In this document: piece by piece, positions 1-64,000 of the stretch
Position numbering within the stretch: the stretch's first letter is position 1
How the letters are laid out: each line of letters starts with the position of its first letter
Origin: a virus
Length of the DNA: 64,000 nt
Virus record (IMG/VR): IMGVR_UViG_3300013947_000002
Location: 1-64,000 of that record
Strand: one strand, 5' to 3'
The notes under the pieces: generated by a model
What the model was told of the DNA's origin: nothing
Databases searched by the model: none
Seen by the model: only the letters and a program-made list of their open reading frames with translations
Program-made: the position numbers and the translations under genes

Positions 1-521
1 CCATCGTTAAGCACCATTACAGTATGGCGGCTTTCATTGACTAGCACGTCGCCACGTCTTAGATAATCAGACGATGTCAGGTATTTCTTATCGGTCAACA
101 TATCAAATTTGCCCGTCTTAGCCCATTGTTGACGCATCTGGAATGTGGCTGGCGCATTACCCTGTGTATATGCCACGTCCATGTTGACACCAGCCGCCTC
201 TGCACAAACCGCCATAAATGCGCTACAGTCCGTCTCACATGGGGTCTTGATTGCGGCTAAGTTCCAACCCGCCTTCTTTGCCTCGGCTCTAAGCGTATTT
301 CTCTGCCACTGGTCATAGCCAATATTTTTATTAGCCACGCCAGACTCGCACACCTTAGCCATCTTTTCAGCTAGATTGGGGTCTTTGGCTCTAATTAGCA
401 ATGTCCATCCATTGCTATACCAACCTGATTTGTTCAGTTCACGCCCCGACTGATTGCCAGCTTGACCGTTCTTGATATTACCATTTTCATCAATGCTTGC
501 TTGACCAATATATACAGCCAT
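1..521 (-). CDS. putative endolysin (cysteine-peptidase type cell-wall hydrolase), 3' end cut by window edge
   Basis: Not in the ORF track because it runs off the window. Hand translation from ATG 519-521 gives MAVYIGQASIDENGNIKNGQAGNQSGRELNKSGW...TPCETDCSAFMAVCAEAAG...RRGDVLVNESRHTVMV. The Cys in 'DCSAF' plus a downstream His resembles an NlpC/P60-like catalytic pair. The start overlaps the holin stop (TAATG). Confidence 0.6.
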   Translation of the reverse strand, partial: MAVYIGQASIDENGNIKNGQAGNQSGRELNKSGWYSNGWTLLIRAKDPNLAEKMAKVCESGVANKNIGYDQWQRNTLRAEAKKAGWNLAAIKTPCETDCSAFMAVCAEAAGVNMDVAYTQGNAPATFQMRQQWAKTGKFDMLTDKKYLTSSDYLRRGDVLVNESRHTVMVLND

Positions 522-850
522 TACTTGCTCTCCTTCTTGGCGTTCACGTTCTTAGTCAGATTGGTCAGCTGGTCAATCATATCGCTAAGAGCTGTCACGT
601 CCATTGGATACTGTACATATTCGGCGCTCGTCTGCACCATAGCCATAACCCATTCTTTTCGGGTCGCGCCATCAGCGAATTTCTTCTCAGCCTGTTCCAT
701 GAGCTTCATAACTAGATCAAGTAGACCAGCCCAGTTCTTTTCTTGGGTCGCCTTCTTTACATACTGCACCAGCTTGAGAACAAGCGGGATGCAGGTTGCA
801 AGACCGGCAAGTAGCGCTACCACTAGATTAACAATTTGTTCTGCACTCAT
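521..850 (-). CDS. holin-like small membrane protein
   Basis: 109 aa with one N-terminal TM helix (IVNLVVALLAGLATCIPLVL) and a charged soluble tail. AGGAGG RBS. Lies directly upstream of the lysin and overlaps it. Confidence 0.55.
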   Translation of the reverse strand: MSAEQIVNLVVALLAGLATCIPLVLKLVQYVKKATQEKNWAGLLDLVMKLMEQAEKKFADGATRKEWVMAMVQTSAEYVQYPMDVTALSDMIDQLTNLTKNVNAKKESK

Positions 851-874
851 TATATATTTCCTCCTATATTCCTA

Positions 875-1513
875 TTATTCCGTAATTTCTTTCCAACCGG
901 CAGGATATGCATCTGGGCTATATGTATTGCCATCAATCAGGCTCTCATATACCTTGCCATTATATTTTACCTTGTCGCCCTTTGCATAGGCATCATGTGC
1001 GCCTGTGGGCTGAACAAAGTCGGGGATTGTATCAGTGGGGGTGTCCGGCTCTTCTGGCTCAATTGGTTCAACAGGGTCGGTCTCTCCACTATCCTCGGCC
1101 ACTTCTTCCCAACCATATACGCCCGGCTCCCATACATTGGCATCAATCGTGCTTTTCCACTTCTTGCCATTGTGCATGACGATATCGCCTAGCTTATAGG
1201 CATCGGTTGCGCCTAGTGGCTGAACCCATGTTGGAATGCCACTAGGGTCAATACCAACCGCCTTATATAGGCTAGTAGCCGTATCTGGTGTATATTGCTC
1301 TTGGCTTGTATGGTCTTGTAGCACCTGATACAACTGTGGGTCGCCCACCGTATTGACACCATATGACACCCATTCGCCTGTGATATATTTTACATTGATT
1401 GCCCATGCATCAAATACGCTAGATACAACTAGCGCCTTTTCTTCAGGTAATGTAGCCGTGAAATATTGTACCGCTTTTCTAAATTGCTGGGCTTGTGCTA
1501 TTCTGTCAATCAT
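875..1513 (-). CDS. fibre-associated protein with two carbohydrate-binding (CBM5/12-like) repeats
   Basis: Two internal repeats of the form AY.xGD.V..NGK.(W/Y).S....N.(W/Y).P (..DAYKLGDIVMHNGKKWKSTIDANVWEPG.. and ..DAYAKGDKVKYNGKVYESLIDGNTYSPD..), separated by an acidic, Pro-rich linker. Confidence 0.5.
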   Translation of the reverse strand: MIDRIAQAQQFRKAVQYFTATLPEEKALVVSSVFDAWAINVKYITGEWVSYGVNTVGDPQLYQVLQDHTSQEQYTPDTATSLYKAVGIDPSGIPTWVQPLGATDAYKLGDIVMHNGKKWKSTIDANVWEPGVYGWEEVAEDSGETDPVEPIEPEEPDTPTDTIPDFVQPTGAHDAYAKGDKVKYNGKVYESLIDGNTYSPDAYPAGWKEITE

Positions 1514-1722
1514 TCAGTCGCCACCTCCTGTTCCTTAACGCCAACCATCGCATCAATTACAGAATTTGCCTCCACTAGCCTATTCTGTAGCTCAAGGACG
1601 AGATTTTCTTGGTTCTGTCTATCAATTGTCTCTTGAGTTGGCCTGTATACGTGCTCGCCATTCTCATTGATAATTTCTACATATCCAGCTCTTGCTGGTA
1701 AAATTGGAGTTGATAACGCCAT
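1510..1722 (-). CDS. hypothetical small protein (fibre module)
   Basis: 70-aa ORF with ATGA stop/start overlap onto the downstream gene. Sits between fibre genes. Confidence 0.6.
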   Translation of the reverse strand: MALSTPILPARAGYVEIINENGEHVYRPTQETIDRQNQENLVLELQNRLVEANSVIDAMVGVKEQEVATE

Positions 1723-1736
1723 TTTTTGTTGCCTCC

Positions 1737-3032
1737 TTAATTTTTTGCTTTGATATAAGTGTACAGCCCATCAGATTGAGAAACTGAAGGTAAATTCAAT
1801 ACAGATTGAGCAGATGTACTATATGCCGTTGTATCGTTAGTGGTATAAAAATTATTTGTTCCAATTACAACTGGAGTAGATGTTGTGATTTTGTTTTTTG
1901 CAACATGTACAGTTCCTTCGGTGTCAATGTAGTAACTTCCGCCTAGCACCAATATATTATTTATTTTGCTAGCACTAGAGCAAGTTACACTAGTGCCACC
2001 ATATAACAACATCGTATACCCAGATGTTAATGAATCACTAATATACACATCATAATCATCAAAGGATCTCACCTTAATAAATAAATAGTATTTACCACCC
2101 CAATATATTGCAAATATATCTCTCGGTGTATCTGACTGTTCAGGAAATTGTACGGCTTTAGAAGTTACATCACCAGAGCTATTTGTAATAATAACGGTTA
2201 CAGAGTTCTTTGAAATGTTGTTAGACCGATATAATCCAACCCCATCTGGTAAATCCCAAAAGCTACCGCCTACTGATATGTTACTGCTACTGCTTTCATA
2301 CCATGAGGATATTTTTACGATATTTGGCTCATTTGCTAAATCATCCCAAATATACATATTACAATATTCAAGCGTACTACCAGTCACGTTATGAAAAGAA
2401 AAATAATGATTATCATAATATATAATATCATCGCCGCCATTACTCAACCCATTTATCTGAAGAGCTGTTTCAGTTGTTATGTTATTACTTGTCCAATAAT
2501 GACTCGAGCCACTAGATGACAACCCAATAAAATTGTTATTTAATCGCTTTGCCTTAAATGAGCTACCAACATCAACGCTATATAACCTTGTCCATGAGGA
2601 ACTATCTCCGGTTAACGTATTGGTTACAAATAGCTTAGTGCCTGATACAATAAGAAACGTGTCATCATCTGTAGCCAATTCCGAGATTTCATATGGCGTA
2701 CTCCCCATAGATTCCCAGTCAAAATCATAGACACTTTTTAGCATACCCGCTAATTCAGGATATTCAGTAATAGATATTGCTTGACCATTACACAATAACC
2801 ACTTATCACCAAGATTAGTTCTTGTTATAGTTAATGTATCACCAATCTGATAAGTTCCACCATCTTTGGTAATAGATTGTAAAGCATCGTCTAATGTTGA
2901 ATCTGATGGTAAATTAGTTGATGCTTGAGCAGTTGAATCGAGTAATACTTGTTCTGAAGTTGTCTGAGGATAGAGCGTATCATAATCTGTACCGGTATAA
3001 TTTTTTATGGTAAAATTTTTCTTTTCAGCCAA
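1737..3032 (-). CDS. tail fibre protein with tail-collar-like motif
   Basis: The N-terminus 'NYTGTDYDTLYPQTTSEQVLLD' is typical of fibre N-termini. 'WLLCNGQAISITEYPELAGML' resembles the phage tail-collar motif. Confidence 0.6.
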   Translation of the reverse strand: MAEKKNFTIKNYTGTDYDTLYPQTTSEQVLLDSTAQASTNLPSDSTLDDALQSITKDGGTYQIGDTLTITRTNLGDKWLLCNGQAISITEYPELAGMLKSVYDFDWESMGSTPYEISELATDDDTFLIVSGTKLFVTNTLTGDSSSWTRLYSVDVGSSFKAKRLNNNFIGLSSSGSSHYWTSNNITTETALQINGLSNGGDDIIYYDNHYFSFHNVTGSTLEYCNMYIWDDLANEPNIVKISSWYESSSSNISVGGSFWDLPDGVGLYRSNNISKNSVTVIITNSSGDVTSKAVQFPEQSDTPRDIFAIYWGGKYYLFIKVRSFDDYDVYISDSLTSGYTMLLYGGTSVTCSSASKINNILVLGGSYYIDTEGTVHVAKNKITTSTPVVIGTNNFYTTNDTTAYSTSAQSVLNLPSVSQSDGLYTYIKAKN

Positions 3033-3043
3033 CTATATTCACC

Positions 3044-5122
3044 TCATTCTTCAATTACTGGGCCAACAGTGAATTCACCTGTGCCCCCATTTTCATAAAA
3101 TATATTATGCACGTTGTCCCATAGCCCAACATTGCCCCACTTGTTACGATATGGAACATAATCCCTAATCAGCACACCATTATCCCATATTTTACATGAA
3201 TGTAGGAACGCCGCTATGGCTGGCTTCTGGAAATAGCCATCTTTGCTATAGGTTAATAGCGCCATATTATTCTTCATCTTAAATTCGCTTGCGTCATATT
3301 GCACAGATTGCCCATTGACAGCAAGCTGATTTTTATTCATATCAATGGTCATCTTAGCAAATGACGTGCCAACCGATATCGTCTGAGTGTTATCCTGATT
3401 ATAACCAAACGTGACCGTACCATTACTGTATGATACACCAAAATACGTATATGTATCATCTGCGGCTTGGTCTTCCTTCTCATTGGTATACAATGAGCCG
3501 AATAGATAGCCACTTGTATTATTCATTGGCGTTATCACCATCTGAACACGTGTATTATTATTTGGGATAAATCCGGTGCTAATAAGCTGGTTACCTGTAG
3601 ACATGATATACTGTAACTCAACTGGCTCAGATGTTCCGTCGACCAAATAATAAGGATACCAACTTGACGCTGATATGGTCATACTGTTTGCATCGCCATA
3701 TTGGGCATTATATGACTGTATCATATATTTCTTTTGATCGCCCTGTAATTTCATGGCATGACTCATGATGATATTGACATCGAGCCAAGGAATTGGTATA
3801 GTAGCCAATGAGATACCGTCATTGAGCCGACAACGCCAGTATAGCTCTAAATCGGCACGTTGCTTAGCTAGGTCGTTTGATGTGATATTATCGTATTCAC
3901 CACTATAGCATACATGTCTAATAATACCAACTGAGCTAGAACCAACAGGGTCACCTACATAGAAGGGACTGTCTGGATTATTATCATATGCTACAGCAGA
4001 TGCTTGATCATTTCCCAAATCAAGAAAAGTGCCGTTTGCTTGAAATTGAGAAACATAATATTTATCCTTTTCTAGCTTCTTTACACTAGACCCATCACTA
4101 TTAACAAGCTTGTATGTACCCAATACAGTAGACTCGGATTCGCTAGCCCCAGCCGTTATAGTCAAATAAACAGACCCCTCTACATTGCTAGGCGGCACAA
4201 ATCCAACCAATGTCCACTCTTGTAATGGTGAAGCGCCACTAACAGTTGGCGTTAATGACGGTATATGCAACGTGACGGTCGAGCCATCTACAGTTGTCTT
4301 ATCGCTAAAGTGGTCGATGTCATGACTGCGTCCATATACCTCTATATAGTTCTTGACATTCTCAAAATCAGTGCTTACTGATTCTTGAATAACAATATTT
4401 TGCCACACATCATCATCAATCAACACTGGGTCATTTGCTCCGGTTGGGATTGGCTCATAGTGAAATACGCCATCAACATCAAAATACATCTGATACTGAG
4501 GTAGGATAGCAAGTAACTCTTTGAGAATATCATATACTGTGCCACCCTGTGCTATCTCAATATCATATGGCACTTCCTGTATTGTGTCATCTACGTTCTT
4601 ACATTCACTGACAATATATTTGGTAAATCCACCCAATTCCAACGCGGCGATAATTGCCCCGCGCACATCTGAGCCAATAGGAATTTTTGTCGGTACGCCC
4701 GGTAATTCACCATTTCTCAGTCCTGTCAACTTGGCCATCAGGTCAAGTCCAGAAAATGACAAAGTGTAATTAGCGGCATCATACTGATAACTAGGTGCAT
4801 TGATTAGATATACGCCCTGATTGTACCATTGAATGTTCCTTGTTCGCATATTCTCGTAACCAATCCATGGGCGAATATATCTATCAAGAAAAATCTTACC
4901 ACCAGCCTTAATCTCAAATGAGCTGTCTGTAACAACTAAGCTACATTCACATGAACGTCGCAAATCAGCATTTGCATCAACCGCCACAGAGAAACCGATA
5001 AGATTACCACTTAGTTCATCTACGACGTTCATGTTGAAGTCCAATAGGTCGAGCTTAATATACTGCTTGATATATGATTGCCTAAGAATGTTATAATCGT
5101 CCTGTGTAATATTTAATGCCAT
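3044..5122 (-). CDS. large tail-tip / baseplate hub-type structural protein (Tal-like)
   Basis: 692 aa. Call rests on its position among tail genes and its size. No catalytic motif recognised. Confidence 0.45.
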   Translation of the reverse strand: MALNITQDDYNILRQSYIKQYIKLDLLDFNMNVVDELSGNLIGFSVAVDANADLRRSCECSLVVTDSSFEIKAGGKIFLDRYIRPWIGYENMRTRNIQWYNQGVYLINAPSYQYDAANYTLSFSGLDLMAKLTGLRNGELPGVPTKIPIGSDVRGAIIAALELGGFTKYIVSECKNVDDTIQEVPYDIEIAQGGTVYDILKELLAILPQYQMYFDVDGVFHYEPIPTGANDPVLIDDDVWQNIVIQESVSTDFENVKNYIEVYGRSHDIDHFSDKTTVDGSTVTLHIPSLTPTVSGASPLQEWTLVGFVPPSNVEGSVYLTITAGASESESTVLGTYKLVNSDGSSVKKLEKDKYYVSQFQANGTFLDLGNDQASAVAYDNNPDSPFYVGDPVGSSSVGIIRHVCYSGEYDNITSNDLAKQRADLELYWRCRLNDGISLATIPIPWLDVNIIMSHAMKLQGDQKKYMIQSYNAQYGDANSMTISASSWYPYYLVDGTSEPVELQYIMSTGNQLISTGFIPNNNTRVQMVITPMNNTSGYLFGSLYTNEKEDQAADDTYTYFGVSYSNGTVTFGYNQDNTQTISVGTSFAKMTIDMNKNQLAVNGQSVQYDASEFKMKNNMALLTYSKDGYFQKPAIAAFLHSCKIWDNGVLIRDYVPYRNKWGNVGLWDNVHNIFYENGGTGEFTVGPVIEE

Positions 5123-5125
5123 ATA

Positions 5126-6034
5126 TTAAGCCTCCGTTGGGATAAGCCCATTCATAAATAGATCGCTCTTGCTATCTGCCTTGCCTGTCTCTGTCCAGCT
5201 TGCACTAACATCGCACATACCCATGCCATAACTTGCGTCATAAGATACAGATGGATTACCAGTAACGCAAACAAGCCAAGAACCGCCATTCCAGTCCTTA
5301 ATAATCTTTGGCTTACCATTCGTCAAGAATTTGAGCAGAGTATTGCGCCTTGCTACAATTTCTTGTCTATCAATATTACCTGTTTCCTCAAAGTCGGCTG
5401 GTAGTACCTTGCCTTGAATTGAGCCAGTCTGATAATTCTGCAAGCCGTTACTAATAACAATAGGGAATTCGCGCCCATATGGAGTAAATACGCCTACTTG
5501 CCGCACTTGGTCATTATTGCCATATGCCACACCACAGTACATCTTATATACAGTATCCAAGTCGCAGATAAACACGCCCTTGAAATTAGTAGTAATCTGC
5601 TCGACCATATAGTCTCCCTCAACACCACTCATCATGAGCACATAGGCATATTGATAGTCGGTGAAGTTAAGCGCCAAGTTGTCAGTGAATGTGAACGCCA
5701 ATTCAGACAAGTCGTTAATCTCAGCCTCTTTAATCGTTGTCCACTCAAATTCACCAACTTTGCGCCTCTTGAGTCTATAACCCGTAATATCCTTGGTAAT
5801 CTGGTCGACATTACCAGCTGAGATATTACCGTCAAAGTTACAATCCATAATAGTCTCCCAATCCCAATCAGTGGGCTTTTCTGGACTGTATGGCTTTGTC
5901 ACGTTATTAGTCACATTGAAATGGTCATATATGCCATTCTCAATGCGCGTCTTAGTAATATGTGAGACGTTGGTAGGCATTGGGTCGATGGCATTCCTGT
6001 CCGAACAAAAATTATATCCTAATACAGCTATCAA
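5126..6034 (-). CDS. tail/baseplate structural protein
   Basis: 302-aa ORF that overlaps the upstream gene by 4 nt (6031-6034). Lies in the tail module. Confidence 0.45.
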   Translation of the reverse strand: MIAVLGYNFCSDRNAIDPMPTNVSHITKTRIENGIYDHFNVTNNVTKPYSPEKPTDWDWETIMDCNFDGNISAGNVDQITKDITGYRLKRRKVGEFEWTTIKEAEINDLSELAFTFTDNLALNFTDYQYAYVLMMSGVEGDYMVEQITTNFKGVFICDLDTVYKMYCGVAYGNNDQVRQVGVFTPYGREFPIVISNGLQNYQTGSIQGKVLPADFEETGNIDRQEIVARRNTLLKFLTNGKPKIIKDWNGGSWLVCVTGNPSVSYDASYGMGMCDVSASWTETGKADSKSDLFMNGLIPTEA

Positions 6035-7113
6035 ACAATCTCACCTCTATTCTCAATCTTTAAGTCATATACATTGTTGATGCGCCGATTCCAAATGAAT
6101 AGATATTCTGTGTCAGATGGTTTGGCTATCTTATTAGAGAAGATACCATAGTAATGTTCCCATTTTGGATGCTTGGCCACTAATTCTACCCACACATACT
6201 CATTCTCTTCGCGATATGTTAATGTGACAGTCGCGCCATCATCATTAGTGAATGTGAGAATTTTTGAGTTAGAATTAAAGTCGCGCCCCCATATACCCAT
6301 GGTATAATCACCAGCTATCTCGTAATTATCCTTCCATTCAACCCATGAACCGGACTCTCTAAGGTCAACCTCTTTATCGTCAATATATGTGGGAGGATAT
6401 GGATTAGAATCGCCCGCAATGCCAACCGTGTTATTCTCAATTGTAACATATCCATCATGGCAATTATTTGTCAGATACATGGTGGTATAGACGCGCGGCA
6501 CATAGTAAACGATGTATATGCTCGTCTTACCAGATTCTACGGCTGTGCCCTCTACAGTCTGCCCCACCACCTCAATCTGATAGGTAAGCCCATCCTCAAA
6601 ACCTGAAAATGTATATGCTATAACCGTAGGTACGGCCTGATTTTGTAGATATTTAGTGCCGCTTGTTGCCACTAGGCCACCCTGCGCGTCATATAAATTG
6701 AATTGATACTGTGCCAGTTGCTCAGATTCGGCCTGATTATACTGTGCCTCAAATTCAAATGAAGCATTGGGGATGTTATTGCTTGCGGGCATATTAGTGA
6801 ACGCTAAAGTAGGCTGAGTATAACAATAGAATAAAATTGGGTCTGACTCAACCGATATATTGCCCTGAGCGTCAATCGTTTGAATTGTCGCCTGATAGCG
6901 TGTACCATTGGTCAATGTATCAGCAGGTAATGTATGAATATAAGCAAACGTTGTAACTGTCTGTTTATATACCTGCTCTAGGGTTGCATTATTTTTTATT
7001 GTTAATATGTTGCCTGTGACCTGAGAGCCGCCTTGTGAATAAAATCTGAACTTCTGTTCCTTAGTCGCGTCAAATGCGGCTACAGGAAATAGGCTGGGTT
7101 TAGTAAGCGCCAT
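6031..7113 (-). CDS. tail/baseplate structural protein
   Basis: 360-aa ORF in the tail module with a beta-rich repetitive composition. Confidence 0.45.
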   Translation of the reverse strand: MALTKPSLFPVAAFDATKEQKFRFYSQGGSQVTGNILTIKNNATLEQVYKQTVTTFAYIHTLPADTLTNGTRYQATIQTIDAQGNISVESDPILFYCYTQPTLAFTNMPASNNIPNASFEFEAQYNQAESEQLAQYQFNLYDAQGGLVATSGTKYLQNQAVPTVIAYTFSGFEDGLTYQIEVVGQTVEGTAVESGKTSIYIVYYVPRVYTTMYLTNNCHDGYVTIENNTVGIAGDSNPYPPTYIDDKEVDLRESGSWVEWKDNYEIAGDYTMGIWGRDFNSNSKILTFTNDDGATVTLTYREENEYVWVELVAKHPKWEHYYGIFSNKIAKPSDTEYLFIWNRRINNVYDLKIENRGEIV

Positions 7114-7129
7114 ATCTCATCCTCCTCTC

Positions 7130-7345
7130 TTAAATATTTGCCGTTCCGGTGACGTGATACCAGTAGTCCCCAGATGATTGATTAGTAGGTTGTGCTGTGC
7201 TAGTGGTTATGTTGGTTCCGGCTAATTTGTCGGATATGAAATAAAGCTGATTCTCGTCAATAGTTCTAGCCGCCAATGCCGCATCATATTGACTCTGAGT
7301 CAAATAGTTAATTAGTAATTCTTGTAGATTTGTTGTTGTAGCCAA
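7130..7345 (-). CDS. hypothetical small structural-module protein
   Basis: 71-aa ORF, tightly packed between tail genes. Confidence 0.5.
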   Translation of the reverse strand: MATTTNLQELLINYLTQSQYDAALAARTIDENQLYFISDKLAGTNITTSTAQPTNQSSGDYWYHVTGTANI

Positions 7346-7363
7346 TTATCTCATATCCCCCTC

Positions 7364-8089
7364 TCATACATATGTTATTGTCAAATCACATCTTACATAG
7401 TCAGATGAGCTATTTCTTGTACTCATATCTATGGCTATATTTGCCGAACCAGTTAAGCCACTAATAATACAAACGAACATCATCTCCGCAGCGTTGCCAG
7501 TACCAAATTTAGACGGTGCTATTAGCGTTACACCAGATGGTAAAGACGCTGCATAAAAATATATATTCTCATACGACGTTGACGTTCCGCCTTGCATAGA
7601 TATCATCACGTCACCATTTGCCATATACCCAATTTTTACACCATAAGATGTATTATAATAAGTACTATTTGCATATGTGCCAGTTGGTGTGATTGAACCA
7701 TCGTTCACAATAATCGGCTCGATACCCTCATTCGGTACATTGACAACTACGGTTTTGTATCCATTTATATTCTCTGTGCTGGCTGTATATGTACCATTCT
7801 CAGTAATCGACTTATTACTTAGTTTCATGGCGCTTACAGCTACCTGATTTAATCCATAATTGCCTGTATCAGCTGTTATGACTTGCGTTGATTCTGTTGG
7901 TTGCACCGTTTTAGATTGAAGTGGCGCACCGTTTACTGTAAATTCGCTAAATGCATCATAATCCGCTGATGGCAAATATGATACCGCATTCTCTGTCGGA
8001 CTAACCGTTTTTTGTTCAAGATTTACATCAACCAAATGTTTAATTGTGTCAACTCTTCCTATTTTATTACTTCCTAAATATAATGGCAC
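7364..8089 (-). CDS. tail fibre-module protein
   Basis: 241-aa ORF lying 1 nt downstream of the preceding fibre-like gene. Confidence 0.5.
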   Translation of the reverse strand: MPLYLGSNKIGRVDTIKHLVDVNLEQKTVSPTENAVSYLPSADYDAFSEFTVNGAPLQSKTVQPTESTQVITADTGNYGLNQVAVSAMKLSNKSITENGTYTASTENINGYKTVVVNVPNEGIEPIIVNDGSITPTGTYANSTYYNTSYGVKIGYMANGDVMISMQGGTSTSYENIYFYAASLPSGVTLIAPSKFGTGNAAEMMFVCIISGLTGSANIAIDMSTRNSSSDYVRCDLTITYV

Positions 8090-8090
8090 G

Positions 8091-8426
8091 CTACCACCTC
8101 ACAATCTTGACTTGAGTGCCACCACCCGATACGTCTATCGTAATATCACCTGTTTCCCCGTTTACACTTGTAACTGGATAAGGCGGCGGATTAGTTGAGC
8201 TGTATTGCTTAACGTTATCAACATTGCCCAAGCCGATATCTGACTTGTTTAATGTGACAACACCGGTTTTTCCATTGACCGATTTTACCGGAATATCATC
8301 AGATGTAATATAGCCGCTATCATTTGTTAGCTGACTTACATCAGTAGGGATACTATTTTTTACATTATCTAATTTATCTTTTGTTGCAATGGATTCATCG
8401 TTGAGGTAAGTGCCAACATATTTCAT
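8091..8426 (-). CDS. short tail-fibre-like protein
   Basis: Contains repeats 'VKSVNGKTGVVTLNKSDIGLGNVDN' and 'VTSVNGETGDITI', which are typical of phage fibre shafts. Confidence 0.5.
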   Translation of the reverse strand: MKYVGTYLNDESIATKDKLDNVKNSIPTDVSQLTNDSGYITSDDIPVKSVNGKTGVVTLNKSDIGLGNVDNVKQYSSTNPPPYPVTSVNGETGDITIDVSGGGTQVKIVRW

Positions 8427-8441
8427 TGGTTGTCACCTCTA

Positions 8442-10181
8442 TCATCCAATAATTACTACTCTATATGTGCCAGCGGCAAGCGTTCCTGTTCCGTTAATTT
8501 TAATCGTTACCGCACCATTCGTTGCGATTACAACATCAGCGATAACCTGTTCGTTAGTCGCTACTTCGTACAGCTGTACCGCCACAGGCGTTTCAACGCC
8601 ATGGGTTGCCTTGGTAATAGTCCATGTATATGCTCCCCCAGATGCAGTAATGGCCGCATTGGTAGCAGTATATTTCTTGAGGATGGTTGGCATATTTTGC
8701 CAAGTTGGCGCATCAGAGCCATTAGAGACAAGATGCTGACCGGCAGTACCTCCGGTAGTAGGTGCATAGAAACTTGGTTTCTTGGTTGTCGTGCCGTTTA
8801 GTGTAATTTCATTATTGGTTGCGCCAGCTTCAATACCAGCCAGTTTACTGAAATCATCGGCGCTCATAGCACCTGCGGTAGTAGCAGAAGCCGCACCCAT
8901 CTTAATGCCATTAGCATCAACTGATAGACCGTTGCCAGTCACAACCTTGACCGACACAACATTGGCTGCGCTAATCTCGATACCATTGCCAGCCGTATAT
9001 ACATCAACTAGGTCTTCAACATTTAGATAAATATGGCTCTCTGTGCCAGTGCCGCTTGCACTATCATATGTATTGACGGTAAAATCAATGTACTTAGTGC
9101 CAGATGGTAGACCAGAGGGGTCGCCTGTGCCAGTAGATGTCTTGATTTCGGCGCTCTTGACCAGATAGTCCTTGGGGATATTGATGACCTCACCAGCCTT
9201 AACACCGTCCTTCTCAAGCTGATAGGATGCAAGATAGCCAGTAGTAGCCGTAGCCAACTTGGTAATGGTATATTCTGGCACATCAACTTCTGGGATAGTA
9301 ACCATAAGGCCGTCAGCAGATAGAGATGCCGCATTGCCCGCCTTGGTGTCGAGCTTAATACCAACAGTAGGCGCAGTAGCCGTACCATCAATTGCAATGC
9401 CGCCATTAGCAGTAGCGCCAACAGAGGCCACCTTCGCATCAGCTGTCGCCTGTGCGTTGTCTGCCGCCGTTTGTGTTGCCTCAACAGCATCAGTAGTTGC
9501 CGCACCAATAGCCGCTGGGGTAATGGCTACATTCTGCGCCGCAGTAACATGACCAGCCGCATCAACTGTAACCTGAGCCACAGAGCCAGCCGCGCCATAT
9601 GTGCCAGCAGTAGCACCGCTCAGACTATGACCAATATTAACCGTCTTACCAGAGCCGTTGATGTCAACCCACTTATTGCCAGACGCTACAGAGAACGTAT
9701 CTGTCTTGCTTGTCGCGGCAATTGTCGTATCAGCAGTCGCACCAGCAACAGCCGTAGTAGCCGTACTCTGCTTCTTTACGCTGATATTTGACCATGCGTT
9801 CTGGTTGACTTCGCCGCCACCGGCCACGGCATTTTTAATTGCCTCGTCCATCGCTGCCATAGCTTCTTGTAGGCTCATCCCAACCGTAACATAGCCGCCC
9901 TCAACAGGGGCATAGCCAGTAAGCGTCAAGTCGACAACGTTAGTGACCTCGACACCTCCTTGGTCATTAAGTCCAGTAACGACAGCACCAGTTGTAGAAT
10001 CTTGATTATATAGGACACCAACATTGACCCATGCCGTGCCCATGTACTGTCTCAACACTTTGTTTGTGCTGTTATAATAAATCTGTCCTTCTCTGCCATC
10101 GGCAGGGTCAATCGCTAGTACCTGAATGACCGCATTTTGTAGCTCATTCTTTAAGAGATTAAGATTTGTTAAAAATTGCAT
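8442..10181 (-). CDS. tail fibre protein
   Basis: The N-terminus 'MQFLTNLNLLKNELQNAVIQVLAIDPADGREGQIYYNSTNKVL' is a common phage-fibre N-terminal motif. A long Ala/Thr/Gly-rich shaft follows. Confidence 0.6.
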   Translation of the reverse strand: MQFLTNLNLLKNELQNAVIQVLAIDPADGREGQIYYNSTNKVLRQYMGTAWVNVGVLYNQDSTTGAVVTGLNDQGGVEVTNVVDLTLTGYAPVEGGYVTVGMSLQEAMAAMDEAIKNAVAGGGEVNQNAWSNISVKKQSTATTAVAGATADTTIAATSKTDTFSVASGNKWVDINGSGKTVNIGHSLSGATAGTYGAAGSVAQVTVDAAGHVTAAQNVAITPAAIGAATTDAVEATQTAADNAQATADAKVASVGATANGGIAIDGTATAPTVGIKLDTKAGNAASLSADGLMVTIPEVDVPEYTITKLATATTGYLASYQLEKDGVKAGEVINIPKDYLVKSAEIKTSTGTGDPSGLPSGTKYIDFTVNTYDSASGTGTESHIYLNVEDLVDVYTAGNGIEISAANVVSVKVVTGNGLSVDANGIKMGAASATTAGAMSADDFSKLAGIEAGATNNEITLNGTTTKKPSFYAPTTGGTAGQHLVSNGSDAPTWQNMPTILKKYTATNAAITASGGAYTWTITKATHGVETPVAVQLYEVATNEQVIADVVIATNGAVTIKINGTGTLAAGTYRVVIIG

Positions 10182-10200
10182 AATCTATACCACTCCTTAT

Positions 10201-10902
10201 TTAATTTAGATATGCCTTACCAGAAAATGGCGCGGTAAATGTAATTATTAAAGAATTCAATGTTGTATATTCAACATCGCCAACCACCTGATTATCTCCT
10301 GAATCAACAACCGACACAGACGGATATTTATACATATTATGCTGAATTACCCATGTTGCCGCCGCAATGTTCTGCGTATGCACATATGTTTTATCGCCAC
10401 CACCCTCAGTAGGAACAGGAATATCACTAAGCTCGTATTGATGTGTTTTGACATTCCAAATCATCCAGAATCCGCTCATATCTGGGTATGGAGGATGATT
10501 ATTTAACTCATTGATATTTTCTTCAATCTGGTAAAATTCACTTGGTACTGGGTCATAAGTTGAACCCGGCTCAAGGCTGCGCTCCACCCATCCTTCAAAA
10601 ATATCACTATGATAAATCTGTGTTCCATTAGTAGCTCTTAACTGCATGATATATCGACCGTCAAATGGGAGCATTGCCGCAGTAAGTAATGCAGTGCATA
10701 GATTACCAGTCCTGTTTAGGTCGACAATATTATACAATGTCTTACCAGAACAATCTTTATGAGTATATTGCACATCTAGTTTATACTGCCATGATTCGTC
10801 AGTATCAACTTCAACTGTAATATTATCAACTAAATTATTTTTCTGAAATGCAAGCGTCTGCACATCTTGCGTCACCTTGGTACCAATTAGCTTTAAGTTC
10901 AA
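10201..10902 (-). CDS. tail structural protein
   Basis: 233-aa ORF lying second downstream of the tape measure gene. Confidence 0.5.
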   Translation of the reverse strand: MNLKLIGTKVTQDVQTLAFQKNNLVDNITVEVDTDESWQYKLDVQYTHKDCSGKTLYNIVDLNRTGNLCTALLTAAMLPFDGRYIMQLRATNGTQIYHSDIFEGWVERSLEPGSTYDPVPSEFYQIEENINELNNHPPYPDMSGFWMIWNVKTHQYELSDIPVPTEGGGDKTYVHTQNIAAATWVIQHNMYKYPSVSVVDSGDNQVVGDVEYTTLNSLIITFTAPFSGKAYLN

Positions 10903-10908
10903 ATTATA

Positions 10909-11226
10909 TCACCTCCATACTAATCGCCCACTGCTATCTACGGATAATGTTTTCCCAGCATCATCTTTTGTATAAGCCGGTAATGGCACGATAACAAACG
11001 CCTGATTCATCGAGCCGTTTGGGCAAAATACCCTATAACTCTTATTAACACTAGGGGTCGCCACGTAATACGCTACACCACTATGCGTTTTGCCATTCAC
11101 CTTGACTGAGCAGGTATTATCATCCGCTACAGAAGTGACAATGGCTGTATATATTTTTACTGAATCCTTGACCGCATTTTGAGCTAAGATATCAATAGAT
11201 TGTAATAATTCTTCGCTAGGTAACAC
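10909..11226 (-). CDS. small tail structural protein
   Basis: 105-aa ORF with an AAGGAGG RBS. First gene downstream of the tape measure gene. Confidence 0.5.
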   Translation of the reverse strand: MLPSEELLQSIDILAQNAVKDSVKIYTAIVTSVADDNTCSVKVNGKTHSGVAYYVATPSVNKSYRVFCPNGSMNQAFVIVPLPAYTKDDAGKTLSVDSSGRLVWR

Positions 11227-11293
11227 TAAATCACCTCCTTATGATAATCATGGTGGGCGGACATAACTCAACCCACCATGATATGATATTATG

Positions 11294-14200
11294 TTAACTA
11301 CGTCTTGTCACATATTGCTGTGCCAGTTCTCTAAGTCCGCTTACGAACGACTGAGCGTCGCGCACATTAGGCAACATGACATTGCTAATATTGAGCGTCT
11401 GCGCCCAACTCTGTGCCTTCTGAGCCAAGGAGGTCAGCATATCGCTAGGTGTCATAGAACCCCAGCGCCATAGATTGTCCGTAATACCACTAGGTAAAAT
11501 GCCATCGCCTTGATTTAGAACTCTAAGCTCTGGGCCATTTTCGCCAACTAGAGATAACCCTTTATTGGCGCACCTTGTACCACGAGCATAACCCGTATAT
11601 CCAGCCTTGTGCATTTCTGAGGCGAGATTGAGAAAATATCCTTTAGACCTGTCAGATTGAGCTTTATTATATAATTCTTGAATTTCATCTTTTGTGATTG
11701 TGCCACGGAATATTTTATTATATAGCCTTTGGTCGCCAAAACCTTCCATGTCAACAGCAGTGACAGCATTGTATTGCGCCGCCGTTAAATCTGGATTTTC
11801 TTCTGTCCACTCATCCTCGGGTTCTACATAATGTTGCCGGTGAAATTCTTCTTTGCTAGTCCACCAGGCGTTACTTCCGGATTCATACGCTTCCTTATAT
11901 ATGTCCTCATTGGTCTTCCATGTATCCATTTGAGATACGTCTGTGCCAAAATATTTGGACGCTACTTCATCGCCATATGCATCGCGATAGTCCTGAATCA
12001 TATCGAGCTTTGCATTTCTAAGTTCTGTCCAATATTCAACTTCGGCTTGCGACTGAGCATTCTTTATCTTTTCGCCAAAGTCAGTGTCAACACCATAGTA
12101 CTTGAGATTCTCTTCGCGAATTTGCTTTTTTAGCTCTTCCTTACGAGCGCGTTTTTCTTCAAGAGCCGCTTCTTTAGCATTTTCAGCGGCAACAAGCTGT
12201 TCGTATGCCTCACCCGGCTTCATAGCCTCGCCAAATATATCATATAACTCACTATCAGACAAGCCCTCTAACACAGTTCCGCTCAGATTTTCTCTTAAAT
12301 AATCCATGAGGTGATCTTTAAGTACACCTTTATATCCACGTACTTTGCCACCTTCGCTGAAATATTCCTCAAAGAATGCGGATGACTCATTACTAACCAT
12401 AGTTAGAAGATCTTGAATCTGACTCTGCTCAATGTCTCGATACTTTTCTTGATAATCAGCTTGTGCGCTAGATATGGCATCGACATCTTGCATATATTGG
12501 AAACGACCTTCGCTATAGACAAGCATACGGCGCTGTTTGGCTCGCTCTAGTGCCTCTAACTTTTCTTCTAGGGCGATTTTATCCTCAAGCAACTGATTTT
12601 GACGGTTGTATTCGTCTGCTACTTCTTGAGCAACGTCCTTTTCAGCATCGGCATTTTTAATGGCGGCTTTTCGCGCTTTATCGTATCGCTCATTGATAGA
12701 ATCGCCGTATGCTCTAATCACGTCCCAAGCTGATTCGTATCCGCTAACAATGTCTTCGGCACTTAAATCACCACTTTTATAAGCTTCGCTAATTTCAACA
12801 CGATGCCCTGTAGCCGACTCCATTGCGACAACATTGAGCGTTTGAAGCTTTTTCTCTTGCTTGATCATCTGCTTCAGACTACTGGTAGCTTCGTCTACGC
12901 TACTTGAGACAGAGCTAAAACCGTCAGCCAGACTACTTGCCAGTTCGCTACTATCGCCCAATGCACTTTGCAATTTTTGATACAGCTCTTCAATGGTATA
13001 ATTACCCTTTTGAGCAATCTGATTAAACAAGTCTTCAAGCACCGCTAAGAATTGAGCAAATTCAGCCTCGGCAGCTTTATATTGTTCGCTTGTTTCATCA
13101 AATCCCTGTTGTTTGAGCTGGGATAGATAATCCTGATAGGACTGATATATAGTGGCTACTTCTGATAGGGTTGACTGTAAATCAGATTTACTAATGTCTG
13201 GGTCAATCAGCTTGAGACGGGTCGATTCATCGGTTAGATAATCGCGCAGTTCCTCAATGGTGTTGATGGTTTGGGCTTTGACTTCTTCTTGGTCGGATTT
13301 GGTCGAGGATGAACTGCCACCACCACCACCATAAGACGATGGGACAAAAGACGATATCTGCTCAAGTTGCTCTTGATATTTCTTTTGCTCTATTTGATAT
13401 TTCTCTTGTCCAGCCTTATAAGCATAGTCCTGCAACCATTTTTTATATGCTGCGGGGTCGCTTTCTACGCTCTTCTTATACTTTTCTTGATAGGTGCGAC
13501 GAAGATTTTTTGATAATTCTGTATCACTAATTCCAATTCCAACACCAGCAGCGGACATCATACTTGATATTTGAGAAGTCGTTATTGATGCCGCTTGACC
13601 GACTGAATATATTTGGTTAATTAGGTTTTGGAAGTTTGCTTGAGACTGCGCTTGTTGGGCTTGAATAAATGACTGTGCCATGTCTGCCATAGAGCCATTC
13701 GTCGACAAAGCATAACTGGCAGTATCGGTAAGTTGACCATTGGTATCAAATAACGATTTAACAAGATTCTCAGTTGCACCAGATGCTCCTGCTGTTGCAG
13801 CTTCATAATTCGCAAGTATGTTATTGTATTGCTCAAAAGCGCCCACTGATTCTTCTGCGGCTGTGCCTAGCTCTCGAATGTTCTGAGCTTGAGTCCCACC
13901 AATTTCAGCAATGGCTTCGTAGCCGTCTACAAACTTCTGTTGTGCTTCATTCAGCGTTTCAAGCCCAGTAAGGTATACATACTCAGCTTCATTAGCATTC
14001 ATATAGGCATCACGTTGCTCTAATACTGCATCTGATACCTCACCGGATTTACTTGCTGTTTCAGCCAAATCGAGCATGAGTTGTCCCTGAGTGGACTGAT
14101 ACTCAGACGCAGATACCGTGGTAGAATCAAATGTATAATGCAGAGCTTCAAGATTCTGTTTAAGGAAATCAATGGCTTTGGCAGCACGTTCACCATCATC

Positions 14201-15721
14201 GGTTAGCTCAGATAGTTCATCAATCTGCTCGCTTGTTAGAGTTACGCCCTCTTCTTCAGCAAGTTTGGTTACAGCTTCTGTAGTTGTCGAATATCTACCA
14301 ATTTCTTTTGATTCAGCGCCATATTTGCCTTGATAGTATCGTCCAACCGTAACACCAGATTCTCTGTCAGCGCTATATGCCGCAGCCCCTGCCTCATCAG
14401 CTTGCGCCTTTCTCGCACGTTCAAGCTGATTATAATATTCAATAAGCGTCTTAACCTCAGCTTGTTCATCACGCCACTGTTGGTCTCGGTCATCCTCTGG
14501 CACGGCGTTAAGGTCTTCTAGCTTTTGCTTTAGCTCTTCTAGCTTGTCTGCCGCGCCGTCTGCTTCTTCTTTAAGCGACTCATAGTTATTAACTAGATTC
14601 TCAAATTTTTTGGCTTCTTGGGCTTCTTCAAATGCCTTATACGCCTCTATACATCCGATAATAGCAGCTGAGATGGCAAGTATAATTGGCAGGGCTACAC
14701 TAGCTCCCCCACCAACTGCTTTAATCGCCTCGCCAAAAGTACGCGCTCCACTGGCCGCTAATTTAATAGCTTTGCCCAAGTTGGTAAACTGTTTGCCAAT
14801 GGTTTGCAAAATTTTACTCACATGAAACAAGCTCTCAATGCCCCAACTAGCACCGCCAAGTAATCCTACTTTAGTTACAAATTGACCAAAGTCTGTATTG
14901 GCAACCTTGAGCATTGTTTGACCGAGGTTCAAAAATCCGGTTATAACCTCTTTATCAATAACATTGTTTGCTAAATCTTGGAACTCAGCTTTAAGCTCTG
15001 AGGTTTGATATTCGAGTGAGGATTGATACGCTTCATTCTCGCGCATTGCCGAACCGGCGGAATTAAGCGCAGTTGCTGTTGCTTTAGCCGCTGTGTCGAA
15101 ATTTGAAAGAATAGCGGCCAAATTCTGCGACTGGTTAGCACCCGCTTGCTGATTCAGATAATACGCCTGTTCATTCTTTGTTAACGTCGGCCAAATTTCG
15201 GAAACGTCTGTTAATACATCGTATAGACTACGAAGTTGTCCCTCTTGGTCAAGAATCGCAATCCCATGCTCTTGGTACCATTCTGTTAACGCTTGTCCCG
15301 TAGACGACGATTCATCGATAACTTGGTTCAGGCGAGATTGCACAGACACAAGCGCGCGAGATACCTTGCTTGCATTTCGTGTCACCTCAACGCCCGCCGT
15401 CAGAAGACCAAGACTTTCTTCAAATGAATTGTTGCCAACCGCCAACGCCGAGGACATATTACCAAGATTCTTGGCTAATTGCCCAGATGACACAGCATAG
15501 GAGTTACTTACAGCGTTGACCGCATCGATGATATGCTCTGCGTCATCAGCCTCAATATTAAATGCCTTCATTTGGGCAATAATAAAGTCGGCTGATTCAC
15601 TTGCGCTTATTGCCTCATCGCTGACATTCTGGAATGTGGTAGCCACCTTTGCCAGCGTTGCTGAATCGCTATCATTAAAGCTATTTTTTCTGAAGCTTGT
15701 TGCAGCTTCAACCATTTCCGA
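11294..15721 (-). CDS. tail tape measure protein, exon 2
   Basis: About 1475 codons. The N-terminal part (...VEAATSFRKNSFND...QLAKNLGNMSSALAVGN...LLTAGVEVTR) looks like the conserved TMP core. Long coiled-coil body. The ATG at 15713-15715 has no convincing RBS, and the open frame extends only 3 codons upstream. Confidence 0.75.
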   Translation of the reverse strand, partial: SEMVEAATSFRKNSFNDSDSATLAKVATTFQNVSDEAISASESADFIIAQMKAFNIEADDAEHIIDAVNAVSNSYAVSSGQLAKNLGNMSSALAVGNNSFEESLGLLTAGVEVTRNASKVSRALVSVQSRLNQVIDESSSTGQALTEWYQEHGIAILDQEGQLRSLYDVLTDVSEIWPTLTKNEQAYYLNQQAGANQSQNLAAILSNFDTAAKATATALNSAGSAMRENEAYQSSLEYQTSELKAEFQDLANNVIDKEVITGFLNLGQTMLKVANTDFGQFVTKVGLLGGASWGIESLFHVSKILQTIGKQFTNLGKAIKLAASGARTFGEAIKAVGGGASVALPIILAISAAIIGCIEAYKAFEEAQEAKKFENLVNNYESLKEEADGAADKLEELKQKLEDLNAVPEDDRDQQWRDEQAEVKTLIEYYNQLERARKAQADEAGAAAYSADRESGVTVGRYYQGKYGAESKEIGRYSTTTEAVTKLAEEEGVTLTSEQIDELSELTDDGERAAKAIDFLKQNLEALHYTFDSTTVSASEYQSTQGQLMLDLAETASKSGEVSDAVLEQRDAYMNANEAEYVYLTGLETLNEAQQKFVDGYEAIAEIGGTQAQNIRELGTAAEESVGAFEQYNNILANYEAATAGASGATENLVKSLFDTNGQLTDTASYALSTNGSMADMAQSFIQAQQAQSQANFQNLINQIYSVGQAASITTSQISSMMSAAGVGIGISDTELSKNLRRTYQEKYKKSVESDPAAYKKWLQDYAYKAGQEKYQIEQKKYQEQLEQISSFVPSSYGGGGGSSSSTKSDQEEVKAQTINTIEELRDYLTDESTRLKLIDPDISKSDLQSTLSEVATIYQSYQDYLSQLKQQGFDETSEQYKAAEAEFAQFLAVLEDLFNQIAQKGNYTIEELYQKLQSALGDSSELASSLADGFSSVSSSVDEATSSLKQMIKQEKKLQTLNVVAMESATGHRVEISEAYKSGDLSAEDIVSGYESAWDVIRAYGDSINERYDKARKAAIKNADAEKDVAQEVADEYNRQNQLLEDKIALEEKLEALERAKQRRMLVYSEGRFQYMQDVDAISSAQADYQEKYRDIEQSQIQDLLTMVSNESSAFFEEYFSEGGKVRGYKGVLKDHLMDYLRENLSGTVLEGLSDSELYDIFGEAMKPGEAYEQLVAAENAKEAALEEKRARKEELKKQIREENLKYYGVDTDFGEKIKNAQSQAEVEYWTELRNAKLDMIQDYRDAYGDEVASKYFGTDVSQMDTWKTNEDIYKEAYESGSNAWWTSKEEFHRQHYVEPEDEWTEENPDLTAAQYNAVTAVDMEGFGDQRLYNKIFRGTITKDEIQELYNKAQSDRSKGYFLNLASEMHKAGYTGYARGTRCANKGLSLVGENGPELRVLNQGDGILPSGITDNLWRWGSMTPSDMLTSLAQKAQSWAQTLNISNVMLPNVRDAQSFVSGLRELAQQYVTRRS

Positions 15722-15731
15722 CGGTTATAAA

Positions 15732-15950
15732 TTATCTAATATATCCCCAATCATTATCATATTTATCTTGGGCTTTTACTTGTGCTATATCACGCCGTTT
15801 TTCTTCTTCATCTTGTTTGCGCTCTTCCGGCGTTCTATCGCCCGGCTTTGCATATCTTGGCACACAACATTTATATGTAAACCAACAGAAGAAGATGAGC
15901 CAAATAATAATAGCAAATGTGTATACGTCCTCCATTACAATCTCCCCCAT
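15732..15950 (-). CDS. small single-pass membrane protein encoded inside the TMP intron
   Basis: 72 aa with TM helix FAIIIWLIFFCWF followed by a highly charged tail. Overlaps the upstream small ORF by 16 nt. Confidence 0.55.
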   Translation of the reverse strand: MGEIVMEDVYTFAIIIWLIFFCWFTYKCCVPRYAKPGDRTPEERKQDEEEKRRDIAQVKAQDKYDNDWGYIR

Positions 15951-16141
15951 GTATCATCCTTGGTTGTTTCAACTTCTACCGTATTATCATCGACAGATTC
16001 AGACGCATCATTATTGTCACTGTTAAATAATCGCCTGAACAGACAAGAAATTGGCTGAAATAAAGCCTGTAGAATAATGATAGCAAGCCAACCAAGACAA
16101 TAAATAGTGCCGCAAAAAATAACGATAGACATTGTAATCAT
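15935..16141 (-). CDS. small membrane protein encoded inside the TMP intron
   Basis: 68 aa with an N-terminal hydrophobic segment (SIVIFCGTIYCLGWLAIIILQALF) and an acidic tail. A GAAGAGG RBS-like sequence lies upstream. Confidence 0.55.
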   Translation of the reverse strand: MITMSIVIFCGTIYCLGWLAIIILQALFQPISCLFRRLFNSDNNDASESVDDNTVEVETTKDDTWGRL

Positions 16142-16174
16142 GCTAGATACCTCTTCTCTCTATCAAGTATCTAT

Positions 16175-16203
16175 ACCATAGCATATATCAGATAATTTGT
16201 CAA
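16175..16203 (-). promoter_or_regulatory. sigma-70-like promoter inside the TMP intron
   Basis: The minus strand reads TTGACA-17 nt-TATGGT, about 30 nt upstream of the first intronic small ORF. Confidence 0.45.
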
Positions 16204-16550
16204 GGGGTTTTCAATCCCTTCCTGAATAATTCTTCACCCTATATATTTTGGAGGGCCGCCCTGTATATTCGATTGACACATCCCTCATCAGGACTTCGTG
16301 CCCAATCTGCCCTTTTGTCACGAATTTTATACATTATTCGTGACAGATTCTTTAGAGCTTTTACCCATGGAATCATCCTTATCGTCTTTCTGCTTTCGCA
16401 CAAATTCATTGTAAATAATGAATAATTCACACTCAGGCATATCTCATCCTCATGTTGTAGTGATAAGGCTCTTGAGGCTTTCAAGGGTTTAGGGGCTGTT
16501 CTCTATGCCGCTTTTCCATCGCGACATACCGGCTCAGACCGATTTGGTTT

Positions 16551-16949
16551 ACCGGTGCGGCCAACTGTTTGACCGATTTTGGTTAATTTGTCTACATAAT
16601 TGTCAAGTTCAGAGCCAGACAGCTCGGAGACTTTGCGAAACTCTGTAAGTGCATCATCAAGTTCATAGACCTGACCAACCATACTTCTAATGACATCTGA
16701 GAATTTACTAAATACCTCATTTGCCACGTTGAACGTCATTTGCAGGTCTTCACCAGAATCGTTGAGCCGCTTAGTAGCATCGGTCGCCTCATTGGCGTTC
16801 TTAGCTACCTTGTCTAGTCCATCTGCTCCAACCTTGAAGTTGATTTGCATATCCTTGCTATTTTGGATTTGCTTTAATTGCTTCTTTATACTCTCTTCTT
16901 GAAGCTGAACATCGACCAGAATCGAGTAGTTTGAGTTACTTCCAGCCAT
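16551..16949 (-). CDS. tail tape measure protein, exon 1
   Basis: ORF 16503-16949. Its N-terminus (..DALTEFRKVSELSGSELDNYVDKLTKIGQTVGRTG) is TMP-like. The read-through tail (KPNRSEPVCRDGKAA*) is taken to be intronic. Confidence 0.7.
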
Positions 16950-16952
16950 TCA

Positions 16953-17459
16953 TCACACTCCCTTTTTTATTTGTGAGTAGGCTATAAGAATAGACTCTGC
17001 GATATCATCATCATTGAGCCTACTTTTTGGCTTCACCCATCTTAGATTAAGCCCAAATTTTTCGTTAGCCGTCAGTACGGCCTTCTCCTTCATCGCATCT
17101 CGCTTTGTGCCCATCTTTGAGCCATCAAACAAGCCAATATCGCTGCGCCATTGAGACGGTAATAGGAAATGAACCGGCACATTATAATGTGTGGCAATAC
17201 TAAGGATATATCCCTGTACCGCCCCAAGCAACACAAGTGTCTGCATCTGCTTGCCAATCAAAGGAACGTCTTCAATGTAAATACAGAATGGCCTATATTG
17301 CTTGATAATCGCCTCAATTTCTTTACCCTCTTCTTCAAGTCGCTCACGCCAATGCAGGTCTTTTGATGGCTTGACCGCGCCATGATAAATAAGCTTATCA
17401 TCTTCAAAAACGGCAATTCCAGTACAGGTTGAAGATGCATCTATCCCCATATATCTCAT
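16953..17459 (-). CDS. RuvC-like Holliday junction resolvase
   Basis: Motifs 'MGIDASSTCTGIAV', 'IYIEDV' and 'DDDIAESILIA' match the RuvC-fold acidic residue pattern. 168 aa. Confidence 0.7.
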   Translation of the reverse strand: MRYMGIDASSTCTGIAVFEDDKLIYHGAVKPSKDLHWRERLEEEGKEIEAIIKQYRPFCIYIEDVPLIGKQMQTLVLLGAVQGYILSIATHYNVPVHFLLPSQWRSDIGLFDGSKMGTKRDAMKEKAVLTANEKFGLNLRWVKPKSRLNDDDIAESILIAYSQIKKGV

Positions 17460-17461
17460 AT

Positions 17462-18010
17462 CTAGTCCACCTTGGTTGTAGTGACCTCTATAGCCTTATT
17501 GTGCATCTGCACTTTAAGCCCAGCCGCCTCCAAACCCTCTTTCATCCATTGTTTCATCTTACGCCTGCCTATACGCTTATTGAGTTCAGCCCATGCATCA
17601 CGTTGCTTACGAAATACACCATCCCCAAAGAATGAACCGGTTGCGCCATTGTATATCAGTTCAGCTAAATAAGGTCGCGCATCCTGCCCATAGAAATCGC
17701 CGCCTACGCCAATATGCTGTGCATAGCTGGATGATTGCCGGTCGGTGCTACCAATGCTCATTTTTTCGGGCTTATACTCAAATGTGCCACGGCTCGTCCG
17801 CTCATTTATCGCCTTAGTATCGCCAGCGCCCCATGCTCTATAGAAATCGCCAGTACGATTATATTCTTCTGGGCTATATGCCATATAGACCACATCATGA
17901 ATAGCGCCAATATTCTCATCATATATTTTATCTATGACATAATTTATCGCTTTCATAATGGGGCTACGCAACATAGCTAGGACTTCTTTATCATTTCTTG
18001 CTTGAGGCAA
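17462..18010 (-). CDS. hypothetical virion-module protein
   Basis: 182-aa ORF. The track start is a TTG that overlaps the upstream gene by 20 nt. An ATG at 17972-17974 is an alternative start. Confidence 0.5.
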   Translation of the reverse strand: MPQARNDKEVLAMLRSPIMKAINYVIDKIYDENIGAIHDVVYMAYSPEEYNRTGDFYRAWGAGDTKAINERTSRGTFEYKPEKMSIGSTDRQSSSYAQHIGVGGDFYGQDARPYLAELIYNGATGSFFGDGVFRKQRDAWAELNKRIGRRKMKQWMKEGLEAAGLKVQMHNKAIEVTTTKVD

Positions 18011-18386
18011 GTTTCATCACCTCATCGACCTTATTACTGAATCGTGGCATTTCTCTTGCAATCTGAGTAATGGACTTCTGTAGCGATTCCTCATATTTAA
18101 TAGCGTCATACAACTGGAAGATATTCTCAATCCGTGCCTGTACCTCTTCAACAATACCCGTCTTGAGCCAATAATCATGGTCGTGCGCCTCAATCTCTTC
18201 CTTCTTCAAGTCGGTCGCGAAATAGAGGATACACATATCAATGCTCTGCTGTCTAGCCGCCCATGAATCCAGCTTTTTTAGTCCATCAACAATAGACTGA
18301 ATCTGGCTATATGTCAGGTACGGATTGACCTTGATGCCGTATTCCTTAATCTCTACTGGTTCTTTACTCATAATATTTTCCTTCAT
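17991..18386 (-). CDS. putative tail assembly chaperone
   Basis: 131-aa acidic protein lying between the major tail and tape measure genes. The call is positional only. Confidence 0.45.
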   Translation of the reverse strand: MKENIMSKEPVEIKEYGIKVNPYLTYSQIQSIVDGLKKLDSWAARQQSIDMCILYFATDLKKEEIEAHDHDYWLKTGIVEEVQARIENIFQLYDAIKYEESLQKSITQIAREMPRFSNKVDEVMKLASSKK

Positions 18387-18700
18387 TATTCCTTATTCTC
18401 CTTTACTACCTTATATGTTCCTTTATATTTCCTCAGTTCTACATTGTCAGGGATGTAGTCATACGGGTTCTTTACCTTGATAACTTTGTCATCAACCTGA
18501 ACATATAGATATCCATGCCGCTCAAACTGCACATTGCCGGTTGGCGCGGTCTTAATTGGACAATTAGCCATATACGCTAGGGGCTTCCAAATATGATGCT
18601 CTAAGCAACGCCGCACATGAGGACAAATATGGTTACCGCTTTGCTTATCACAAGTCGGTACTTTCTCATAATTAACCACATTGCAATATGGACAATCCAT
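18386..18700 (-). CDS. Cys-rich (zinc-binding?) small protein
   Basis: 104 aa with CPYC..C..C-type cysteine pairs near the N-terminus. Start and stop share 1 nt with the neighbouring gene. Confidence 0.6.
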   Translation of the reverse strand: MDCPYCNVVNYEKVPTCDKQSGNHICPHVRRCLEHHIWKPLAYMANCPIKTAPTGNVQFERHGYLYVQVDDKVIKVKNPYDYIPDNVELRKYKGTYKVVKENKE

Positions 18701-18713
18701 TATTTCTCACCTC

Positions 18714-18752
18714 GTAATAAAATGGGGAAAGATATTGCTATCTCTCCCCATT
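18714..18752 (-). terminator. rho-independent terminator after the major tail gene
   Basis: Minus strand shows a 13-bp stem (one mismatch), ATGGGGAGAGATA/TATCTTTCCCCAT, followed by TTTTATT. Confidence 0.55.
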
Positions 18753-18765
18753 AGGAATAATCAAA

Positions 18766-19697
18766 TTAGCCGGTTACAGTAACCTCGAAATAACCAACGA
18801 CAGGAACGCCACCATCAGCGCCCTTGAGCGTTGCAGAGATATGAGCCGTGCCAGCCGCCTTAGCGGTCACAACGCCCTTAGCGTCAACAGATGCATAGGT
18901 GTCGCCATCTTCAACCGCAAAGGTAAAGTTGGAGTTGTCCATAATCTTAGGCGCTTTATTGCCATCAAACAGGACATAGCAAACAGCGGTCTGAGTACCC
19001 TGAGCGGCTAGAGACATGTCAGCGTCCTCAAATGCAATAGCCTTGACTTCGTTCTGCCACTTTGCACCAAAGATTTCTTCGGTCATAGTGCCATAGTAGG
19101 ACTCGGATTCGCAAGAATCGGTGTTGTCAACTGCTAGAGCAGAGCCAGACAGAGAAACAGTGGCTGCGGAAGTTGCGGTCAAATTGAGGTCTTGAGCACC
19201 ATCAAGCTGTAGTCTGGGAATATCAGTAATCAGACGGCCAATCTTCGTTGCATTGTTCGTGGTGAAAATATCTGCATTGAACAGGTCGTTCAGAATGATG
19301 ACGTGAAGCTCATCAGGGACGTAGTCAACAGGAATAATGATGCTATCTGCATTGGCGTTCTGATAGAAATACATAACACAATACTTCTCACCAGCCTGTG
19401 CATTAGGAATAGCCATAGTATAAGTGCCAGTAGATTCAGTGATAGTACCAACAGAATAGTCGGCTTCACCGGGTTTACGATACCAGCCGATTAGAGAGCC
19501 TGCAACTGCGGACGGGGACTGTGGTAGAGTGACCTGACCAGCCGTAGCAACGGTAAGCTCATTCTGATAAACACCAAGACCGCCTTTGGTTAGGTCAACG
19601 CCTAGATTAGCGGCAATATACTCAAGCTTGAAGCAAGAGTCAGTAATCTGAACAGTAAGACCGGAATCATGGTAATATTTACCGATTAGTGCATTGC
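18766..19697 (-). CDS. major tail protein, exon 2 (C-terminal Ig-like Big_2-type domain)
   Basis: The frame stays open upstream of the track ORF as far as 19707, reading ..ALIGKYYHDSGLTVQITDSCFKLEY... The C-terminus 'DAKGVVTAKAAGTAHISATL..VTVTG' is Big_2-like. Confidence 0.65.
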
Positions 19698-20149
19698 CTA
19701 TTATATTTTATACCAAAAAAAATGGCATGAAATATTTTGTATTCATATTGGGTCGCAACGCCAATATCGACTTACTATCACTAGCAGTCTGCTCATGTTT
19801 TCACATGAGAGTAGAATATATGTTCACCCTATTTAATAGGGGTCGGATTTTTCCTCCTCCATACGCTTGAGGTTCTACTTCTCCCACAAGGAGATATTCG
19901 TTGAAAGTTTCCCATGTATATTATATCATATTACTATAAATATGTCAATATATTTAGGGATTTCTCTGCTAAACACCCATTTTTATCGGCATAGACTATT
20001 TAGGATTTGACCATGTAGTCATCCCACAACTTTTTTCTACTTTCGCAACCATTCAGCTTGTCGTTTCCAACTACTGTTTAGGTGTGTGGGCTTTAGGGAT
20101 TCAAAGCATTTAACCCGAAGTCATACGCTGATTACTCAACGTAGAGAGC
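19698..20149 (-). mobile_element. ORF-less group I intron in the major tail gene (boundaries +/- ~8 nt)
   Basis: About 450 nt with no ORF. It shares near-identical blocks with the MCP intron: 19968-19980, 20000-20014 and 20090-20114 match 25877-25891, 25900-25914 and 25996-26020. Confidence 0.65.
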
Positions 20150-20291
20150 AATTATTACCCTTACCACCGCGAATTTCTTCGCTAGAAATAGTGAAACCAA
20201 AGGTTGATTCGGTCAAAGTCTTAGCGAAGCCAATGATATTCTGACCTTTTAGGAGAATAGCATCGCCAACGCCAGCTAGGAATTTTCTCAT
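20150..20291 (-). CDS. major tail protein, exon 1
   Basis: Hand translation from ATG 20289-20291 (AGGAGG RBS) gives MRKFLAGVGDAILLKGQNIIGFAKTLTESTFGFTISSEEIRGGKGNN, then runs into a stop at 20136. Below the 60-aa track cutoff. Confidence 0.65.
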
Positions 20292-20305
20292 ATAGAATTT
20301 CCTCC

Positions 20306-21130
20306 TTATTTATTTATAATATTGTTTATATTCGCAATCGTATTGGGGTCGGCTTGTTTTACCTTGCCATCTCCACCCATAGATTTATTGTAGGATTCAA
20401 CAGATGTAATATATCCATCAAATCTATCTTTCTTCTTCTTATATATCCAATGCTCAAGCTCTTTGGCTTTACCGGCATATAGCATGATTGGACGCAAGGT
20501 TGTGAACTCAACCTCGCCTGCACATTCTTCAAATAACAACTGTAATGACCGCATAGAATATTGCATGAGCGCCTGTTTGCTAATGCCACAATGAGCCGTA
20601 ATGATAGCCATGCGCCGCTCTAATGATGGAACATCAATACCCTTGCTTTTTAACCTATCTACATCTTGCATTGCCTTCTTTAAGTCAGGGTCAATATATT
20701 CATCATCATAATGCGCTATATTCTGATATAATATAACCCGCTTAATATCATCGAATTGCTTGCCCGTTATCTCAAACGAATCATCGGGCGCAACTAGGTT
20801 GATTTTCTTCTTTTCATTCATCTTGATTTTCCAGTCTGGCATACCAAGACACAATTTCATGATATTGCAGAATTTATCTAACCCTATCTTCGATTGGTCT
20901 GTTGGTAGCATAACTTTGAACAAAAAATCAAGATAGCTCATCTGAATTATCTCAACGGAATTAAGTGCGTTTTTATCTATTTGAAGAATATCACAACTTG
21001 ACAAAAAGACCTCACTATCATATACTGATATAGGCGTGATATCTATATGTGTCGTGTCAGATAGCTTATATGGCACTGGCTTATCGAAATAAAAATATGC
21101 CTTCTCAAGGACGGATATATCAATCGCCAC
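20306..21130 (-). CDS. hypothetical protein (head-tail region)
   Basis: Track ORF is 20306-21208. The likely start is GTG 21128-21130, which has an AAGGAGA RBS and overlaps the stop of the upstream gene. Confidence 0.6.
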   Translation of the reverse strand: MAIDISVLEKAYFYFDKPVPYKLSDTTHIDITPISVYDSEVFLSSCDILQIDKNALNSVEIIQMSYLDFLFKVMLPTDQSKIGLDKFCNIMKLCLGMPDWKIKMNEKKKINLVAPDDSFEITGKQFDDIKRVILYQNIAHYDDEYIDPDLKKAMQDVDRLKSKGIDVPSLERRMAIITAHCGISKQALMQYSMRSLQLLFEECAGEVEFTTLRPIMLYAGKAKELEHWIYKKKKDRFDGYITSVESYNKSMGGDGKVKQADPNTIANINNIINK

Positions 21131-21707
21131 AACTAGTCTCCTTGCCAGCATCGCCAACATTGACCGCCATGTAGAGCTGTACGCCTGTGAACGTCTTATT
21201 ATTACCAATGGTTGACCGCGCCGCGCTATATCGGCTCATATCATCTAGGAACATGAGCTTGCCAATGCCGCCTACATCTACACCATTAAGTAAGTATAAA
21301 ATGCAATGAATGAACAAATCTCCGCGATTGACAGGAATGCCGTTATATTCAGCCAAGCTCATCTGGCCACCATATAGGCAATCAAACGCATAGACTACCG
21401 TACTAGTATATAGCTCAGAGGCATGGATATAATACTGGTAAATCTTGACAATCTGCTTAGATTCAGCCATAGCGTCCTCAATCAGATTAGTTAGGAATAC
21501 ACTGTAATTATCCTGCTTGCCCTGCGCCCACACCAGTTGCATCTTCTGCTTAAATGTAAGCGGCTCATGGCTTAACGCCTTATAGTCCTTATATGCCAGC
21601 ATCTTCCAAAAAATATCAGCCATAGGGTCGGTCGATTTAGCTAGATATACCATAATATTATATGGTATAGTCGGTAACCTTGACAATGAATTAAAAATCG
21701 TTATCAA
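21120..21707 (-). CDS. hypothetical protein (head-tail region)
   Basis: 195-aa ORF in the packed late operon. Confidence 0.65.
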   Translation of the reverse strand: MITIFNSLSRLPTIPYNIMVYLAKSTDPMADIFWKMLAYKDYKALSHEPLTFKQKMQLVWAQGKQDNYSVFLTNLIEDAMAESKQIVKIYQYYIHASELYTSTVVYAFDCLYGGQMSLAEYNGIPVNRGDLFIHCILYLLNGVDVGGIGKLMFLDDMSRYSAARSTIGNNKTFTGVQLYMAVNVGDAGKETSCGD

Positions 21708-21717
21708 CCTCCCTTAC

Positions 21718-22476
21718 TTAGCCCATCGGGAACGGCTCGTTCTCGTCCATAGGATAATCAATCGAGCTATTGTCTGCTAGTTGATTCTCAATGTCATCGC
21801 CAGTATGAGCCTCATCAAGATATAGGTCGAGATAAAGCAGGGTCGGCTTTGACATGCCTGCCGCATTGATTGCATTCTGATAAGATAACAGTTTAAACGG
21901 TCTGCCACCTAGCATATAGCGCGTATTCAACTTGAACAACCTATACACATCATCATTACCCTGAACCATAACAACCGCATGGTTATTTGGTGTGATAATG
22001 GGCGTACTGACCTGTGCGGATGGACTAGCCATATCGTAGTCAACAATGACAGGGACACTAAAGATGGTATCGTCATCCTTGATGCGCATATAGTTGTTGC
22101 AACGGCGCACGCCTATTGCTTTTGGTAGACCATCGAAGATGCCTGAGTCGTGAACTAGCCACACATCGTTTGAGAATTTATAGTATAAACCCCTGTCAAC
22201 GACATGGTTGATATCCTTAAAGATGAACTGTAGGAAATCCCTCGTATCCTTCAAACCAGTGCTTGTAGTAGCCACAGTCGGCTTCACCCAAGCCTCAATA
22301 CAATTATACTCATCAGAACCAATCGCCACCTGTTCGAGCAATGCGTCGCCATTCTCAGGCGTTTTAGCCGAGGTGTCATACCATTGTGCGTTTATAAATT
22401 CTTGCGTCAAGTCGCGGTAATAATCATTGGGGTCAGGCTGGTAATTAAACATCTCATATGCCATGTCAATCACCAA
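21718..22476 (-). CDS. hypothetical protein (head-tail region)
   Basis: 252-aa ORF that overlaps the upstream gene by 11 nt. Confidence 0.65.
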   Translation of the reverse strand: MVIDMAYEMFNYQPDPNDYYRDLTQEFINAQWYDTSAKTPENGDALLEQVAIGSDEYNCIEAWVKPTVATTSTGLKDTRDFLQFIFKDINHVVDRGLYYKFSNDVWLVHDSGIFDGLPKAIGVRRCNNYMRIKDDDTIFSVPVIVDYDMASPSAQVSTPIITPNNHAVVMVQGNDDVYRLFKLNTRYMLGGRPFKLLSYQNAINAAGMSKPTLLYLDLYLDEAHTGDDIENQLADNSSIDYPMDENEPFPMG

Positions 22477-22732
22477 TCCTTTCCATCTTATTGGTCATGC
22501 GCAATACGCATGAACGAATAATAGGATGGGTAAGCTCAAGCCCCATTTTACTAAGACCGGCCAACGTATCGGCAATTTCGCCATCAACCGCCCTAAATCG
22601 CACAGATAGCCGCTCACAATATGTCGTATAGTCGGCTTCGTCAATACTAGGGTTGGCGCTGGTTAGGTCTTCAAACAGCAATAACACCTTATATAAGGCA
22701 TGGATTTTTTCTTGTTTTTCTGTTCTACTCAT
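22466..22732 (-). CDS. hypothetical small protein (head-tail region)
   Basis: 88-aa ORF. Confidence 0.6.
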   Translation of the reverse strand: MSRTEKQEKIHALYKVLLLFEDLTSANPSIDEADYTTYCERLSVRFRAVDGEIADTLAGLSKMGLELTHPIIRSCVLRMTNKMERIGD

Positions 22733-22744
22733 ATATCCACCCCT

Positions 22745-23185
22745 TTAATAATCATAGGAGGATAGATATAAGAGCTGGTATTTATCGTGAATGAGCCTAT
22801 CTACATCTTCTTCGAGCTTATCAATGACGTTCTGTTTTTCCTTGAAATTCTGTGAGGATACGCCATCCATCTGGAAAGATGATGGAACTTTAAGTTTCTG
22901 TGCAATCTGAGATGCTACGTCCGTCTCGCCGCGCCACCAGTTGATAACCCAATAATCGGCAAGAATCTGAATCTCTAAATTTGTTAAGTCTGCGTCAAAT
23001 TGTCTAAGCTCTGAATCGTATGTTAGAGGTTGTTCACATTCTATAAACTTGGCCGCAGAGCTAATGACCCAACCATCAATTTTGTCGTGGAACATATCAA
23101 TGCTTGCATCATATAACTTACGCAGTTTATAGTCATCGATTACGCTTAATGCTCTTTCGCCAATAACATCAAATGATGTTGCCAT
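22745..23185 (-). CDS. hypothetical protein (possible head-tail connector)
   Basis: 146-aa ORF. The call is positional only. Confidence 0.55.
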   Translation of the reverse strand: MATSFDVIGERALSVIDDYKLRKLYDASIDMFHDKIDGWVISSAAKFIECEQPLTYDSELRQFDADLTNLEIQILADYWVINWWRGETDVASQIAQKLKVPSSFQMDGVSSQNFKEKQNVIDKLEEDVDRLIHDKYQLLYLSSYDY

Positions 23186-23191
23186 AATTTA

Positions 23192-23842
23192 TCACTCCTC
23201 TTCGAGGGGTTCAATATCTAGGAAATCTACACCTGTCAGCTTGCCAAGACGAACAAGGATATTAGCATCTACGGGCTGGCCGTTGAGCTGCTTATTTGAT
23301 ACCATGTCAATGATAATGCGCTTTTGCGAATCGGTCGCATTTTCAAACACGTCACAGACGTGATTTGCGTCCTGACTCAGTAGTGTCTTTAACTGTGCGT
23401 CAGTAAGCATACCATCATATACACCGCCCATGTTACAGGATTCTAGGAACTCATTATCAGGGATATATACATAACCCTCTGCAATGGTATTTGGCATATT
23501 CGCCACAATAATACGCGCCTCAGATTCTTGCACGCTCTTAGTACCAAACTGATTGTCGATATGATACATACGAGTGCCCTTGAGGTTAAGACCGCCTGTG
23601 GTCATATTGATAAATACAATCTGCTTGTTGGAGTTGACAGAATTAACAGGCGTTGCTACATTGCTCTGTGCTTGCATAAGAACCTGCATCTGCGCCATCA
23701 TTTCTTCCATGCGCTTCTGCTGTTCTGCAAGTTGCGCCTTTAGCTGTTCCTTTTCGGTATCAACAATTGGGGCAGTTGCAGTTGTCTCTTTCTTTGTCGC
23801 CGTCTTAGCTGTGGAGGTTGTAGATTTGGTTGTAGTTGCCAT
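23192..23842 (-). CDS. hypothetical protein with Thr/Lys-rich N-terminus and coiled coil
   Basis: 216-aa ORF. First gene downstream of the capsid gene. Confidence 0.6.
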   Translation of the reverse strand: MATTTKSTTSTAKTATKKETTATAPIVDTEKEQLKAQLAEQQKRMEEMMAQMQVLMQAQSNVATPVNSVNSNKQIVFINMTTGGLNLKGTRMYHIDNQFGTKSVQESEARIIVANMPNTIAEGYVYIPDNEFLESCNMGGVYDGMLTDAQLKTLLSQDANHVCDVFENATDSQKRIIIDMVSNKQLNGQPVDANILVRLGKLTGVDFLDIEPLEEE

Positions 23843-23878
23843 TCCTTTTAATTTCCTTTCTTATTTCCGTTATAAATT

Positions 23879-23903
23879 AAGGTGGGGTTATTAGCCCCAC
23901 CTT
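23879..23903 (-). terminator. strong hairpin after the capsid gene (attenuator/terminator)
   Basis: 9-bp perfect stem AAGGTGGGG/CCCCACCTT with a weak U tract. Confidence 0.4.
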
Positions 23904-23911
23904 AGACATGA

Positions 23912-24586
23912 TTACTCTGTAATCGTGAAAATACCAGCGTATGCGGATGCCACGAACTGGAAGTCGTATGCCTTACGGAGAGTTGCGTTCTGGCTGATAT
24001 CAGCATTGTCATAGAACTGGTTGATATTGCTGAGAGAAGTGCTGAGAGCGCCTTCAATAACCTTATTGACGGATGGGCTGATAACATAAAGAACGTTATC
24101 ATTTAGAGTCATGCCAAAGTTAGAGCCAGTGGGCATCTGAGGTAGCTCGTAAACATCAAAACCGTAGAAGTTCTTGACGAAAGAAACAACGCCTTCCTTG
24201 CCATCAACAGTCATACGATAGCCCATGGTGCTATCAGGTAGAACGTTCATAAGAGCGGCAGCAGTGCCAAGGATGACAGGCTTTGCCATCTGGTTATAAG
24301 CCTGAACGCGCTGTGCAAGCTGAACGAGCTTCTTGGCATCGAATGCGCCGGTTTCCTTGAACTGTGCAGGATAAGTGGCGGCATTTAGACCGGTGTTAAG
24401 AGCATTGATAATTTCGTTATTCATGCCGATTTCGGCAGAGATAACAACGTTACGCATGGACTCGGCAAGATCATCCTTACGGGCATAAACACGAGCCATG
24501 TCAACATAAGTAGTGATGATATGCTCAACAGGAGTTAGAACCATATCGCCACGGAACTTTCTCTGACGGAAAGATGTACGCTCACC
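23912..24586 (-). CDS. major capsid protein, exon 2
   Basis: The frame is open upstream of the track ORF (23912-24544) as far as 24601, reading ..AKGERTSFRQRKFRGDMVLTPVEH... There is no start or RBS for that extension. Confidence 0.6.
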   Translation of the reverse strand, partial: GERTSFRQRKFRGDMVLTPVEHIITTYVDMARVYARKDDLAESMRNVVISAEIGMNNEIINALNTGLNAATYPAQFKETGAFDAKKLVQLAQRVQAYNQMAKPVILGTAAALMNVLPDSTMGYRMTVDGKEGVVSFVKNFYGFDVYELPQMPTGSNFGMTLNDNVLYVISPSVNKVIEGALSTSLSNINQFYDNADISQNATLRKAYDFQFVASAYAGIFTITE

Positions 24587-24690
24587 CTTTGCACGTTGTG
24601 TTCACATAGATTCGCAATATCTATGCCGCCTTGCAGAGCGTTAAGCAAGGCTGCTTATGCTTTCACATAAGACCAGATTATTTCTTCATC

Positions 24691-25086
24691 TTATATATTC
24701 ATATCTATATATGTAAGCGAACGATTACCCTTGACCAAATAATCTATCGCATCAATTAGTTGTTGCTTTGTTGGCAGGTCGTCTTTTTTATTCGCCTTAA
24801 TTCTAAGCACTTTATAACCCTGCCCAATTAACCAATAATTTCTTCTCTTATCCTTTTCTTCTCTGTCTCGATGCCAATATTTACCATCATATTCAACGTC
24901 AATCTTACAATCGTTGAAAGATACGAAACAGTCCATGTTACATGAGCCACAAGAATAACCATCTATACAATTATCATCACCATAAATTTCGTGTAACATT
25001 GCACCTACCGCTTGCTCTGGCTTAGACGATGCAACGTTGCCACTTTTCATCAAGGCTTCGCGCATCTTGGCTATAACTTCTGGCAC
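24691..25086 (-). CDS. Vsr/DUF559-like PD-(D/E)XK nuclease domain (C-terminal half of the intron endonuclease)
   Basis: 'KIDVEYDGKYWHRDREEKDKRRNYWLIGQGYKVLRI' resembles the Vsr-like endonuclease core. It is in the same frame as ORF 25105-25734. GTG start with no RBS. Confidence 0.55.
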   Translation of the reverse strand: MPEVIAKMREALMKSGNVASSKPEQAVGAMLHEIYGDDNCIDGYSCGSCNMDCFVSFNDCKIDVEYDGKYWHRDREEKDKRRNYWLIGQGYKVLRIKANKKDDLPTKQQLIDAIDYLVKGNRSLTYIDMNI

Positions 25087-25104
25087 TTGTGTAGTATAAG
25101 GAAC

Positions 25105-25734
25105 TCAGTACTTAGCCATATTGGATTGTTTTATCTTTTCTGAGATTTTAGGAGTATGAGCAATATTTCCAGCTCCATACTTCTTTTCATTGGTCTCTTT
25201 TATCTTGTCTTGAATTTCTTTAAGCTCGAACACGTTCTTTACGCCAAATTTTTCTCTACATGAATTTTCTCTTTTGGCTCGAACAACATCTGAAATAATG
25301 GCTTTTTTATTGCCATATCGTTCGAGATTTGTTTGCTCTATTCTCTCTTGCACTTCTTTTGATTGAGCAGCATTCTCAACACCATATTTCTCAAGACAAG
25401 TCTGCTTAGACTTTTCTTTTATATCTTTAAGCTGAAAAGGATTAGAAACCCCAAAATTTTCTTGGTAATATTCTACAAATTTCTTTGGTTGGCATTTCTT
25501 GCAACAATCTCTGCCGTTCTCTCGTTCACTAAGATAGTTTACATATTGCTTGGTAATTTCTTTGCTACAATAATCACATATTACTTTAACTTTCTCGTGC
25601 GAACCATTAGGTAAATCTTCTGCATTTACTAATACCTTATCACGACATTTTGTATATTGATATCCCTTATCAATATAATGTTGCCTATTGGCTGGCATCC
25701 AAGTTGTCAATATCTTTTGATTTGGAACTAACAC
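25105..25734 (-). CDS. intron endonuclease N-terminal (DNA-binding repeat) half
   Basis: Cys-rich N-terminus followed by four repeats of the form (K/R)(Y/F)G..N......(EKYGVENAAQ, ERYGNKKAI, EKFGVKNVFE, KKYGAGNIAH). Ends at TGA 25105-25107. Confidence 0.55.
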   Translation of the reverse strand: MLVPNQKILTTWMPANRQHYIDKGYQYTKCRDKVLVNAEDLPNGSHEKVKVICDYCSKEITKQYVNYLSERENGRDCCKKCQPKKFVEYYQENFGVSNPFQLKDIKEKSKQTCLEKYGVENAAQSKEVQERIEQTNLERYGNKKAIISDVVRAKRENSCREKFGVKNVFELKEIQDKIKETNEKKYGAGNIAHTPKISEKIKQSNMAKY

Positions 25735-26080
25735 ATTACTTCATCTCCTTTCGTATAAAGTGTGTCAAGTTAAGTCATAAATATATAAGAGTCGCATTTT
25801 TCGCCCACCATTAGCTTGTGGACTACTCCGCCATTAGCGGATAATCGTTGAACCTATCCCTATTCGGGATGTGGATGCTAAACACCCATTTACATTCACT
25901 TAGGATTTGACCATATGAATATCTCTTGTGCTTTTTTATGCTTTCGCAGCGTATCGCATTTAGGCATATTTCATCCTTATGCTGTAGCGACAAGAGCTTT
26001 AGGGATTCAAAGCAGTTAACGCGAGATACTTGCCAATCGCTTGACAAGCAGGGCGATTGCCATTAAGCGGCAATTTTGTT

Positions 26081-26491
26081 ACCCTTGGAATTGGTGTATA
26101 GAGTACGGGCAGGAATCTCGACATGGATAGCATCAGCATAGCCAGTTAGACGCATATTAACAAATGGAGCAAAGGTACTTGCGACATAGCCGGGGAGGAT
26201 GGTGTTAAGAATGGCATTCTCAACAGCAAGCTCTGCCCAACGAACGACAGGGTTGGCAAACCATGCGTCACGGTTAGCCTCAGTTAGAGGGCAGTTGGAC
26301 ATCTTTTCGATCTCTGCAAAGTAAGCAGAGCAAACCTTCTCAGACTTCTCGGCAAGAGAAACGGAAGCATCATATGCGCCCATCTTCTGATGCCACTCGG
26401 TGTCGGCCTTATGATTGTGGTAATCTTCAAAAGCAGTATAGAAATCAGCATTGCCCTTGGCAAAGGTGATTAGTTCGTTAGAAATTGCCAT
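26081..26491 (-). CDS. major capsid protein, exon 1
   Basis: ORF 26063-26491 (MAISNELITFAKGN...LYTNSKG) with an AAGGAG RBS. Lies after the scaffold and decoration genes. Confidence 0.6.
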
Positions 26492-26531
26492 AGTTATATA
26501 ATCTCCTTTATATAAATTTATTCTCTATGGA

Positions 26532-27017
26532 TTAAGCCATCTTCATTAGAATCCAAGTCTTGACAAGCTCGCCACCAACATCAATAGAGTGGTTTGCAAG
26601 AATCTTGAATGCGTCAGAAGTAGTAGTGGTACCAGTCAGCTTGCCAGTGGTATCAACCTTAGCATAAGTAGAGGTAAGTGGGTCAGTGGTGAAAGCATCA
26701 ATGGAAACCTCAATGCAGTCGCCCTTAACTAGACGCTTGACAGAGATAGGCTTGCCGGCCTTGTTAGTGAAATAACGGGGGTCGGCATAAATCTGAGCCT
26801 CTAGGCCGTAGCCAACTTCGGGAGTACCAGCGATAAGGTCTGCGTTCTGACCAGCAGTAACAGTAAATTCATAGCCGCCAGTAGCGTCCTTGAGCTTCAT
26901 ATCGCCAAGAGTTAGAAAAGTACCATTATCAATATCAGCAGCAGCAATACCAACCATATTGTAGCTGTCTACATCCCAGTAAGCACAGTGAGTGCCGTTA
27001 AAAATGGTGTGTGCCAT
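26532..27017 (-). CDS. putative head decoration/auxiliary capsid protein
   Basis: 161-aa ORF between the scaffold and capsid genes. Its 5' leader is nearly identical to the capsid gene leader. Confidence 0.45.
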   Translation of the reverse strand: MAHTIFNGTHCAYWDVDSYNMVGIAAADIDNGTFLTLGDMKLKDATGGYEFTVTAGQNADLIAGTPEVGYGLEAQIYADPRYFTNKAGKPISVKRLVKGDCIEVSIDAFTTDPLTSTYAKVDTTGKLTGTTTTSDAFKILANHSIDVGGELVKTWILMKMA

Positions 27018-27042
27018 AGTATATAATCTCCTTTATAATAAA

Positions 27043-28557
27043 TTAAATTCTATCCCAAACAGAGTTGGATTTCTTGTTGTTTTCGATGGGTGCCGCAAAG
27101 CGGAATAGCCCATCACTATTTTTCTTTACATTCTTCTTAACAGTAGAGAAACAAACCGCCTTAGCCTTATTTGTCCAACCATCAAGTTCGGCCATATTGC
27201 AAGCCATGCCCTCTTCGCGCATTTCCTTATACTGCTCGTCTGACATAAATTCCTTACATTCAGCCATGATGGATTCAACGGTTGCGGCCTTACGCTGTTC
27301 CTCAACCTCTGCCTTAAATTTGCGCAGTTCTTCTAGCTCTGCGTCCTTTTCCATGATAATATTGTCACGGGATTCAATATCTTTCTCAAGCTCAGCCATC
27401 TTAGCCTTTAGCTCGTCACAGGATAGCTCTTCTTCGTGCTCATCATCATCGTCATGGTCAGGTTCGCATTCGCATTCTTCGGCTTTAACCTCAATCTCTG
27501 GCTCGGTCATTTCTTCTTTCTTTTCTTCTTCAAGAGCGGATTCGGCGCTTGCCTCGACCTCGGTTTCAACGGTAGCGAGTTCCTTAACTTCTTCCATTTT
27601 AGCCTCCTCCTTTCTTTCAGAATCATCATCAAGGTCTAATTTCTTATAAATAGCCTCAATTTTATTTACAACCAAAGCCTCATCATTCTGCTTTGCATAT
27701 GCTAGAGCATATGCTAGAGCCTTGGTTGAATAACGCCATTCACCGTCATATAATCCCATGACGGGATAACCCAACTTGGTTGCCTCTCTATCTTCCCAGC
27801 CTTCCTCAAGTCTGAGGCATACTTTGGGTGCTAGAGTTTTATAATTTTTCTCTTTGACTAAATTTTTTCTTGCTTCATCGCCATCCCATTCGCCTGTATA
27901 TACAGCATCCTTAGACGTGTTGATAGGATGGTTTACATATTTTTCAGTCATTGATTGTTTCCTTTCTTCGACAAAGTTCTTGAGTTGCGATAGAGAATCA
28001 GACTTGGCAAAATATGCCTCAGCCTCCTCGGCAGAGAATCGCACCATTTTAATATCTGCATCAGGACAACTTCCGGCTACGGTTTTTCCGAGCACAGCCA
28101 GCGCGTAGAGGTCTAGTGACAATACTTTGCCATCATCTTTATCATCTTCCACGTTTACGGTCATCTCAACAGAACTATTGCGAAGATTGTCAAACTCAAA
28201 AATATTGTTTAATTCCTTACCGTATCGTTTACTTACAACGGCATACGCGTATGCCTTAGTAATGCCATCTTCTTCAACAAACTCAACCTCTTGTTCGCGA
28301 GGGAAATACCCGTACTGAATTTCCGTGGGGAGATGCGTAGTTGCATCCCCATTCTCAATCTTAGCTACAAGCATAGAACCAAGAATAGATGGAGCATCAC
28401 GACGCAACACCTCGTCGCTAATATCTAAATGATGAGAGTTTTTAGCGGTGCTTAAAAAGCAACACTTAAATACGGTAAACTTGTGCTCTGGGTAAGCATC
28501 GCACCAATCAGGATATTCAACAACATCTTCAAGCTCAAATTGTACATTTTTTTGCAA
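27043..28557 (-). CDS. prohead scaffold protein (possibly protease-scaffold fusion)
   Basis: 504 aa with a long acidic coiled-coil segment (..EEEKKEEMTEPEIEVKAEECECEPDHDDDDEHEEE..). Lies between the portal and capsid genes. Confidence 0.5.
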   Translation of the reverse strand: MQKNVQFELEDVVEYPDWCDAYPEHKFTVFKCCFLSTAKNSHHLDISDEVLRRDAPSILGSMLVAKIENGDATTHLPTEIQYGYFPREQEVEFVEEDGITKAYAYAVVSKRYGKELNNIFEFDNLRNSSVEMTVNVEDDKDDGKVLSLDLYALAVLGKTVAGSCPDADIKMVRFSAEEAEAYFAKSDSLSQLKNFVEERKQSMTEKYVNHPINTSKDAVYTGEWDGDEARKNLVKEKNYKTLAPKVCLRLEEGWEDREATKLGYPVMGLYDGEWRYSTKALAYALAYAKQNDEALVVNKIEAIYKKLDLDDDSERKEEAKMEEVKELATVETEVEASAESALEEEKKEEMTEPEIEVKAEECECEPDHDDDDEHEEELSCDELKAKMAELEKDIESRDNIIMEKDAELEELRKFKAEVEEQRKAATVESIMAECKEFMSDEQYKEMREEGMACNMAELDGWTNKAKAVCFSTVKKNVKKNSDGLFRFAAPIENNKKSNSVWDRI

Positions 28558-28594
28558 TCATCTTCCTCCTTTCTTCAAGGATGGTAATATATGG

Positions 28595-29014
28595 TTAATT
28601 GATATCCTGAGAATCTACTCCGGTATAATCAACAGACCACGTTTTCATTTCCTCAATAAGCCCTTTAGTATAGTGATTCTTTTGCAATTTATTTACATAA
28701 ATATCCTCAATTTGTAACATATGCATCTTTTCATAATATGGTAGCGTCTTGCTATCCATATAACGATAAAACATATTTTTAATCTCACCACGACAGGCCT
28801 CAGTGGTATATGCCACAGTCGCGTCTAGTTTGTTCTCAATTCTCTTGAGTGTCGCCTTAAGAGTGTTTTGTTTTATTTTGTCATCTTGTTCGCTAATATG
28901 CTTATCTAGGATTTTCGCAATATATGCCTTGATAGGTTTGCAAAACAGGGTAATTACTGCACTTAATGAAAGGATTGCTCCTAAAATTGCGGCAATATTC
29001 TTGATTGTCTCCAA
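28595..29014 (-). CDS. membrane-anchored hypothetical protein
   Basis: 139 aa with an N-terminal TM helix (IAAILGAILSLSAVITLF). Confidence 0.6.
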   Translation of the reverse strand: METIKNIAAILGAILSLSAVITLFCKPIKAYIAKILDKHISEQDDKIKQNTLKATLKRIENKLDATVAYTTEACRGEIKNMFYRYMDSKTLPYYEKMHMLQIEDIYVNKLQKNHYTKGLIEEMKTWSVDYTGVDSQDIN

Positions 29015-29039
29015 TCATAGCTCCTCCTTTCTCAGTAAA

Positions 29040-29219
29040 TTATCCTTCTGTTATTCCATTCTTTTCCAGCCATTTAAGCAGCTTTGCGTTTTTCTTATAA
29101 TAATGCGCGTCGTCGTCTAGGTATTTAGCTGAAAATCCAGCTTTATCCAATTCCCATGCAAGCGCACTATCAGCAATAAAATAATCTTCTGGGTTCTTTG
29201 GGATTCCTAAAATAATCAT
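29040..29219 (-). CDS. hypothetical small protein
   Basis: Hand-found 59-aa ORF (MIILGIPKNPEDYFIADSALAWELDKAG...), below the track cutoff. Its ATG lies 2 nt after the portal stop. Confidence 0.45.
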   Translation of the reverse strand: MIILGIPKNPEDYFIADSALAWELDKAGFSAKYLDDDAHYYKKNAKLLKWLEKNGITEG

Positions 29220-29221
29220 GT

Positions 29222-30799
29222 CTAATCCTCTAATGTTTCACGACTTGCTTCACCGCTGTCGGTAAGCGATGTCGAACTAGCCCTCGGACGGCCACCTTCA
29301 TTGCTTTGACTTGTCGTGTATGTGTTCATAAGCATCTGGCTATACTTGTCAATCCAACCAGTATATTTACTCTCAGCAAGCATCCTATCAAATATAACAG
29401 GATTCATGCCAACAGCGCTAGCCCATGCGGACGAGTTAAGCACAAGCCCCTTATCGGCCATCTTTATCAACTTGTCAAATCGCGCCTCACGCTCGAATGG
29501 GTAGTTGGAACCAGTGAACTCAAACTTAAACTTATACTTGCTAGTCATTTGATTGATATAGAAGTCAAGAAAATTATTGAACTGAGCGTACATTGGCTTC
29601 ATGGTCTGATAGACCTCATTGAGTGCCGCCTCTAATTCAGCATTACTCATCTTATCAGATGAATAGATGACACGGCTAATGCCCGTACCAATACCGGCGG
29701 TGGTGGTTAACTCATTGGTATAGCTGTCTGGGTTCTTGTCCTCGAATTGGAAAAATTTGATGTTCTTTAATGGCACGGCGGCCAGCTTAATCGTATTCTG
29801 CAAGCCCTGTTTACACTTCTGCATAAACGCTCCAAGCGTCTTCGGGTCGATTGCAAATTGGTTGGCTTTTTGGCCTGAGCGAGCTTGGTCAAACAACTCA
29901 ATTTCACCAGCTAGAATACCAGCCGCAGAAATAAGGTCTTTATTATATTGAAGTTCACCAATTTCGTCGCTACGTAGAACATTGGCTACGTATGGGGATA
30001 GAAACGGATTGTTAGCAAAATTATCTGTACTCCATTTGAAACACCACGCGCCATCATTTGGTGATGTGTCCATCCACATAGCATATGTGCCATCTCGTTT
30101 ATCTAGTGGAGCTGACGGGACATACGGCTTTTCGCCGTGGGATGTATCTAGATATTTTTTAACAAGAGTCGGATCCCATAAGCCCAGATCGACACCAACC
30201 TGATTAAAGTAGAGAATGTTGAATGACCAAATCATGCCCTTTTCAAAGTACCCTGTCAGCATACAATAATCCTGAGGCATAATCTGTAGAACATATTTCA
30301 TCTTGCCGCGATTGCCACTCTTGGTCTTTCTGAACCAAGTGAAATACGAGTCGCGCTTGAGAACATTAAGCAAGACATTGTAAAATTCTTTCTTGTAATC
30401 GAAATTGGTCAAGAAATTATCTACTGTCTGTCTATCCTTCTTATATTCATCTGACTCATAGTCCGCCTTTGTATATGCATTTTTACACGTTATCTGAAGG
30501 TCGAAAGATAGCGCGTTTGCATAAGAATACAATGTGCGCTTGAAAATCATGTCAAACGCCGATGCAAATTCTACAAACCCCTGTAAATCAGCGCCGCTAT
30601 TCTTATAATCATTAAGCGCCTTTTTGACCGCCTCTGCATTGGGCAGGCGCGGATTATTATTTAGATTGGTCAAGAGCTGATTGCTCAGGAATGGTGAATA
30701 GAAATTATCAACCGCCATAAGACCGGCACTAAAATCAATAATATCCTGAAGGTCACTCTTTGACAGCTTTACATCTTCATTATTTTTTGGCATCTTCAA
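29222..30799 (-). CDS. portal protein
   Basis: 525 aa, lying immediately downstream of the large terminase and upstream of the scaffold. The call rests on position and size. Confidence 0.6.
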   Translation of the reverse strand: MKMPKNNEDVKLSKSDLQDIIDFSAGLMAVDNFYSPFLSNQLLTNLNNNPRLPNAEAVKKALNDYKNSGADLQGFVEFASAFDMIFKRTLYSYANALSFDLQITCKNAYTKADYESDEYKKDRQTVDNFLTNFDYKKEFYNVLLNVLKRDSYFTWFRKTKSGNRGKMKYVLQIMPQDYCMLTGYFEKGMIWSFNILYFNQVGVDLGLWDPTLVKKYLDTSHGEKPYVPSAPLDKRDGTYAMWMDTSPNDGAWCFKWSTDNFANNPFLSPYVANVLRSDEIGELQYNKDLISAAGILAGEIELFDQARSGQKANQFAIDPKTLGAFMQKCKQGLQNTIKLAAVPLKNIKFFQFEDKNPDSYTNELTTTAGIGTGISRVIYSSDKMSNAELEAALNEVYQTMKPMYAQFNNFLDFYINQMTSKYKFKFEFTGSNYPFEREARFDKLIKMADKGLVLNSSAWASAVGMNPVIFDRMLAESKYTGWIDKYSQMLMNTYTTSQSNEGGRPRASSTSLTDSGEASRETLED

Positions 30800-30938
30800 C
30801 CTCCTTTCTTTGTTTTATATTTTTGAGTGTTTTTATTTTCGGCTTTTGATTAAGTCTAGTTGGAACTTGGATTTCACTAAACCCTAATAGCGCCTCCACA
30901 ACAACATACCAACATAGCCGTTGCTTCATAGGTAAATA

Positions 30939-32780
30939 TCACCAAACTAACTGCACGGAATCGATGTCAAACTCGTCCTCTTGCATCTGTTGTTGCCATG
31001 CGTTTTCAATTAAATCAATAACATAATTGCCGTACATAATGGTCACAATTCTATCCTTTGTACCATTGCGCGGCTCCTCTAGTTTAATCTTATCTTGCTT
31101 GATTACCGTCTTGAGGTTAACCGCCTCAATGACTGTCATATCGGTCTGACCATATGGCTCTAGCACATTAGCTAATTCCTCTGCGGTATATTTGTAATAT
31201 TCACCGCTATCAGTTAGCTCGTTCTGATAATCCTGCATAGAGATGAGGAATTTTATGTTGTTGGTTTCAAGCTGTTTGCGCAAAGATAACCAGCCCTGAC
31301 TATTTATTTCGGGAGTGGCTATAACTGGGATTAAGCATGGTATGGCGTTTTTATCAACAACACGGCTATGATAGTCGGCCAGTTTTGCATCTGACACAAC
31401 ATGATATTTGTCTGCGGGACTAAATCCGCAACTGTTCCATCTTGCGCCAAGGTTAGGCATTGACAATGGTTCTGTTAAGTGATTATAGAGAACTTCTCCA
31501 CCACTTCTTCCATCGAACACGGCATAGTCTGCATTATACACCCATTTGAGGTATCTAAATCTATCAGACGCGCCTATCGTATCAGATGCGTCATGCCCTT
31601 CAATATAATCAACATGGCGCTCAAACCGATTCTTCTTATTACTCCAATGAGCCGACATCAAAGCAATGATGGTATTGTCGTTCTTGGTACAACCAGTAGT
31701 GTTCGCGAAGGCCACATCCATCAATACAAGTCGCACTTCGTCGTCTTTCTTTGCTGGAAAATCAGGTTGTTCGCCAGAGAAGAATTGTAGTGCTGTAGGT
31801 GGACGGAAACATGGATTAAGGACTTGAGATTCTTTAAATTGCTGAATGGTAAAAAATGCATCTTCGTTCTCACCTATTGCCTCATTCAGCATCTCCATTC
31901 TAAAATCTTGGTCGTTCATAGTGCGCTTCTTCTGACGATAATCACCCCATGTTTTTAGACCATTCTCGATATTGTCAAAAAAGTCAGACGCAAACACATT
32001 GTATCTTGACTTTTTATCCATATAATATCCTGTTACACAATCCTTCCAAGTTCGATACCACCACTGATACTTATACTTAGAAGATGTCAGATATATACTC
32101 TTTGGTTCTTCAAGCCATCTTTTATTATTTGCGTATTTTGGATTATTCAAATAAAGAGGTTGCCTTGGAAATGCCATGCCTTCAAAAATCTGGTCAATAG
32201 CAGACTTTTTCATAACTGCCGCTTCGTCATAAATTGTAAAATTAGAACGACTGCGACGGCTAGACTCGACAGGCGCTAATACGCGCAGGACAGAATTATT
32301 AAGAGTGTTCTCTATTCTATAACCATCGCCCGGCTTGGTTATAACCAACCATTGTTTTTCGTAGCAATACCTGAGATAAGGAGAGAGTTTGTTAATCAAT
32401 TCCCTTTGAATCTTGTCCTCAACAATAGCATTGGCCTGATCTACGGTGGATGCCGTGACAACAATCCAACAATTCGGATAAAGCATAAGCTTACACATTG
32501 CAGCACAAGCCGTAACAAACGTTTTGGCACCGCCGCGCCCAGCTCTCCAAAAGAAGGTATCACTAACACCGATTTCATGTATAGCATCGCGCTGATACGG
32601 CTTTAACGATATACCAAGATGAAACTCTGTATAAATATCCCAGTTGTAACGGTACAAGGAGTCCCAATCTATAACCCTTTCTTCTATCTCTGCATCGAGA
32701 TTCTCATTACCAGATACTGTGCCACGCAATTTGTCAGCCATATACGCCCTACGAATGCCACCCATCTGAGAGCGCCCCAT
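30939..32780 (-). CDS. terL: terminase large subunit
   Basis: Walker A-like 'GRGGAKT' and Walker B-like 'TIYDEAA'. 613 aa. Lies upstream of the portal gene. Confidence 0.8.
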   Translation of the reverse strand: MGRSQMGGIRRAYMADKLRGTVSGNENLDAEIEERVIDWDSLYRYNWDIYTEFHLGISLKPYQRDAIHEIGVSDTFFWRAGRGGAKTFVTACAAMCKLMLYPNCWIVVTASTVDQANAIVEDKIQRELINKLSPYLRYCYEKQWLVITKPGDGYRIENTLNNSVLRVLAPVESSRRSRSNFTIYDEAAVMKKSAIDQIFEGMAFPRQPLYLNNPKYANNKRWLEEPKSIYLTSSKYKYQWWYRTWKDCVTGYYMDKKSRYNVFASDFFDNIENGLKTWGDYRQKKRTMNDQDFRMEMLNEAIGENEDAFFTIQQFKESQVLNPCFRPPTALQFFSGEQPDFPAKKDDEVRLVLMDVAFANTTGCTKNDNTIIALMSAHWSNKKNRFERHVDYIEGHDASDTIGASDRFRYLKWVYNADYAVFDGRSGGEVLYNHLTEPLSMPNLGARWNSCGFSPADKYHVVSDAKLADYHSRVVDKNAIPCLIPVIATPEINSQGWLSLRKQLETNNIKFLISMQDYQNELTDSGEYYKYTAEELANVLEPYGQTDMTVIEAVNLKTVIKQDKIKLEEPRNGTKDRIVTIMYGNYVIDLIENAWQQQMQEDEFDIDSVQLVW

Positions 32781-33604
32781 TATGCTTCCTCCTTGCTAAC
32801 GTCTGGATATTCGCGAGTACAACAAATTGCATTGCGCAAGCTGCGCATCATCATTGCCTTTTCTTTCTCATAACCAACCTTATCGAGAAATTCTTGTAAT
32901 TCCTCACATTCAGCCGGTCTAGTTGATTCTATAATGGCAACTCTCTTCTCAAATGCCCTTTCAGCGTCCGACTTTTGATTACTCTTAAAGTCATCAAGTT
33001 TAAGCAAAGACATAAGTGTCTTAATCTGCGCCTGAGTGTCTTTAGTTACGCCATTTTTATACTGTTCCAATTCCAACTTGCACAAATCACGATAGCGCAT
33101 CTCCATAGCGGTGCCCATCTCAAATACGCCAGACGTATAGCTATCAAACATATCGTCTAGCCATTGACAGTCCTCGTCCTCATAATCGCCACCCCACTGT
33201 TTGCGCCATCTTGCTTTAAGCGCCACCTCATCAGTTTCGCCCTTAGCAACATCGCCCAAATCCTTGAAATTAGACAGCTCCATATCACTATCCCATACAC
33301 CCGTTAATTTATCGGGCGATGTAGACAAGTAGGTATGATACAACATAAATAGACTAGGTTTTTTGCCCTTAGCCGCCTTATCTAGTGTCTCTAAGCATGA
33401 ATTATATTCTGCCCGCCGCATAGGAATGCCAGTCATCATACAGGTTGACCATAACGCCGCGCCTTGGTCTTTGGTCGCATCGAGCGCCTGTTTATATAGC
33501 TCAGTCACGCATGATTTACACGGCTTAATATATTCGCCCGTCTTGATTGGGCTTTTGTAAAATTGGCTATCTTGCTTTTCTTTGCCACAATACGGGCAAA
33601 ACAT
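32780..33604 (-). CDS. putative terminase small subunit (N-terminal zinc ribbon)
   Basis: Likely start at ATG 33602-33604 (MFCPYCGKEK.., GAAAGGAATGAG RBS). Shares 1 nt with the terL start. The call is positional. Confidence 0.5.
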   Translation of the reverse strand: MFCPYCGKEKQDSQFYKSPIKTGEYIKPCKSCVTELYKQALDATKDQGAALWSTCMMTGIPMRRAEYNSCLETLDKAAKGKKPSLFMLYHTYLSTSPDKLTGVWDSDMELSNFKDLGDVAKGETDEVALKARWRKQWGGDYEDEDCQWLDDMFDSYTSGVFEMGTAMEMRYRDLCKLELEQYKNGVTKDTQAQIKTLMSLLKLDDFKSNQKSDAERAFEKRVAIIESTRPAECEELQEFLDKVGYEKEKAMMMRSLRNAICCTREYPDVSKEEA

Positions 33605-33639
33605 ATTCTCATTCCTTTCAATTTCCAAATATAACAAAA

Positions 33640-34441
33640 CGGCCAGCCCACACAGAGCCAGCCGTTCGTTTATTTCATTTATTCAGTTGTCAAGGTTCAT
33701 ACTGTGATACCCTATCGCTAGGGGCATACGGCGTTTCGCCTTTAGTTGAACAACAGTTCCCATTGAGTTGGGCTTATTGTAGATATGAGGCCGTAGCCTC
33801 CGTCACCTCCTTTCGTCAATTATGCTTCGGATAAACCAGTGGATAATTCAAGAGAAAGTGACCTCCCTTCGGATATTCATAGCCGCCAATGAGTAGTAGC
33901 GACAGGCAGTTTCAGTATGTGCCTAGATACAAGCATTTCGTCAAAGCTCTTACTTGTCAAGCGCCATCAAGCATCTAGCGCTACTCACTGTTATGTTTTA
34001 ATCACGGCTAAGACTCGCTTGGTGTTACCGCCAATTTGGTCTTATTTAATCCCTCATCCCATGCACACGGGAACCGCAGTGCGCCTCATCTTATTTCACC
34101 CACGCATGGCGCTATGTTGGGAAATATGGTGCAATGGGTCTTAGATGTCTGCTCATCTCGCCTTTGCCTACTTATAGCAGAATCACCTGATATTTCTTTG
34201 CCGCATATCAGAAGCGTTTTTGAATATACGGTTTTCATCGTTGCCTTATGGTATACCGCAAACCTTCGATAAGCGTCCACATATCACTCATAGGCAACCG
34301 AGCCATATGCTTCATACGTTCGTATAACACACCTGTTGCTATACGCCTATCATCAAGGATAGGATTTTCGATACTATATTGACGTAGCCCGCCACAGCCA
34401 ACGTCATGCTCGTATTAGGCTCCACTGAATTGTGGATTCAC
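33640..34441 (-). ncRNA. candidate ~0.8-kb structured ncRNA or long leader of the packaging/late operon
   Basis: No credible ORF on either strand. A consensus promoter lies at its 5' end. Contains tetraloop hairpins (33787-33800 GAGGC-UACG-GCCUC; 33710-33723 CCCUA-GCGA-UAGGG). G+C is well above that of other spacers. Confidence 0.5.
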
Positions 34442-34447
34442 GGCTCG

Positions 34448-34476
34448 ATTATATTCAACCCTACTAGATGCGTCAA
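34448..34476 (-). promoter_or_regulatory. sigma-70 consensus-like promoter
   Basis: The minus strand reads TTGACG-17 nt-TATAAT. Confidence 0.7.
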
Positions 34477-34529
34477 TCGCCCCGCAAGCATGATTGACCA
34501 GCCGTAGCTATCACCTAGTAGAGAATGAA

Positions 34530-35714
34530 TCAAAGATAAAATGTTTTACGCCACTCTGCACCATCTTCTGAATATGTAGTAAACATACAGGACGGTCTTG
34601 ACGCTTTACGAATTTTCTTGGCAAATCCATCAACGCCACATACAGAACCAACTCGCCAGCACAGCTTATCGCCTAGCTCGGTAATACCAGCGTTCTTCAT
34701 TTCTTGCCGATGCAGATGCCCAACATAGCACTCGTCAACGTCGATATTATATAAGTTCTCAAAATATCGCATTGTCTCGGCTACGTCGCCGCCATCACCA
34801 TGATGAAGCATAATTGCATTATTTTTAATATACTTAATGGCACAATCTGTATAATCATCAACCGTAATGCCGTCTATTGACTTTAGTCGCTCTTGTAGAT
34901 ACCATACAATGATTTTACCTAGATTTTCTTCCTCAAACTGTGGTTTAGATGTAAGAATGCGGCAGGTATCATGATTACCCCCGACCATTACAACGTTGAC
35001 AGGGATTTCAAGCCGGTCATGCAATTCAACAAACCAATCAGCTAGATATTCAGACAACTTGATAACTGTATCAATAACCGGCTCTCTCAGCTTAGTCAGG
35101 CTGGACGTGCGTAGAATATTCTCTACACAATCACCAAGCACAGCAACCGTAATATCATCAAGCCAAATGCAGTTATCATCATTGCACATCTTGTTAAGCA
35201 ACCCATCAAGCCGCGCCCTCATAATGTTGAAATCGTATTTATTCACAATTTCATTATATGCGCCCTTAATCTCGTAAGTTGAACCAGCATGAAGGTCTGA
35301 AATACAAAGAAGTCCACTCATATTTGTTTGAGGCAATTTATTAAACTCACGAATAGTAAAAGGCTCAAGACATCTAATCGACTCTGCAATCCTCTCCTGA
35401 ATCATGTCAGCTCTTGCGTCTAACCGCTGATTCTGGACATGCTGAATGTTCTCGCTCTGTAATTTCTTGCGCTCTTTCTCCAACTCAGTCTTCGCTTCTC
35501 TGAGTTGGTCTAAAATCTCCGCATCTTTCTCATCTGTCTCGACATCATCTGCACCATTCAGCATATTGCGGACAAACACGGCGCATCTTCGCAGATATTC
35601 GCTTGACCAGACATCCCTATAATCTTCACCAAGACAACGAGCCGTCCATTCTTGCAAGTCAATCAACTTGCTATCTAGTAGCTCAGTCGCTTGTCGTATC
35701 TTCGTTAGATTCAT
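34530..35714 (-). CDS. calcineurin-like metallophosphoesterase
   Basis: Motifs 'ISDLHAGS', 'GDCVEN', 'GGNHD' and 'GHLH'. The N-terminus is a coiled coil. Confidence 0.75.
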   Translation of the reverse strand: MNLTKIRQATELLDSKLIDLQEWTARCLGEDYRDVWSSEYLRRCAVFVRNMLNGADDVETDEKDAEILDQLREAKTELEKERKKLQSENIQHVQNQRLDARADMIQERIAESIRCLEPFTIREFNKLPQTNMSGLLCISDLHAGSTYEIKGAYNEIVNKYDFNIMRARLDGLLNKMCNDDNCIWLDDITVAVLGDCVENILRTSSLTKLREPVIDTVIKLSEYLADWFVELHDRLEIPVNVVMVGGNHDTCRILTSKPQFEEENLGKIIVWYLQERLKSIDGITVDDYTDCAIKYIKNNAIMLHHGDGGDVAETMRYFENLYNIDVDECYVGHLHRQEMKNAGITELGDKLCWRVGSVCGVDGFAKKIRKASRPSCMFTTYSEDGAEWRKTFYL

Positions 35715-36246
35715 TCAATTTCCGTTCCTTTTCCTTCTGTTTCCGTTCATATTCCTCTTTTTTCTTATTGATGACATTGATAAAATCATCATAGTTCTGT
35801 TGCTTTGCCTTTTCCATGCGCTCTTGTGCTCTTTGCTCAAGCGTTTTTCTTGCTGTTCGTTCTGCCTCGGCCTGAGTCAGCAACTTTAGGTCATTTGGAG
35901 TCAACTTGCGCTCACGGACGCGCTTACGGTATTTCTTTGTAACACCGCGCCCATTGACATTGTTAAGAAAATCTTCGTTGACTTTGTATAATATTTTAAA
36001 CCAAGCCGGATTGATTTGCTCAATAAGCTCCCCTTGTTCATTTTTAGCCATCACCCTACGTTCAGGTAATTCCTCCAATGAGAATGTTCCTACTGCTGGC
36101 ATTTGACACCTGCCATCAAAATGAAGAATGTGTATAATAGTATCAACAAATCCCATCCAGTATTTCTTGGCAGTCTGGGGCGATACATTGAGCAATCCAC
36201 CTGCATAAGTATAAAATTCTTGATTCAGCTTGTTATGTTCGGCCAT
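35683..36246 (-). CDS. divergent HU/IHF-like DNA-binding protein with basic C-terminal tail
   Basis: Likely start at MAEHNK (AAGGAAG RBS), overlapping the upstream gene. The HU-like core is weak ('VGTFSLEELPERRVMAKNEQGELIEQINP'). Confidence 0.45.
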   Translation of the reverse strand: MAEHNKLNQEFYTYAGGLLNVSPQTAKKYWMGFVDTIIHILHFDGRCQMPAVGTFSLEELPERRVMAKNEQGELIEQINPAWFKILYKVNEDFLNNVNGRGVTKKYRKRVRERKLTPNDLKLLTQAEAERTARKTLEQRAQERMEKAKQQNYDDFINVINKKKEEYERKQKEKERKLNESNEDTTSD

Positions 36247-36658
36247 CTTCTTCTTCCTTAGCAAACTTAGGATTGTCAGGATAATTCTCTAGTACCCAAG
36301 CGTCCCATTCTTCCTTGGCCGGGCCTTTACCGTACAATGTGCCAGCCTTAACATAACTTGCCATATGTTTCTCGGCCTTGAACTCTAGCCGATAGTAGCC
36401 CTTCCTATCAGGGTAATACATACGCCGCTTCTGAAAGCCGTTCCAATATTCACCCGCTGGCTTGGGCGGATGGTCGCGGAACGTAATCACGCCAATGTCA
36501 GGCAATGAATACTCGACACCGTGCTGTAGCGTCTCGCGGATGATGTCGTGATATGCCGTTAGCACAATTTCAATAATTTTTGTGTCAACGCCTGTGCGCC
36601 GAATCAGCTCTTTTTTCATATCGGCCTTGCCAAGCCGTGGATATTTATTCTTGTGCAA
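36233..36658 (-). CDS. divergent HU/IHF-like DNA-binding protein
   Basis: 'MKKELIRRTGVDTKIIEIVLTAYHDIIRETLQHGVEYSLPDIGVITF' follows the HU N-terminal pattern. Confidence 0.5.
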   Translation of the reverse strand: MHKNKYPRLGKADMKKELIRRTGVDTKIIEIVLTAYHDIIRETLQHGVEYSLPDIGVITFRDHPPKPAGEYWNGFQKRRMYYPDRKGYYRLEFKAEKHMASYVKAGTLYGKGPAKEEWDAWVLENYPDNPKFAKEEEDGRT

Positions 36659-36734
36659 TTATATTGCTCCTTCCCTATTACTTTACCACTATATATTGTG
36701 GCTGACTCATTTTATCCATATATTTCCTACGATT

Positions 36735-37415
36735 TTAACATATCCCCCGTTCGGACAGGCGGGCTTCACGTGATGCAATGCGGCGCTGATTATCCGCTTT
36801 TTTGCCACACTCCTCAGAGCAATAATGCTGGCATACATCACGTGGTTTGAACCGCTTGCCGCAAATTGGGCAAATTGGATTAAGTGTGGCTGCATTGACT
36901 TTCAGATTCTCTACAATCTGCTTGCCAAAACAAGCCCACAACATTTTTTTATTGCTTGCTTTCTTAACCGTATATAGATACGCCACCAAGCTATTAACCA
37001 CAACATCCAGTGGCTCTTTGCTGTAATCCACAATATCTTGTGCTATGCACCGATACTTGTACAAATCGTCCTCATTGATATGCGGGTCATCGCCATAATC
37101 AAATCGGCGCTGATTCTTAATCCAGTAATTATACCGCTCAATGATTGGCGATTCTTCTCGCGTCGTATAATCAACTTGTTTGTTAATCAGCATTATCCAA
37201 TCAAACTTCCCAATTTTGTTATTATAGTGGATTCGGGAAGTAGGAATTTTGGCCGATATACGATTCATCGTGGAATTGTTGGGAGGCTCTACTTGGGTAT
37301 CCGGGTCTTTGTCTTTGGCGTATTGGAAGAAATTTGGCAATTTGGATTTAGTATATTTTTTTATAATATCTGAAATTTCTTTTGGCGGTTCCGATTTCCA
37401 CAATGTCTTTGCGAA
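36735..37415 (-). CDS. YonO-like single-subunit RNA polymerase, exon 2
   Basis: The track ORF starts at a TTG with no RBS. The frame is open 4 more codons upstream (FAKT). The C-terminus has a Cys4 zinc ribbon (CPICGKRF..CQHYCSEEC). Confidence 0.6.
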   Translation of the reverse strand, partial: FAKTLWKSEPPKEISDIIKKYTKSKLPNFFQYAKDKDPDTQVEPPNNSTMNRISAKIPTSRIHYNNKIGKFDWIMLINKQVDYTTREESPIIERYNYWIKNQRRFDYGDDPHINEDDLYKYRCIAQDIVDYSKEPLDVVVNSLVAYLYTVKKASNKKMLWACFGKQIVENLKVNAATLNPICPICGKRFKPRDVCQHYCSEECGKKADNQRRIASREARLSERGIC

Positions 37416-38426
37416 CCTTTAATACCGTCTCTTTCGAGATACTTTAACACCACTCTAAGCGGTCGGAGTAGACTATCTCTTCATCTCAATGAGATGGATG
37501 GCACTTCGCAAGTAGGAATTTCACCTACAAGCTACACTGAAAACAGTTAGTCGTTACAGCTTCAAATGTTTGATATTTTAATTTTCTTGATAACCAAATA
37601 TCCAATCCTTATGGGTTTTATTTCGTCCGTGTAACACTCTGTCAATACAGGAATAACTTAAATTGCGGTCTTTTGCAAAATTTCTAATATTCACAAATTC
37701 TACATATTCGCCAGTTTTTAAGTTTCTTCCCCAACACGCCTTTTCGTGCGCCCTAGATGAATTGTCATGCAGGGTGAGCCATCTACAATTTTCTGGACAA
37801 TAATCACCATGTGGATTTATTCTGTCGATAGTCAAATCTTCTTGATAACCATTGGATAACGCCCAATCTCTGAATGTTTCATAAGAATTTAACCACTCGT
37901 CACAAACCGTAATACCCTTTGCTCCATAATCCGCATAGCTACGAACGTTAGGATTATAGCAACGCGACTTCATATTTGACCACGTCCTATAAAGTTTGCT
38001 TCGATTGCCAACTATCGCACCACCAGACTCTCCATGACGAGTTTTGTTCTGATGAACTCTCTCAAGTCTTAAACATCCACAAGAACGAATTGGTTTATAC
38101 TGCTGGACTAATTTGTATTTAACAACCTCGACAATGTTGCCGCAATCACACTTGCATACTACAAGTAATTTACCTTCTTTATTTCTTTTGTCTGGTAATT
38201 CAACAACCGTCAATTTTTCAAATTTATCGCCTATCTTAATTTCATTTGATCTCACACCTAAACCTCCTTTCTTTTATGATAACATCAAACATTCGCTTGC
38301 CACGGTATTGCCATGCGCTCATGCGTTTAGGGTTTTACCGTTAGCACGGCATATGCCGCACACCCTACATTTGTAGGTTCACCATCATTCACATCATATG
38401 TCACCATATGAGTGGACTATCGTTTA
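37416..38426 (-). mobile_element. group I intron (HNH endonuclease-bearing) in the RNA polymerase gene
   Basis: 1011 nt. The exon 1 nucleotide before it is U and the last intron nucleotide is G. Splicing in phase 0 joins ..KNNQVID|FAKTLWK... The 5' part has hairpins and a 'CCGUGCUAAC' block like phage IA2 introns. Confidence 0.65.
37578..38255 (-). CDS. HNH homing endonuclease
   Basis: 'LYRTWSNMKSRCYNPNVRSYADYGAKGITVCDEW..F..W' and 'IDRINPHGDYCPENCRW', plus a C-terminal HTH-like 'NIRNFAKDRNLSYSCIDRVLHGR'. GTG start with an AGGAGG RBS. Confidence 0.8.
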   Translation of the reverse strand: MRSNEIKIGDKFEKLTVVELPDKRNKEGKLLVVCKCDCGNIVEVVKYKLVQQYKPIRSCGCLRLERVHQNKTRHGESGGAIVGNRSKLYRTWSNMKSRCYNPNVRSYADYGAKGITVCDEWLNSYETFRDWALSNGYQEDLTIDRINPHGDYCPENCRWLTLHDNSSRAHEKACWGRNLKTGEYVEFVNIRNFAKDRNLSYSCIDRVLHGRNKTHKDWIFGYQEN

Positions 38427-40325
38427 ATCTATAACTTGATTATTCTTCATTGTCAACCAAGCGATAACCTTGATTTGTTCCTCCGTCATCTTACCGCCAT
38501 TAGCGTTTTTTACCTTCGAAATTGCATTACTGATAGGGCCGATTGAGCCGCCTGTATATGCTGTACTTACACCTTCATATAGCCTGTCTGCGTCGATAAT
38601 ACCACCACGAGCTTTTTTAAGGTCATATGACAGCGGAACAATCCCTTGCATATTGCGCTTTGCTACAGTTGTTAGCGTCTTATCCTTGACAACTAAAGAA
38701 ATATCTCCGTCAAAATCTTGCTGCAAGATACGGCTAATCATGTCATGACAACTAAAATAAACACACTTTGTCCCACCCAACCATTTATCAGTCAATTCAT
38801 TTCGCTTGTTGACACGAACGGCGTGTTCTTGGTATAGGTGCGGACTTCTCAGACAATCAAGCTCGTCGCCATCCTTGAATTGATTAGTATATACTTCACC
38901 ATTCTCAAGTAATCCAGTTGGGAATTGTTCACCCTTGAATAACCACTCACAGAACGCCACAGGGTCAGGTGAGATGAACAAGTATTTGCCATTGATTCTC
39001 AATCTACCGCCTTTTGCTTGTTTGACAAGACTTTTTTTAGTTTGCTTTAATATTTCCCGATTGTAAACATCCTTGAATAATTCTGGATAAATCGTCAACG
39101 CCTCTTGCATGGCTGTTTTTGTCTGATTATACTCAGTTGCCCCAAGCAATCTCATCGTTGTTTGATAGTCACGCCCAACACTGTCAATTTCATCTACTGT
39201 CTTCGCGATAAGCCGCTCAATTTCATTGTCGGTCATATCGCTCAATGATTGTAGCATCTGATAATTGATTCGAGCCTTTGGGATATAATCCTCCTCGACT
39301 TTGCAGCAACCGAAGTGACAACCATAACTCTTAAAGTTCGACTTGTAGCAGAACCAGCTAGGGTAGAATTTGTACAGCTTAAACATTGATTTCGTTAGGA
39401 TATACTGAATATCATCTTCAATGATTTTCCATTCCTTTCCATATATATCCGTAACAGACCAATCATCAGCGGAACAATATTCTTTGAGCCATCCTCTAAA
39501 ATCAAAGTAGGACACCAACCCCTTTATCCACGGGCCGCGCACGATTTGCGTCTTGAATCCGGGCTTACAACACATGCCCCACCCGTCAGTTTCAGCTATA
39601 ACCGTCTCTGATACTTTGCGCGTAATGCTATAATCTGTATAATCAATAAAGTCCGACTCGGCAGTTACCGGCATCTCAAAATCATCCACCACTATACACC
39701 GGTCTATATCAAAATCGTCCATTCTGTCTGTTGCAGATGCCATAAGGCTCTTATAGCTCAACAGCTTGTTTTCATTCATACCGCCCTGAGCGTTAATTGA
39801 ATCGATGGTTAATCCGCACATGAGCGTCTGCTCAACTTCATTATAGTCTTTTTCCCTAACGGCCATAAACCGCTTTGTGCGTATCATGCCAGCGCCGCAT
39901 GAGTAGAAAATGTAATGCTCGCCTTTGTAATTGAAACCATTGTGAATGATGCTATTAAGAATCTCAAAAAAGAACACGTTGACAATGATTATTTTGTCGC
40001 TACGCTCGAACGTCTTGATTCCTAGACTTCGAGTCAACTCAGAACAGAATAGATTGATGATTGTCTTGTCTTTTACTGCGTCTGGATTGAGTTCTCTAGT
40101 AATATTATCTTCGAGAGATTTTTTAAGCAATTTGACAAGTTCGTCTTTATGCTTTTTAATAACACGATTGATAGATGAGACACGCCATTTGCGATTTTGC
40201 CCATCTTTTTCTCGCATACGCAATGTATATAATTTAACAAGACGATTATGAATGGCTTGTTCATCCGATGTATAGAAAGCATCTGTATTGATGGAGGGGA
40301 TGAAGCAAAACTCTGTTAATGGCAC
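38427..40325 (-). CDS. YonO-like single-subunit RNA polymerase, exon 1
   Basis: 'LDCLRSPHLYQEHAV' and 'QQDFDGDISLVV', the D.DGD metal-binding motif of two-barrel RNAPs and RdRP-like enzymes. GTG start with an AGAGGTGA RBS. Confidence 0.7.
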
Positions 40326-40457
40326 TTAGTAAATCACCTCTAATTCATTTTCTGAACTTCCATATATCCAAAGCGCCCAATCGCACTCAGTTGGCTCATA
40401 TTCATCATCCCATACCTCTGGTTCAGTATCGTCGCGCCGATACCAGTTATAGCTCAT
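40326..40457 (-). CDS. small acidic protein
   Basis: Hand-found 43-aa ORF (MSYNWYRRDDTEPEVWDDEYEPTECDW..). ATGA overlap with the BRO gene, and its stop abuts the RNAP start. Confidence 0.45.
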   Translation of the reverse strand: MSYNWYRRDDTEPEVWDDEYEPTECDWALWIYGSSENELEVIY

Positions 40458-41113
40458 TTCGCTCCACAATTCTCCTTATCACCTCTTTCCTGCGACTGAA
40501 TAAACTTGCAAAATTCCTCCATTAGTCCATTGTCTGCAATCCACTCAATCTTTGTCTTATGTTCAGCAACCGCCTTAGTGTTGATATTATAACCAAGTTG
40601 CTTACTGAACCCAATATACATATCGCGCCAAGCATTGTCGGCGTTGTGCTTGTTCATATTATTAGCTCGGATGATATCTCGCATCAGCCTATAGCAATAA
40701 GCGCGGTCGAATTTGACTGGACACGTCTCTTTGAACACACCACTACTGTCAATGTATCGACCATACTTACGAATTGACGGTAAGACCTCATGTGTGACCC
40801 AGCGTCTGAATTTGCGCAACTCGGCTTCGCGCCTTGCAATGTCTTCTTTAGCTGCTCCACGAACCATCTTTGGCTTCATTATGAACAACGCCTGATAAAG
40901 ACCCGGTTCATTGACAGTCAACACCTTCTGCTTTCCGCCAAGGGTGTTCACAATGCGAATACCCTTTTCATCGTCATCGAGCCGATTTGCGATGTGGCTG
41001 ACGTTCTTAACATACAAAATATCGCAAATATCCTTTAGTACAAACCAGACCTCACCATCAACTTCTGCGACTCTCACGCCTTGTGTAGTATATTCAAATT
41101 CCTTAAATTCCAT
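40454..41113 (-). CDS. BRO-N domain protein (antirepressor-like)
   Basis: 'VRVAEVDGEVWFVLKDICDILYVKNVSHIANRLDDDEKG...NEPGLYQALF' matches the BRO N-terminal pattern. Confidence 0.7.
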   Translation of the reverse strand: MEFKEFEYTTQGVRVAEVDGEVWFVLKDICDILYVKNVSHIANRLDDDEKGIRIVNTLGGKQKVLTVNEPGLYQALFIMKPKMVRGAAKEDIARREAELRKFRRWVTHEVLPSIRKYGRYIDSSGVFKETCPVKFDRAYCYRLMRDIIRANNMNKHNADNAWRDMYIGFSKQLGYNINTKAVAEHKTKIEWIADNGLMEEFCKFIQSQERGDKENCGAK

Positions 41114-41258
41114 ATTTTTATTAGCCTCCTTGAGCTTAATGCCATTATATCATAATATAACTTGATATTTGTCAAGTAATAATTTCGGTCTAAAATTTAT
41201 CCCCCTATAACCCCCTATAAGGTATAATTAAATACTAACGTATTTAATTATTTACTAT

Positions 41259-41287
41259 ATTATATCACAAATTTTTCTATTTGTCAA
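41259..41287 (-). promoter_or_regulatory. consensus sigma-70 promoter for the leftward BRO/RNAP operon
   Basis: The minus strand reads TTGACA-17 nt-(TGa)TATAAT. Confidence 0.65.
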
Positions 41288-41310
41288 TAGCAAAAATAAA
41301 AAATTTTCTC

Positions 41311-41339
41311 TTGACATTGTATTGCTTCTATGATATATT
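41311..41339 (+). promoter_or_regulatory. sigma-70 promoter (rightward, distal)
   Basis: TTGACA-17 nt-(TGa)TATATT. Confidence 0.55.
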
Positions 41340-41427
41340 ACTAGTATAGTAATATATAAGTATTAACAGTATATACTGTAATAATAATTATTTTTTATAG
41401 AAAAGGGGTTGTAGGGGGAAAACCGTC

Positions 41428-41460
41428 AAATTGTAAACGAATTGTAAATGAAATTGTTCT
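41428..41460. repeat. three tandem AAATTGTAAA-like operator-type repeats
   Basis: AAATTGTAAAC, GAATTGTAAAT and AAATTGTTCT at 11-12-nt spacing, abutting the -35 element of the rightward promoter. Confidence 0.5.
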
Positions 41461-41488
41461 TGACAAGTTGCGCGACATATGCTATAAT
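41460..41488 (+). promoter_or_regulatory. consensus sigma-70 promoter (rightward early operon)
   Basis: TTGACA-17 nt-TATAAT. Confidence 0.7.
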
Positions 41489-41509
41489 CTTGCCATGAGG
41501 TGAAAAACA

Positions 41510-41722
41510 ATGCCACGAACAAAGAAAATTAACCCGCGCGTCCAATATGGCGACACTAGCTGGATTGTCAATGATTGCGGCAATGGGCAATTCGAGCTGT
41601 ATAATACCAGCACCAAACAAATTCCAGCAAAGAGTAATAATCCACTGGATTTTGATAAATATATTGACAAAATTTTTGGTAAGGAGGCGGCTAAGAATGT
41701 TCGAGATTTTCAAGCTGAATAA
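41510..41722 (+). CDS. hypothetical small early protein
   Basis: 70 aa with a GAGGTGA RBS. First ORF after the early promoter. Confidence 0.6.
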   Translation: MPRTKKINPRVQYGDTSWIVNDCGNGQFELYNTSTKQIPAKSNNPLDFDKYIDKIFGKEAAKNVRDFQAE

Positions 41723-42857
41723 GAAGAAGAAAGAGCTTGAAGGGCAGATTTCCAAATTAGAATCAACTATTGCAGAGCAACAAGAGAATATTTCTTACAC
41801 ACAGCTCAACATCGATATGTTGCACAAAGAAGAAAAGAAAGCACAATCTGCCGCGCTTCAAGAACAGAACAACTTAGATATTCTTGAAAACAAAATCCAC
41901 GCTATCGAAGAAATGCAGGATTATAACATCCCATATTATCAGGATTCGCTTGATGAACTTGAACATCGCCGCTATGAACTACAGAGCAAGATTGAATTGG
42001 CTGTGAATACTGGTCTGTATCGCATCGAACAAGGATATACGCTCAATGGCTCTGACAGGCGCGGCAAGGAAATGCAGGACGTATATGGGCGAGGACTGGT
42101 TTGCAGTTGCAACGCTTATATTGACAGCAAAGAAAAATCGCTGACAACAGGCAATATTGCTAAAAGCAAAGAATTGATTAAGAATAAATTTAATTCTTAT
42201 CAGTCCAAAGCCGGTAAGGTCGGCTTGGCGCTTAATGCTGAATATGTCAAGGCGCGACTTGATATGTTTGATGTCAATTTGGCCATCAAGGTTAAAAAGA
42301 AGGAAGAAGCAGCTAAGATTAGAGAAGAAAAGCGGCGGCTTAGAGAGCAAGAGCAATTGTTGGCTGATATTGCTAGAGAACGCGCCAAGCTGATTGAAGA
42401 AAAGAAAGCAATGAATATTGCATTTAGCAAGGCATTGACAGATGATGAGCGCAATGAGATTAAGGCTCAGCTTGCTAGTATTGATAAGCGACTTGATTCT
42501 ATTGCATATCGTGAAGCACATAGTAAAGCTGGTTGGCTATATGTTATTAGCTCGCCCAGCTTGCCCGGATTGACCAAAATCGGTTGCACGCGGAGATTGG
42601 TACCAATGGTGCGCGTGAAAGAATTATCAAGTTCCTCGCTCCCGTCACCATTTGTAGCTCATTGCTTTGTATTTAGTGATGATTGCTTTGAGCTTGAATC
42701 GCAGATGCACAAATATTTTGACAAAGAGCGAGTCAATCCTGATAGAGAATTTTTCCGCATTGAGCCGAAAGAGGCCATTGAGGTGCTAAGAGAAATTTTT
42801 GACGTTGATGTCCATTTTGTAGATGAAGATTGTGAAGATAATGAGGAGGATAAATAA
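41697..42857 (+). CDS. DUF4041-like coiled-coil protein with C-terminal T5orf172 (GIY-YIG-related) domain
   Basis: Start at ATG 41697 with an AAGGAGG RBS; the track's longer N-terminus is rejected. C-terminus: 'GWLYVISSPSLPGLTKIGCTRRLVPMVRVKELSSSSLPSPF...LESQMHKYFDKERVNPDREFFRI'. Confidence 0.65.
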   Translation: MFEIFKLNKKKKELEGQISKLESTIAEQQENISYTQLNIDMLHKEEKKAQSAALQEQNNLDILENKIHAIEEMQDYNIPYYQDSLDELEHRRYELQSKIELAVNTGLYRIEQGYTLNGSDRRGKEMQDVYGRGLVCSCNAYIDSKEKSLTTGNIAKSKELIKNKFNSYQSKAGKVGLALNAEYVKARLDMFDVNLAIKVKKKEEAAKIREEKRRLREQEQLLADIARERAKLIEEKKAMNIAFSKALTDDERNEIKAQLASIDKRLDSIAYREAHSKAGWLYVISSPSLPGLTKIGCTRRLVPMVRVKELSSSSLPSPFVAHCFVFSDDCFELESQMHKYFDKERVNPDREFFRIEPKEAIEVLREIFDVDVHFVDEDCEDNEEDK

Positions 42858-42858
42858 T

Positions 42859-43371
42859 ATGACAAGAAAAGAAAAGATTGATATTCTTGAATGGTATTGT
42901 GACCATTGCGGCGATACTTGTGATGGATGCCCGTTTAATACTGTCGAGAACTATGGATGTGACTTTTCAGAAATGAATGACACAAAACTAGACAAGTTGT
43001 GTAAACACCTGAATGACGCAGACCAAGCCGCTTATGAAAACGCTGTTAATGAGTATTGTCACACAGAACCAGATGATCTTGAACTCCATATCGACCCAAA
43101 GGCGGCTCGCCACTATGCTATCTGCCAAAAACTCAATGCGGTATATAAGGCTAAGAATCATGATTATGGGGATTCATTTGGTGATACGTTCAAAAAGCTC
43201 GGCATTATCAGCGCAGTGACTCGCCTGAGCGATAAAATGAACCGACTTATGTCACTTGCTGTGGCACACGATGCCCAGGTAAAAGATGAAAAGATTGAGG
43301 ATACGCTACTTGACATGGCTAATTATGCAATTATGACGCTGATTGAATTGGGATATGAGGTAGATGAATAA
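42859..43371 (+). CDS. DUF1599-like domain protein with N-terminal Cys cluster
   Basis: Start at ATG 42859 (GAGGAGGA RBS). 'KNHDYGDSFGDTFKKLGIISAVTRLSDKMNRL...IEDTLLDMANYAIMTL'. Confidence 0.55.
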   Translation: MTRKEKIDILEWYCDHCGDTCDGCPFNTVENYGCDFSEMNDTKLDKLCKHLNDADQAAYENAVNEYCHTEPDDLELHIDPKAARHYAICQKLNAVYKAKNHDYGDSFGDTFKKLGIISAVTRLSDKMNRLMSLAVAHDAQVKDEKIEDTLLDMANYAIMTLIELGYEVDE

Positions 43372-43619
43372 TGGCTGATTGTATTGATCGTGATGCACTG
43401 ATTGATAATTTGCAGAAATTCGCGTCAAACAGTTATGACGCTTATGTGAACAATATCATCATGGGTATGCCTAGAGCCAATGTTAAAAAAATTGTAACGG
43501 CACATTGGTTTTTTGGTGACGATGGTGTGTTCATTTGTAGCAAATGTGGCAATGCAGAGTCTAGCAATGGTCGTTACTGTTCGTATTGTGGTGCTGAAAT
43601 GAGCGAGGTTGCAGAATGA
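43371..43619 (+). CDS. small zinc-ribbon protein
   Basis: 82 aa with 'CSKCG...CSYCG'. Confidence 0.65.
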   Translation: MADCIDRDALIDNLQKFASNSYDAYVNNIIMGMPRANVKKIVTAHWFFGDDGVFICSKCGNAESSNGRYCSYCGAEMSEVAE

Positions 43620-43789
43620 GTGTATATATCAAACTTGAGGATGCGGTTGAAGCATTTAAGAAAGCCGAAGCAGATGACATTGAGAGGTTTGGTTATCATA
43701 TCGTTGACTGCTTTCCATCGGACAGAGCCATTGAAATCATCTGTAAATGTCATAGGTATTTGAGTAAAGACTACGAGGTTACAGAATGA
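43616..43789 (+). CDS. hypothetical small protein
   Basis: Hand-found 57-aa ORF with ATGA overlaps at both ends. Confidence 0.5.
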   Translation: MSVYIKLEDAVEAFKKAEADDIERFGYHIVDCFPSDRAIEIICKCHRYLSKDYEVTE

Positions 43790-43968
43790 CTAATCGTGAA
43801 TGGTTTGAGTTGAATTACTCGGAAGATAATAGGTTGGATTATATAAATAGTAAATGTCCACCCAGCACTGGTGGATATCCCAATTGTTCACATTTAATTG
43901 ATGATGTAACCTGTGATATTTGTTGGGAACAATGGCTCAGAGAGGAATACAATGAACCAGAGAACTAG
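43786..43968 (+). CDS. hypothetical small Cys-rich protein
   Basis: 60-aa ORF. Confidence 0.6.
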   Translation: MTNREWFELNYSEDNRLDYINSKCPPSTGGYPNCSHLIDDVTCDICWEQWLREEYNEPEN

Positions 43969-44368
43969 GCGCGGCATTGAATCGGCGCGTCGAGCTAGCT
44001 ATGAATCTGCTTTTCCTCGCTATCATCTTGGAGCGGCGTTGTATTATAAGGGTGTATTGCTTGCTACTGGTTGCAACAGTACCAAAACAAGCCCATTGCA
44101 AAAGCGGCTCAATGCAGAGCGCGATTTCAACCCAGACCAGAGTGGCGTGGTCAATTCGCTCCATGCGGAAATTAGAGCATTGAGCAAAGTAAAATATCTG
44201 GATATTGATTTTGATAAAACCACGCTTTATATTTACAGAGAATATGCAAATGGCAATAAAGCAATGGCGCGACCATGCCCAGCCTGTATGCGATATATTA
44301 AAGAGCTGGGTATTAAGAATATATGCTATAGTACGGCCGATGGAATTGCCGAAGAAAGGATTGATTGA
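43952..44368 (+). CDS. dCMP/cytidine deaminase family protein
   Basis: 'SLHAEIRAL' (HAE) and 'PCPACMRYI' (PC..C) zinc motifs. Start at ATG 43952 with a GAGAGGA RBS. Confidence 0.7.
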   Translation: MNQRTRRGIESARRASYESAFPRYHLGAALYYKGVLLATGCNSTKTSPLQKRLNAERDFNPDQSGVVNSLHAEIRALSKVKYLDIDFDKTTLYIYREYANGNKAMARPCPACMRYIKELGIKNICYSTADGIAEERID

Positions 44369-44370
44369 TA

Positions 44371-44622
44371 ATGCAACCGATTGACCTAGATTCTGAATAT
44401 ATCAAAGAAACCCTATATCGCACCGGCTTTAAGTCGAGAAAAGATATTGAGGATTGGTTGAATGCTGCGCCAGTTGTTGATGCTGTACCGGTTGTTAGAT
44501 GTAAGGATTGCATCTATTTTGGCGTGAATGATGAAAATGTACCATATTGCTTTAACAGGTTTGGACTTGATGACCTTGAGCTAAATGGATATTGTAATTA
44601 TGGGAGGGTAAATAATGGCTGA
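44371..44622 (+). CDS. hypothetical small protein
   Basis: The track ORF starts at TTG 44365. ATG 44371 is preferred. Confidence 0.6.
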   Translation: MQPIDLDSEYIKETLYRTGFKSRKDIEDWLNAAPVVDAVPVVRCKDCIYFGVNDENVPYCFNRFGLDDLELNGYCNYGRVNNG

Positions 44623-44929
44623 TTATATCCGGCGCGAGGATCTGATGGCCGCACGGGAACAAGCGATTCGTGTGTATGAAAATGCAAATATTTTCAATGC
44701 CGCCGCAATCCGAGAAGATTTAAGACCGCTTCTGGATGCTGTTGTCGACGTACCCGCTGCAAATATTACAGAGATTATCCATTGTAAAGATTGTGCCTAT
44801 TTTCATCCATATCCATTTGAGCCCGAGTATGGCAGTTGCAAATATCATCTTGACCCCGACTTACAATGGGAAGAAAAGAAAGAAACGGACTACTGTAGTG
44901 ATGCAGAGAGGTTAGAAGATGAAGATTGA
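44615..44929 (+). CDS. hypothetical small protein (paralogue-like of 44371-44622)
   Basis: Shares '..V(D/P)A..V..CKDC.YF' with the preceding ORF. Confidence 0.6.
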   Translation: MADYIRREDLMAAREQAIRVYENANIFNAAAIREDLRPLLDAVVDVPAANITEIIHCKDCAYFHPYPFEPEYGSCKYHLDPDLQWEEKKETDYCSDAERLEDED

Positions 44930-45419
44930 AAGAATCTGGGCAATGCCGAACAAATGGACTTTTAGTATTAAGCCAATTGCACAGTTGCTTAGAGATGAAA
45001 TTGGCGATGGTCTATGGGTCGACCCGTTTGCTGGCGAAATGTCTCCGGCTCAAATTACAAACGACCTGAACCCAGAACGGCCAACAACATACCATATGGA
45101 CGCGCTTGATTTTCTAAAGATGTTTGACGGTAATTCCATAGACGGGATTCTATATGATCCGCCATATTCCCCAAGGCAGGTTAAGGAATGCTATGATGGT
45201 ATTGGTGGCGAGTTGAAATGGGATGGCCGGACAAACTTTTGGAGCGATACAAAGAACGAATGTGCGCGTATTCTAAAGTTAAACGGTAAGATTATTTGTT
45301 TTGGTTGGAACAGCATGGGGCTTGGAAAAAATCGCGGCTTTGAGATGACAAGGATTTTGCTTGTACCTCATGGTGGGAGTCGTAATGATACAATCTGTAC
45401 AGTTGAGGTTAAGTGTTAA
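44919..45419 (+). CDS. DNA methyltransferase (DPPY motif; N6-adenine or N4-cytosine)
   Basis: 'VDPFAGE' (AdoMet-binding motif) followed by 'ILYDPPYS'. Confidence 0.7.
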   Translation: MKIERIWAMPNKWTFSIKPIAQLLRDEIGDGLWVDPFAGEMSPAQITNDLNPERPTTYHMDALDFLKMFDGNSIDGILYDPPYSPRQVKECYDGIGGELKWDGRTNFWSDTKNECARILKLNGKIICFGWNSMGLGKNRGFEMTRILLVPHGGSRNDTICTVEVKC

Positions 45420-45546
45420 TGTGGACAAAATTCAAACGATGGCTAATTCGAAAGCTGGGCGGCTTTGCTGATGGATATAGGGTGCCTGATGAATGTAAGG
45501 AGAAGGTAAAGAAAGTGATTGAGAAATGAAAGGAGAGTAAAGATAA

Positions 45547-45810
45547 ATGAAACGGATTGCAATTATCATCAGCATGATTTTTTGTGTATTGCTTGGTGCT
45601 TGTAGCGTCACTATGGTAAATGCAGAACAAAACAGACCGGTTAAAATTTGGGCTGAAAATAGCAATGGATCTTACGATGTTTGTATTGTCGTAGATGAAA
45701 CTACTGGCGTGAATTATATTGTTGTTGGCGGAGATATGTATCAACGCCCAAGAGGAACTGCAATCACTCCTAGACTAAACGAGGATGGTACGCTATATGT
45801 TAGTAAATGA
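45547..45810 (+). CDS. lipoprotein
   Basis: Signal peptide with lipobox 'VLLGAC'. 87 aa. Confidence 0.65.
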   Translation: MKRIAIIISMIFCVLLGACSVTMVNAEQNRPVKIWAENSNGSYDVCIVVDETTGVNYIVVGGDMYQRPRGTAITPRLNEDGTLYVSK

Positions 45811-46006
45811 TAAAATTATTACATCGGTATGTGATGGTTGCTTAAATTGGCACATCTGCAAATTTAGCGACGATGTGAAGCGCGCCGAGATTGAGTACAG
45901 AAAGATGCAGGAGGGCGCAAATTGGCCTGAATGTGTAGAAACGACGCTAGGATGTAAGCATAAGCAATGTGTAAGTAACCAGTGGTTGTATGACATCGGT
46001 AGATAG
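45797..46006 (+). CDS. hypothetical Cys-rich small protein
   Basis: ATG 45797 has a GAGGATGG RBS. The track start at 45785 is less likely. Confidence 0.55.
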   Translation: MLVNDKIITSVCDGCLNWHICKFSDDVKRAEIEYRKMQEGANWPECVETTLGCKHKQCVSNQWLYDIGR

Positions 46007-46123
46007 CACAACGACAAAAGCTGAATATATGCCGTCTGATTATACAAAATACGTTAATTATGATGATGACGATATTCATGATATTTTAGACGGATATAGT
46101 AAGGCTCGTTATAAATAAAATAA

Positions 46124-46176
46124 AAAATCTGCCCCAAAACCCTATATATGTAGGGAATGAAATGGGGCAGATTTTT
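46124..46176. terminator. bidirectional rho-independent terminator
   Basis: AAAATCTGCCCCA...TGGGGCAGATTTT with a nested CCCTATATATGTAGGG hairpin. A/T runs lie on both sides, between convergent genes. Confidence 0.7.
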
Positions 46177-47218
46177 ATTGCTTATTGCGCTCATTTTTAA
46201 TCAGGTCTTTGAGTTTATCTGGTTGCGCAGGATTCATGTTAATATCAACGAACTCGCGCCGCTCTTTGCCAGTGATACAACTGAGCTGACTGGTCTGAAT
46301 AATCTTAACACAAGCCTCTTTATTGATTTTTTCAAAGCTAGGATAATGCTCATAGACATCTAAGAGCCGGTTGGCAATCCATTCTTTAGTGGCTGGCTTA
46401 ATGACATACACCTCTTTCACAAGGTCGTATTTGCCGCCAAACGCCTCTTTGGTCAGTTCGCCAAGTCGCGCCTCAAATTTATTATATAGCTCTTGACTGA
46501 CATATGGCTTATATACCTTGTTGTCAACAACTTTGCCCCAATTTGGTGGCATAATCTCAGAAACAGCCTTGGAATGAATGGCTAGGCACGTCTGATGGTC
46601 TACGCTGTCTTCAGGCACGTCATGGGTGGCCATATACTCCTCACCGTTTTTATTGGTTTTGAGTTTATAGAGCCGGTAACCGCGATTTAGGTCGATGACG
46701 TAACGGTTCTTCATAGTCAGCAATTTGCGCCTAGTCCATTGAGCAAGGATATTGTATACTATACCATTGACTATGCCCATGTATCCATAACGCTCTGAAT
46801 CTGAGACGGCTTGACTGTAGGTATAATTAAAATTATCATTGACCTCTTGGAACATCCTGAGCAGATTGCTGGTCGAAGCATAAATGGTGGCACAGTTAGT
46901 CTTGAGGAAGATCTGGTAAAGGGCGGCTTCAAATGCGGCCTGATACGAGTCTTTGTCTAGCTCATTGATAAGAGAATCAGCCTCTGGATAGACTTCTTGG
47001 ACAATATAGCGGGTCGGATATGAATTAGGCACAATATCAAGTTGGCAATAGTTGCGAATTTTATCAAGTTGATAGGAGCGAGAATTTCCGTTTTTTGGTG
47101 GAATATCAACTGCAGCACATAACTCTGAATATTTTAATTCGCGCCCTTCTATACCGACTAGAGCGTCAATTAGTTTATTATCTTCATTGGACGGCAGATA
47201 TTTTGATTTGTTTGGCAT
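46175..47218 (-). CDS. hypothetical protein, the only leftward gene in the early arm
   Basis: Likely start at MPNKSKY (ATG 47216-47218, AAAGGAAA RBS). 347 aa with no recognised motif. Confidence 0.6.
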   Translation of the reverse strand: MPNKSKYLPSNEDNKLIDALVGIEGRELKYSELCAAVDIPPKNGNSRSYQLDKIRNYCQLDIVPNSYPTRYIVQEVYPEADSLINELDKDSYQAAFEAALYQIFLKTNCATIYASTSNLLRMFQEVNDNFNYTYSQAVSDSERYGYMGIVNGIVYNILAQWTRRKLLTMKNRYVIDLNRGYRLYKLKTNKNGEEYMATHDVPEDSVDHQTCLAIHSKAVSEIMPPNWGKVVDNKVYKPYVSQELYNKFEARLGELTKEAFGGKYDLVKEVYVIKPATKEWIANRLLDVYEHYPSFEKINKEACVKIIQTSQLSCITGKERREFVDINMNPAQPDKLKDLIKNERNKQ

Positions 47219-47618
47219 ATTATTTCCTTTCTGTAACAATTTTGTAATGTTGGGACGTTCGTGGGTCTCCACTGGGACTTTGCGTGACGCTTTTATAGAA
47301 ATACTATATTAGTATCAGCGAACGTCCCAGTCCGCCCCATTATCTAATTATACTATATTTTGATTGGCTATTTGTTAATAAATTGTAAATTATGTCATAG
47401 ATTATTGGATTTACCGATTAAGTAAAATAGCAATCGTTATAAGGTGTGTGGTTTGATTTATTTTTTTTATCATGCTTTACAGGGTATGTGATTTGTAGTG
47501 CTACATACCATTTTCATCCATTTTTACCAGTTTCATCCATATCCCAGCCCCCGTCCTGGAAAATGCTGGCATCTTGAAAAACACCTGAAAATAGCACTTT
47601 GCAGGCGTATCGGCGAAG

Positions 47619-47647
47619 TTGTCCACTTTTCCACAGGTTTATCCACA
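47619..47647 (+). promoter_or_regulatory. cluster of three co-oriented DnaA-box-like 9-mers
   Basis: TTGTCCACT (47619), TTTTCCACA (47627) and a perfect TTATCCACA (47639). Confidence 0.5.
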
Positions 47648-48433
47648 AGTTGCCAAGTGGTAACTCAAAAATCCAGATTCTGGTATCAAAATCGATATCC
47701 AAAATTTTGATATATAACGCGTGTTATATTACACGGATCGCATTTTTAGTAAACACAATTCACCTATTTACTCCAAGTAAATACCTATTACCATCATATA
47801 AATAATTATTATATCCACGTCAATAAACATTTACTTAAAATAAACATATACTATATCCTGCAATATAACCTAATATACCGCACTAGATGTTATACTATTG
47901 TAACTATTGTAATAAGTATATCATATCACTATTTTTATCAATACAATATATCGATAAAAAGTTAGTATAGTCAATATCGATATAAATATACTGATTGATA
48001 ACAAGAATCATTCTCATATGTATAATAATACAGTATATACATAGCATACTCATAGTCAATAGCGCACATTCTAACTTTTTTATAGTATAATGGCCGCCTT
48101 TACCTATAAAACAGTGAATATTGTAACTGTATAAAAACTGTATAACGGAATAAAAAGATCAGGCATATAAAAACACGCCTGCACATAAAAACGGCATCAC
48201 AGGACTATTATAGCTTTTTGTCCAGTCCAGCTATCATATACTATATAAATAAGAGATAGCCGTTAGTCAATTTATACAATTCAAACGCTTGTAATTTGTG
48301 CAAAATGTACTATTGACTTTTGCAGCGTTCTGGTATATCATATCGCAGCAGTGACGCGGGGAAGGCCGGCGAAATATCCGGCAAACCGCTAAAATAAACA
48401 AAACAATCACTTAAAAATTTTACAATATGCCGA

Positions 48434-48462
48434 TTGACAAAAAGAAATTTATCGGATATACT
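48434..48462 (+). promoter_or_regulatory. sigma-70 promoter
   Basis: TTGACA-17 nt-TATACT, about 50 nt upstream of the gene at 48511. Confidence 0.65.
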
Positions 48463-48510
48463 CAAGGCACGATAAACAACTACAACAAAACATTTTAGGA
48501 GGAACAAAAA

Positions 48511-48903
48511 ATGAAAATCACTGTAAAATCTTTTGAGCCGCAAGAAAACATGAACGCTTACATCAGGGACCAGGAAGCAAAGCATCTTTGCAAGGGATTC
48601 AAGGCTATAGCAATCGACGGGGAAAAACTGGTAGAACTGGTAGATTTGAGAATCGGTGCAACCGCATCAACTGCATATGCTTGCGTATGGTTCAAAGGCG
48701 CGGATAAGTGGGCATACGGTTCTGGCAAGGCTTCCGGCTATGGATACGATAAGGGGAGCGCCGCTGTTGAATCAGCCTTCCGTGCTGCTGGCATGGTAAC
48801 TTCTGGTTTCGGCGGTACTGGATGCAATCGAGAGGCTGTGCAAGCTGCCGGGGAATATCTGTCAAACGAAAAGCCCGTGTTCGTCGTAGAATTTTACGGA
48901 TAA
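48511..48903 (+). CDS. hypothetical protein (Gly-rich 'GYGYDKGSAAVESAF' core)
   Basis: 130 aa with a TAGGAGG RBS. Confidence 0.7.
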   Translation: MKITVKSFEPQENMNAYIRDQEAKHLCKGFKAIAIDGEKLVELVDLRIGATASTAYACVWFKGADKWAYGSGKASGYGYDKGSAAVESAFRAAGMVTSGFGGTGCNREAVQAAGEYLSNEKPVFVVEFYG

Positions 48904-48990
48904 ACATTTCCGCGCGGTTTCTTAAGGGTTTCCGCTCAAAAAGCCCTATTCCATGAACAAAAATTTTATAAAAATTTGGAGGAATTTACA

Positions 48991-49272
48991 ATGAAGTTTT
49001 ATCAAGTAAAGCACGAGGCCGACAACAAAAAACTTGACAAAAATTGGAATATTTTTGTCGGCGGCGAACTGTTTACCGAAAAAGAGATGGAAAAATATGG
49101 TAGACGGTGGGCAGATAGAAATAACTATGACCGGAATCGAGAAATGGCATACACAAAAAGACAACGTGAACTTTTTATGGAACATTTTATTGAACGAGAA
49201 ATTCCAAAAAACAAGACTTTTTGGATGTTTGGTGCGCGTTTCCCGTTCAAAGAATATAAACTGGAGGCGTGA
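48991..49272 (+). CDS. hypothetical protein
   Basis: ATG 48991 with a GGAGGA RBS. Confidence 0.6.
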   Translation: MKFYQVKHEADNKKLDKNWNIFVGGELFTEKEMEKYGRRWADRNNYDRNREMAYTKRQRELFMEHFIEREIPKNKTFWMFGARFPFKEYKLEA

Positions 49273-49274
49273 CC

Positions 49275-49391
49275 ATGAAAAGAAAAAAGTTAAACCCGGT
49301 TTACTGGGCATTTCAAATTTTGGGCGGCATGATTGCATTTACTAGCATTTTCTGGATTCCTGCGCTTGTCTGTAAAATTTTAGGAGGTTGA
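49275..49391 (+). CDS. 38-aa single-TM peptide
   Basis: Hand-found ORF MKRKKLNPVYWAFQILGGMIAFTSIFWIPALVCKILGG, lying 2 nt after the upstream stop. Confidence 0.4.
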   Translation: MKRKKLNPVYWAFQILGGMIAFTSIFWIPALVCKILGG

Positions 49392-49395
49392 CGTA

Positions 49396-49608
49396 ATGAA
49401 AAGATTCGTTCTCGAATATGCACATTTTGAAAAATCACGTCCGCGTGAGTATATGCCGGAGTGCGGACGCATTTTACATAATAAGGAATTGGACAAAATT
49501 GAATATTCATATATCCGTGGATATATCACGGAATCGGAAGCGGTAAAAATGATTTTGGAATCAGAAAGTAAAATCATTAAAGAATTACAGAAAGTAGGTT
49601 TAATGTGA
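49396..49608 (+). CDS. hypothetical small protein
   Basis: 70 aa with a TAGGAGG RBS. Confidence 0.65.
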   Translation: MKRFVLEYAHFEKSRPREYMPECGRILHNKELDKIEYSYIRGYITESEAVKMILESESKIIKELQKVGLM

Positions 49609-49829
49609 TGCACACTGTAAAATATTGGGATAAAAAATTGCTTGCCTTGCAGAGTCTCGCGGACTCCGTAGGATATGATATTGACAACGACGCGGACTAT
49701 ATAGCCGCTTGCGCTTGCCAACCTGCAACGTTTGCGGAGTTTTGTAGAATGAAATACCCGCGCCCGGAGATTTTACCACTTTTTTACAACGTGGTCGAGC
49801 GTGTTCAATCTGTTAAAAATTGTAAATAA
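49608..49829 (+). CDS. hypothetical small protein
   Basis: The track start is GTG 49605. ATG 49608 overlaps the upstream stop. Confidence 0.55.
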   Translation: MHTVKYWDKKLLALQSLADSVGYDIDNDADYIAACACQPATFAEFCRMKYPRPEILPLFYNVVERVQSVKNCK

Positions 49830-49845
49830 TATGGAGGAAATTACC

Positions 49846-50250
49846 ATGGAAAGAACTACCAATTTTATGAACCGTATCCGTACCATTGCCAGAAAAAATC
49901 AGTTCCAGTATATGGTACTTGACAATTATGAAATCCCAGCCGTGCGCTTTACACCGTCCGACTACTGGGAAAAATCGGAAATTGTAAGCAAACTGAGAAA
50001 AACTGGGAAATACCACGTCGAAGAATCCAGATATGACTATACTTGCTACAATGAGTTTTGCGGAACCGTGTTAGTATTTGATGCACGGCAGTATGCCGAC
50101 TGGCGAGCGTTTCAGGATCGGCGTTCTCTGCTTATCGATTCCTTTTTCCTTGCGAGGCGGCACGGCTCCGATGCCTATGGTAAAAAATGCCAAGAACACT
50201 ATGCTCGGCGCAAGGGCATGATGCAGGAGTTTAACAGCATATACGCCTGA
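49846..50250 (+). CDS. hypothetical protein
   Basis: ATG 49846 with a GGAGGAAA RBS. 134 aa. Confidence 0.6.
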   Translation: MERTTNFMNRIRTIARKNQFQYMVLDNYEIPAVRFTPSDYWEKSEIVSKLRKTGKYHVEESRYDYTCYNEFCGTVLVFDARQYADWRAFQDRRSLLIDSFFLARRHGSDAYGKKCQEHYARRKGMMQEFNSIYA

Positions 50251-50314
50251 GACGTCATACGCCGCCCGTAGCAAACCGAACAAGGAAAACGATAAACTAT
50301 AGCCAGACGCGCTG

Positions 50315-50416
50315 AAAAACCCGTGCGGAGGCGCTGAGGGCGTGAGACAAAAAAGGACGGCGAGAACATAAAACGGAATACAGATATAAACCCTCAGCGC
50401 CTCCGCACGGGTTTTT
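50315..50416. terminator. 26-bp perfect inverted repeat (long hairpin, bidirectional terminator-like)
   Basis: AAAAACCCGTGCGGAGGCGCTGAGGG (50315-50340) pairs with CCCTCAGCGCCTCCGCACGGGTTTTT (50391-50416). Confidence 0.6.
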
Positions 50417-50537
50417 CTTTGCTCCCCTATGTTCCTATATCCCGGCATAGTTCGCACCGTGTAAAGCCGCCAGAGCCGTCATAATGGCATTGTACAATAT
50501 GCCTAAAATGGACGACCATTTTTTATGCAATTTTTTG

Positions 50538-50566
50538 TTGACATATGGCGCACGATCTGCTATAAT
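50538..50566 (+). promoter_or_regulatory. consensus sigma-70 promoter
   Basis: TTGACA-17 nt-TATAAT. Confidence 0.7.
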
Positions 50567-50572
50567 CAAAGT

Positions 50573-50806
50573 GACCTAGGGAAGCACCTATGAGGAGGGG
50601 GAGGTCGACCATGAGTTAAAGGCGTTTAACTGAATTACCAGCGGCTTCCAATCACCAGATTTTCCCAGCTATGCTTTAGCCAAGTGAAGCAATAAATCGA
50701 GGCGAAAAATCCTCACGCATATGACCTTACAATTTTTCACATTTTCCCCAGCAATATACAGTACATATACCTGCTCGGCGCGGCAAAAATCGAGCAGGGT
50801 TTTTTC
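50573..50806 (+). ncRNA. candidate ~230-nt sRNA with its own promoter and terminator
   Basis: Lies between the consensus promoter and an intrinsic terminator (stem 50770-77/50791-98 plus a T run). The only ORF is ATG-AGT-TAA behind GAGGAGGGGGAGG. Helices GGAAGC/GCTTCC and GTTAAA/TTTAAC can form. Confidence 0.55.
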
Positions 50807-51533
50807 GTGTACGCGTGTGTGGATTAGGCCAAGCGGATTTCCCCCAGTAATATATGCGTATATATGATTGCGGCGCGGCGCAGGGACGGCTCAGGACAGG
50901 CGTGGAGGCTCGAATCGACCGTGGGCATAATCTGCCTAGGGTGGATGTAAACATGGCTCAAATCGGCACGAGCTGGCTGTGGTGGCTATGATATAATCTT
51001 GACGTAATCTGCGCTTAAAACTCGCCTATCTCATATCGGCGCAAAAAGCAAAATCTTGTGTTATCCATTCAGAACTCGGAATAAATGACAACAACACATT
51101 ATTTTACGACGGAAAAATGTGTGAATGTATAAAAATCTCCTACGAAAAAGTGTCATATGTGTGTGAATATTCATATGAAAAATGTGATTAGTGCAACTTT
51201 CATACTAATATAAATCGTGATATGTGCAAGAAAGTATGGTGATGTATATATGCGCATTGCCGATAAATACATATATCTACGTCATGCGTATTGCTATCTG
51301 CATCATTTATGTGCATGATGATGTAGATGTATATGCATATGAATATGTGAATGGATATGCAGATGGATATATAACGTGTGTTATATATAGGTGAATATTT
51401 ATGTATGTACGAGCCGGAAATTTGAAATCCGTCTGCGAGATTGTATATATGAATGGAAAATCGAAACTCAAAATCGAGATTGATATTTTGCTTACATACA
51501 TACAAGCCCTAGAATTAAAATTGATTTTTCTAC

Positions 51534-51562
51534 TTGACAAATGAAATCAAATATGCTATATA
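51534..51562 (+). promoter_or_regulatory. sigma-70 promoter
   Basis: TTGACA-17 nt-TATATA, running into a (TA)8 tract. Confidence 0.55.
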
Positions 51563-51603
51563 TATATATATACGAGCCACAGATTTGGAGAGGAGAAACG
51601 AAA

Positions 51604-52371
51604 ATGAAAAATGAGATTCGATATATCATTGCAGGAATTGGATTGGCTGTAATTGGATTTACTGCTTGTGGCGCATTTGTCTATCAGCAAATCAATGAAT
51701 ATAATGCCATGATGGATGAACGAGCCGCAAAATCAAAGCCGGTATCCTATTCAATTAAATGTGTGCCGATTGATGTACAAGAGCCGGTTGGCGCAACTGA
51801 AATCGAATATCTGCCATCCGATGATGATGATATAGGTATAGTCGAGATGGAGACTGTAGTCACCGAGGTTGAGCCTGAGCCTGAGCAGCAGATTGAAGAA
51901 TCAGAATCGGATTATGTCTATGTGCCGCCATTTCATTTGACAGAATACGAGACATGGTTTGTTGAATGTGTGGTAGCTGGTGAGGCTGCTGGTGAGCCGT
52001 ATAAGGGTAAACTGGCCGTTGCTCAGTGCTATTTTGACGCAATGCTGAAGGACGGCTTGTCAGCCACAGAAGTAAAATCGGCATATGGATATAGTGGCTG
52101 GAATGAAAATCTGGATAAGCAAGACCCCAAAGCATATGATGAGGTTAAAAATGCTGTAGCCGATGTGTTCTATGGCGGCAAATTTGTAACTGATAAACCG
52201 ATTTTATATTTCTATGCACCCGCATATGGTCGTAGTGATTGGCATGAAGCTCAGGAATATTGGAAAAGTATTGCTAACCATAAGTTCTTTTACCTTGCTG
52301 AAGATGTAAATGCAGAATGGACAAATATCCTCTTGACAAATGTAAATGAATATGATATGATTGAGCCGTGA
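51604..52371 (+). CDS. membrane-anchored SleB/CwlJ-like cell-wall hydrolase
   Basis: Start at ATG 51604 (GGAGAGGAG RBS). TM helix 'IIAGIGLAVIGFTACGAFV'. 'VVAGEAAGEPYKGKLAVAQC' resembles the Hydrolase_2 core. Confidence 0.55.
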   Translation: MKNEIRYIIAGIGLAVIGFTACGAFVYQQINEYNAMMDERAAKSKPVSYSIKCVPIDVQEPVGATEIEYLPSDDDDIGIVEMETVVTEVEPEPEQQIEESESDYVYVPPFHLTEYETWFVECVVAGEAAGEPYKGKLAVAQCYFDAMLKDGLSATEVKSAYGYSGWNENLDKQDPKAYDEVKNAVADVFYGGKFVTDKPILYFYAPAYGRSDWHEAQEYWKSIANHKFFYLAEDVNAEWTNILLTNVNEYDMIEP

Positions 52372-52386
52372 GAGGTGAATTGAGAT

Positions 52387-52872
52387 ATGGATTTTGAGTA
52401 TATGAAAAAATGTTTCCCAAATTATACCTATAATATGTGGTGCGGTAATGAGCCAAAGAATCACGCGCCGTGCGTTAATGGCGATGAATTTGACAATTAT
52501 GAGGATATGTCAACGCCAAATCAGGGTTTCTGTCAGGCGTATCATGGCGAGTGCATCAATGGTGAATGGTCTTTTGAACCATATAGAATTTTCGTATCTA
52601 ATACGCGCCAATTCGATAATAATTATCATCTTGGTATCATGTATAATGTTGGCGATTTGGAATCGTATTGGCTCTATGAGAATTGGAATGGTAAATGCGA
52701 GCTTAAGACGACAACGAGTTGTAAGAAGTTACCTTATGTATCTGAATCCAAACTGCGCAGAATTTTGAATCCAAAGACAGAGCCTAAATCAATCGCATAT
52801 ACAATGTTTATCACTAAAGCAAGAGAGTTATTTGAGCTTGGAGATTGGAAAGGGGAATATAGAGATTTATGA
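52387..52872 (+). CDS. hypothetical protein
   Basis: 161-aa ORF with a GAGAGGTGA RBS. Confidence 0.7.
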   Translation: MDFEYMKKCFPNYTYNMWCGNEPKNHAPCVNGDEFDNYEDMSTPNQGFCQAYHGECINGEWSFEPYRIFVSNTRQFDNNYHLGIMYNVGDLESYWLYENWNGKCELKTTTSCKKLPYVSESKLRRILNPKTEPKSIAYTMFITKARELFELGDWKGEYRDL

Positions 52873-53306
52873 TTAAATTAAAAGAGCCATATGTCTATTA
52901 TGATGACACAAACGATGTATTGTATATTTACGACGGAAAGACAGAGGTTGCGCAAATTGAACAGCCCCAATTTGATTTGAAATATGTCGCAGAATCACTT
53001 GGATGTGAGATAGAAAATTCGGCTGTTGTTAGTCAGAATCGAGAATTGGTCAAAATCGAACCATCTGGGATTTGTAGATTGTCTAAACCAGTTGCAGAAA
53101 TTGACGGTCGTCATGTTTTGTGGTATAGGTTTGCTGGTGAAGAATATAAGGTCGTAGAGGCTTTTACGGATGAGAATGGCGAATTTGTAATGTTTGACGT
53201 TGGGAATGTGGATTCAAATATAGTTGAGACCGTGTATTTTGTGAATGTGAAAGCTGAATGCTATCTGCGCGATTGCTTAATTGATGAGGGTGATAATGAT
53301 GATTGA
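52869..53306 (+). CDS. hypothetical protein
   Basis: 145 aa with ATGA overlap. Confidence 0.7.
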   Translation: MIKLKEPYVYYDDTNDVLYIYDGKTEVAQIEQPQFDLKYVAESLGCEIENSAVVSQNRELVKIEPSGICRLSKPVAEIDGRHVLWYRFAGEEYKVVEAFTDENGEFVMFDVGNVDSNIVETVYFVNVKAECYLRDCLIDEGDNDD

Positions 53307-53679
53307 ATTTCTTGCTGATAATTATGAAGTCTGGAATGGGCATTTTATATTTCCGGATAAAGTGTATGAAAAATTACAACGTGTTCAGGCTTATTGCGAT
53401 GGGATTAAGCCGGTCGCATATTGTAGTGAGGCGATGGGCAAACTGATATTTGATATGAAATATGGAGATGAGCAAAAGAAATGGCAAGGATTTACTATTA
53501 GAATGGATAAGCGTCTTCCATTCTCTTATATCATCATATATTGCAAAAGAAAAAGTTGGAGAACGAAGAATCTTATTGTGTGGGATGAGGTTGTCCAATT
53601 TGGTGATTGCTCAGACAGAGAAAAAGAAACTGTCTCGCGCATTCTTTTGAGGAACCTGAAAGAGGGTGTTTGCTTATGA
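53296..53679 (+). CDS. hypothetical protein
   Basis: ATG 53296 is preferred to the track start at 53281. Confidence 0.6.
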   Translation: MMIEFLADNYEVWNGHFIFPDKVYEKLQRVQAYCDGIKPVAYCSEAMGKLIFDMKYGDEQKKWQGFTIRMDKRLPFSYIIIYCKRKSWRTKNLIVWDEVVQFGDCSDREKETVSRILLRNLKEGVCL

Positions 53680-54065
53680 GCATTGAATTTTCTATTTCAT
53701 CTGGCATTCCCATTGCTATTTCTGGCGTAGGATATGTATACGATGAATACGACATTGAGATTGGTAGATTCTTAGTTGATTCTACATCAAGAATGAATGC
53801 GCCTCAATATTTCTTTTTGCATACACATGGTAATATTGACATATGGGAATCTGCTAATTATTTCGAAGATTGTATCCCAGAGCCAGATATGTTAGAATGC
53901 TTTACAGACAAAATCAAGATTGTAATGGATGTTATTAGCGCGGTCAATGTTGATTGGGTGATTGATGGATTTGAACTCCTCAAAGAAGGAGCTAAAATTG
54001 GTGAATTGACGTTTTGGTATTCTAAATGTGAGAAAGGAATATATAGGATTGAATCTAATGGATGA
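53676..54065 (+). CDS. hypothetical protein
   Basis: ATG 53676 overlaps the upstream stop (ATGA). Confidence 0.6.
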   Translation: MSIEFSISSGIPIAISGVGYVYDEYDIEIGRFLVDSTSRMNAPQYFFLHTHGNIDIWESANYFEDCIPEPDMLECFTDKIKIVMDVISAVNVDWVIDGFELLKEGAKIGELTFWYSKCEKGIYRIESNG

Positions 54066-54333
54066 TGGTGTTTATAAAATCCAAAATCTTGACGATGTTG
54101 AAATCAAAAAGATTGATGACGTTGATGCAGGATATATATATCCACTTAAGCGCGGCGACATCATTGACGTGTTCAAACCCGCTATCAAATGTAAATTGAA
54201 GCCAGACCAAATCTGGTCTGAATATCCTATGCTCAAATGCATCTCGCGTATTTATGAACGGCATAAGTGGTGGCAATTTTGGAAATGGGGCAAGGTGATT
54301 GGATATCAAATGATGTATATTGGAAAGGATTAA
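54058..54333 (+). CDS. hypothetical protein
   Basis: ATG 54058 is preferred to the track start at 54028. Confidence 0.6.
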   Translation: MDDGVYKIQNLDDVEIKKIDDVDAGYIYPLKRGDIIDVFKPAIKCKLKPDQIWSEYPMLKCISRIYERHKWWQFWKWGKVIGYQMMYIGKD

Positions 54334-54350
54334 AAGGGAAAGAAATACAG

Positions 54351-54530
54351 ATGAAGATTGTAGTAGACGAAATGCCAGCCTATCCCTATGAATGTCGCAA
54401 TTGTTGTCTTGAAGGCGACATGGAATTTCATAATTGGGTATGTCTGGTTGGTGAAGAAAAGCACGTCTGTAAAAATGTAAAGGATTGCCCGTATTTTATT
54501 GGATTGGATGAGGTATTGAAAAATGATTGA
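54351..54530 (+). CDS. hypothetical Cys-rich small protein
   Basis: ATG 54351 (MKIVVDEMPAYPYECRNCC..). Confidence 0.5.
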   Translation: MKIVVDEMPAYPYECRNCCLEGDMEFHNWVCLVGEEKHVCKNVKDCPYFIGLDEVLKND

Positions 54531-54711
54531 TTTTCTGCTACGCGCATTGTGGATATTTATTATTACAATTTTAGTATGTCTTGGATTTTTTGTTATATAT
54601 TTGGGTTGTTCTTGTGGAAGTTGGCTTGGATTATTTGCGATTCCAGCTTTGGCACTGATCATAGCCGGTATATTTGAAATAAATGATTGGGGGTATTGGC
54701 ATTGGCTATGA
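54523..54711 (+). CDS. two-TM small membrane protein
   Basis: 62 aa, strongly hydrophobic. Confidence 0.6.
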   Translation: MIDFLLRALWIFIITILVCLGFFVIYLGCSCGSWLGLFAIPALALIIAGIFEINDWGYWHWL

Positions 54712-54965
54712 CGGAGAATAAATTATTTGAATTACTAAAATCATACGACGAAGAATGCTGGACTATGGAACAAAAAGCAGATGGTAATTATCACATTATG
54801 TATAAGAGGCGCATGATAAACAATGATGGCTCAGATGCTGGTTGGCTATACACCGATGTTCCAAATGTAAGATTAAACAAGAATAACAAATGGGTCATCG
54901 AGTTGCCACGAGAAGATAGAATTGGAAGTCGAGCCGAACGTAGGAGAAAGCGAAATGAACAATAG
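54708..54965 (+). CDS. hypothetical protein with basic C-terminus
   Basis: ATG 54708 overlaps the upstream stop. Ends ..GSRAERRRKRNEQ. Confidence 0.6.
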   Translation: MTENKLFELLKSYDEECWTMEQKADGNYHIMYKRRMINNDGSDAGWLYTDVPNVRLNKNNKWVIELPREDRIGSRAERRRKRNEQ

Positions 54966-55182
54966 ACTTTCTGAATATCTTGAATCGTGCGATGACGAAG
55001 GAATGATCACATAGACTGCGGGATTTGACGAATGGTGGCGTATATGGTGTGACAAGTTAAATTTACCATACGACACATCATTTGAGGATTTCACGTTAGC
55101 ATTACAGCATTATCTATGGCCAAATGGTGTTTTATATCCTCTAAATAGAGCCGAACGCCGCAAATCAAAAAGAAAGAAATGA
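54955..55182 (+). pseudogene. small ORF interrupted by an in-frame TAG (pseudogene or read-through)
   Basis: MNNRLSEYLESCDDEGMIT-TAG(55012)-TAGFDEWWRIWCDKLNL...LNRAERRKSKRKK. The 55 codons after the TAG contain no in-frame ATG, GTG or TTG. Confidence 0.45.
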
Positions 55183-55188
55183 CAACCT

Positions 55189-55764
55189 ATGTACGTCTTA
55201 TATAATCAAAAATATTATCTTATGCAAAACGCAATCGGACAGTGGATTCCAGCCGATAATCTAGCTGAGGCGTTCAAATTCAAAGACCGTATCAAAGCCG
55301 AAAATGCGCTTGCCAATTTACCAAAAGCAACACGCAATCTTGGCTATCAGATCAAGCAAATCGATGAGCCATCTAAACCCGTCGATATCGACCAGTTTGA
55401 AAATGTCGAATTGGTAAATTACGATTCAGCATTGGCACAAATTGGGGCATTCTGTGATTTGCATGACCAGCTTGTAGCAAGGGCGGCATGGGTTGAATAT
55501 AAGCTCAATGAGGTCGAAAACAAGATTCAGGATGTGCTACACGCCATTGAATTTAATAGCTATAATGCGCGAGATGGATATAAGATGTATAAGCTGCTAC
55601 ATGATTTGCGGCTCGAACGGCGCAGATACAAAGACGAGCAGATTATAGCAGACGTTACAACTAAGGGATTTGCCGGGTCAAATTGGGAAACAACTAAGAC
55701 CAGAGTGGACGATTTAAAGAATAGGAAATATCATGTAAGAAAAATGGAGGAGTTGTTTGAATGA
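55189..55764 (+). CDS. hypothetical protein
   Basis: 191-aa ORF. Confidence 0.7.
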   Translation: MYVLYNQKYYLMQNAIGQWIPADNLAEAFKFKDRIKAENALANLPKATRNLGYQIKQIDEPSKPVDIDQFENVELVNYDSALAQIGAFCDLHDQLVARAAWVEYKLNEVENKIQDVLHAIEFNSYNARDGYKMYKLLHDLRLERRRYKDEQIIADVTTKGFAGSNWETTKTRVDDLKNRKYHVRKMEELFE

Positions 55765-55898
55765 CTGATATATTGTGGAATATTATTTCTCTTGCCGGTA
55801 CTATTGCACTTGCATTGGCAACCATTGGAACTTGTATTCTTTTAGCATGTGGTATAATTTGCATCATTCAGCAAGTCAAGGAGAAAATTAAGAAATGA
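55761..55898 (+). CDS. 45-aa single-TM peptide
   Basis: Hand-found ORF MTDILWNIISLAGTIALALATIGTCILLACGIICIIQQVKEKIKK with ATGA overlaps at both ends. Confidence 0.45.
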   Translation: MTDILWNIISLAGTIALALATIGTCILLACGIICIIQQVKEKIKK

Positions 55899-56320
55899 TC
55901 GAAACAACGATTTATAAATGCGAATACTGTGGAGCGGAGTTTGATGATGAATATGAGGCGAATTGCCATGAATGGGTGTGTTGGTATGTCGACGTGAAGA
56001 AACGTGACGGTGGCAGCCTTAGATTTTATAAGGAAGATGGCACAGAAATCAAATTTGATGACCCTGGTTTCGTATGGGCTGAATTTGACGATGTGATGGC
56101 ATTTACAGTTGCTAATGATAGCGACGTAAAATTCGCTAAAGACTTCTTTGAATGGCATGGCTATAGCAATCCATTTCGAGCCATTGAGGACGATGAGCAT
56201 CCGAACTATTATGGTCTATGGTGGTTCGACCCAGATCTGCATTATGGTGGATGGGTGCGCGTAGACGACCAGATTAAAAAATGGGTAGATACTAAAAATA
56301 AATTTGTCAAAAGGGCTTGA
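55895..56320 (+). CDS. hypothetical acidic protein
   Basis: 141-aa ORF. Confidence 0.7.
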   Translation: MIETTIYKCEYCGAEFDDEYEANCHEWVCWYVDVKKRDGGSLRFYKEDGTEIKFDDPGFVWAEFDDVMAFTVANDSDVKFAKDFFEWHGYSNPFRAIEDDEHPNYYGLWWFDPDLHYGGWVRVDDQIKKWVDTKNKFVKRA

Positions 56321-56345
56321 CATATGCGATTCTATATGGTATAAT
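56317..56345 (+). promoter_or_regulatory. consensus sigma-70 promoter
   Basis: TTGACA-17 nt-(TGg)TATAAT. Confidence 0.65.
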
Positions 56346-56375
56346 CCAATTATCAAATGAACGGAGATAACGATT

Positions 56376-56531
56376 ATGCTTAATACTTATTTCAAAATTG
56401 GCGATTATATTTGCCGCGTTGACCGCTATGACCGAGAAACTGGTCTGTGGGGATATCGTTGTGACGATGTACCTGTGTTCAATGGCTGGGCTTGTGAAAA
56501 ATTTATTGAGATGAATAAAATTTGTAGTTGA
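56376..56531 (+). CDS. hypothetical 51-aa protein
   Basis: Hand-found ORF (MLNTYFKIGDYICRVDRYDRETGLWGYRCDD..) with a GGAGA RBS, lying behind the promoter. Confidence 0.45.
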   Translation: MLNTYFKIGDYICRVDRYDRETGLWGYRCDDVPVFNGWACEKFIEMNKICS

Positions 56532-56556
56532 CAAACAGCAAATCGTGTGGTATAAT
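56528..56556 (+). promoter_or_regulatory. consensus sigma-70 promoter
   Basis: TTGACA-17 nt-(TGg)TATAAT. Confidence 0.7.
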
Positions 56557-56653
56557 TAAGAAGCAATGAGGGAATTGGGAAGCCTGATTTGCGGCATTGT
56601 GAACCTCCTGAAAATATAGTCCTGAGCATGACGGTAAAACTGCTCGACAATAT

Positions 56654-56731
56654 GGTAGGGACGCCAATGTGGTATCGGCACCGCCCTTATAAGACGGAGA
56701 TAGTTTGGTTCGAATCCAACCCCTATCACCA
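56654..56731 (+). tRNA. tRNA-like gene, anticodon UAU (Ile-type) if functional, with encoded CCA
   Basis: 7-bp acceptor GGTAGGG/CCCTATC. T arm with GTTCGAATCC. Anticodon loop CUUAUAA. Irregular features: no U8, an A-C in the D stem, a C-A in the anticodon stem, and a bulge or mismatch in the T stem. Confidence 0.45.
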
Positions 56732-56764
56732 CGAAAAAATATAGATAATTAATGAGGCGATAAC

Positions 56765-57028
56765 ATGAAATTGTTCAAAGTATGGGTAGACAAGGTTGAC
56801 TATGACACCTATGATTCGTTTGTGTGTGTAGCAAATAGCGAAGAGGAAATTAGAAACAGTATCAGCGTAGATAGGTATAACAGTCGTGTTATACATTTGG
56901 ACGAGGGTGATGACAAGTATGAAACCTATGTCGCTTTTGAGGATTTTCAGGGCGAAATTCATATTGAAGAGGTAAATCTTGATGTAGATAAGCCATACAT
57001 TGTATGCGCAAGCTATAATGCTGGTTGA
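56765..57028 (+). CDS. hypothetical protein
   Basis: 87 aa with a GAGG RBS. Confidence 0.7.
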   Translation: MKLFKVWVDKVDYDTYDSFVCVANSEEEIRNSISVDRYNSRVIHLDEGDDKYETYVAFEDFQGEIHIEEVNLDVDKPYIVCASYNAG

Positions 57029-57037
57029 GGTGATAAT

Positions 57038-57376
57038 ATGAGACTATATTTCGACATCGATGACTCTTGGTATGAGGGCTATGATAGTTATGATTTTAGA
57101 AAAGACATTGAGTCTGGAATTGTAGAATCGATCACTAATCGTCTATTGTCGGAAGACAAATACAGTTTCGCCGAAGAAGAGGCACGACAAATTGTTAAAG
57201 AAAACAAAACCGAGATTATTGATAAGGTAGTGCAGACAGTCAGTGCTACAATTCTCAAAAAACAAGAAATCAAATTGCTTGCGCCGTCTCTGTCTGAACT
57301 AAAAAATGCTGATGCTCAGGTTGTCAAATATTTTGAGGAAATGGTTGACAAGGCTATTGCTAAGAGGTTTAAGTAA
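57038..57376 (+). CDS. hypothetical protein
   Basis: 112 aa with a GAGGTGA RBS. Confidence 0.7.
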   Translation: MRLYFDIDDSWYEGYDSYDFRKDIESGIVESITNRLLSEDKYSFAEEEARQIVKENKTEIIDKVVQTVSATILKKQEIKLLAPSLSELKNADAQVVKYFEEMVDKAIAKRFK

Positions 57377-57377
57377 T

Positions 57378-57626
57378 ATGGAACAATCTCCGCTAAAAGC
57401 TATACGCGCCCACTGCATCGAATGTAGTTGTGGCTCAACCAGCGAAGTCAAAAATTGCGTCATCCGTGATTGTGAGCTGTGGCCGTTTCGCATGGGCAAC
57501 AATCCATTCCGTACCCGCTCAATGACCGATGAACAGAAGCAAGCTGCGGCTGAACGGCTCAAATCCGCTCGTCTCGCTAAAAAATCTTCATTAAATAATG
57601 TAGAAAATTCTGAACAAGAAGATTAG
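57378..57626 (+). CDS. small Cys4 zinc-finger protein
   Basis: ATG 57378. 'CIECSCGSTSEVKNCVIRDC'. Confidence 0.6.
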   Translation: MEQSPLKAIRAHCIECSCGSTSEVKNCVIRDCELWPFRMGNNPFRTRSMTDEQKQAAAERLKSARLAKKSSLNNVENSEQED

Positions 57627-57792
57627 TAAGGTAAGTTGTAGTGTAAATAATAAAGGAAATTTTATTGATTATTAGTGTATGAATCTTAACGATTGGATTT
57701 GTTTACTTGCTGGAATCGGCTATTCATTGTTTATGTTTGTGTGTGGTGCAGCATGGGCAAGCGACGTGTTGAAAAAATAATTAAAATACCTC

Positions 57793-57821
57793 TTGATAAA
57801 TAAAATCAAATGTGGTATAAT
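57793..57821 (+). promoter_or_regulatory. sigma-70 promoter with extended -10
   Basis: TTGATA-17 nt-(TGg)TATAAT. Confidence 0.65.
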
Positions 57822-57827
57822 TGAGAA

Positions 57828-58830
57828 TGTAAAGATGATGGTGCTACGAAGCCCACAGAGGACACTATCCATGGAGTGCCGAGCTGGGGAATACAGGAGC
57901 AGTAGTAAATGGAGTGAGATGAACAGCCATCATTATATGCCATATGAGGTCTTGAATGCGAATGAGCCAATGGCTGAAATTGCTCATCCAGATTTGGAGT
58001 AGTATTCAAGATATAACCTTAGCATTGCTCGTGCGAGAGGCAAGCCAAGCTAACTGCATATCCTACGTGGAATGTCTGTCTTGGATGGAAAAGAGCGAAT
58101 TAGGGAACGTGCGTGAGATAAATGAGAGAAGCATAAAAGCGGGTCACAGTCGTGTGAAAGACCGTAATGCCAAGTAGGGCGCACCAGTCAATCTGTTCGG
58201 CATAATAAAGGGATTGGGGTTGACGATTATAGAATGGCACATCGGAAAGACGATGATAATATCCGACCGGATTTGAAGATAACCGTCAAATCTATATCAC
58301 GCCTGCACTGGGGTCTGCGCAGAGTTTGAGAAGCGGCAGATACAGACTAGAGAATTGGGGTCGCGCCCAATCGTGCCACGTTAGCATCCATGCAAAAACG
58401 TAACGTCGAAGGTGATATAAGGATGTTATGTAAACAGCATTCACGAGCCGATGCTAGAAGTAGCTATGAGGTAGGAAGTCGGCTTGAGATTGAATATGGA
58501 AGTGTAAGCTAACTGGATAAACCTCGCCAATTTGGTGAGATTGCAAGTTCGATTCTTGTCACTTCTATTCCCCCACATCCATCACGCTTCTGTTTAGCAT
58601 TGCAAGCGTACCACGATGGATGTATAGAAAAGTCTAAAATCCTAGCTTTGTAAGGCTGAACACAAGAATTGGTCACTTGTGAACGGTCTAGTTTATAAGT
58701 TATAATGCTAGTTGCCGAATAGTTGAAAGCTGACCACCTGACGCTATGAGGCAGCGCTCGCCACACTCCCGATTTTAAGATGGTTGCGCAACTGTAAATT
58801 CAATTTAGCCTGAATTTGTAAGGAGTGTGG
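57828..58830 (+). ncRNA. candidate ~1-kb highly structured ncRNA (GOLLD/ROOL-like class or novel)
   Basis: No credible ORF. Long-range helices: 57834-41/57927-34; 58576-83/58615-22 with a nested ACGCTT/AAGCGT; 58761-69/58822-30. Contains an embedded tRNA-shaped module. Preceded by a strong promoter. Confidence 0.55.
58498..58567 (+). other. degenerate tRNA-like module (possible attP core or RNA domain)
   Basis: Acceptor GGAAGTG/CACTTCT (7 bp). T arm GCAAG-TTCGATT-CTTGT. Anticodon-like stem CTCGC/GTGAG. No D stem, no U33 and no CCA. Confidence 0.4.
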
Positions 58831-58917
58831 CAATTCTATCAGGTCAATATGCGCATGAACATAGCGACTTGTTTTAATAAAATTTTATTAGAAATCGAAA
58901 GGAATTTATCAGGAACA

Positions 58918-59193
58918 ATGACAAAGAAGGAACTAATCAAGTATGTTGCTGGCTCGACCGAGCATACCATTAAGGACACAGAAGAAATTGTTGATGAATT
59001 TATCGACTATGTCAAGAATGCGCTGATTGAGCATGAGGATGTAACCATCCACGGCTTCGGCACATTCAAGACCAAGCTACGCGATGCTCGTACAGCTAGA
59101 AACCCCCAGACCGGTGAAACCATTGAAGTCCCTGCCAAGTATGCACTGGCATTTAAGCCGACAAGCACATTCAAGGCGGCTATCAATGAGTGA
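58918..59193 (+). CDS. HU-family histone-like DNA-binding protein
   Basis: 'MTKKELIKYVAG...VTIHGFGTFKTKLRDARTARNPQTGETIEVPAKYALAFKP' is a canonical HU pattern. Confidence 0.85.
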   Translation: MTKKELIKYVAGSTEHTIKDTEEIVDEFIDYVKNALIEHEDVTIHGFGTFKTKLRDARTARNPQTGETIEVPAKYALAFKPTSTFKAAINE

Positions 59194-59206
59194 ATAATCC
59201 TCCTGT

Positions 59207-59245
59207 TAAAAATCCCTATGGTCGAAAGATTGTAGGGATTTTTCT
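59207..59245 (+). terminator. rho-independent terminator
   Basis: Stem AATCCCTA/TAGGGATT followed by TTTT. Confidence 0.7.
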
Positions 59246-59256
59246 AAAAATAACCC

Positions 59257-59285
59257 TTGACAAATCGCCGCTGTGGTGCTATACT
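59257..59285 (+). promoter_or_regulatory. sigma-70 promoter
   Basis: TTGACA-17 nt-TATACT. Confidence 0.65.
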
Positions 59286-59314
59286 TAAACCATCAAATAA
59301 AGGAGCTGAATGAT

Positions 59315-60151
59315 ATGAACGAACTATTTATTATGTCGCTTAAAGCAAAGCATCGTAGTGAGGGTACCATTCGCGAATATACCAAGGCGATCGAGAACTG
59401 CTTGTCGTATGTCAAGAAGCCTGAAACCGACATCAAGCCGATTGACCTTGAGTTGTGGCAGTCCAGCATGAGCAATCTTAGCTCTGCATCCGTAGCACAG
59501 CGCACATCGGCTGTTCGCGAGTATTTCAAGTTCTTGTATCGCAATGAATTTATCAGTCGCAATCCTGCTGATATGCTTGAAGCGCCGAGTATCAAGAATC
59601 GTGAGCAGTCGGCTCTTGATGGAGAGCAGGTCAGAGCGATGATTAACGCCGCAACAAATCTGCGTAACAAGGCGATTATTACGATGCTGGCTCAGACCGG
59701 TCTTCGCATCCATGAGCTTGCCAATATCACGCTTGAGCAGTATCAGAGCCGCAATGGTAATGTGTTGGTCATTCGTGGTAAGGGTGATAAGGATAGGCTG
59801 GTTGGCCTGGCTGATGAGACGATCAAGCTGATTGATAGCTATATTGCTAATGAGCGCAAAGACGGCTGCGAATACCTGTTCGTCGGCAATCGCGGCAATA
59901 AGATGGACGGCAAGAACACCAGTGCTATGCTCAAGGTGTGCGCTAAGAAGGCTGGTATTGAGAATTGGGAGGAGTTGCATATCAGCAATCATACGATGCG
60001 CCGCACGTTTGCTACGATGATGTCCGAAGCCGACGTACCTATTGAGATAATTAGTAAGGCAATGGGGCACTCAGGTTTGGCTATCACGTCCAGATACATC
60101 AAGCGCACCGAGCAGAGAGCGGTCAATGCTATGGCTGTTATGAGTTTTTAA
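59315..60151 (+). CDS. tyrosine recombinase (Xer/integrase family)
   Basis: ATG 59315 (AAAGGAG RBS). Catalytic pattern 'TGLRIHEL', 'HTMRRTFAT' and 'GHSGLAITSRYI' (R..H..R..H..Y). Confidence 0.8.
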   Translation: MNELFIMSLKAKHRSEGTIREYTKAIENCLSYVKKPETDIKPIDLELWQSSMSNLSSASVAQRTSAVREYFKFLYRNEFISRNPADMLEAPSIKNREQSALDGEQVRAMINAATNLRNKAIITMLAQTGLRIHELANITLEQYQSRNGNVLVIRGKGDKDRLVGLADETIKLIDSYIANERKDGCEYLFVGNRGNKMDGKNTSAMLKVCAKKAGIENWEELHISNHTMRRTFATMMSEADVPIEIISKAMGHSGLAITSRYIKRTEQRAVNAMAVMSF

Positions 60152-60169
60152 GTTGAGGAGGATACAACA

Positions 60170-60724
60170 ATGATTCCGTATTCACTGTGGTTAGACGTAC
60201 TGAAAGAATTTGAAGAAAGGATGAAGAAAGACATGAAATTTGAGTACAAATTTTACGAAAAGAATCTAGCGCCAAAGTGGCTAGAGGGCGATTATGATCT
60301 TCATATTGAGGGCAATCGCATGGTTATGACGAGCAAGGATGGCAAGCAGGTTGAGACGCACTGCCATCCAGATGACGATTGGCAGTTACAGGTTGGGCTT
60401 GATGAGCTGAAGGATAGAATGGATAAGGCGAAGAAGCCAAGGGAGATTAAGGTTGGAGATGTTGTTAAAGTAAAGTTCCCGCAGAAGTATGGTTCTACAG
60501 ACTTGACAAGTTTCTTTGAAGAAAACAATATTCCTGTAGAGTGCATTATTCGTGTTGTTCAGGCTAATTCAAACCTTAATATGCCGTCCATTGATTACAA
60601 ATACCGCGTTTTGGCTATTGGATGTTTGTCTGCAAAGAGCGGCAAAAAATTGGCTTTAATCAAAAGCAATGTAACCGCATACCTGTATGTAGTTGACTAT
60701 GACAATCTGAGGTTAGTAGAATGA
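60170..60724 (+). CDS. hypothetical protein
   Basis: 184 aa with a GAGGAGGA RBS. Confidence 0.7.
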   Translation: MIPYSLWLDVLKEFEERMKKDMKFEYKFYEKNLAPKWLEGDYDLHIEGNRMVMTSKDGKQVETHCHPDDDWQLQVGLDELKDRMDKAKKPREIKVGDVVKVKFPQKYGSTDLTSFFEENNIPVECIIRVVQANSNLNMPSIDYKYRVLAIGCLSAKSGKKLALIKSNVTAYLYVVDYDNLRLVE

Positions 60725-61017
60725 TCGAGATGCACAATGAGGTCGTGGAGGCCGTTGTAGAGCAGTACAAGGGCGCTGATGAGGATATTGCGGCTGATTG
60801 CTTGGTATATTTATCTAGCCTAAAAGTCCTGCCATTAGCGTACACAGCGACCACGGCACTAGAATCAATGGGGCGATGCCCTACTTGCGGCTGTAAGCTA
60901 GAGTCATACACTCATAGGGTGTATCATAGCGAAGTTGATGAGCCGCCGTATTATGAGTCAGTCACAGAGGTATATTGCCCATATTGCGACATCAGAGGAG
61001 GAGATTATGTCGGATAA
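60721..61017 (+). CDS. hypothetical Cys-rich protein
   Basis: 98 aa with ATGA overlap. 'CPTCGC...CPYC'. Confidence 0.65.
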   Translation: MIEMHNEVVEAVVEQYKGADEDIAADCLVYLSSLKVLPLAYTATTALESMGRCPTCGCKLESYTHRVYHSEVDEPPYYESVTEVYCPYCDIRGGDYVG

Positions 61018-61216
61018 TAAATTACATGACGTACTGAAAGCCGAACTTGAGCCTAAATTTCAGAGCTATTTCAATCAGGGCTTGATGACCGGCTGGGATG
61101 CTTGTATCTATGAGATTGACAAGCTGACGAACGGCCTGACTTCTGCCAAAGCAATCAAAGAGGTAATTAAGCGCAAGGTGGCTGAAGCCAATACAAGAGG
61201 AAAGAAGAATGGATGA
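61007..61216 (+). CDS. hypothetical small protein
   Basis: ATG 61007 with a GGAGGAG RBS. Confidence 0.6.
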   Translation: MSDNKLHDVLKAELEPKFQSYFNQGLMTGWDACIYEIDKLTNGLTSAKAIKEVIKRKVAEANTRGKKNG

Positions 61217-61288
61217 TGTATGGCGGCTGGGTGTGTTTATGCTTCTATGGCTCGGCTTAATGTTCTATGAAATCAAGAAAGGTGATGT

Positions 61289-61558
61289 ATGAAAGACAAA
61301 AATCATCTATTGCCACTGTGGATTGCTGGCGGCTCGATATTATTTGTATCAGCCGCTATGCCGCTTATTGACTCTATGGTTACATGGATTTCATCGGCTA
61401 TTAATGCGCATATTAACCGTATGCAGATTGACTTAGAGCTTGACCAAAGAGAGGCACAGGCTGCTGCTGAGACGATTAAGCCAACACCTCAGATGACACA
61501 AGCCATTGGGTTTCATGTTGATTCTGAATCTGAATATGAGGATGATGATTATGAGTAA
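61289..61558 (+). CDS. membrane-anchored small protein with acidic tail
   Basis: 89 aa with TM helix 'LLPLWIAGGSILFVSAAMPLI'. Confidence 0.65.
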   Translation: MKDKNHLLPLWIAGGSILFVSAAMPLIDSMVTWISSAINAHINRMQIDLELDQREAQAAAETIKPTPQMTQAIGFHVDSESEYEDDDYE

Positions 61559-61748
61559 ACGCCCCTGCCACGTCTGGCAAATCCCATGTATGCGTTGTGA
61601 TTATCAATCTGATTGCGATAAGTACGTGAAAATTGATAATCGCATGGTTGCACAAAGAGAAAAAATGTGGAATGATGCCGATTTGAATTGTATGGACTGC
61701 ATCTTGAGGACGGTGCTGAAGATGAAGAAGGAGGGCAAGACGGCGTAA
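61551..61748 (+). CDS. hypothetical Cys-rich small protein
   Basis: ATG 61551 overlaps the upstream gene end. Confidence 0.55.
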   Translation: MSKRPCHVWQIPCMRCDYQSDCDKYVKIDNRMVAQREKMWNDADLNCMDCILRTVLKMKKEGKTA

Positions 61749-62071
61749 TGGAATGGATTGAAAAAATTGTATGGCATGAGGTTGTGAGTAGACCGCCTAC
61801 TGAACAAGAAAATGAATGGGCGGCTGAATGTGGACTTGCCGAATCAGAATATCCACCATACGTCTTTGACTGTGAAATGCCAGATGATAACCGTGATATT
61901 CTAGTATTGGGAAAAAGTGGCGATGTGTGGCAGGACACCTGCATGGCTGACGATGGATACGCTGGCTACAATTCGCTATATCTGGATAATCATGGCGATT
62001 GGGATGATGTTGTAGCATGGGCTTATATGCCCACTGGCAAGAGAGATATGGAGGCGGCTGATGCCAGCTAA
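61748..62071 (+). CDS. hypothetical acidic protein
   Basis: ATG 61748 (TAATG overlap). Confidence 0.6.
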   Translation: MEWIEKIVWHEVVSRPPTEQENEWAAECGLAESEYPPYVFDCEMPDDNRDILVLGKSGDVWQDTCMADDGYAGYNSLYLDNHGDWDDVVAWAYMPTGKRDMEAADAS

Positions 62072-62089
62072 ATCATCTGAAAATAATTC

Positions 62090-62118
62090 TTGACATCTAG
62101 TTGATTCTGTGGTATAAT
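62090..62118 (+). promoter_or_regulatory. consensus sigma-70 promoter
   Basis: TTGACA-17 nt-(TGg)TATAAT. Confidence 0.7.
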
Positions 62119-62228
62119 ATAATAGAGGTGAGAAGTGGGTGCGCACCTACGATCTTTAAGGGAAGGTTGCTTGTCTCAATCTTCCCTACTCTAATAAATT
62201 AAATTCTTAGACAAGGAGAATATTAAAT

Positions 62229-62855
62229 ATTAAGAAATTTGGTAAAGAACATCCTAATTTTAAGGGGAATGAGTGGCGTATCGATGGTAATGTTGCAATC
62301 GGTATAGATGCTAGAGGGAATGAATTTTTGATTGATATCGCAGACATGGACGCTGTGAGTTATCATAGATGGAGTGGGCGAGATAAATCATCAAGACGTG
62401 CTTTGGGTGGCATTTATTTTACTGCTAGAATGTCGCGTACAGCACCTACTGGCAACAAAATTAAAATGTTGCAGAATTTTATATGGGAGATACATAATGG
62501 TGAAATTCCTGATGGATATATGGTTGATCATATAAATATGAAGCCCTATGATAACCGCTATTCTAATTTGCGCCTAGCCAATAAGAGTGTCAACGCTTTT
62601 AATGCACAGCGCATAAACAAAGTAAGCAATTGTGGTATTGTAGGCGTTATGAAGGTCAAAGATAATACTAAATATAAAGCTGGTCAATACCGCGCGTATA
62701 TTTCATACGGTGGTAAACGACATGAATTAGGATATTATAAAAATATAGAAGACGCAATTATCGAACGGCTCAAAGCAGAGCTTGAGCATTTTGGAGAAAT
62801 TTGTCCAAATAATAGAGAGTTATATAAAGAGTATGAGGATAGAGTGAATGGTTAA
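62229..62855 (+). CDS. free-standing HNH + AP2-domain homing endonuclease
   Basis: 'VDHINMKPYDNRYSNLRLANKSVN' (HNH) and 'GVMKV...YRAYISYGGKRHELGYYKNIEDAI' (AP2). The conserved-looking N-terminus (WRIDGNVAIGIDARGNEFLID) lies upstream of the track TTG start. An ATT at 62229 lies 9 nt after AAGGAGA. Confidence 0.7.
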   Translation: MKKFGKEHPNFKGNEWRIDGNVAIGIDARGNEFLIDIADMDAVSYHRWSGRDKSSRRALGGIYFTARMSRTAPTGNKIKMLQNFIWEIHNGEIPDGYMVDHINMKPYDNRYSNLRLANKSVNAFNAQRINKVSNCGIVGVMKVKDNTKYKAGQYRAYISYGGKRHELGYYKNIEDAIIERLKAELEHFGEICPNNRELYKEYEDRVNG

Positions 62856-64000
62856 TAAAGGCGCATCTAGGCCATATCTAAAATGCATCGGCGCATCGGC
62901 TGTTGGTGTTACTCAATCATGCTATATGGTTCGTTTTCAAAAATACTGTATTATGTTAGATTGCGGCATTTACCAAGAGAGCGACATCCTTACTAATTAC
63001 AGACAGAATCAAGCGTTGCTTAAAAAGATTAAGCCAAGAGAGGTGGATTGGCTTATTTTACATGAGGCTCATGCCGATCACACATGTCTTGTTCCGGCTC
63101 TATATGCTAAAGGATGTCAAGCTCATATCATATGCCCAAAAGGAACTACGGCTTATCTTAAGGTGTTATGGGAAGATTCTTGTAAAATAATGACGCAGGA
63201 TTGTCAAAAGATTACAAACAAGCACGGGATTAAAGCTGCGCCATTATATACACCGGATGATATTGCGACAGCTCTTAGTAGATGTATCGAAGTCGAGGCA
63301 TTGACAAAATACAACTTAACACCTAATATTGTACTAACATATTATCCAGCCAATCACATTATCAATTCGTGCCAATTATCACTTGTAATGACGCAAGGCT
63401 ATCAACGTAAAGTGTTAAATTTTACTGGTGATATTGGAGGAAAAACGTCGCAGTTTTATCTTGAGTCAAGAGTTGATTTGCCGTTCTGCGACGTGCTGCT
63501 TGGTGAAAACACATATAATGCCATTGGGCGCAACAACAAGCCGTATGATAGGCAGAAAGATTTAGATAAGATTGAAGCCGTTCTTAATCAGTCTAAACGA
63601 ACACTGTTCCCTGTATTTGCATTAGGTCGATGCCAAAGTATATTAACTATACTATACCAGTTGTGGAAAGATAACAAGATTCCGCACGATGTTCAAGTAT
63701 ATGTAGATTCGCCTATGGCCCAAAAGATATGTGCTTTATATCCAGAAGACGATGTGCTGTGGAATGAAGTATATCATTGGGATAAATTGCAGTTTGTGCC
63801 TGACCACGCAACTACATTATTACTTCAAAATACAAAACCAACTCATCCTATGGTGGTTTGCTCGTCTGCGGGTATGCTATCGGGCGGTAAGAGTATATCA
63901 TGGGCTAAGGCGTTACTGCCAGACCCAAATGCCCATATTATGTTCTGCGGTTATAGCTCTGAAAATACGCTTGCTTCAAAGATTAGATTTGGTGAGAGAA
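62848..64000 (+). CDS. metallo-beta-lactamase / beta-CASP family nuclease (3' end cut by window)
   Basis: Not in the track because it runs off the window. Hand translation gives MVNKGASRPYLKCIGASAVGVTQSCYMV...'LILHEAHADH' (H.H.DH motif)... Confidence 0.7.
   Translation, partial: MVNKGASRPYLKCIGASAVGVTQSCYMVRFQKYCIMLDCGIYQESDILTNYRQNQALLKKIKPREVDWLILHEAHADHTCLVPALYAKGCQAHIICPKGTTAYLKVLWEDSCKIMTQDCQKITNKHGIKAAPLYTPDDIATALSRCIEVEALTKYNLTPNIVLTYYPANHIINSCQLSLVMTQGYQRKVLNFTGDIGGKTSQFYLESRVDLPFCDVLLGENTYNAIGRNNKPYDRQKDLDKIEAVLNQSKRTLFPVFALGRCQSILTILYQLWKDNKIPHDVQVYVDSPMAQKICALYPEDDVLWNEVYHWDKLQFVPDHATTLLLQNTKPTHPMVVCSSAGMLSGGKSISWAKALLPDPNAHIMFCGYSSENTLASKIRFGER

Follow-up and report, generated by a model that had tools for sequence, protein, structure and literature searches.

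The question raised by this locus is whether two neighbouring minus-strand reading frames are separate genes or the halves of one, and what the DNA lying between them is. They occupy positions 36735-40325 of a 64,000-nucleotide stretch of viral DNA (IMG/VR record IMGVR_UViG_3300013947_000002, positions 1 to 64,000), and we refer to this whole stretch as the window. We conclude that the segment very probably constitutes a single gene, encoding a single-subunit, two-barrel DNA-dependent RNA polymerase of the YonO type and interrupted by a mobile group I intron (Table 1). A YonO-like gene split by a group I intron had been proposed earlier from the letters of the DNA, and comparative, covariation and structural evidence bears out that original prediction, with its junction exact.

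Table 1. Predicted features of the split yonO-like gene, its intron and the intron-encoded gene (window coordinates).
Feature	Position	Strand	Details
yonO-like gene exon 1	38427..40325	-	633 codons, GTG start, upstream RBS GAGGTG; ends ...NNQVID, U at 38427
Catalytic aspartate motif DFDGD codons	38703..38717	-	residues 537-541; QQDFDGDISLVV contained in 633-aa ORF
yonO-like gene exon 2	36735..37415	-	226 codons + stop; FAKTLWK first; Cys-rich zinc-ribbon-like tail last
Group I intron	37416..38426	-	1011 nt; begins UAA (in-frame stop), final G at 37416
5' ribozyme segment	38284..38426	-	covariation
P1 3' strand / internal guide UAGUC	38414-38418	-	5' segment
P2	38405-38411 / 38394-38400	-	5' segment
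P3 5' strand	38380-38386	-	5' segment
Two extra hairpins	38364-38377 and 38346-38359	-	5' segment
P4	38336-38341 / 38302-38307	-	P5/P5a also in 5' segment
P6 5' strand	38299-38301	-	5' segment
P6a 5' strand	38284-38293	-	5' segment
RBS AAAGGAGG of intron ORF	38263..38270	-	kept in L005 and L008
HNH-family homing endonuclease gene	37578..38255	-	225 aa, GTG start; wholly within P6a terminal loop
3' ribozyme segment	37416..37574	-	~87% identity to unannotated stretches of SPO1-like Bacillus phages
P6a 3' strand	37565-37574	-	3' segment
P6 3' strand	37558-37560	-	followed by J6/7 GUAAC
P7 5' strand	37548-37552	-	3' segment
P7.1	37536-37547	-	3' segment
P7.2	37508-37532	-	3' segment; loop GUGAAAUUC
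P3 3' strand	37497-37503	-	3' segment
P8	37482-37496	-	followed by J8/7 AAGAGA
P7 3' strand	37471-37475	-	3' segment
P9/P9a/P9b	37425-37466	-	3' segment
Terminal G (omega G)	37416	-	position set by reading frame

The list of open reading frames contains a 633-aa ORF at 38424..40325 (-) with the terminus ..KNNQVID* and another at 36735..37403 (-), whose listed start is an internal TTG and whose frame is open up to 37415; the catalytic motif in the former and the ..FAKTLWK opening of the latter are as first reported. Removal of 37416-38426 (1011 nt, minus strand) joins the two in phase 0, again as proposed, giving an 859-aa protein that reads ...NNQVID|FAKTLWK with the break between codons D633 and F634. 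This joined protein gives one continuous match to phrog_8308 (residues 8-841, E 1.8e-230), and the suggested YonO alignment shows 40% identity to SPbeta YonO across 99% of its length, the SPbeta protein reading unbroken through the junction (NNFTIDFAKTLF). IDFAKT, a putative counterpart of the 'AVDFxKTG' motif of eukaryotic RdRPs, is contiguous and nearly invariant among YonO homologues, and the pattern AWLTMKNNQ[VI]ID[FY]AKTLWK spans the junction in ~30 metagenomic homologue clusters (848-870 aa, 73-93% identity); five truncated homologue clusters terminate exactly at ..NNQ[VI]ID. At the DNA level, three intron-less alleles (L012-L014; 82% identity) have no break at the site, as in L012 (AATCAAATTATTGAT|TTTGCGAAAACG). 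On sequence grounds, the single-stretch phrog_8308 match and the read-through in intron-less homologues exclude a chance arrangement.

The joined protein is predicted to be a YonO-type polymerase with the fold of the RdRP / two-barrel superfamily, the RdRP link deriving from fold comparison together with Pfam matches of homologues. Structure prediction, which had been recommended as a check, agrees: the AlphaFold model (pLDDT 83, pTM 0.77) has RDR2 or QDE-1 as all of its top 21 Foldseek matches in the PDB (E 1e-17 to 1e-10, TM 0.42-0.54). Pfam RdRP (PF05183) scores above its cut-off in 24 of 32 aligned homologues, and both the window protein and SPbeta YonO fall below it; in homologue P0086 the stretch covered by this model includes IDFAKT. 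Sequence searches of the PDB with the joined protein and with a family profile returned no polymerase. D537, D539, G540 and D541 are invariant in an alignment of 32 sequences (A2), and the aspartate triad is functionally essential in SPbeta YonO, which drives the late genes of that phage (PMC5467207).

Covariation identifies the insert at 37416-38426 as a group I intron. Pairing was counted across 16 related introns, with controls in which the partner strand was slid and with 500 shuffles. Across P2-P9, with the P3/P7 pseudoknot among them, pairing holds in 92.6% of cells, versus 33-47% with the partner slid; 58 of 76 pairs show compensatory double changes, and none of the 500 shuffles matches the observed pairing values. 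All cells pair in P3, P4 and P9 (100%), 92.5% in P7 and 96.9% in the four outer pairs of P8. The canonical P3-J3/4-P4 layout was considered for the P3-P4 region, where covariation favours two extra hairpins instead. Folding of P1-P9, which had been called for, finds P2-P9 backed by the 16 related introns and a short P1, in which the guide UAGUC pairs with three bases of the exon (GAU) and two of the intron, and exon position -4 forms an A.C mismatch; P10 amounts to 3 bp at best. The exon U preceding the intron and the intron-final G that were originally pointed out are both present (38427 and 37416), and the former pairs with intron G10 in the guide as a U.G wobble. The exon ends in GAU in every intron-bearing allele and in GAC in intron-less L013 and L014, and the intron 3' end (..AAGG or ..AAAG) is kept in all alleles. 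We infer splicing at the yonO-like junction.

The insert was also said to encode an HNH endonuclease with its own ribosome binding site, and ORF 37578-38255, with AAAGGAGG upstream, agrees with this. The 225-aa product matches the 'HNH endonuclease' families PHROG 374, 3377 and 2081 (E 1e-57 to 1e-36; 1.2e-57 for PHROG 374), and its C-terminus contains an I-HmuI NUMOD-like domain that scores under the Pfam cut-off. The Pfam HNH models give no match at E <= 1, and PDB sequences give none. Three diverged copies are all 225 aa long and have more synonymous than non-synonymous differences, and the ORF is predicted to encode an I-HmuI-like HNH homing endonuclease.

The phage carrying the split gene is an SPbeta-like phage seen in human-gut metagenomes, and its gene order (Bro-N, yonO, HU, YonJ-like, TerL) is as in SPbeta. 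A GTDB scan with the single protein found nothing; a profile scan found many prophage homologues, of which the closest lie on short MAG contigs whose bins belong to mutually incompatible taxa. The site is occupied by several intron variants: a 290-nt ORF-less form (L010; 87% identity to the window intron core), a ~1010-nt form with the HNH ORF (the window, L005 and L008), a 400-nt ORF-less form (phi3T), and a 1290-nt form whose GIY-YIG ORF occupies a different loop (Goe14 and BUCT083). The closest relatives (93%) are without the intron. The picture at the level of sequence is of an exact junction, covariation-backed core helices, an endonuclease ORF in the P6a loop, and intron-less, ORF-less and ORF-bearing alleles at one site. 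In phi3T, Goe14 and BUCT083 the gene is interrupted at the identical codon boundary, and the span of a two-piece tblastn match indicates a split gene in 15 of 25 records of SPbeta-like phages, none of which annotates an intron. The description of this arrangement as unusual was therefore overstated, the more so as there is a precedent in the PhiPA3 RNA polymerase gene (PMC11620839). A literature search, with most subscription journals outside its coverage, found no described yonO intron, and a group I intron in yonO seems to have been undescribed until now.

We propose that one precursor transcript would extend across the whole gene, and that ribosomes would halt at the 5' splice site on the UAA that forms the first intron codon. 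The intron would then fold, with U 38427 pairing with guide G10 in the short P1; guanosine would attack the 5' splice site, G 37416 at the intron end would mark the 3' splice site, and exon ligation (predicted junction ..CAAGTTATAGAT|TTCGCAAAGACA) would yield an mRNA encoding the 859-aa polymerase. The analogy with SPbeta YonO suggests that this polymerase transcribes the late (structural and lysis) operon starting just downstream. The intron ORF would supply an I-HmuI-like HNH nuclease that nicks or cuts yonO close to the IDFAKT codons in co-infecting relatives lacking the intron, and repair would copy the intron into the cut allele (homing). A further and rather speculative reading, which we consider doubtful, is that the nuclease may be a weapon against co-infecting SPbeta-like phages, cutting a competitor's intron-less yonO and blocking its late transcription; the analogy is with PhiPA3 gp210, for which nuclease interference against PhiKZ has been shown (PMC11620839). 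If so, yonO would be a recurrent battleground. Introns occupy no fewer than two sites in the yonO family, one inside D|xDGD and one at ID|FAKT, and nucleases of two types, HNH and GIY-YIG, occur there; L134, a relative of the window gene, has an intron inside D|CDGD.

The Rfam searches bear on whether the intron is active. At the gathering threshold no intron is found in the whole window, and the suggested Intron_gpI check misses its mark, as no copy reaches the 50-bit gathering score of RF00028. In a relaxed scan the window intron gives a partial 3'-half match (15.5 bits, with a canonical J8/7-P7 AGAUAGUC), which is only partial because the 709-nt ORF loop splits the model. The phi3T intron scores 19.7 bits when scanned alone but is missed in a 25-kb multi-locus relaxed scan because the filters tighten with more sequence, and the ORF-less L010 intron matches the full model (positions 1-253) at 32 bits (E 1.2e-6). 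These sub-threshold scores and the weak P1 (three exon base pairs and the -4 mismatch) could point to a decayed, non-splicing remnant, with this yonO copy a pseudogene or the phage defective, but we consider this very unlikely: the window copy retains all core helices and an intact endonuclease ORF, the long exon frames stay open with many synonymous differences in four intron-bearing lineages (~20-25% DNA difference), and the viable laboratory phage phi3T has a related intron at the same site.

That splicing is instead a regulatory gate or timer for late transcription, beyond a selfish insertion, is similarly improbable. The yonO-like gene lies at the head of the late region and YonO drives the SPbeta late genes (PMC5467207), so a delay in YonO would in principle delay late transcription. 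Against this, the intron is variously present or absent among relatives with YonO proteins 77-93% identical and among SPbeta-like Bacillus phages; it is dispensable in sister phages, which argues against a required regulatory device and leaves the suggested timing function without support. The pattern of presence and absence looks like that of a selfish element.

It is scarcely credible that the gene is split but unspliced, a free-standing endonuclease gene having landed in yonO and the two halves being translated separately into a two-chain polymerase. There is a precedent for such a split in the Aeromonas phage nrdA gene interrupted by mobE (PMC3045599), and the in-frame TTG (37403), 12 nt past an AAAGG, could in principle start exon 2. 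This TTG, however, simply encodes the Leu of KTLWK and has CTC as its counterpart in L008, so that a start codon is not conserved; the 171 and 162 nt of non-coding sequence on either side of the ORF form the covariation-supported group I core, the L010 and phi3T inserts have no endonuclease gene at all, and the break would fall within a predicted continuous helix (residues 615-637). An intein is rejected by the in-frame stop codons, a group II intron by the absence of a match and the wrong structure, and translational bypass by an insert that is a folded ribozyme carrying its own gene.

With the self-splicing intron as the favoured reading, there are consequences for annotation. In SPbeta-like phages, among them the laboratory phage phi3T and many phages from gut metagenomes, yonO-type genes are annotated as gene pairs or as hypothetical fragments, and recognition of the intron restores a single polymerase of 840-860 aa. 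The YonO polymerase family is considered to resemble an ancestral RNA polymerase, and the insertion sites hint that no DNA in the family is more constrained than that for IDFAKT and DxDGD. That homing introns settle in conserved motifs of essential phage genes is well established, and in this respect the finding is unsurprising.

The nearest known counterparts are the yonO genes of Bacillus phages phi3T, vB_BsuS-Goe11 and Goe14, BUCT083, SPR and SPbetaL3-L7, which belong to the same gene family (40% identity) and have the same boundary (..ID | FAKTL), verified in Goe14, phi3T and BUCT083 and deduced from the two-piece tblastn span in Goe11, SPR and SPbetaL3-L7. GenBank records annotate the pieces as yonO_1 / hypothetical / yonO_2 or as a pair of hypothetical proteins. 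Their introns share with that of the window the start GAU|UAA..UAGUC and the end GGUAUNAAAG, and form homologous ribozymes with compensatory changes in P2, P3, P4, P6, P7 and P8; in phi3T the predicted exon ends at the junction are ..ACTATCGAT and TTCGCAAAAACC. The Bacillus copies are ORF-less (400 nt) or have a 300-aa GIY-YIG gene in the P5 region, whereas the window has its HNH gene in P6a, and the phages that carry them are prophages of B. subtilis, whereas the matches of the window are contigs of ~84-100 kb from uncultured phages in human-gut metagenomes.

The T4 td intron, a phage group IA intron, places an in-frame stop immediately behind its 5' splice site and loops the I-TevI ORF out of P6a; its endonuclease is of the GIY-YIG type, and it is not known to have two extra P3-P4 hairpins. 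The window intron is like td in its initial stop and in the location of its endonuclease ORF, and unlike it in its predicted HNH nuclease and two extra hairpins. The SPO1/SP82 DNA polymerase intron carries I-HmuI/I-HmuII, and introns of this Bacillus phage type appear to share with that of the window a group IA-type organisation and P7.1/P7.2, together with an HNH protein, predicted in the window, with an I-HmuI-like C-terminal domain; the host genes differ. The B. thuringiensis nrdF intron is described as an IA intron bearing P7.1/P7.2, and introns in SPbeta bnrdE/bnrdF are also mentioned (PMC8270828).

A further parallel is in PhiPA3, where the gene for a virion RNA polymerase subunit, gp211/209, is interrupted by the gp210 intron (Birkholz et al. 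2024, PMC11620839). In both systems a two-barrel-type phage RNA polymerase gene is interrupted, at a highly conserved motif of the catalytic region, by a group I intron, which in PhiPA3 encodes an I-HmuI-like HNH endonuclease (PMC11620839) and in the window a predicted one. Nicking and competitive interference have been demonstrated for gp210 (PMC11620839); for the window nuclease the former is predicted and the latter speculative. The PhiPA3 host gene belongs to a jumbo Pseudomonas phage and encodes a beta'-like subunit of multisubunit type, whereas that of the window is of the single-subunit YonO type, and the PhiPA3 insertion borders the catalytic aspartates whereas that in the window lies ~95 residues downstream, at IDFAKT.

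By homology, the two outer open reading frames (ORFs) of this region are one gene. Excision of the 1011 nt insert fuses them in phase, the exon base before the insert is U, its final base is G, and its first codon is the stop codon UAA; because the ORFs, the in-phase junction and the boundary bases were all confirmed on rechecking, the coordinates and sequence statements of the original prediction are correct. One continuous match to PHROG family 8308 covers residues 8-841 of the joined 859-residue protein (profile positions 7-844 of 847, E 1.8e-230), and alignment of the joined protein with SPbeta YonO (tblastn), proposed earlier as a check, gives 40% identity across 99% of the length. SPbeta YonO is unbroken, reading ..MENNFTIDFAKTLFMP.. 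at the position where the window has ..MKNNQVID/FAKTLWKS... In a collection of 5.8 billion proteins, ~30 clusters of 848-870 aa homologues (73-93% identity, 99-100% coverage of the joined protein) read straight through the junction as AWLTMKNNQ[VI]ID[FY]AKTLWK, and five clusters of 622-633 aa proteins stop precisely at ..NNQ[VI]ID. Three intron-less DNA alleles (L012-L014; 82% identity to the joined exons) are unbroken at the insertion site, and in two of them the last codon before it is GAC, not GAU.

Coordinates of the split yonO gene, its intron and other features in the window
Feature	Coordinates	Strand	Remarks
ORF, 633 aa	38424-40325	-	ends ..KNNQVID-stop
ORF, 225 aa	37578-38255	-	inside insert
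ORF, 222 aa	listed from TTG at 37403	-	frame open back to 37415 (FAKTLWK)
Insert	37416-38426	-	
Exon base before insert	38427	-	U
Final insert base	37416	-	G
DFDGD codons	38703-38717	-	in 633 aa ORF
P1 guide	38414-38418	-	UAGUCCAC
P3-P4 hairpins	38346-38377	-	two hairpins
P6a	38284-38293 with 37565-37574	-	10 bp
T5orf172/MUG113 protein	41547-42857	+	436 aa; GIY-YIG-like domain
drum RNA motif (RF02958)	30822-30934	-	51.5 bits (cut-off 43)
drum RNA motif (RF02958)	34224-34320	-	43.3 bits (cut-off 43)
tRNA-like gene	58498-58567	+	30.9 bits, barely over Rfam cut-off 29

By sequence and modelled fold, the split gene is a YonO-type polymerase. The 633 aa ORF contains QQDFDGDISLVV, and its DFDGD aspartate motif is invariant in a 32-sequence alignment; in SPbeta YonO, the DNA-dependent RNA polymerase responsible for transcribing the phage late operon, the aspartate triad is catalytically essential (PMC5467207). 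Modelling the joined protein with AlphaFold (pLDDT 83, pTM 0.77) bears out the expected polymerase fold, the best 21 PDB matches all being plant RDR2 or fungal QDE-1 (E 1e-17 to 1e-10, TM-score 0.42-0.54) and the next having an E value of 0.46. The junction lies within a long predicted helix (residues 615-637), ~95 residues past the catalytic loop. Pfam RdRP (PF05183) matches 24 of the 32 aligned homologues and neither the window protein nor SPbeta YonO. Gene order in the window, with relatives also inspected, is SPbeta-like: Bro-N protein, yonO, HU-like protein, YonJ-like metallophosphatase and large terminase.

The T5orf172/MUG113 gene is divergently oriented and lies on the far side of the Bro-N gene, as the second gene upstream of yonO, and it may represent a further nuclease or mobile element; its counterparts in L012 and L134 also have a SNIPE match, which is weak in L013 and L014. 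Both drum motifs occupy intergenic gaps in the late operon downstream of yonO, and in phage Goe14 the HU gene downstream of yonO is directly followed by an annotated skipping-rope RNA. Transcripts driven by YonO may have these structured RNAs as their leaders.

The insert itself is a group I intron on comparative structural grounds. An Rfam scan of the window, one of the checks proposed with the original prediction, gives no intron match at the gathering score, and a relaxed scan aligns the 3' half alone (15.5 bits), including the canonical J8/7-P7 sequence AGAUAGUC; the match is restricted to this half because the endonuclease ORF splits the model. At the same site, L005-L009 have introns of ~1010 nt, each with the same 225 aa ORF, and L010 and L011 have a natural ORF-less intron of 290 nt. 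The L010 intron shares 87% identity with the window ribozyme core and matches the whole Intron_gpI model (32 bits, E 1.2e-6), below the 50-bit cut-off. At least 119 viral contigs match a motif built from the intron 3' core, and 11 full-length ORF-less relatives were taken from these. The structure was drawn by hand on the L010 intron from a reading of the window, L005, L008, L010 and phi3T copies, and scored on a 16-sequence alignment. Standard pairs occupy 92.6% of cells, compared with 33-47% after a shift of the 3' partner by 1-3 columns; 58 of 76 pairs have both-sided changes, and none of 500 shuffles reaches any observed measure. Pairing is complete in P3, P4 and P9 (100% of cells) and 92.5% in P7, with compensatory changes in P2, P6, P7.1, P7.2, P8, P9a and P9b. 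Manual folding thus yields a covariation-supported P2-P9 structure with a short P1. Homology, relatives and covariation agree with the original reading of a YonO-like polymerase gene split by a group I intron, which is right in its essentials, and we consider it very probable that the intron is functional.

Canonical group I introns have just a 2-3 nt J3/4 between P3 and P4. In this family two covariation-supported hairpins, conserved across the alignment, lie between the P3 5' strand and P4, within a family-wide motif (GUGAACC..AAAU..GGGUGU-hairpin-GCUAAC) that also occurs at 75 of the 119 viral loci carrying the intron 3' core.

P6a of the window closes a 709 nt loop enclosing the entire endonuclease gene and its ribosome-binding site. 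The 225 aa ORF matches PHROG HNH families (E 1.2e-57), in line with the predicted HNH assignment, with no Pfam HNH model matched and no PDB relative by sequence; a C-terminal I-HmuI NUMOD-like domain scores 21.6 bits, below the Pfam cut-off of 27. Relatives are found in 1418 phage records, several adjoining or inside DNA polymerase genes. The diverged copies in the window, L005 and L008 (74-76% DNA identity) are each 225 aa long, synonymous codon differences among them outnumber non-synonymous ones, and all conserve the AAAGGAGG ribosome-binding site that had been proposed, as expected of a gene that selection maintains.

The same site is occupied in Bacillus phages phi3T, Goe14 and BUCT083, where exon 1 ends ..NNFTID-stop (GAU/UAAAUUUAUAGUC) and exon 2 starts FAKTLFMP. 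Their ribozyme is homologous to that of the window, with compensatory changes in P2, P3, P4, P6, P7 and P8. The phi3T insert measures 400 nt and has no ORF; those of Goe14 and BUCT083 measure 1290 nt and have a 300 aa ORF, annotated in BUCT083 as a GIY-YIG nuclease, which occupies the P5 region, unlike the window HNH ORF in P6a. Different nuclease genes in different loops, together with ORF-less forms (phi3T, L010, L026, L055), argue that nuclease genes entered the ribozyme independently. Judged by how far two-piece tblastn matches extend, an insert is present here in 15 of 25 SPbeta-like records; the records name the pieces yonO_1 and yonO_2 or hypothetical proteins, and none annotates an intron at split yonO. 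In three GTDB MAG contigs (L138, L149, L163) the polymerase matches span 3.4-3.5 kb in place of ~2.6 kb, which makes additional intron-bearing yonO alleles probable; the MAGs of these contigs are assigned to mutually incompatible taxa (Gastranaerophilales, 'Bacilli').

The short P1 consists of exon GAU and intron UA paired with the guide UAGUC; exon position -4 forms an A.C mismatch, and P10 is at most 3 bp. The window guide pairs with only three bases of the yonO exon, and this guide (GUCCG) is perfectly complementary to the (G)CGGAU exons flanking members of the family that sit in other genes (L016, L084, L130), which hints that the lineage reached yonO from another target. We infer that the yonO intron splices, since its helices are intact, the exons stay open and conserved in intron-bearing lineages ~20-25% apart in DNA, and phi3T, whose yonO is interrupted there by a related intron, is viable. 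The idea that splicing acts as a timing device for late transcription is without support, because close relatives lack the intron. In L016 (6669-7345) and L130 (4675-5348) two family members lie head to tail, at most ~20 nt apart, which implies that the exon separating the two introns within a viral gene is very short.

It is classical for homing introns to occupy conserved motifs of essential phage genes. In L134 (2372-5951), a relative of the window gene, exon 1 ends ..SRILQFD-stop (CGAT/TAGTTAGTC..) inside the catalytic motif, next comes a 212 aa HNH_3 ORF, and then exon 2, starting CDGDKTLV; the homologous protein P0063 (537 aa, 82% identity to the window protein and a closer relative than L134) likewise ends ..LQFD. 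Together these point to at least two intron sites in yonO genes. No published description of a yonO intron was found in the literature searched; new here are the yonO-type host gene family and an intron overlooked in annotation even of model phages. A direct precedent for an HNH-bearing group I intron in a phage RNA polymerase gene is PhiPA3 gp210, an I-HmuI-like HNH nuclease in an intron of a virion RNA polymerase subunit gene; the nuclease nicks the PhiKZ homologue of this gene and confers a competitive advantage on PhiPA3 (PMC11620839). The PhiPA3 intron site adjoins the catalytic aspartates of that subunit (PMC11620839), and the L134 intron position is equivalent to it.

Follow-up and report, generated by a model that had tools for sequence, protein, structure and literature searches.

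Stable RNAs and functional spacers derived from tRNA precursors include the species 1 and 2 RNAs of phage T4 and the 3'ETS-leuZ and rtT of Escherichia coli. The 3' ends of the long non-coding RNAs MALAT1 and MEN-beta are likewise defined by tRNA-like elements (mascRNA). The GOLLD and ROOL types of phage RNAs, which lie beside tRNAs, constitute a long-standing puzzle. GOLLD possesses a universally conserved 3' region within one RNA, many members being longer than 800 nt (PMC12286853), and it can hold a tRNA in the linker between the variable 5' part and the conserved 3' part (PMC12286853; PMC5737381).

The DNA analysed in this study (the window) is a stretch of 64,000 nt (IMG/VR record IMGVR_UViG_3300013947_000002) from the genome of a human-gut phage, which encodes a portal protein and an integrase. 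Within it, the first-pass annotation had proposed that positions 57793-58917, directly preceding an HU gene (at 58918), specify a ~1-kb RNA, i.e. a member of the GOLLD or ROOL class, a new large phage RNA or a long structured leader of the HU gene. Distinct versions of the array that it contains, 37 in number and all from one clade of ~90-kb human-gut phages, were compared, and this comparison supports recognition of the stretch as a non-coding, structured, transcription-ready RNA locus linked to tRNAs. We consider it reasonably probable that the array is a polycistronic precursor of independent structured RNAs, whose tRNA or tRNA-like element would be the site where RNase P and RNase Z cut them apart.

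Rfam was searched with the window (at the gathering threshold), positions 56300-59400 (E <= 10), 11 loci (gathering threshold) and 20 related arrays (E <= 1). In all of these searches, only tRNA, drum and RAGATH-33 were matched, and within 57793-58917 only tRNA, while no ribozyme, RNase P RNA, tmRNA, Y-RNA or intron was detected in the window, the 11 loci or the 20 arrays. The covariance models of GOLLD and ROOL matched neither the window at the gathering threshold, nor 56300-59400 even at E <= 10, nor the 20 related arrays at E <= 1, and blastn searches against GenBank phages gave no match for the array region. The setting corresponds to that of GOLLD and ROOL (a phage or prophage, near or including tRNAs), with tRNAs located inside the arrays of relatives.

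Modular organization of the array

The features of the locus are listed below (coordinates of the window).

57793..57821, + strand: sigma-70/sigma-A type promoter (TTGATA, 17-nt spacer, TATAAT, TG upstream; 11 of 12 matches)
57832..57940, + strand: module AB, with closing helix 57834-57841 / 57927-57934 (GAUGAUGG / CCAUCAUU)
57941..58096, + strand: module C, an optional slot
58097..58228, + strand: module D, a core module with outer helix GUGCGU / GCGCAC around a variable hairpin
58260..58425, + strand: module E, a 166-nt seven-helix fold without an Rfam match
58429..58497, + strand: module F, a conserved leader immediately preceding the tRNA slot
58498..58567, + strand: tRNA-like element, full-length match to the Rfam tRNA model (30.9 bits, threshold 29)
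58575..58623, + strand: G2 hairpin, directly after the tRNA-like element and not followed by a U run
58627..58757, + strand: module H, the core 3' module with several hairpins, holding the second GCUAUGAGG motif
58758..58838, + strand: module I, with an 11-bp closing helix (58760-70 / 58822-32) around two small hairpins
58839..58917, + strand: region Z, directly upstream of the HU gene and outside the RNA array proper
56528..56728, + strand: another unit built on the same plan, lying 1.1 kb upstream (consensus promoter 56528-56556, ~100-nt leader and tRNA-Ile(UAU)-like gene)

The arrays of the related phages are colinear (promoter, AB, C, D, E, F, tRNA slot, H, I and then the HU gene), the modules are optional, and the array length ranges from 494 nt to ~2,200 nt. 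One array is composed of the promoter, D, F and a tRNA only (L004), another of the promoter, E, F and a tRNA (L032), and a third of AB, D and H, without E, F or a tRNA (L020). Modules H and I are missing in several arrays (L004, L021, L087 and L015), and a homing-endonuclease gene is placed inside that of L022. Three relatives (L011, L012 and L014) have lost the entire array, which is thus dispensable. All module pairs were searched for covarying helices between them and none was found; the longest stretches of complementarity between modules (10 bp) do not vary, and their length is that expected by chance. Since the order is fixed and any subset of the domains may occur in relatives, the domains are not parts of one large fold.

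These observations bear on the possibility that the stretch encodes a single large RNA of the GOLLD/ROOL kind, whose 5' and 3' halves would fold together, and perhaps multimerise, with the tRNA(-like) element in an internal linker. The context is the same as that of GOLLD (PMC12286853), i.e. a phage, tRNAs, ~1 kb and a central tRNA that separates a variable 5' part from a conserved 3' part, and no terminator was found inside the stretch. Against this stand the lack of any large-RNA model match mentioned above, the occurrence of the core modules in every combination (or none of them) and the lack of inter-module covariation, and the global fold implied by the first-pass annotation was not upheld. 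A universally conserved 3' region, as in GOLLD, is not a property of arrays in which H and I may be missing, and for ROOL neither a model match nor a supported global fold was obtained. We therefore regard a single large RNA as unlikely and favour a precursor of independent RNAs.

An integron-like cassette array was also considered, an idea that came from the tyrosine recombinase encoded nearby; no common recombination-site motif was seen where modules join, and ordinary phage integrases are what the recombinase matches.

The families to which the modules belong appear to be new (relative to Rfam) and are restricted to one phage clade. Module F is absent from a more distant member of the clade (L121) and from unrelated phages sharing the upstream Zn-ribbon protein, while the cultured, distantly related Enterocloster phage PMBT24 has no tRNA, Rfam family or module F. 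An 18-nt F pattern retrieved five additional IMG/VR contigs, which are not otherwise similar to the window and were rejected as chance matches. The E pattern, searched in 185,579 reference genomes, gave one match, in a cyanobacterial metagenome-assembled genome, lacking all other features of E; as ~2 chance matches were expected, no prophage copy or host was found in this way.

Conserved structures and the tRNA slot

Module E comprises helix P1 (58260-64 / 58421-25), P2, a hairpin with loop AGAUAACCG, and P3 (58294-58300 / 58412-58418), which closes a four-hairpin junction, one hairpin of which has the invariant loop AGAGUUUGAGA. In the alignment of 44 sequences, 99.8% of bases at its 37 pairs are paired, and double changes were found at 11 pairs, compared with 4.6 +/- 1.5 in shuffles (0 of 500 reach 11) and at most 3 when the partners were slid; because all homologues come from one tight clade, the changes counted in this and the other modules did not arise independently, and the result of the shuffle test is not to be read as a probability. 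Some arrays carry a shorter, diverged paralogue of E with the same core fold, and with this paralogue included, double changes affect 13 of 37 pairs, over six of the seven helices. Many wobble pairs exist on the + strand only (e.g. three pairs of E have 18 U-G, 14 U-G and 15 G-U, respectively), which points to an RNA read from that strand.

Module F consists of a helix (58444-52 / 58478-86) with an inner hairpin (58453-64) and a purine-rich, invariant internal loop (58465-77; UAUGAGGUAGGAA). The 45 aligned sequences share 89% column identity and form 13 pairs, 3 of which are compensatory (thermodynamic z = -2.3). Each array has one copy of F, and in 29 of 36 arrays a tRNA predicted by ARAGORN begins 1-7 nt past it, whatever the identity of that tRNA. 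The slot next to F may be occupied by Leu-CAA, Leu-UAA, Phe-GAA, Gly-UCC or a tRNA-like element. The last position of F in the window is 58497, immediately before the first position of the tRNA-like element (58498), which is the abutment expected of a tRNA-punctuated precursor.

F also contains GAGG..GAAGUCGGCUU, which is reminiscent of CR-I/P4, a conserved region in RNase P RNA. Two assignments were tried and rejected: a divergent RNase P RNA formed by D-E-F (D and E may be absent from arrays, and models of RNase P RNA gave no match) and F as a hammerhead-type ribozyme (the core sequences are out of the required positions). The motif GCWAUGAGG occurs 3 times, always in the array region, yet three occurrences were also given by 9 of 100 shuffles, and it was not considered significant.

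The tRNA-shaped module that had been noticed by eye at 58498-58567 is recognized by RF00005 (30.9 bits) and has acceptor, D and T arms. Its acceptor stem is of 7 bp (GGAAGUG / CACUUCU, with G1-U72), the T arm (GCAAG-UUCGAUU-CUUGU) has a loop of the UUCRANY type, the discriminator is A, and CCA is not encoded. The anticodon arm (CUCGCCA-AUU-UGGUGAG) has a 7-bp stem and a 3-nt loop in place of the 5-bp stem and 7-nt loop of a tRNA, and the element therefore has no anticodon. Its thermodynamic z is -2.8. Identical copies are present in three independent metagenome assemblies (L077, L086 and L089), acceptor and T arms are common to this element and to a 74-nt tRNA-like class of L006, L017 and L013, and real tRNAs fill the same slot in relatives. 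The second tRNA-like element, reported 1.1 kb upstream, was confirmed at 56654-56728, where it scores 36.9 bits, has the anticodon UAU and includes an encoded CCA. The leader of that upstream unit is conserved in relatives, where it is followed by a tRNA-Ile(tat) detected by ARAGORN. In the window itself, ARAGORN found no tRNA and rejected both tRNA-shaped elements.

The three long-range helices that had been paired by eye were all recovered. The closing helix of AB (57834-41/57927-34) is nearly invariant in 28-32 arrays, with only two changes, both giving G-U pairs; the interior of AB is swapped among relatives (40-110 nt) and its thermodynamic z is not significant (-0.8), and its structure is weakly supported, by conservation. 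The helix 58576-83/58615-22 with its nested helix corresponds to the predicted minimum-free-energy hairpin G2 (z = -5.2, 0 of 200 shuffles as stable), which is specific to the lineage of the window. The helix 58761-69/58822-30 closes module I, for which RNAalifold predicted 23 pairs in 19 sequences, including 4 compensatory pairs (z = -3.3). In module H, 37 distinct sequences gave 36 RNAalifold pairs, 7 with compensatory changes. Module D has a second hairpin with the invariant loop CUGUUCGGCAUAAUAAAGG; in its 34 distinct sequences, the 30 RNAalifold pairs are 97% canonical and only 1 is compensatory, which is weak covariation support. The first half of module C (hairpin 57949-58012; z = -2.4 for 57941-58016) is lineage-specific, the second half (58015-58096) is common to a few relatives, and the slot receives different inserts in other phages, including a RAGATH-33 RNA (L005:3728-3840, 139.9 bits). 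The description of the whole stretch as highly helical thus holds in part: z values of -2.3 to -5.2 were obtained for F, the tRNA-like element, C1, I and G2, while those of AB, D, E and H were not significant, E being backed by covariation instead.

The same data may be confronted with the view that the locus is a decaying tRNA-gene island, composed of remnants of tRNA genes, spacers and scars of mobile elements, with no function of its own. Both tRNA-shaped elements of the window fail ARAGORN, that in the slot lacks an anticodon loop and could be a decaying gene, the content of the array is highly variable and deletable, and one array harbours a homing endonuclease. However, in five relatives (L005, L006, L022, L023 and L025), the identity to the window is 96-98% for E and 91-96% for F, and far exceeds that of the adjacent HU gene (74-80%), a lead of 15-20 points over protein-coding DNA next to the array. 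Moreover, compensatory and wobble changes maintain the helices, the diverged paralogue of E retains the core fold, and the promoter is near-consensus in every array. Decay is improbable in the light of these findings, which point to selection on the structures of E, F, H and I and favour the precursor of independent RNAs.

Transcription, the HU-gene side and coding potential

The consensus promoter noted at the head of the stretch is of the extended -10 type (TTGATA-17-TATAAT with TG), and it is conserved in front of every related array, in most cases with TTGACA as the -35 sequence. Promoter sites of such quality number 9 in the window, versus 0.02 expected. Judging from the sequence, transcription would start at ~57827 +/- 2. 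No terminator-like sites were found anywhere in 56300-59400.

The HU gene is on the same strand as the array, and read-through into it is likely. With no terminator found between the promoter and HU, the stretch might act as a long structured 5' leader controlling this gene, as the first-pass annotation had suggested. This is quite unlikely, considering that HU is preceded by the same 79 nt (region Z) in relatives devoid of the array, and that region Z itself contains a possible HU promoter (58856-58883; a weak match, 9/12) and a ribosome-binding site. Furthermore, tRNA genes (and the L022 homing-endonuclease gene) are situated in the middle of the supposed leader, and the content of the array varies ~five-fold while HU is constant.

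The claim that 57793-58917 is free of ORFs was sustained. The longest ORF of the array (85 aa, minus strand) is within random expectation, since the longest ORF of shuffled sequences has 78 +/- 23 aa and 83 of 300 shuffles match or exceed 85 aa. None of the 67-85 aa ORFs of the array matched Pfam, and no conserved ORF was found, as ORF positions are not kept across related arrays. Modules D, E and H have stops in all three + frames in every variant, variable columns are spread evenly by codon position (28/26/25), and length differences among module variants are not multiples of 3; a conserved frame, codon-position bias and indels in threes are thus all missing from the array. The G+C content, which had been remarked as higher than that of the true spacers, is 0.449 for 57828-58838 versus 0.413 for the whole window. 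Encoded small proteins or a role at the DNA level (replication origin or packaging site) are extremely improbable in view of these data and of G-U pairs on the + strand only, which favour RNA over duplex DNA, even though a GAGG is read 7 nt before the ATG of a 73-aa ORF at 57956 and origins are also ORF-free and can adjoin promoters and HU-type genes.

Possible processing and comparison with known RNAs

In the favoured model, host RNA polymerase would transcribe the whole non-coding operon from the near-consensus promoter into one precursor carrying, in this order, domains AB, C, D, E and F, the tRNA or tRNA-like element, and then G2, H and I. The tRNA-shaped element would serve as punctuation: cleavage by host RNase P would fall at 58497/58498, and the sequence past 58567 would be trimmed by RNase Z or exonucleases. 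The presumed products are a ~670-nt 5' RNA ending in the F hairpin, which would shield the new 3' end, and a ~270-nt 3' RNA or smaller pieces, possibly acting in trans. The half of a tRNA that is recognised by RNase P and RNase Z is the one with the acceptor and T arms. These arms are retained in the slot element of the window, whereas the anticodon is lost, which fits a role in processing rather than in decoding. The rule suggested by this case is that an anticodon-less tRNA-like element may be retained as a processing signal.

The many invariant unpaired bases of the modules (including most of those of E) suggest the binding of specific proteins or RNAs. A tentative and rather doubtful extension is that the array is an early-expressed RNA toolbox, in which the modules, freed by tRNA-type processing, would be separate effectors (e.g. 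decoys or inhibitors of host proteins involved in defence or RNA processing) that phages gain, lose and exchange like cassettes, with E possibly representing a new catalytic or ligand-binding class. The motifs not in Rfam 15 are E and its shorter paralogue, F, which is tied to the slot whatever the tRNA, and D, H and I; their weight is limited, since a single clade of uncultured human-gut phages is where they were found.

Among known systems, the RNAs of tRNA precursors in T4 and E. coli are alike in being non-tRNA RNAs co-transcribed with tRNAs; they are released by tRNA-processing enzymes, as may also happen here, and the T4 tRNA region hosts a homing endonuclease, as does the L022 array. 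They differ in being short and simple, whereas the array, with its putative processing, has at least five conserved multi-helix modules. MALAT1 and MEN-beta offer an analogy of mechanism only: a non-decoding tRNA-like element adjoins a long non-coding RNA on its 3' side, the 3' end of that RNA would be produced by RNase P, and a conserved structure (here F) precedes the cut. MALAT1 is eukaryotic and unrelated in sequence, and its 3' end is shielded by a triple helix, in contrast to F, a stem with an internal loop whose protective role is putative. No match to YrlA, which has a tRNA-like domain, or to another family of bacterial tRNA mimics was obtained for 56300-59400 at E <= 10.

RAGATH-33 (RF03102) and drum (RF02958) are similar as orphan structured RNAs from the same kind of phage context. 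RAGATH-33 is present only in relatives L005 and L019, between AB and D, and two copies of drum are present elsewhere in the window; neither matches 57793-58917, and D, E, F, H and I are motifs distinct from both.

GOLLD (RF01998) and ROOL (RF03087) resemble the array in being phage-encoded, ORF-free, hundreds of nucleotides long and located beside tRNAs. Unlike them, each having one conserved architecture that builds homo-oligomeric cages, the array is made of optional and independent pieces. It thereby offers a different layout of phage RNA next to tRNAs, which is more tractable because the natural variants constitute a presence/absence "deletion series" of small independent modules.

Modular layout of the array and its relatives

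With the neighbouring integrase as query, 26 IMG/VR contigs of about 50-100 kb were retrieved, and a gapped pattern of module E added 42 further loci from human-gut metagenomes. In its portal protein, the phage shares 45% identity with Enterocloster bolteae phages. The modules of the array (57793-58917, +) were absent from GenBank phages, 185,579 reference genomes and the cultured Enterocloster phage PMBT24, and therefore the locus is confined to a single uncultured clade of gut phages; no host emerged from the search of the reference genomes.

Among the relatives, the interval between the same two flanking genes varies from 166 nt to 2.2 kb, and the 37 distinct arrays from 494 nt to about 2.2 kb, a range that leaves out three arrays whose extraction started at an upstream look-alike promoter. 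BLAST and MAFFT comparisons revealed a mosaic of colinear blocks, each present or absent, in the order: promoter, AB, optional slot, D, E, optional 286-nt block, F, tRNA slot, optional further tRNAs and blocks, H, I, optional blocks, the 79-nt Z and the HU gene. The optional slot after AB holds module C in the window, a RAGATH-33 RNA in the related locus L005 and other inserts elsewhere. All kinds of module combinations were found.

Examples of module combinations in related loci
L004: promoter-D-F-tRNA-Leu only
L032: promoter-E-F-tRNA
L020: AB-D-H, without E, F and tRNA
L011, L012, L014: deletion; Z alone remains

In the last three loci (interval 165-167 nt), the opening ~30 codons of a 109-aa gene (complete in L016 and L024) run straight into the final segment of the array, ahead of HU. 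The RAGATH-33 RNA (RF03102, 139.9 bits; L005:3728-3840, between AB and D) also occurs in L019. Just 3' of tRNA-Leu within the array of L022 lies a 185-aa ORF with HNH_3 and NUMOD1 domains behind a good ribosome-binding site, a free-standing homing endonuclease inserted into the non-coding RNA/tRNA array.

Secondary structure of the modules

The sequence bears all three helices previously paired by eye. The first, which closes AB, persists in 28-32 arrays and varies only by wobble-preserving changes; another closes module I, and the third is a very stable lineage-specific hairpin (z = -5.2). For E (58260-58425), RNAalifold, applied to 44 distinct sequences of three sequence types, gave 37 pairs in seven helices with 99.8% of cells paired. 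Eleven pairs are altered on both sides versus 4.6 +/- 1.5 in shuffles (0/500 reach the observed value), and at most three when pairing partners are slid. A covariance-model search also found a shorter paralogue, E-mini (~140 nt, 68-70 bits; L016:4115-4257 and L022:3312-3454), alongside full-length E in the same arrays. It retains P1, P2 with the AGAUNACCG loop, P3 and the GAGUUKGAGAAG loop and is devoid of two peripheral hairpins. Together, E and E-mini show double changes in 13/37 pairs (4.1 +/- 1.5 expected) covering six of seven helices, in an alignment fitted to the covariance model and hence biased in favour of structure.

F has 13 pairs, three of them compensatory, at 89% column identity; compensatory pairs number seven in H, four in I and only one in D. 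The thermodynamic stability of AB, D, E and H is in itself unremarkable. Frequent G-U pairs on the plus strand only point to an RNA of that strand. Between phages that share only 74-80% identity in the HU gene, E and F are 91-98% identical. These covariation counts, from sequences of one clade and thus short of formal proof, are suggestive of structured RNA modules, whose many invariant unpaired bases suggest specific partners.

A search over all module pairs found no covarying inter-module helix, and the modules thus behave as independent units rather than domains of one fold. The GOLLD or ROOL membership raised in the first-pass annotation did not hold: the context is alike, but neither the Rfam models nor the single conserved architecture is shared, and a single RNA of that type is an unlikely explanation. 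D, E, F, H and I have no match in Rfam 15. Two drum RNAs (RF02958, gathering score 43) lie elsewhere in the window, in the structural/packaging gene block, one of them in the gap that separates the portal gene from the next large gene:

30822-30934 (-), drum RNA, 51.5 bits
34224-34320 (-), drum RNA, 43.3 bits

Four further stretches of 0.7-1.2 kb without an ORF of at least 100 aa (47273-48510, 19417-20305, 50458-51199 and 33638-34529) share no module with the array; two have a consensus promoter and one a drum RNA.

Module F and the tRNA slot

F occurs as a single copy per array, and in 29/36 arrays an ARAGORN tRNA begins 1-7 nt after it. This is Leu-CAA in most arrays, otherwise Leu-UAA, Phe-GAA, Gly-UCC or a 74-nt tRNA-like class with an ARAGORN "anticodon" of TAT or TAC depending on the array (one copy further along in L013 reads TGT). 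F is thus tied to the slot and not to one particular tRNA.

Both tRNA-like elements proposed for the window match the Rfam tRNA model (threshold 29 bits), with 30.9 bits at 58498-58567 and 36.9 bits at 56654-56728; ARAGORN called neither. The former belongs to the 74-nt class, sharing its acceptor and T arms; its anticodon arm pairs over 7 bp and leaves a 3-nt loop, CCA is not encoded, and the identical sequence was found in three independent assemblies. Judged by this predicted fold, the window lineage keeps a tRNA shape unable to decode. A decaying tRNA island, which could account for such a shape, is about as improbable as a GOLLD/ROOL-like RNA.

The 74-nt tRNA-like genes L006:5015-5088, L017:4991-5064 and L013:5016-5089 are near-identical outside the anticodon triplet (TAT, TAC, TGT), and their anticodon stem pairs poorly, a pattern that resembles drift in a tRNA mimic that does not decode. 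A second unit of the same design, at 56528-56728 (+), comprises a promoter, a ~100-nt conserved leader and a tRNA-Ile(UAU)-like gene with encoded CCA and mismatches in the D and anticodon stems; in related phages, ARAGORN reports a tRNA-Ile(tat) of 90-95 nt, unusually long for Ile tRNA.

Proposed expression and processing, and comparison with known systems

The consensus promoter noticed earlier (TTGATA-17-TATAAT with upstream TG, 57793-57821, +) stands at the head of every related array; the window holds nine sites of this kind in all (0.02 expected).

Near-consensus extended -10 promoters (TTGAYA-N14-TRNTATAMT)
19920, 41259 (-)
41460, 50538, 56317, 56528, 57793, 59257, 62090 (+)

Being host-type and near-consensus, the array promoter suggests that the host polymerase expresses the array strongly, and the nine sites suggest heavy use of host RNA polymerase. 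A 633-aa protein (38424-40325, -; PHROG 8308, E = 1e-200) also weakly matches a PHROG family annotated as RNA-dependent RNA polymerase and may be a phage-encoded two-barrel RNA polymerase; separately, PMBT24 carries a gene that bears the RNA-dependent RNA polymerase annotation.

No terminator-like site was found between the array promoter and the HU gene, as would suit an HU leader, a reading slightly less probable than a GOLLD/ROOL-like RNA. Least probable is a coding sequence or DNA-level element. As had been proposed, the interval bounded by the small gene that ends at 57780 and by HU at 58918 is devoid of credible genes, and G+C is raised (0.449 vs 0.413 for the window). The longest ORF (85 aa, minus strand) compares with 78 +/- 23 aa in shuffled sequence, array ORFs had no Pfam match, and their positions vary between relatives. 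D, E and H carry stop codons in all three plus frames of every variant and differ in length by non-multiples of three; the variable columns of E are spread evenly over codon positions (28/26/25).

The best-supported reading is a single polycistronic non-coding precursor, which would be made by the host polymerase, with the tRNA or tRNA-like element as the probable processing signal. Cut by RNase P at 58497/58498, the precursor would yield a multi-domain 5' RNA of ~670 nt whose last element, the F hairpin, stops some 11 nt short of the new 3' end, and a cut at the 3' side of the tRNA-like element would free G2-H-I (G2 being the hairpin that follows it). Among phage non-coding RNAs linked to tRNAs, the array is notable for its cassette-like modularity, the E family and the F-tRNA coupling. 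The processing proposed for the array has parallels in the spacers of tRNA operons and in the MALAT1-mascRNA pair.
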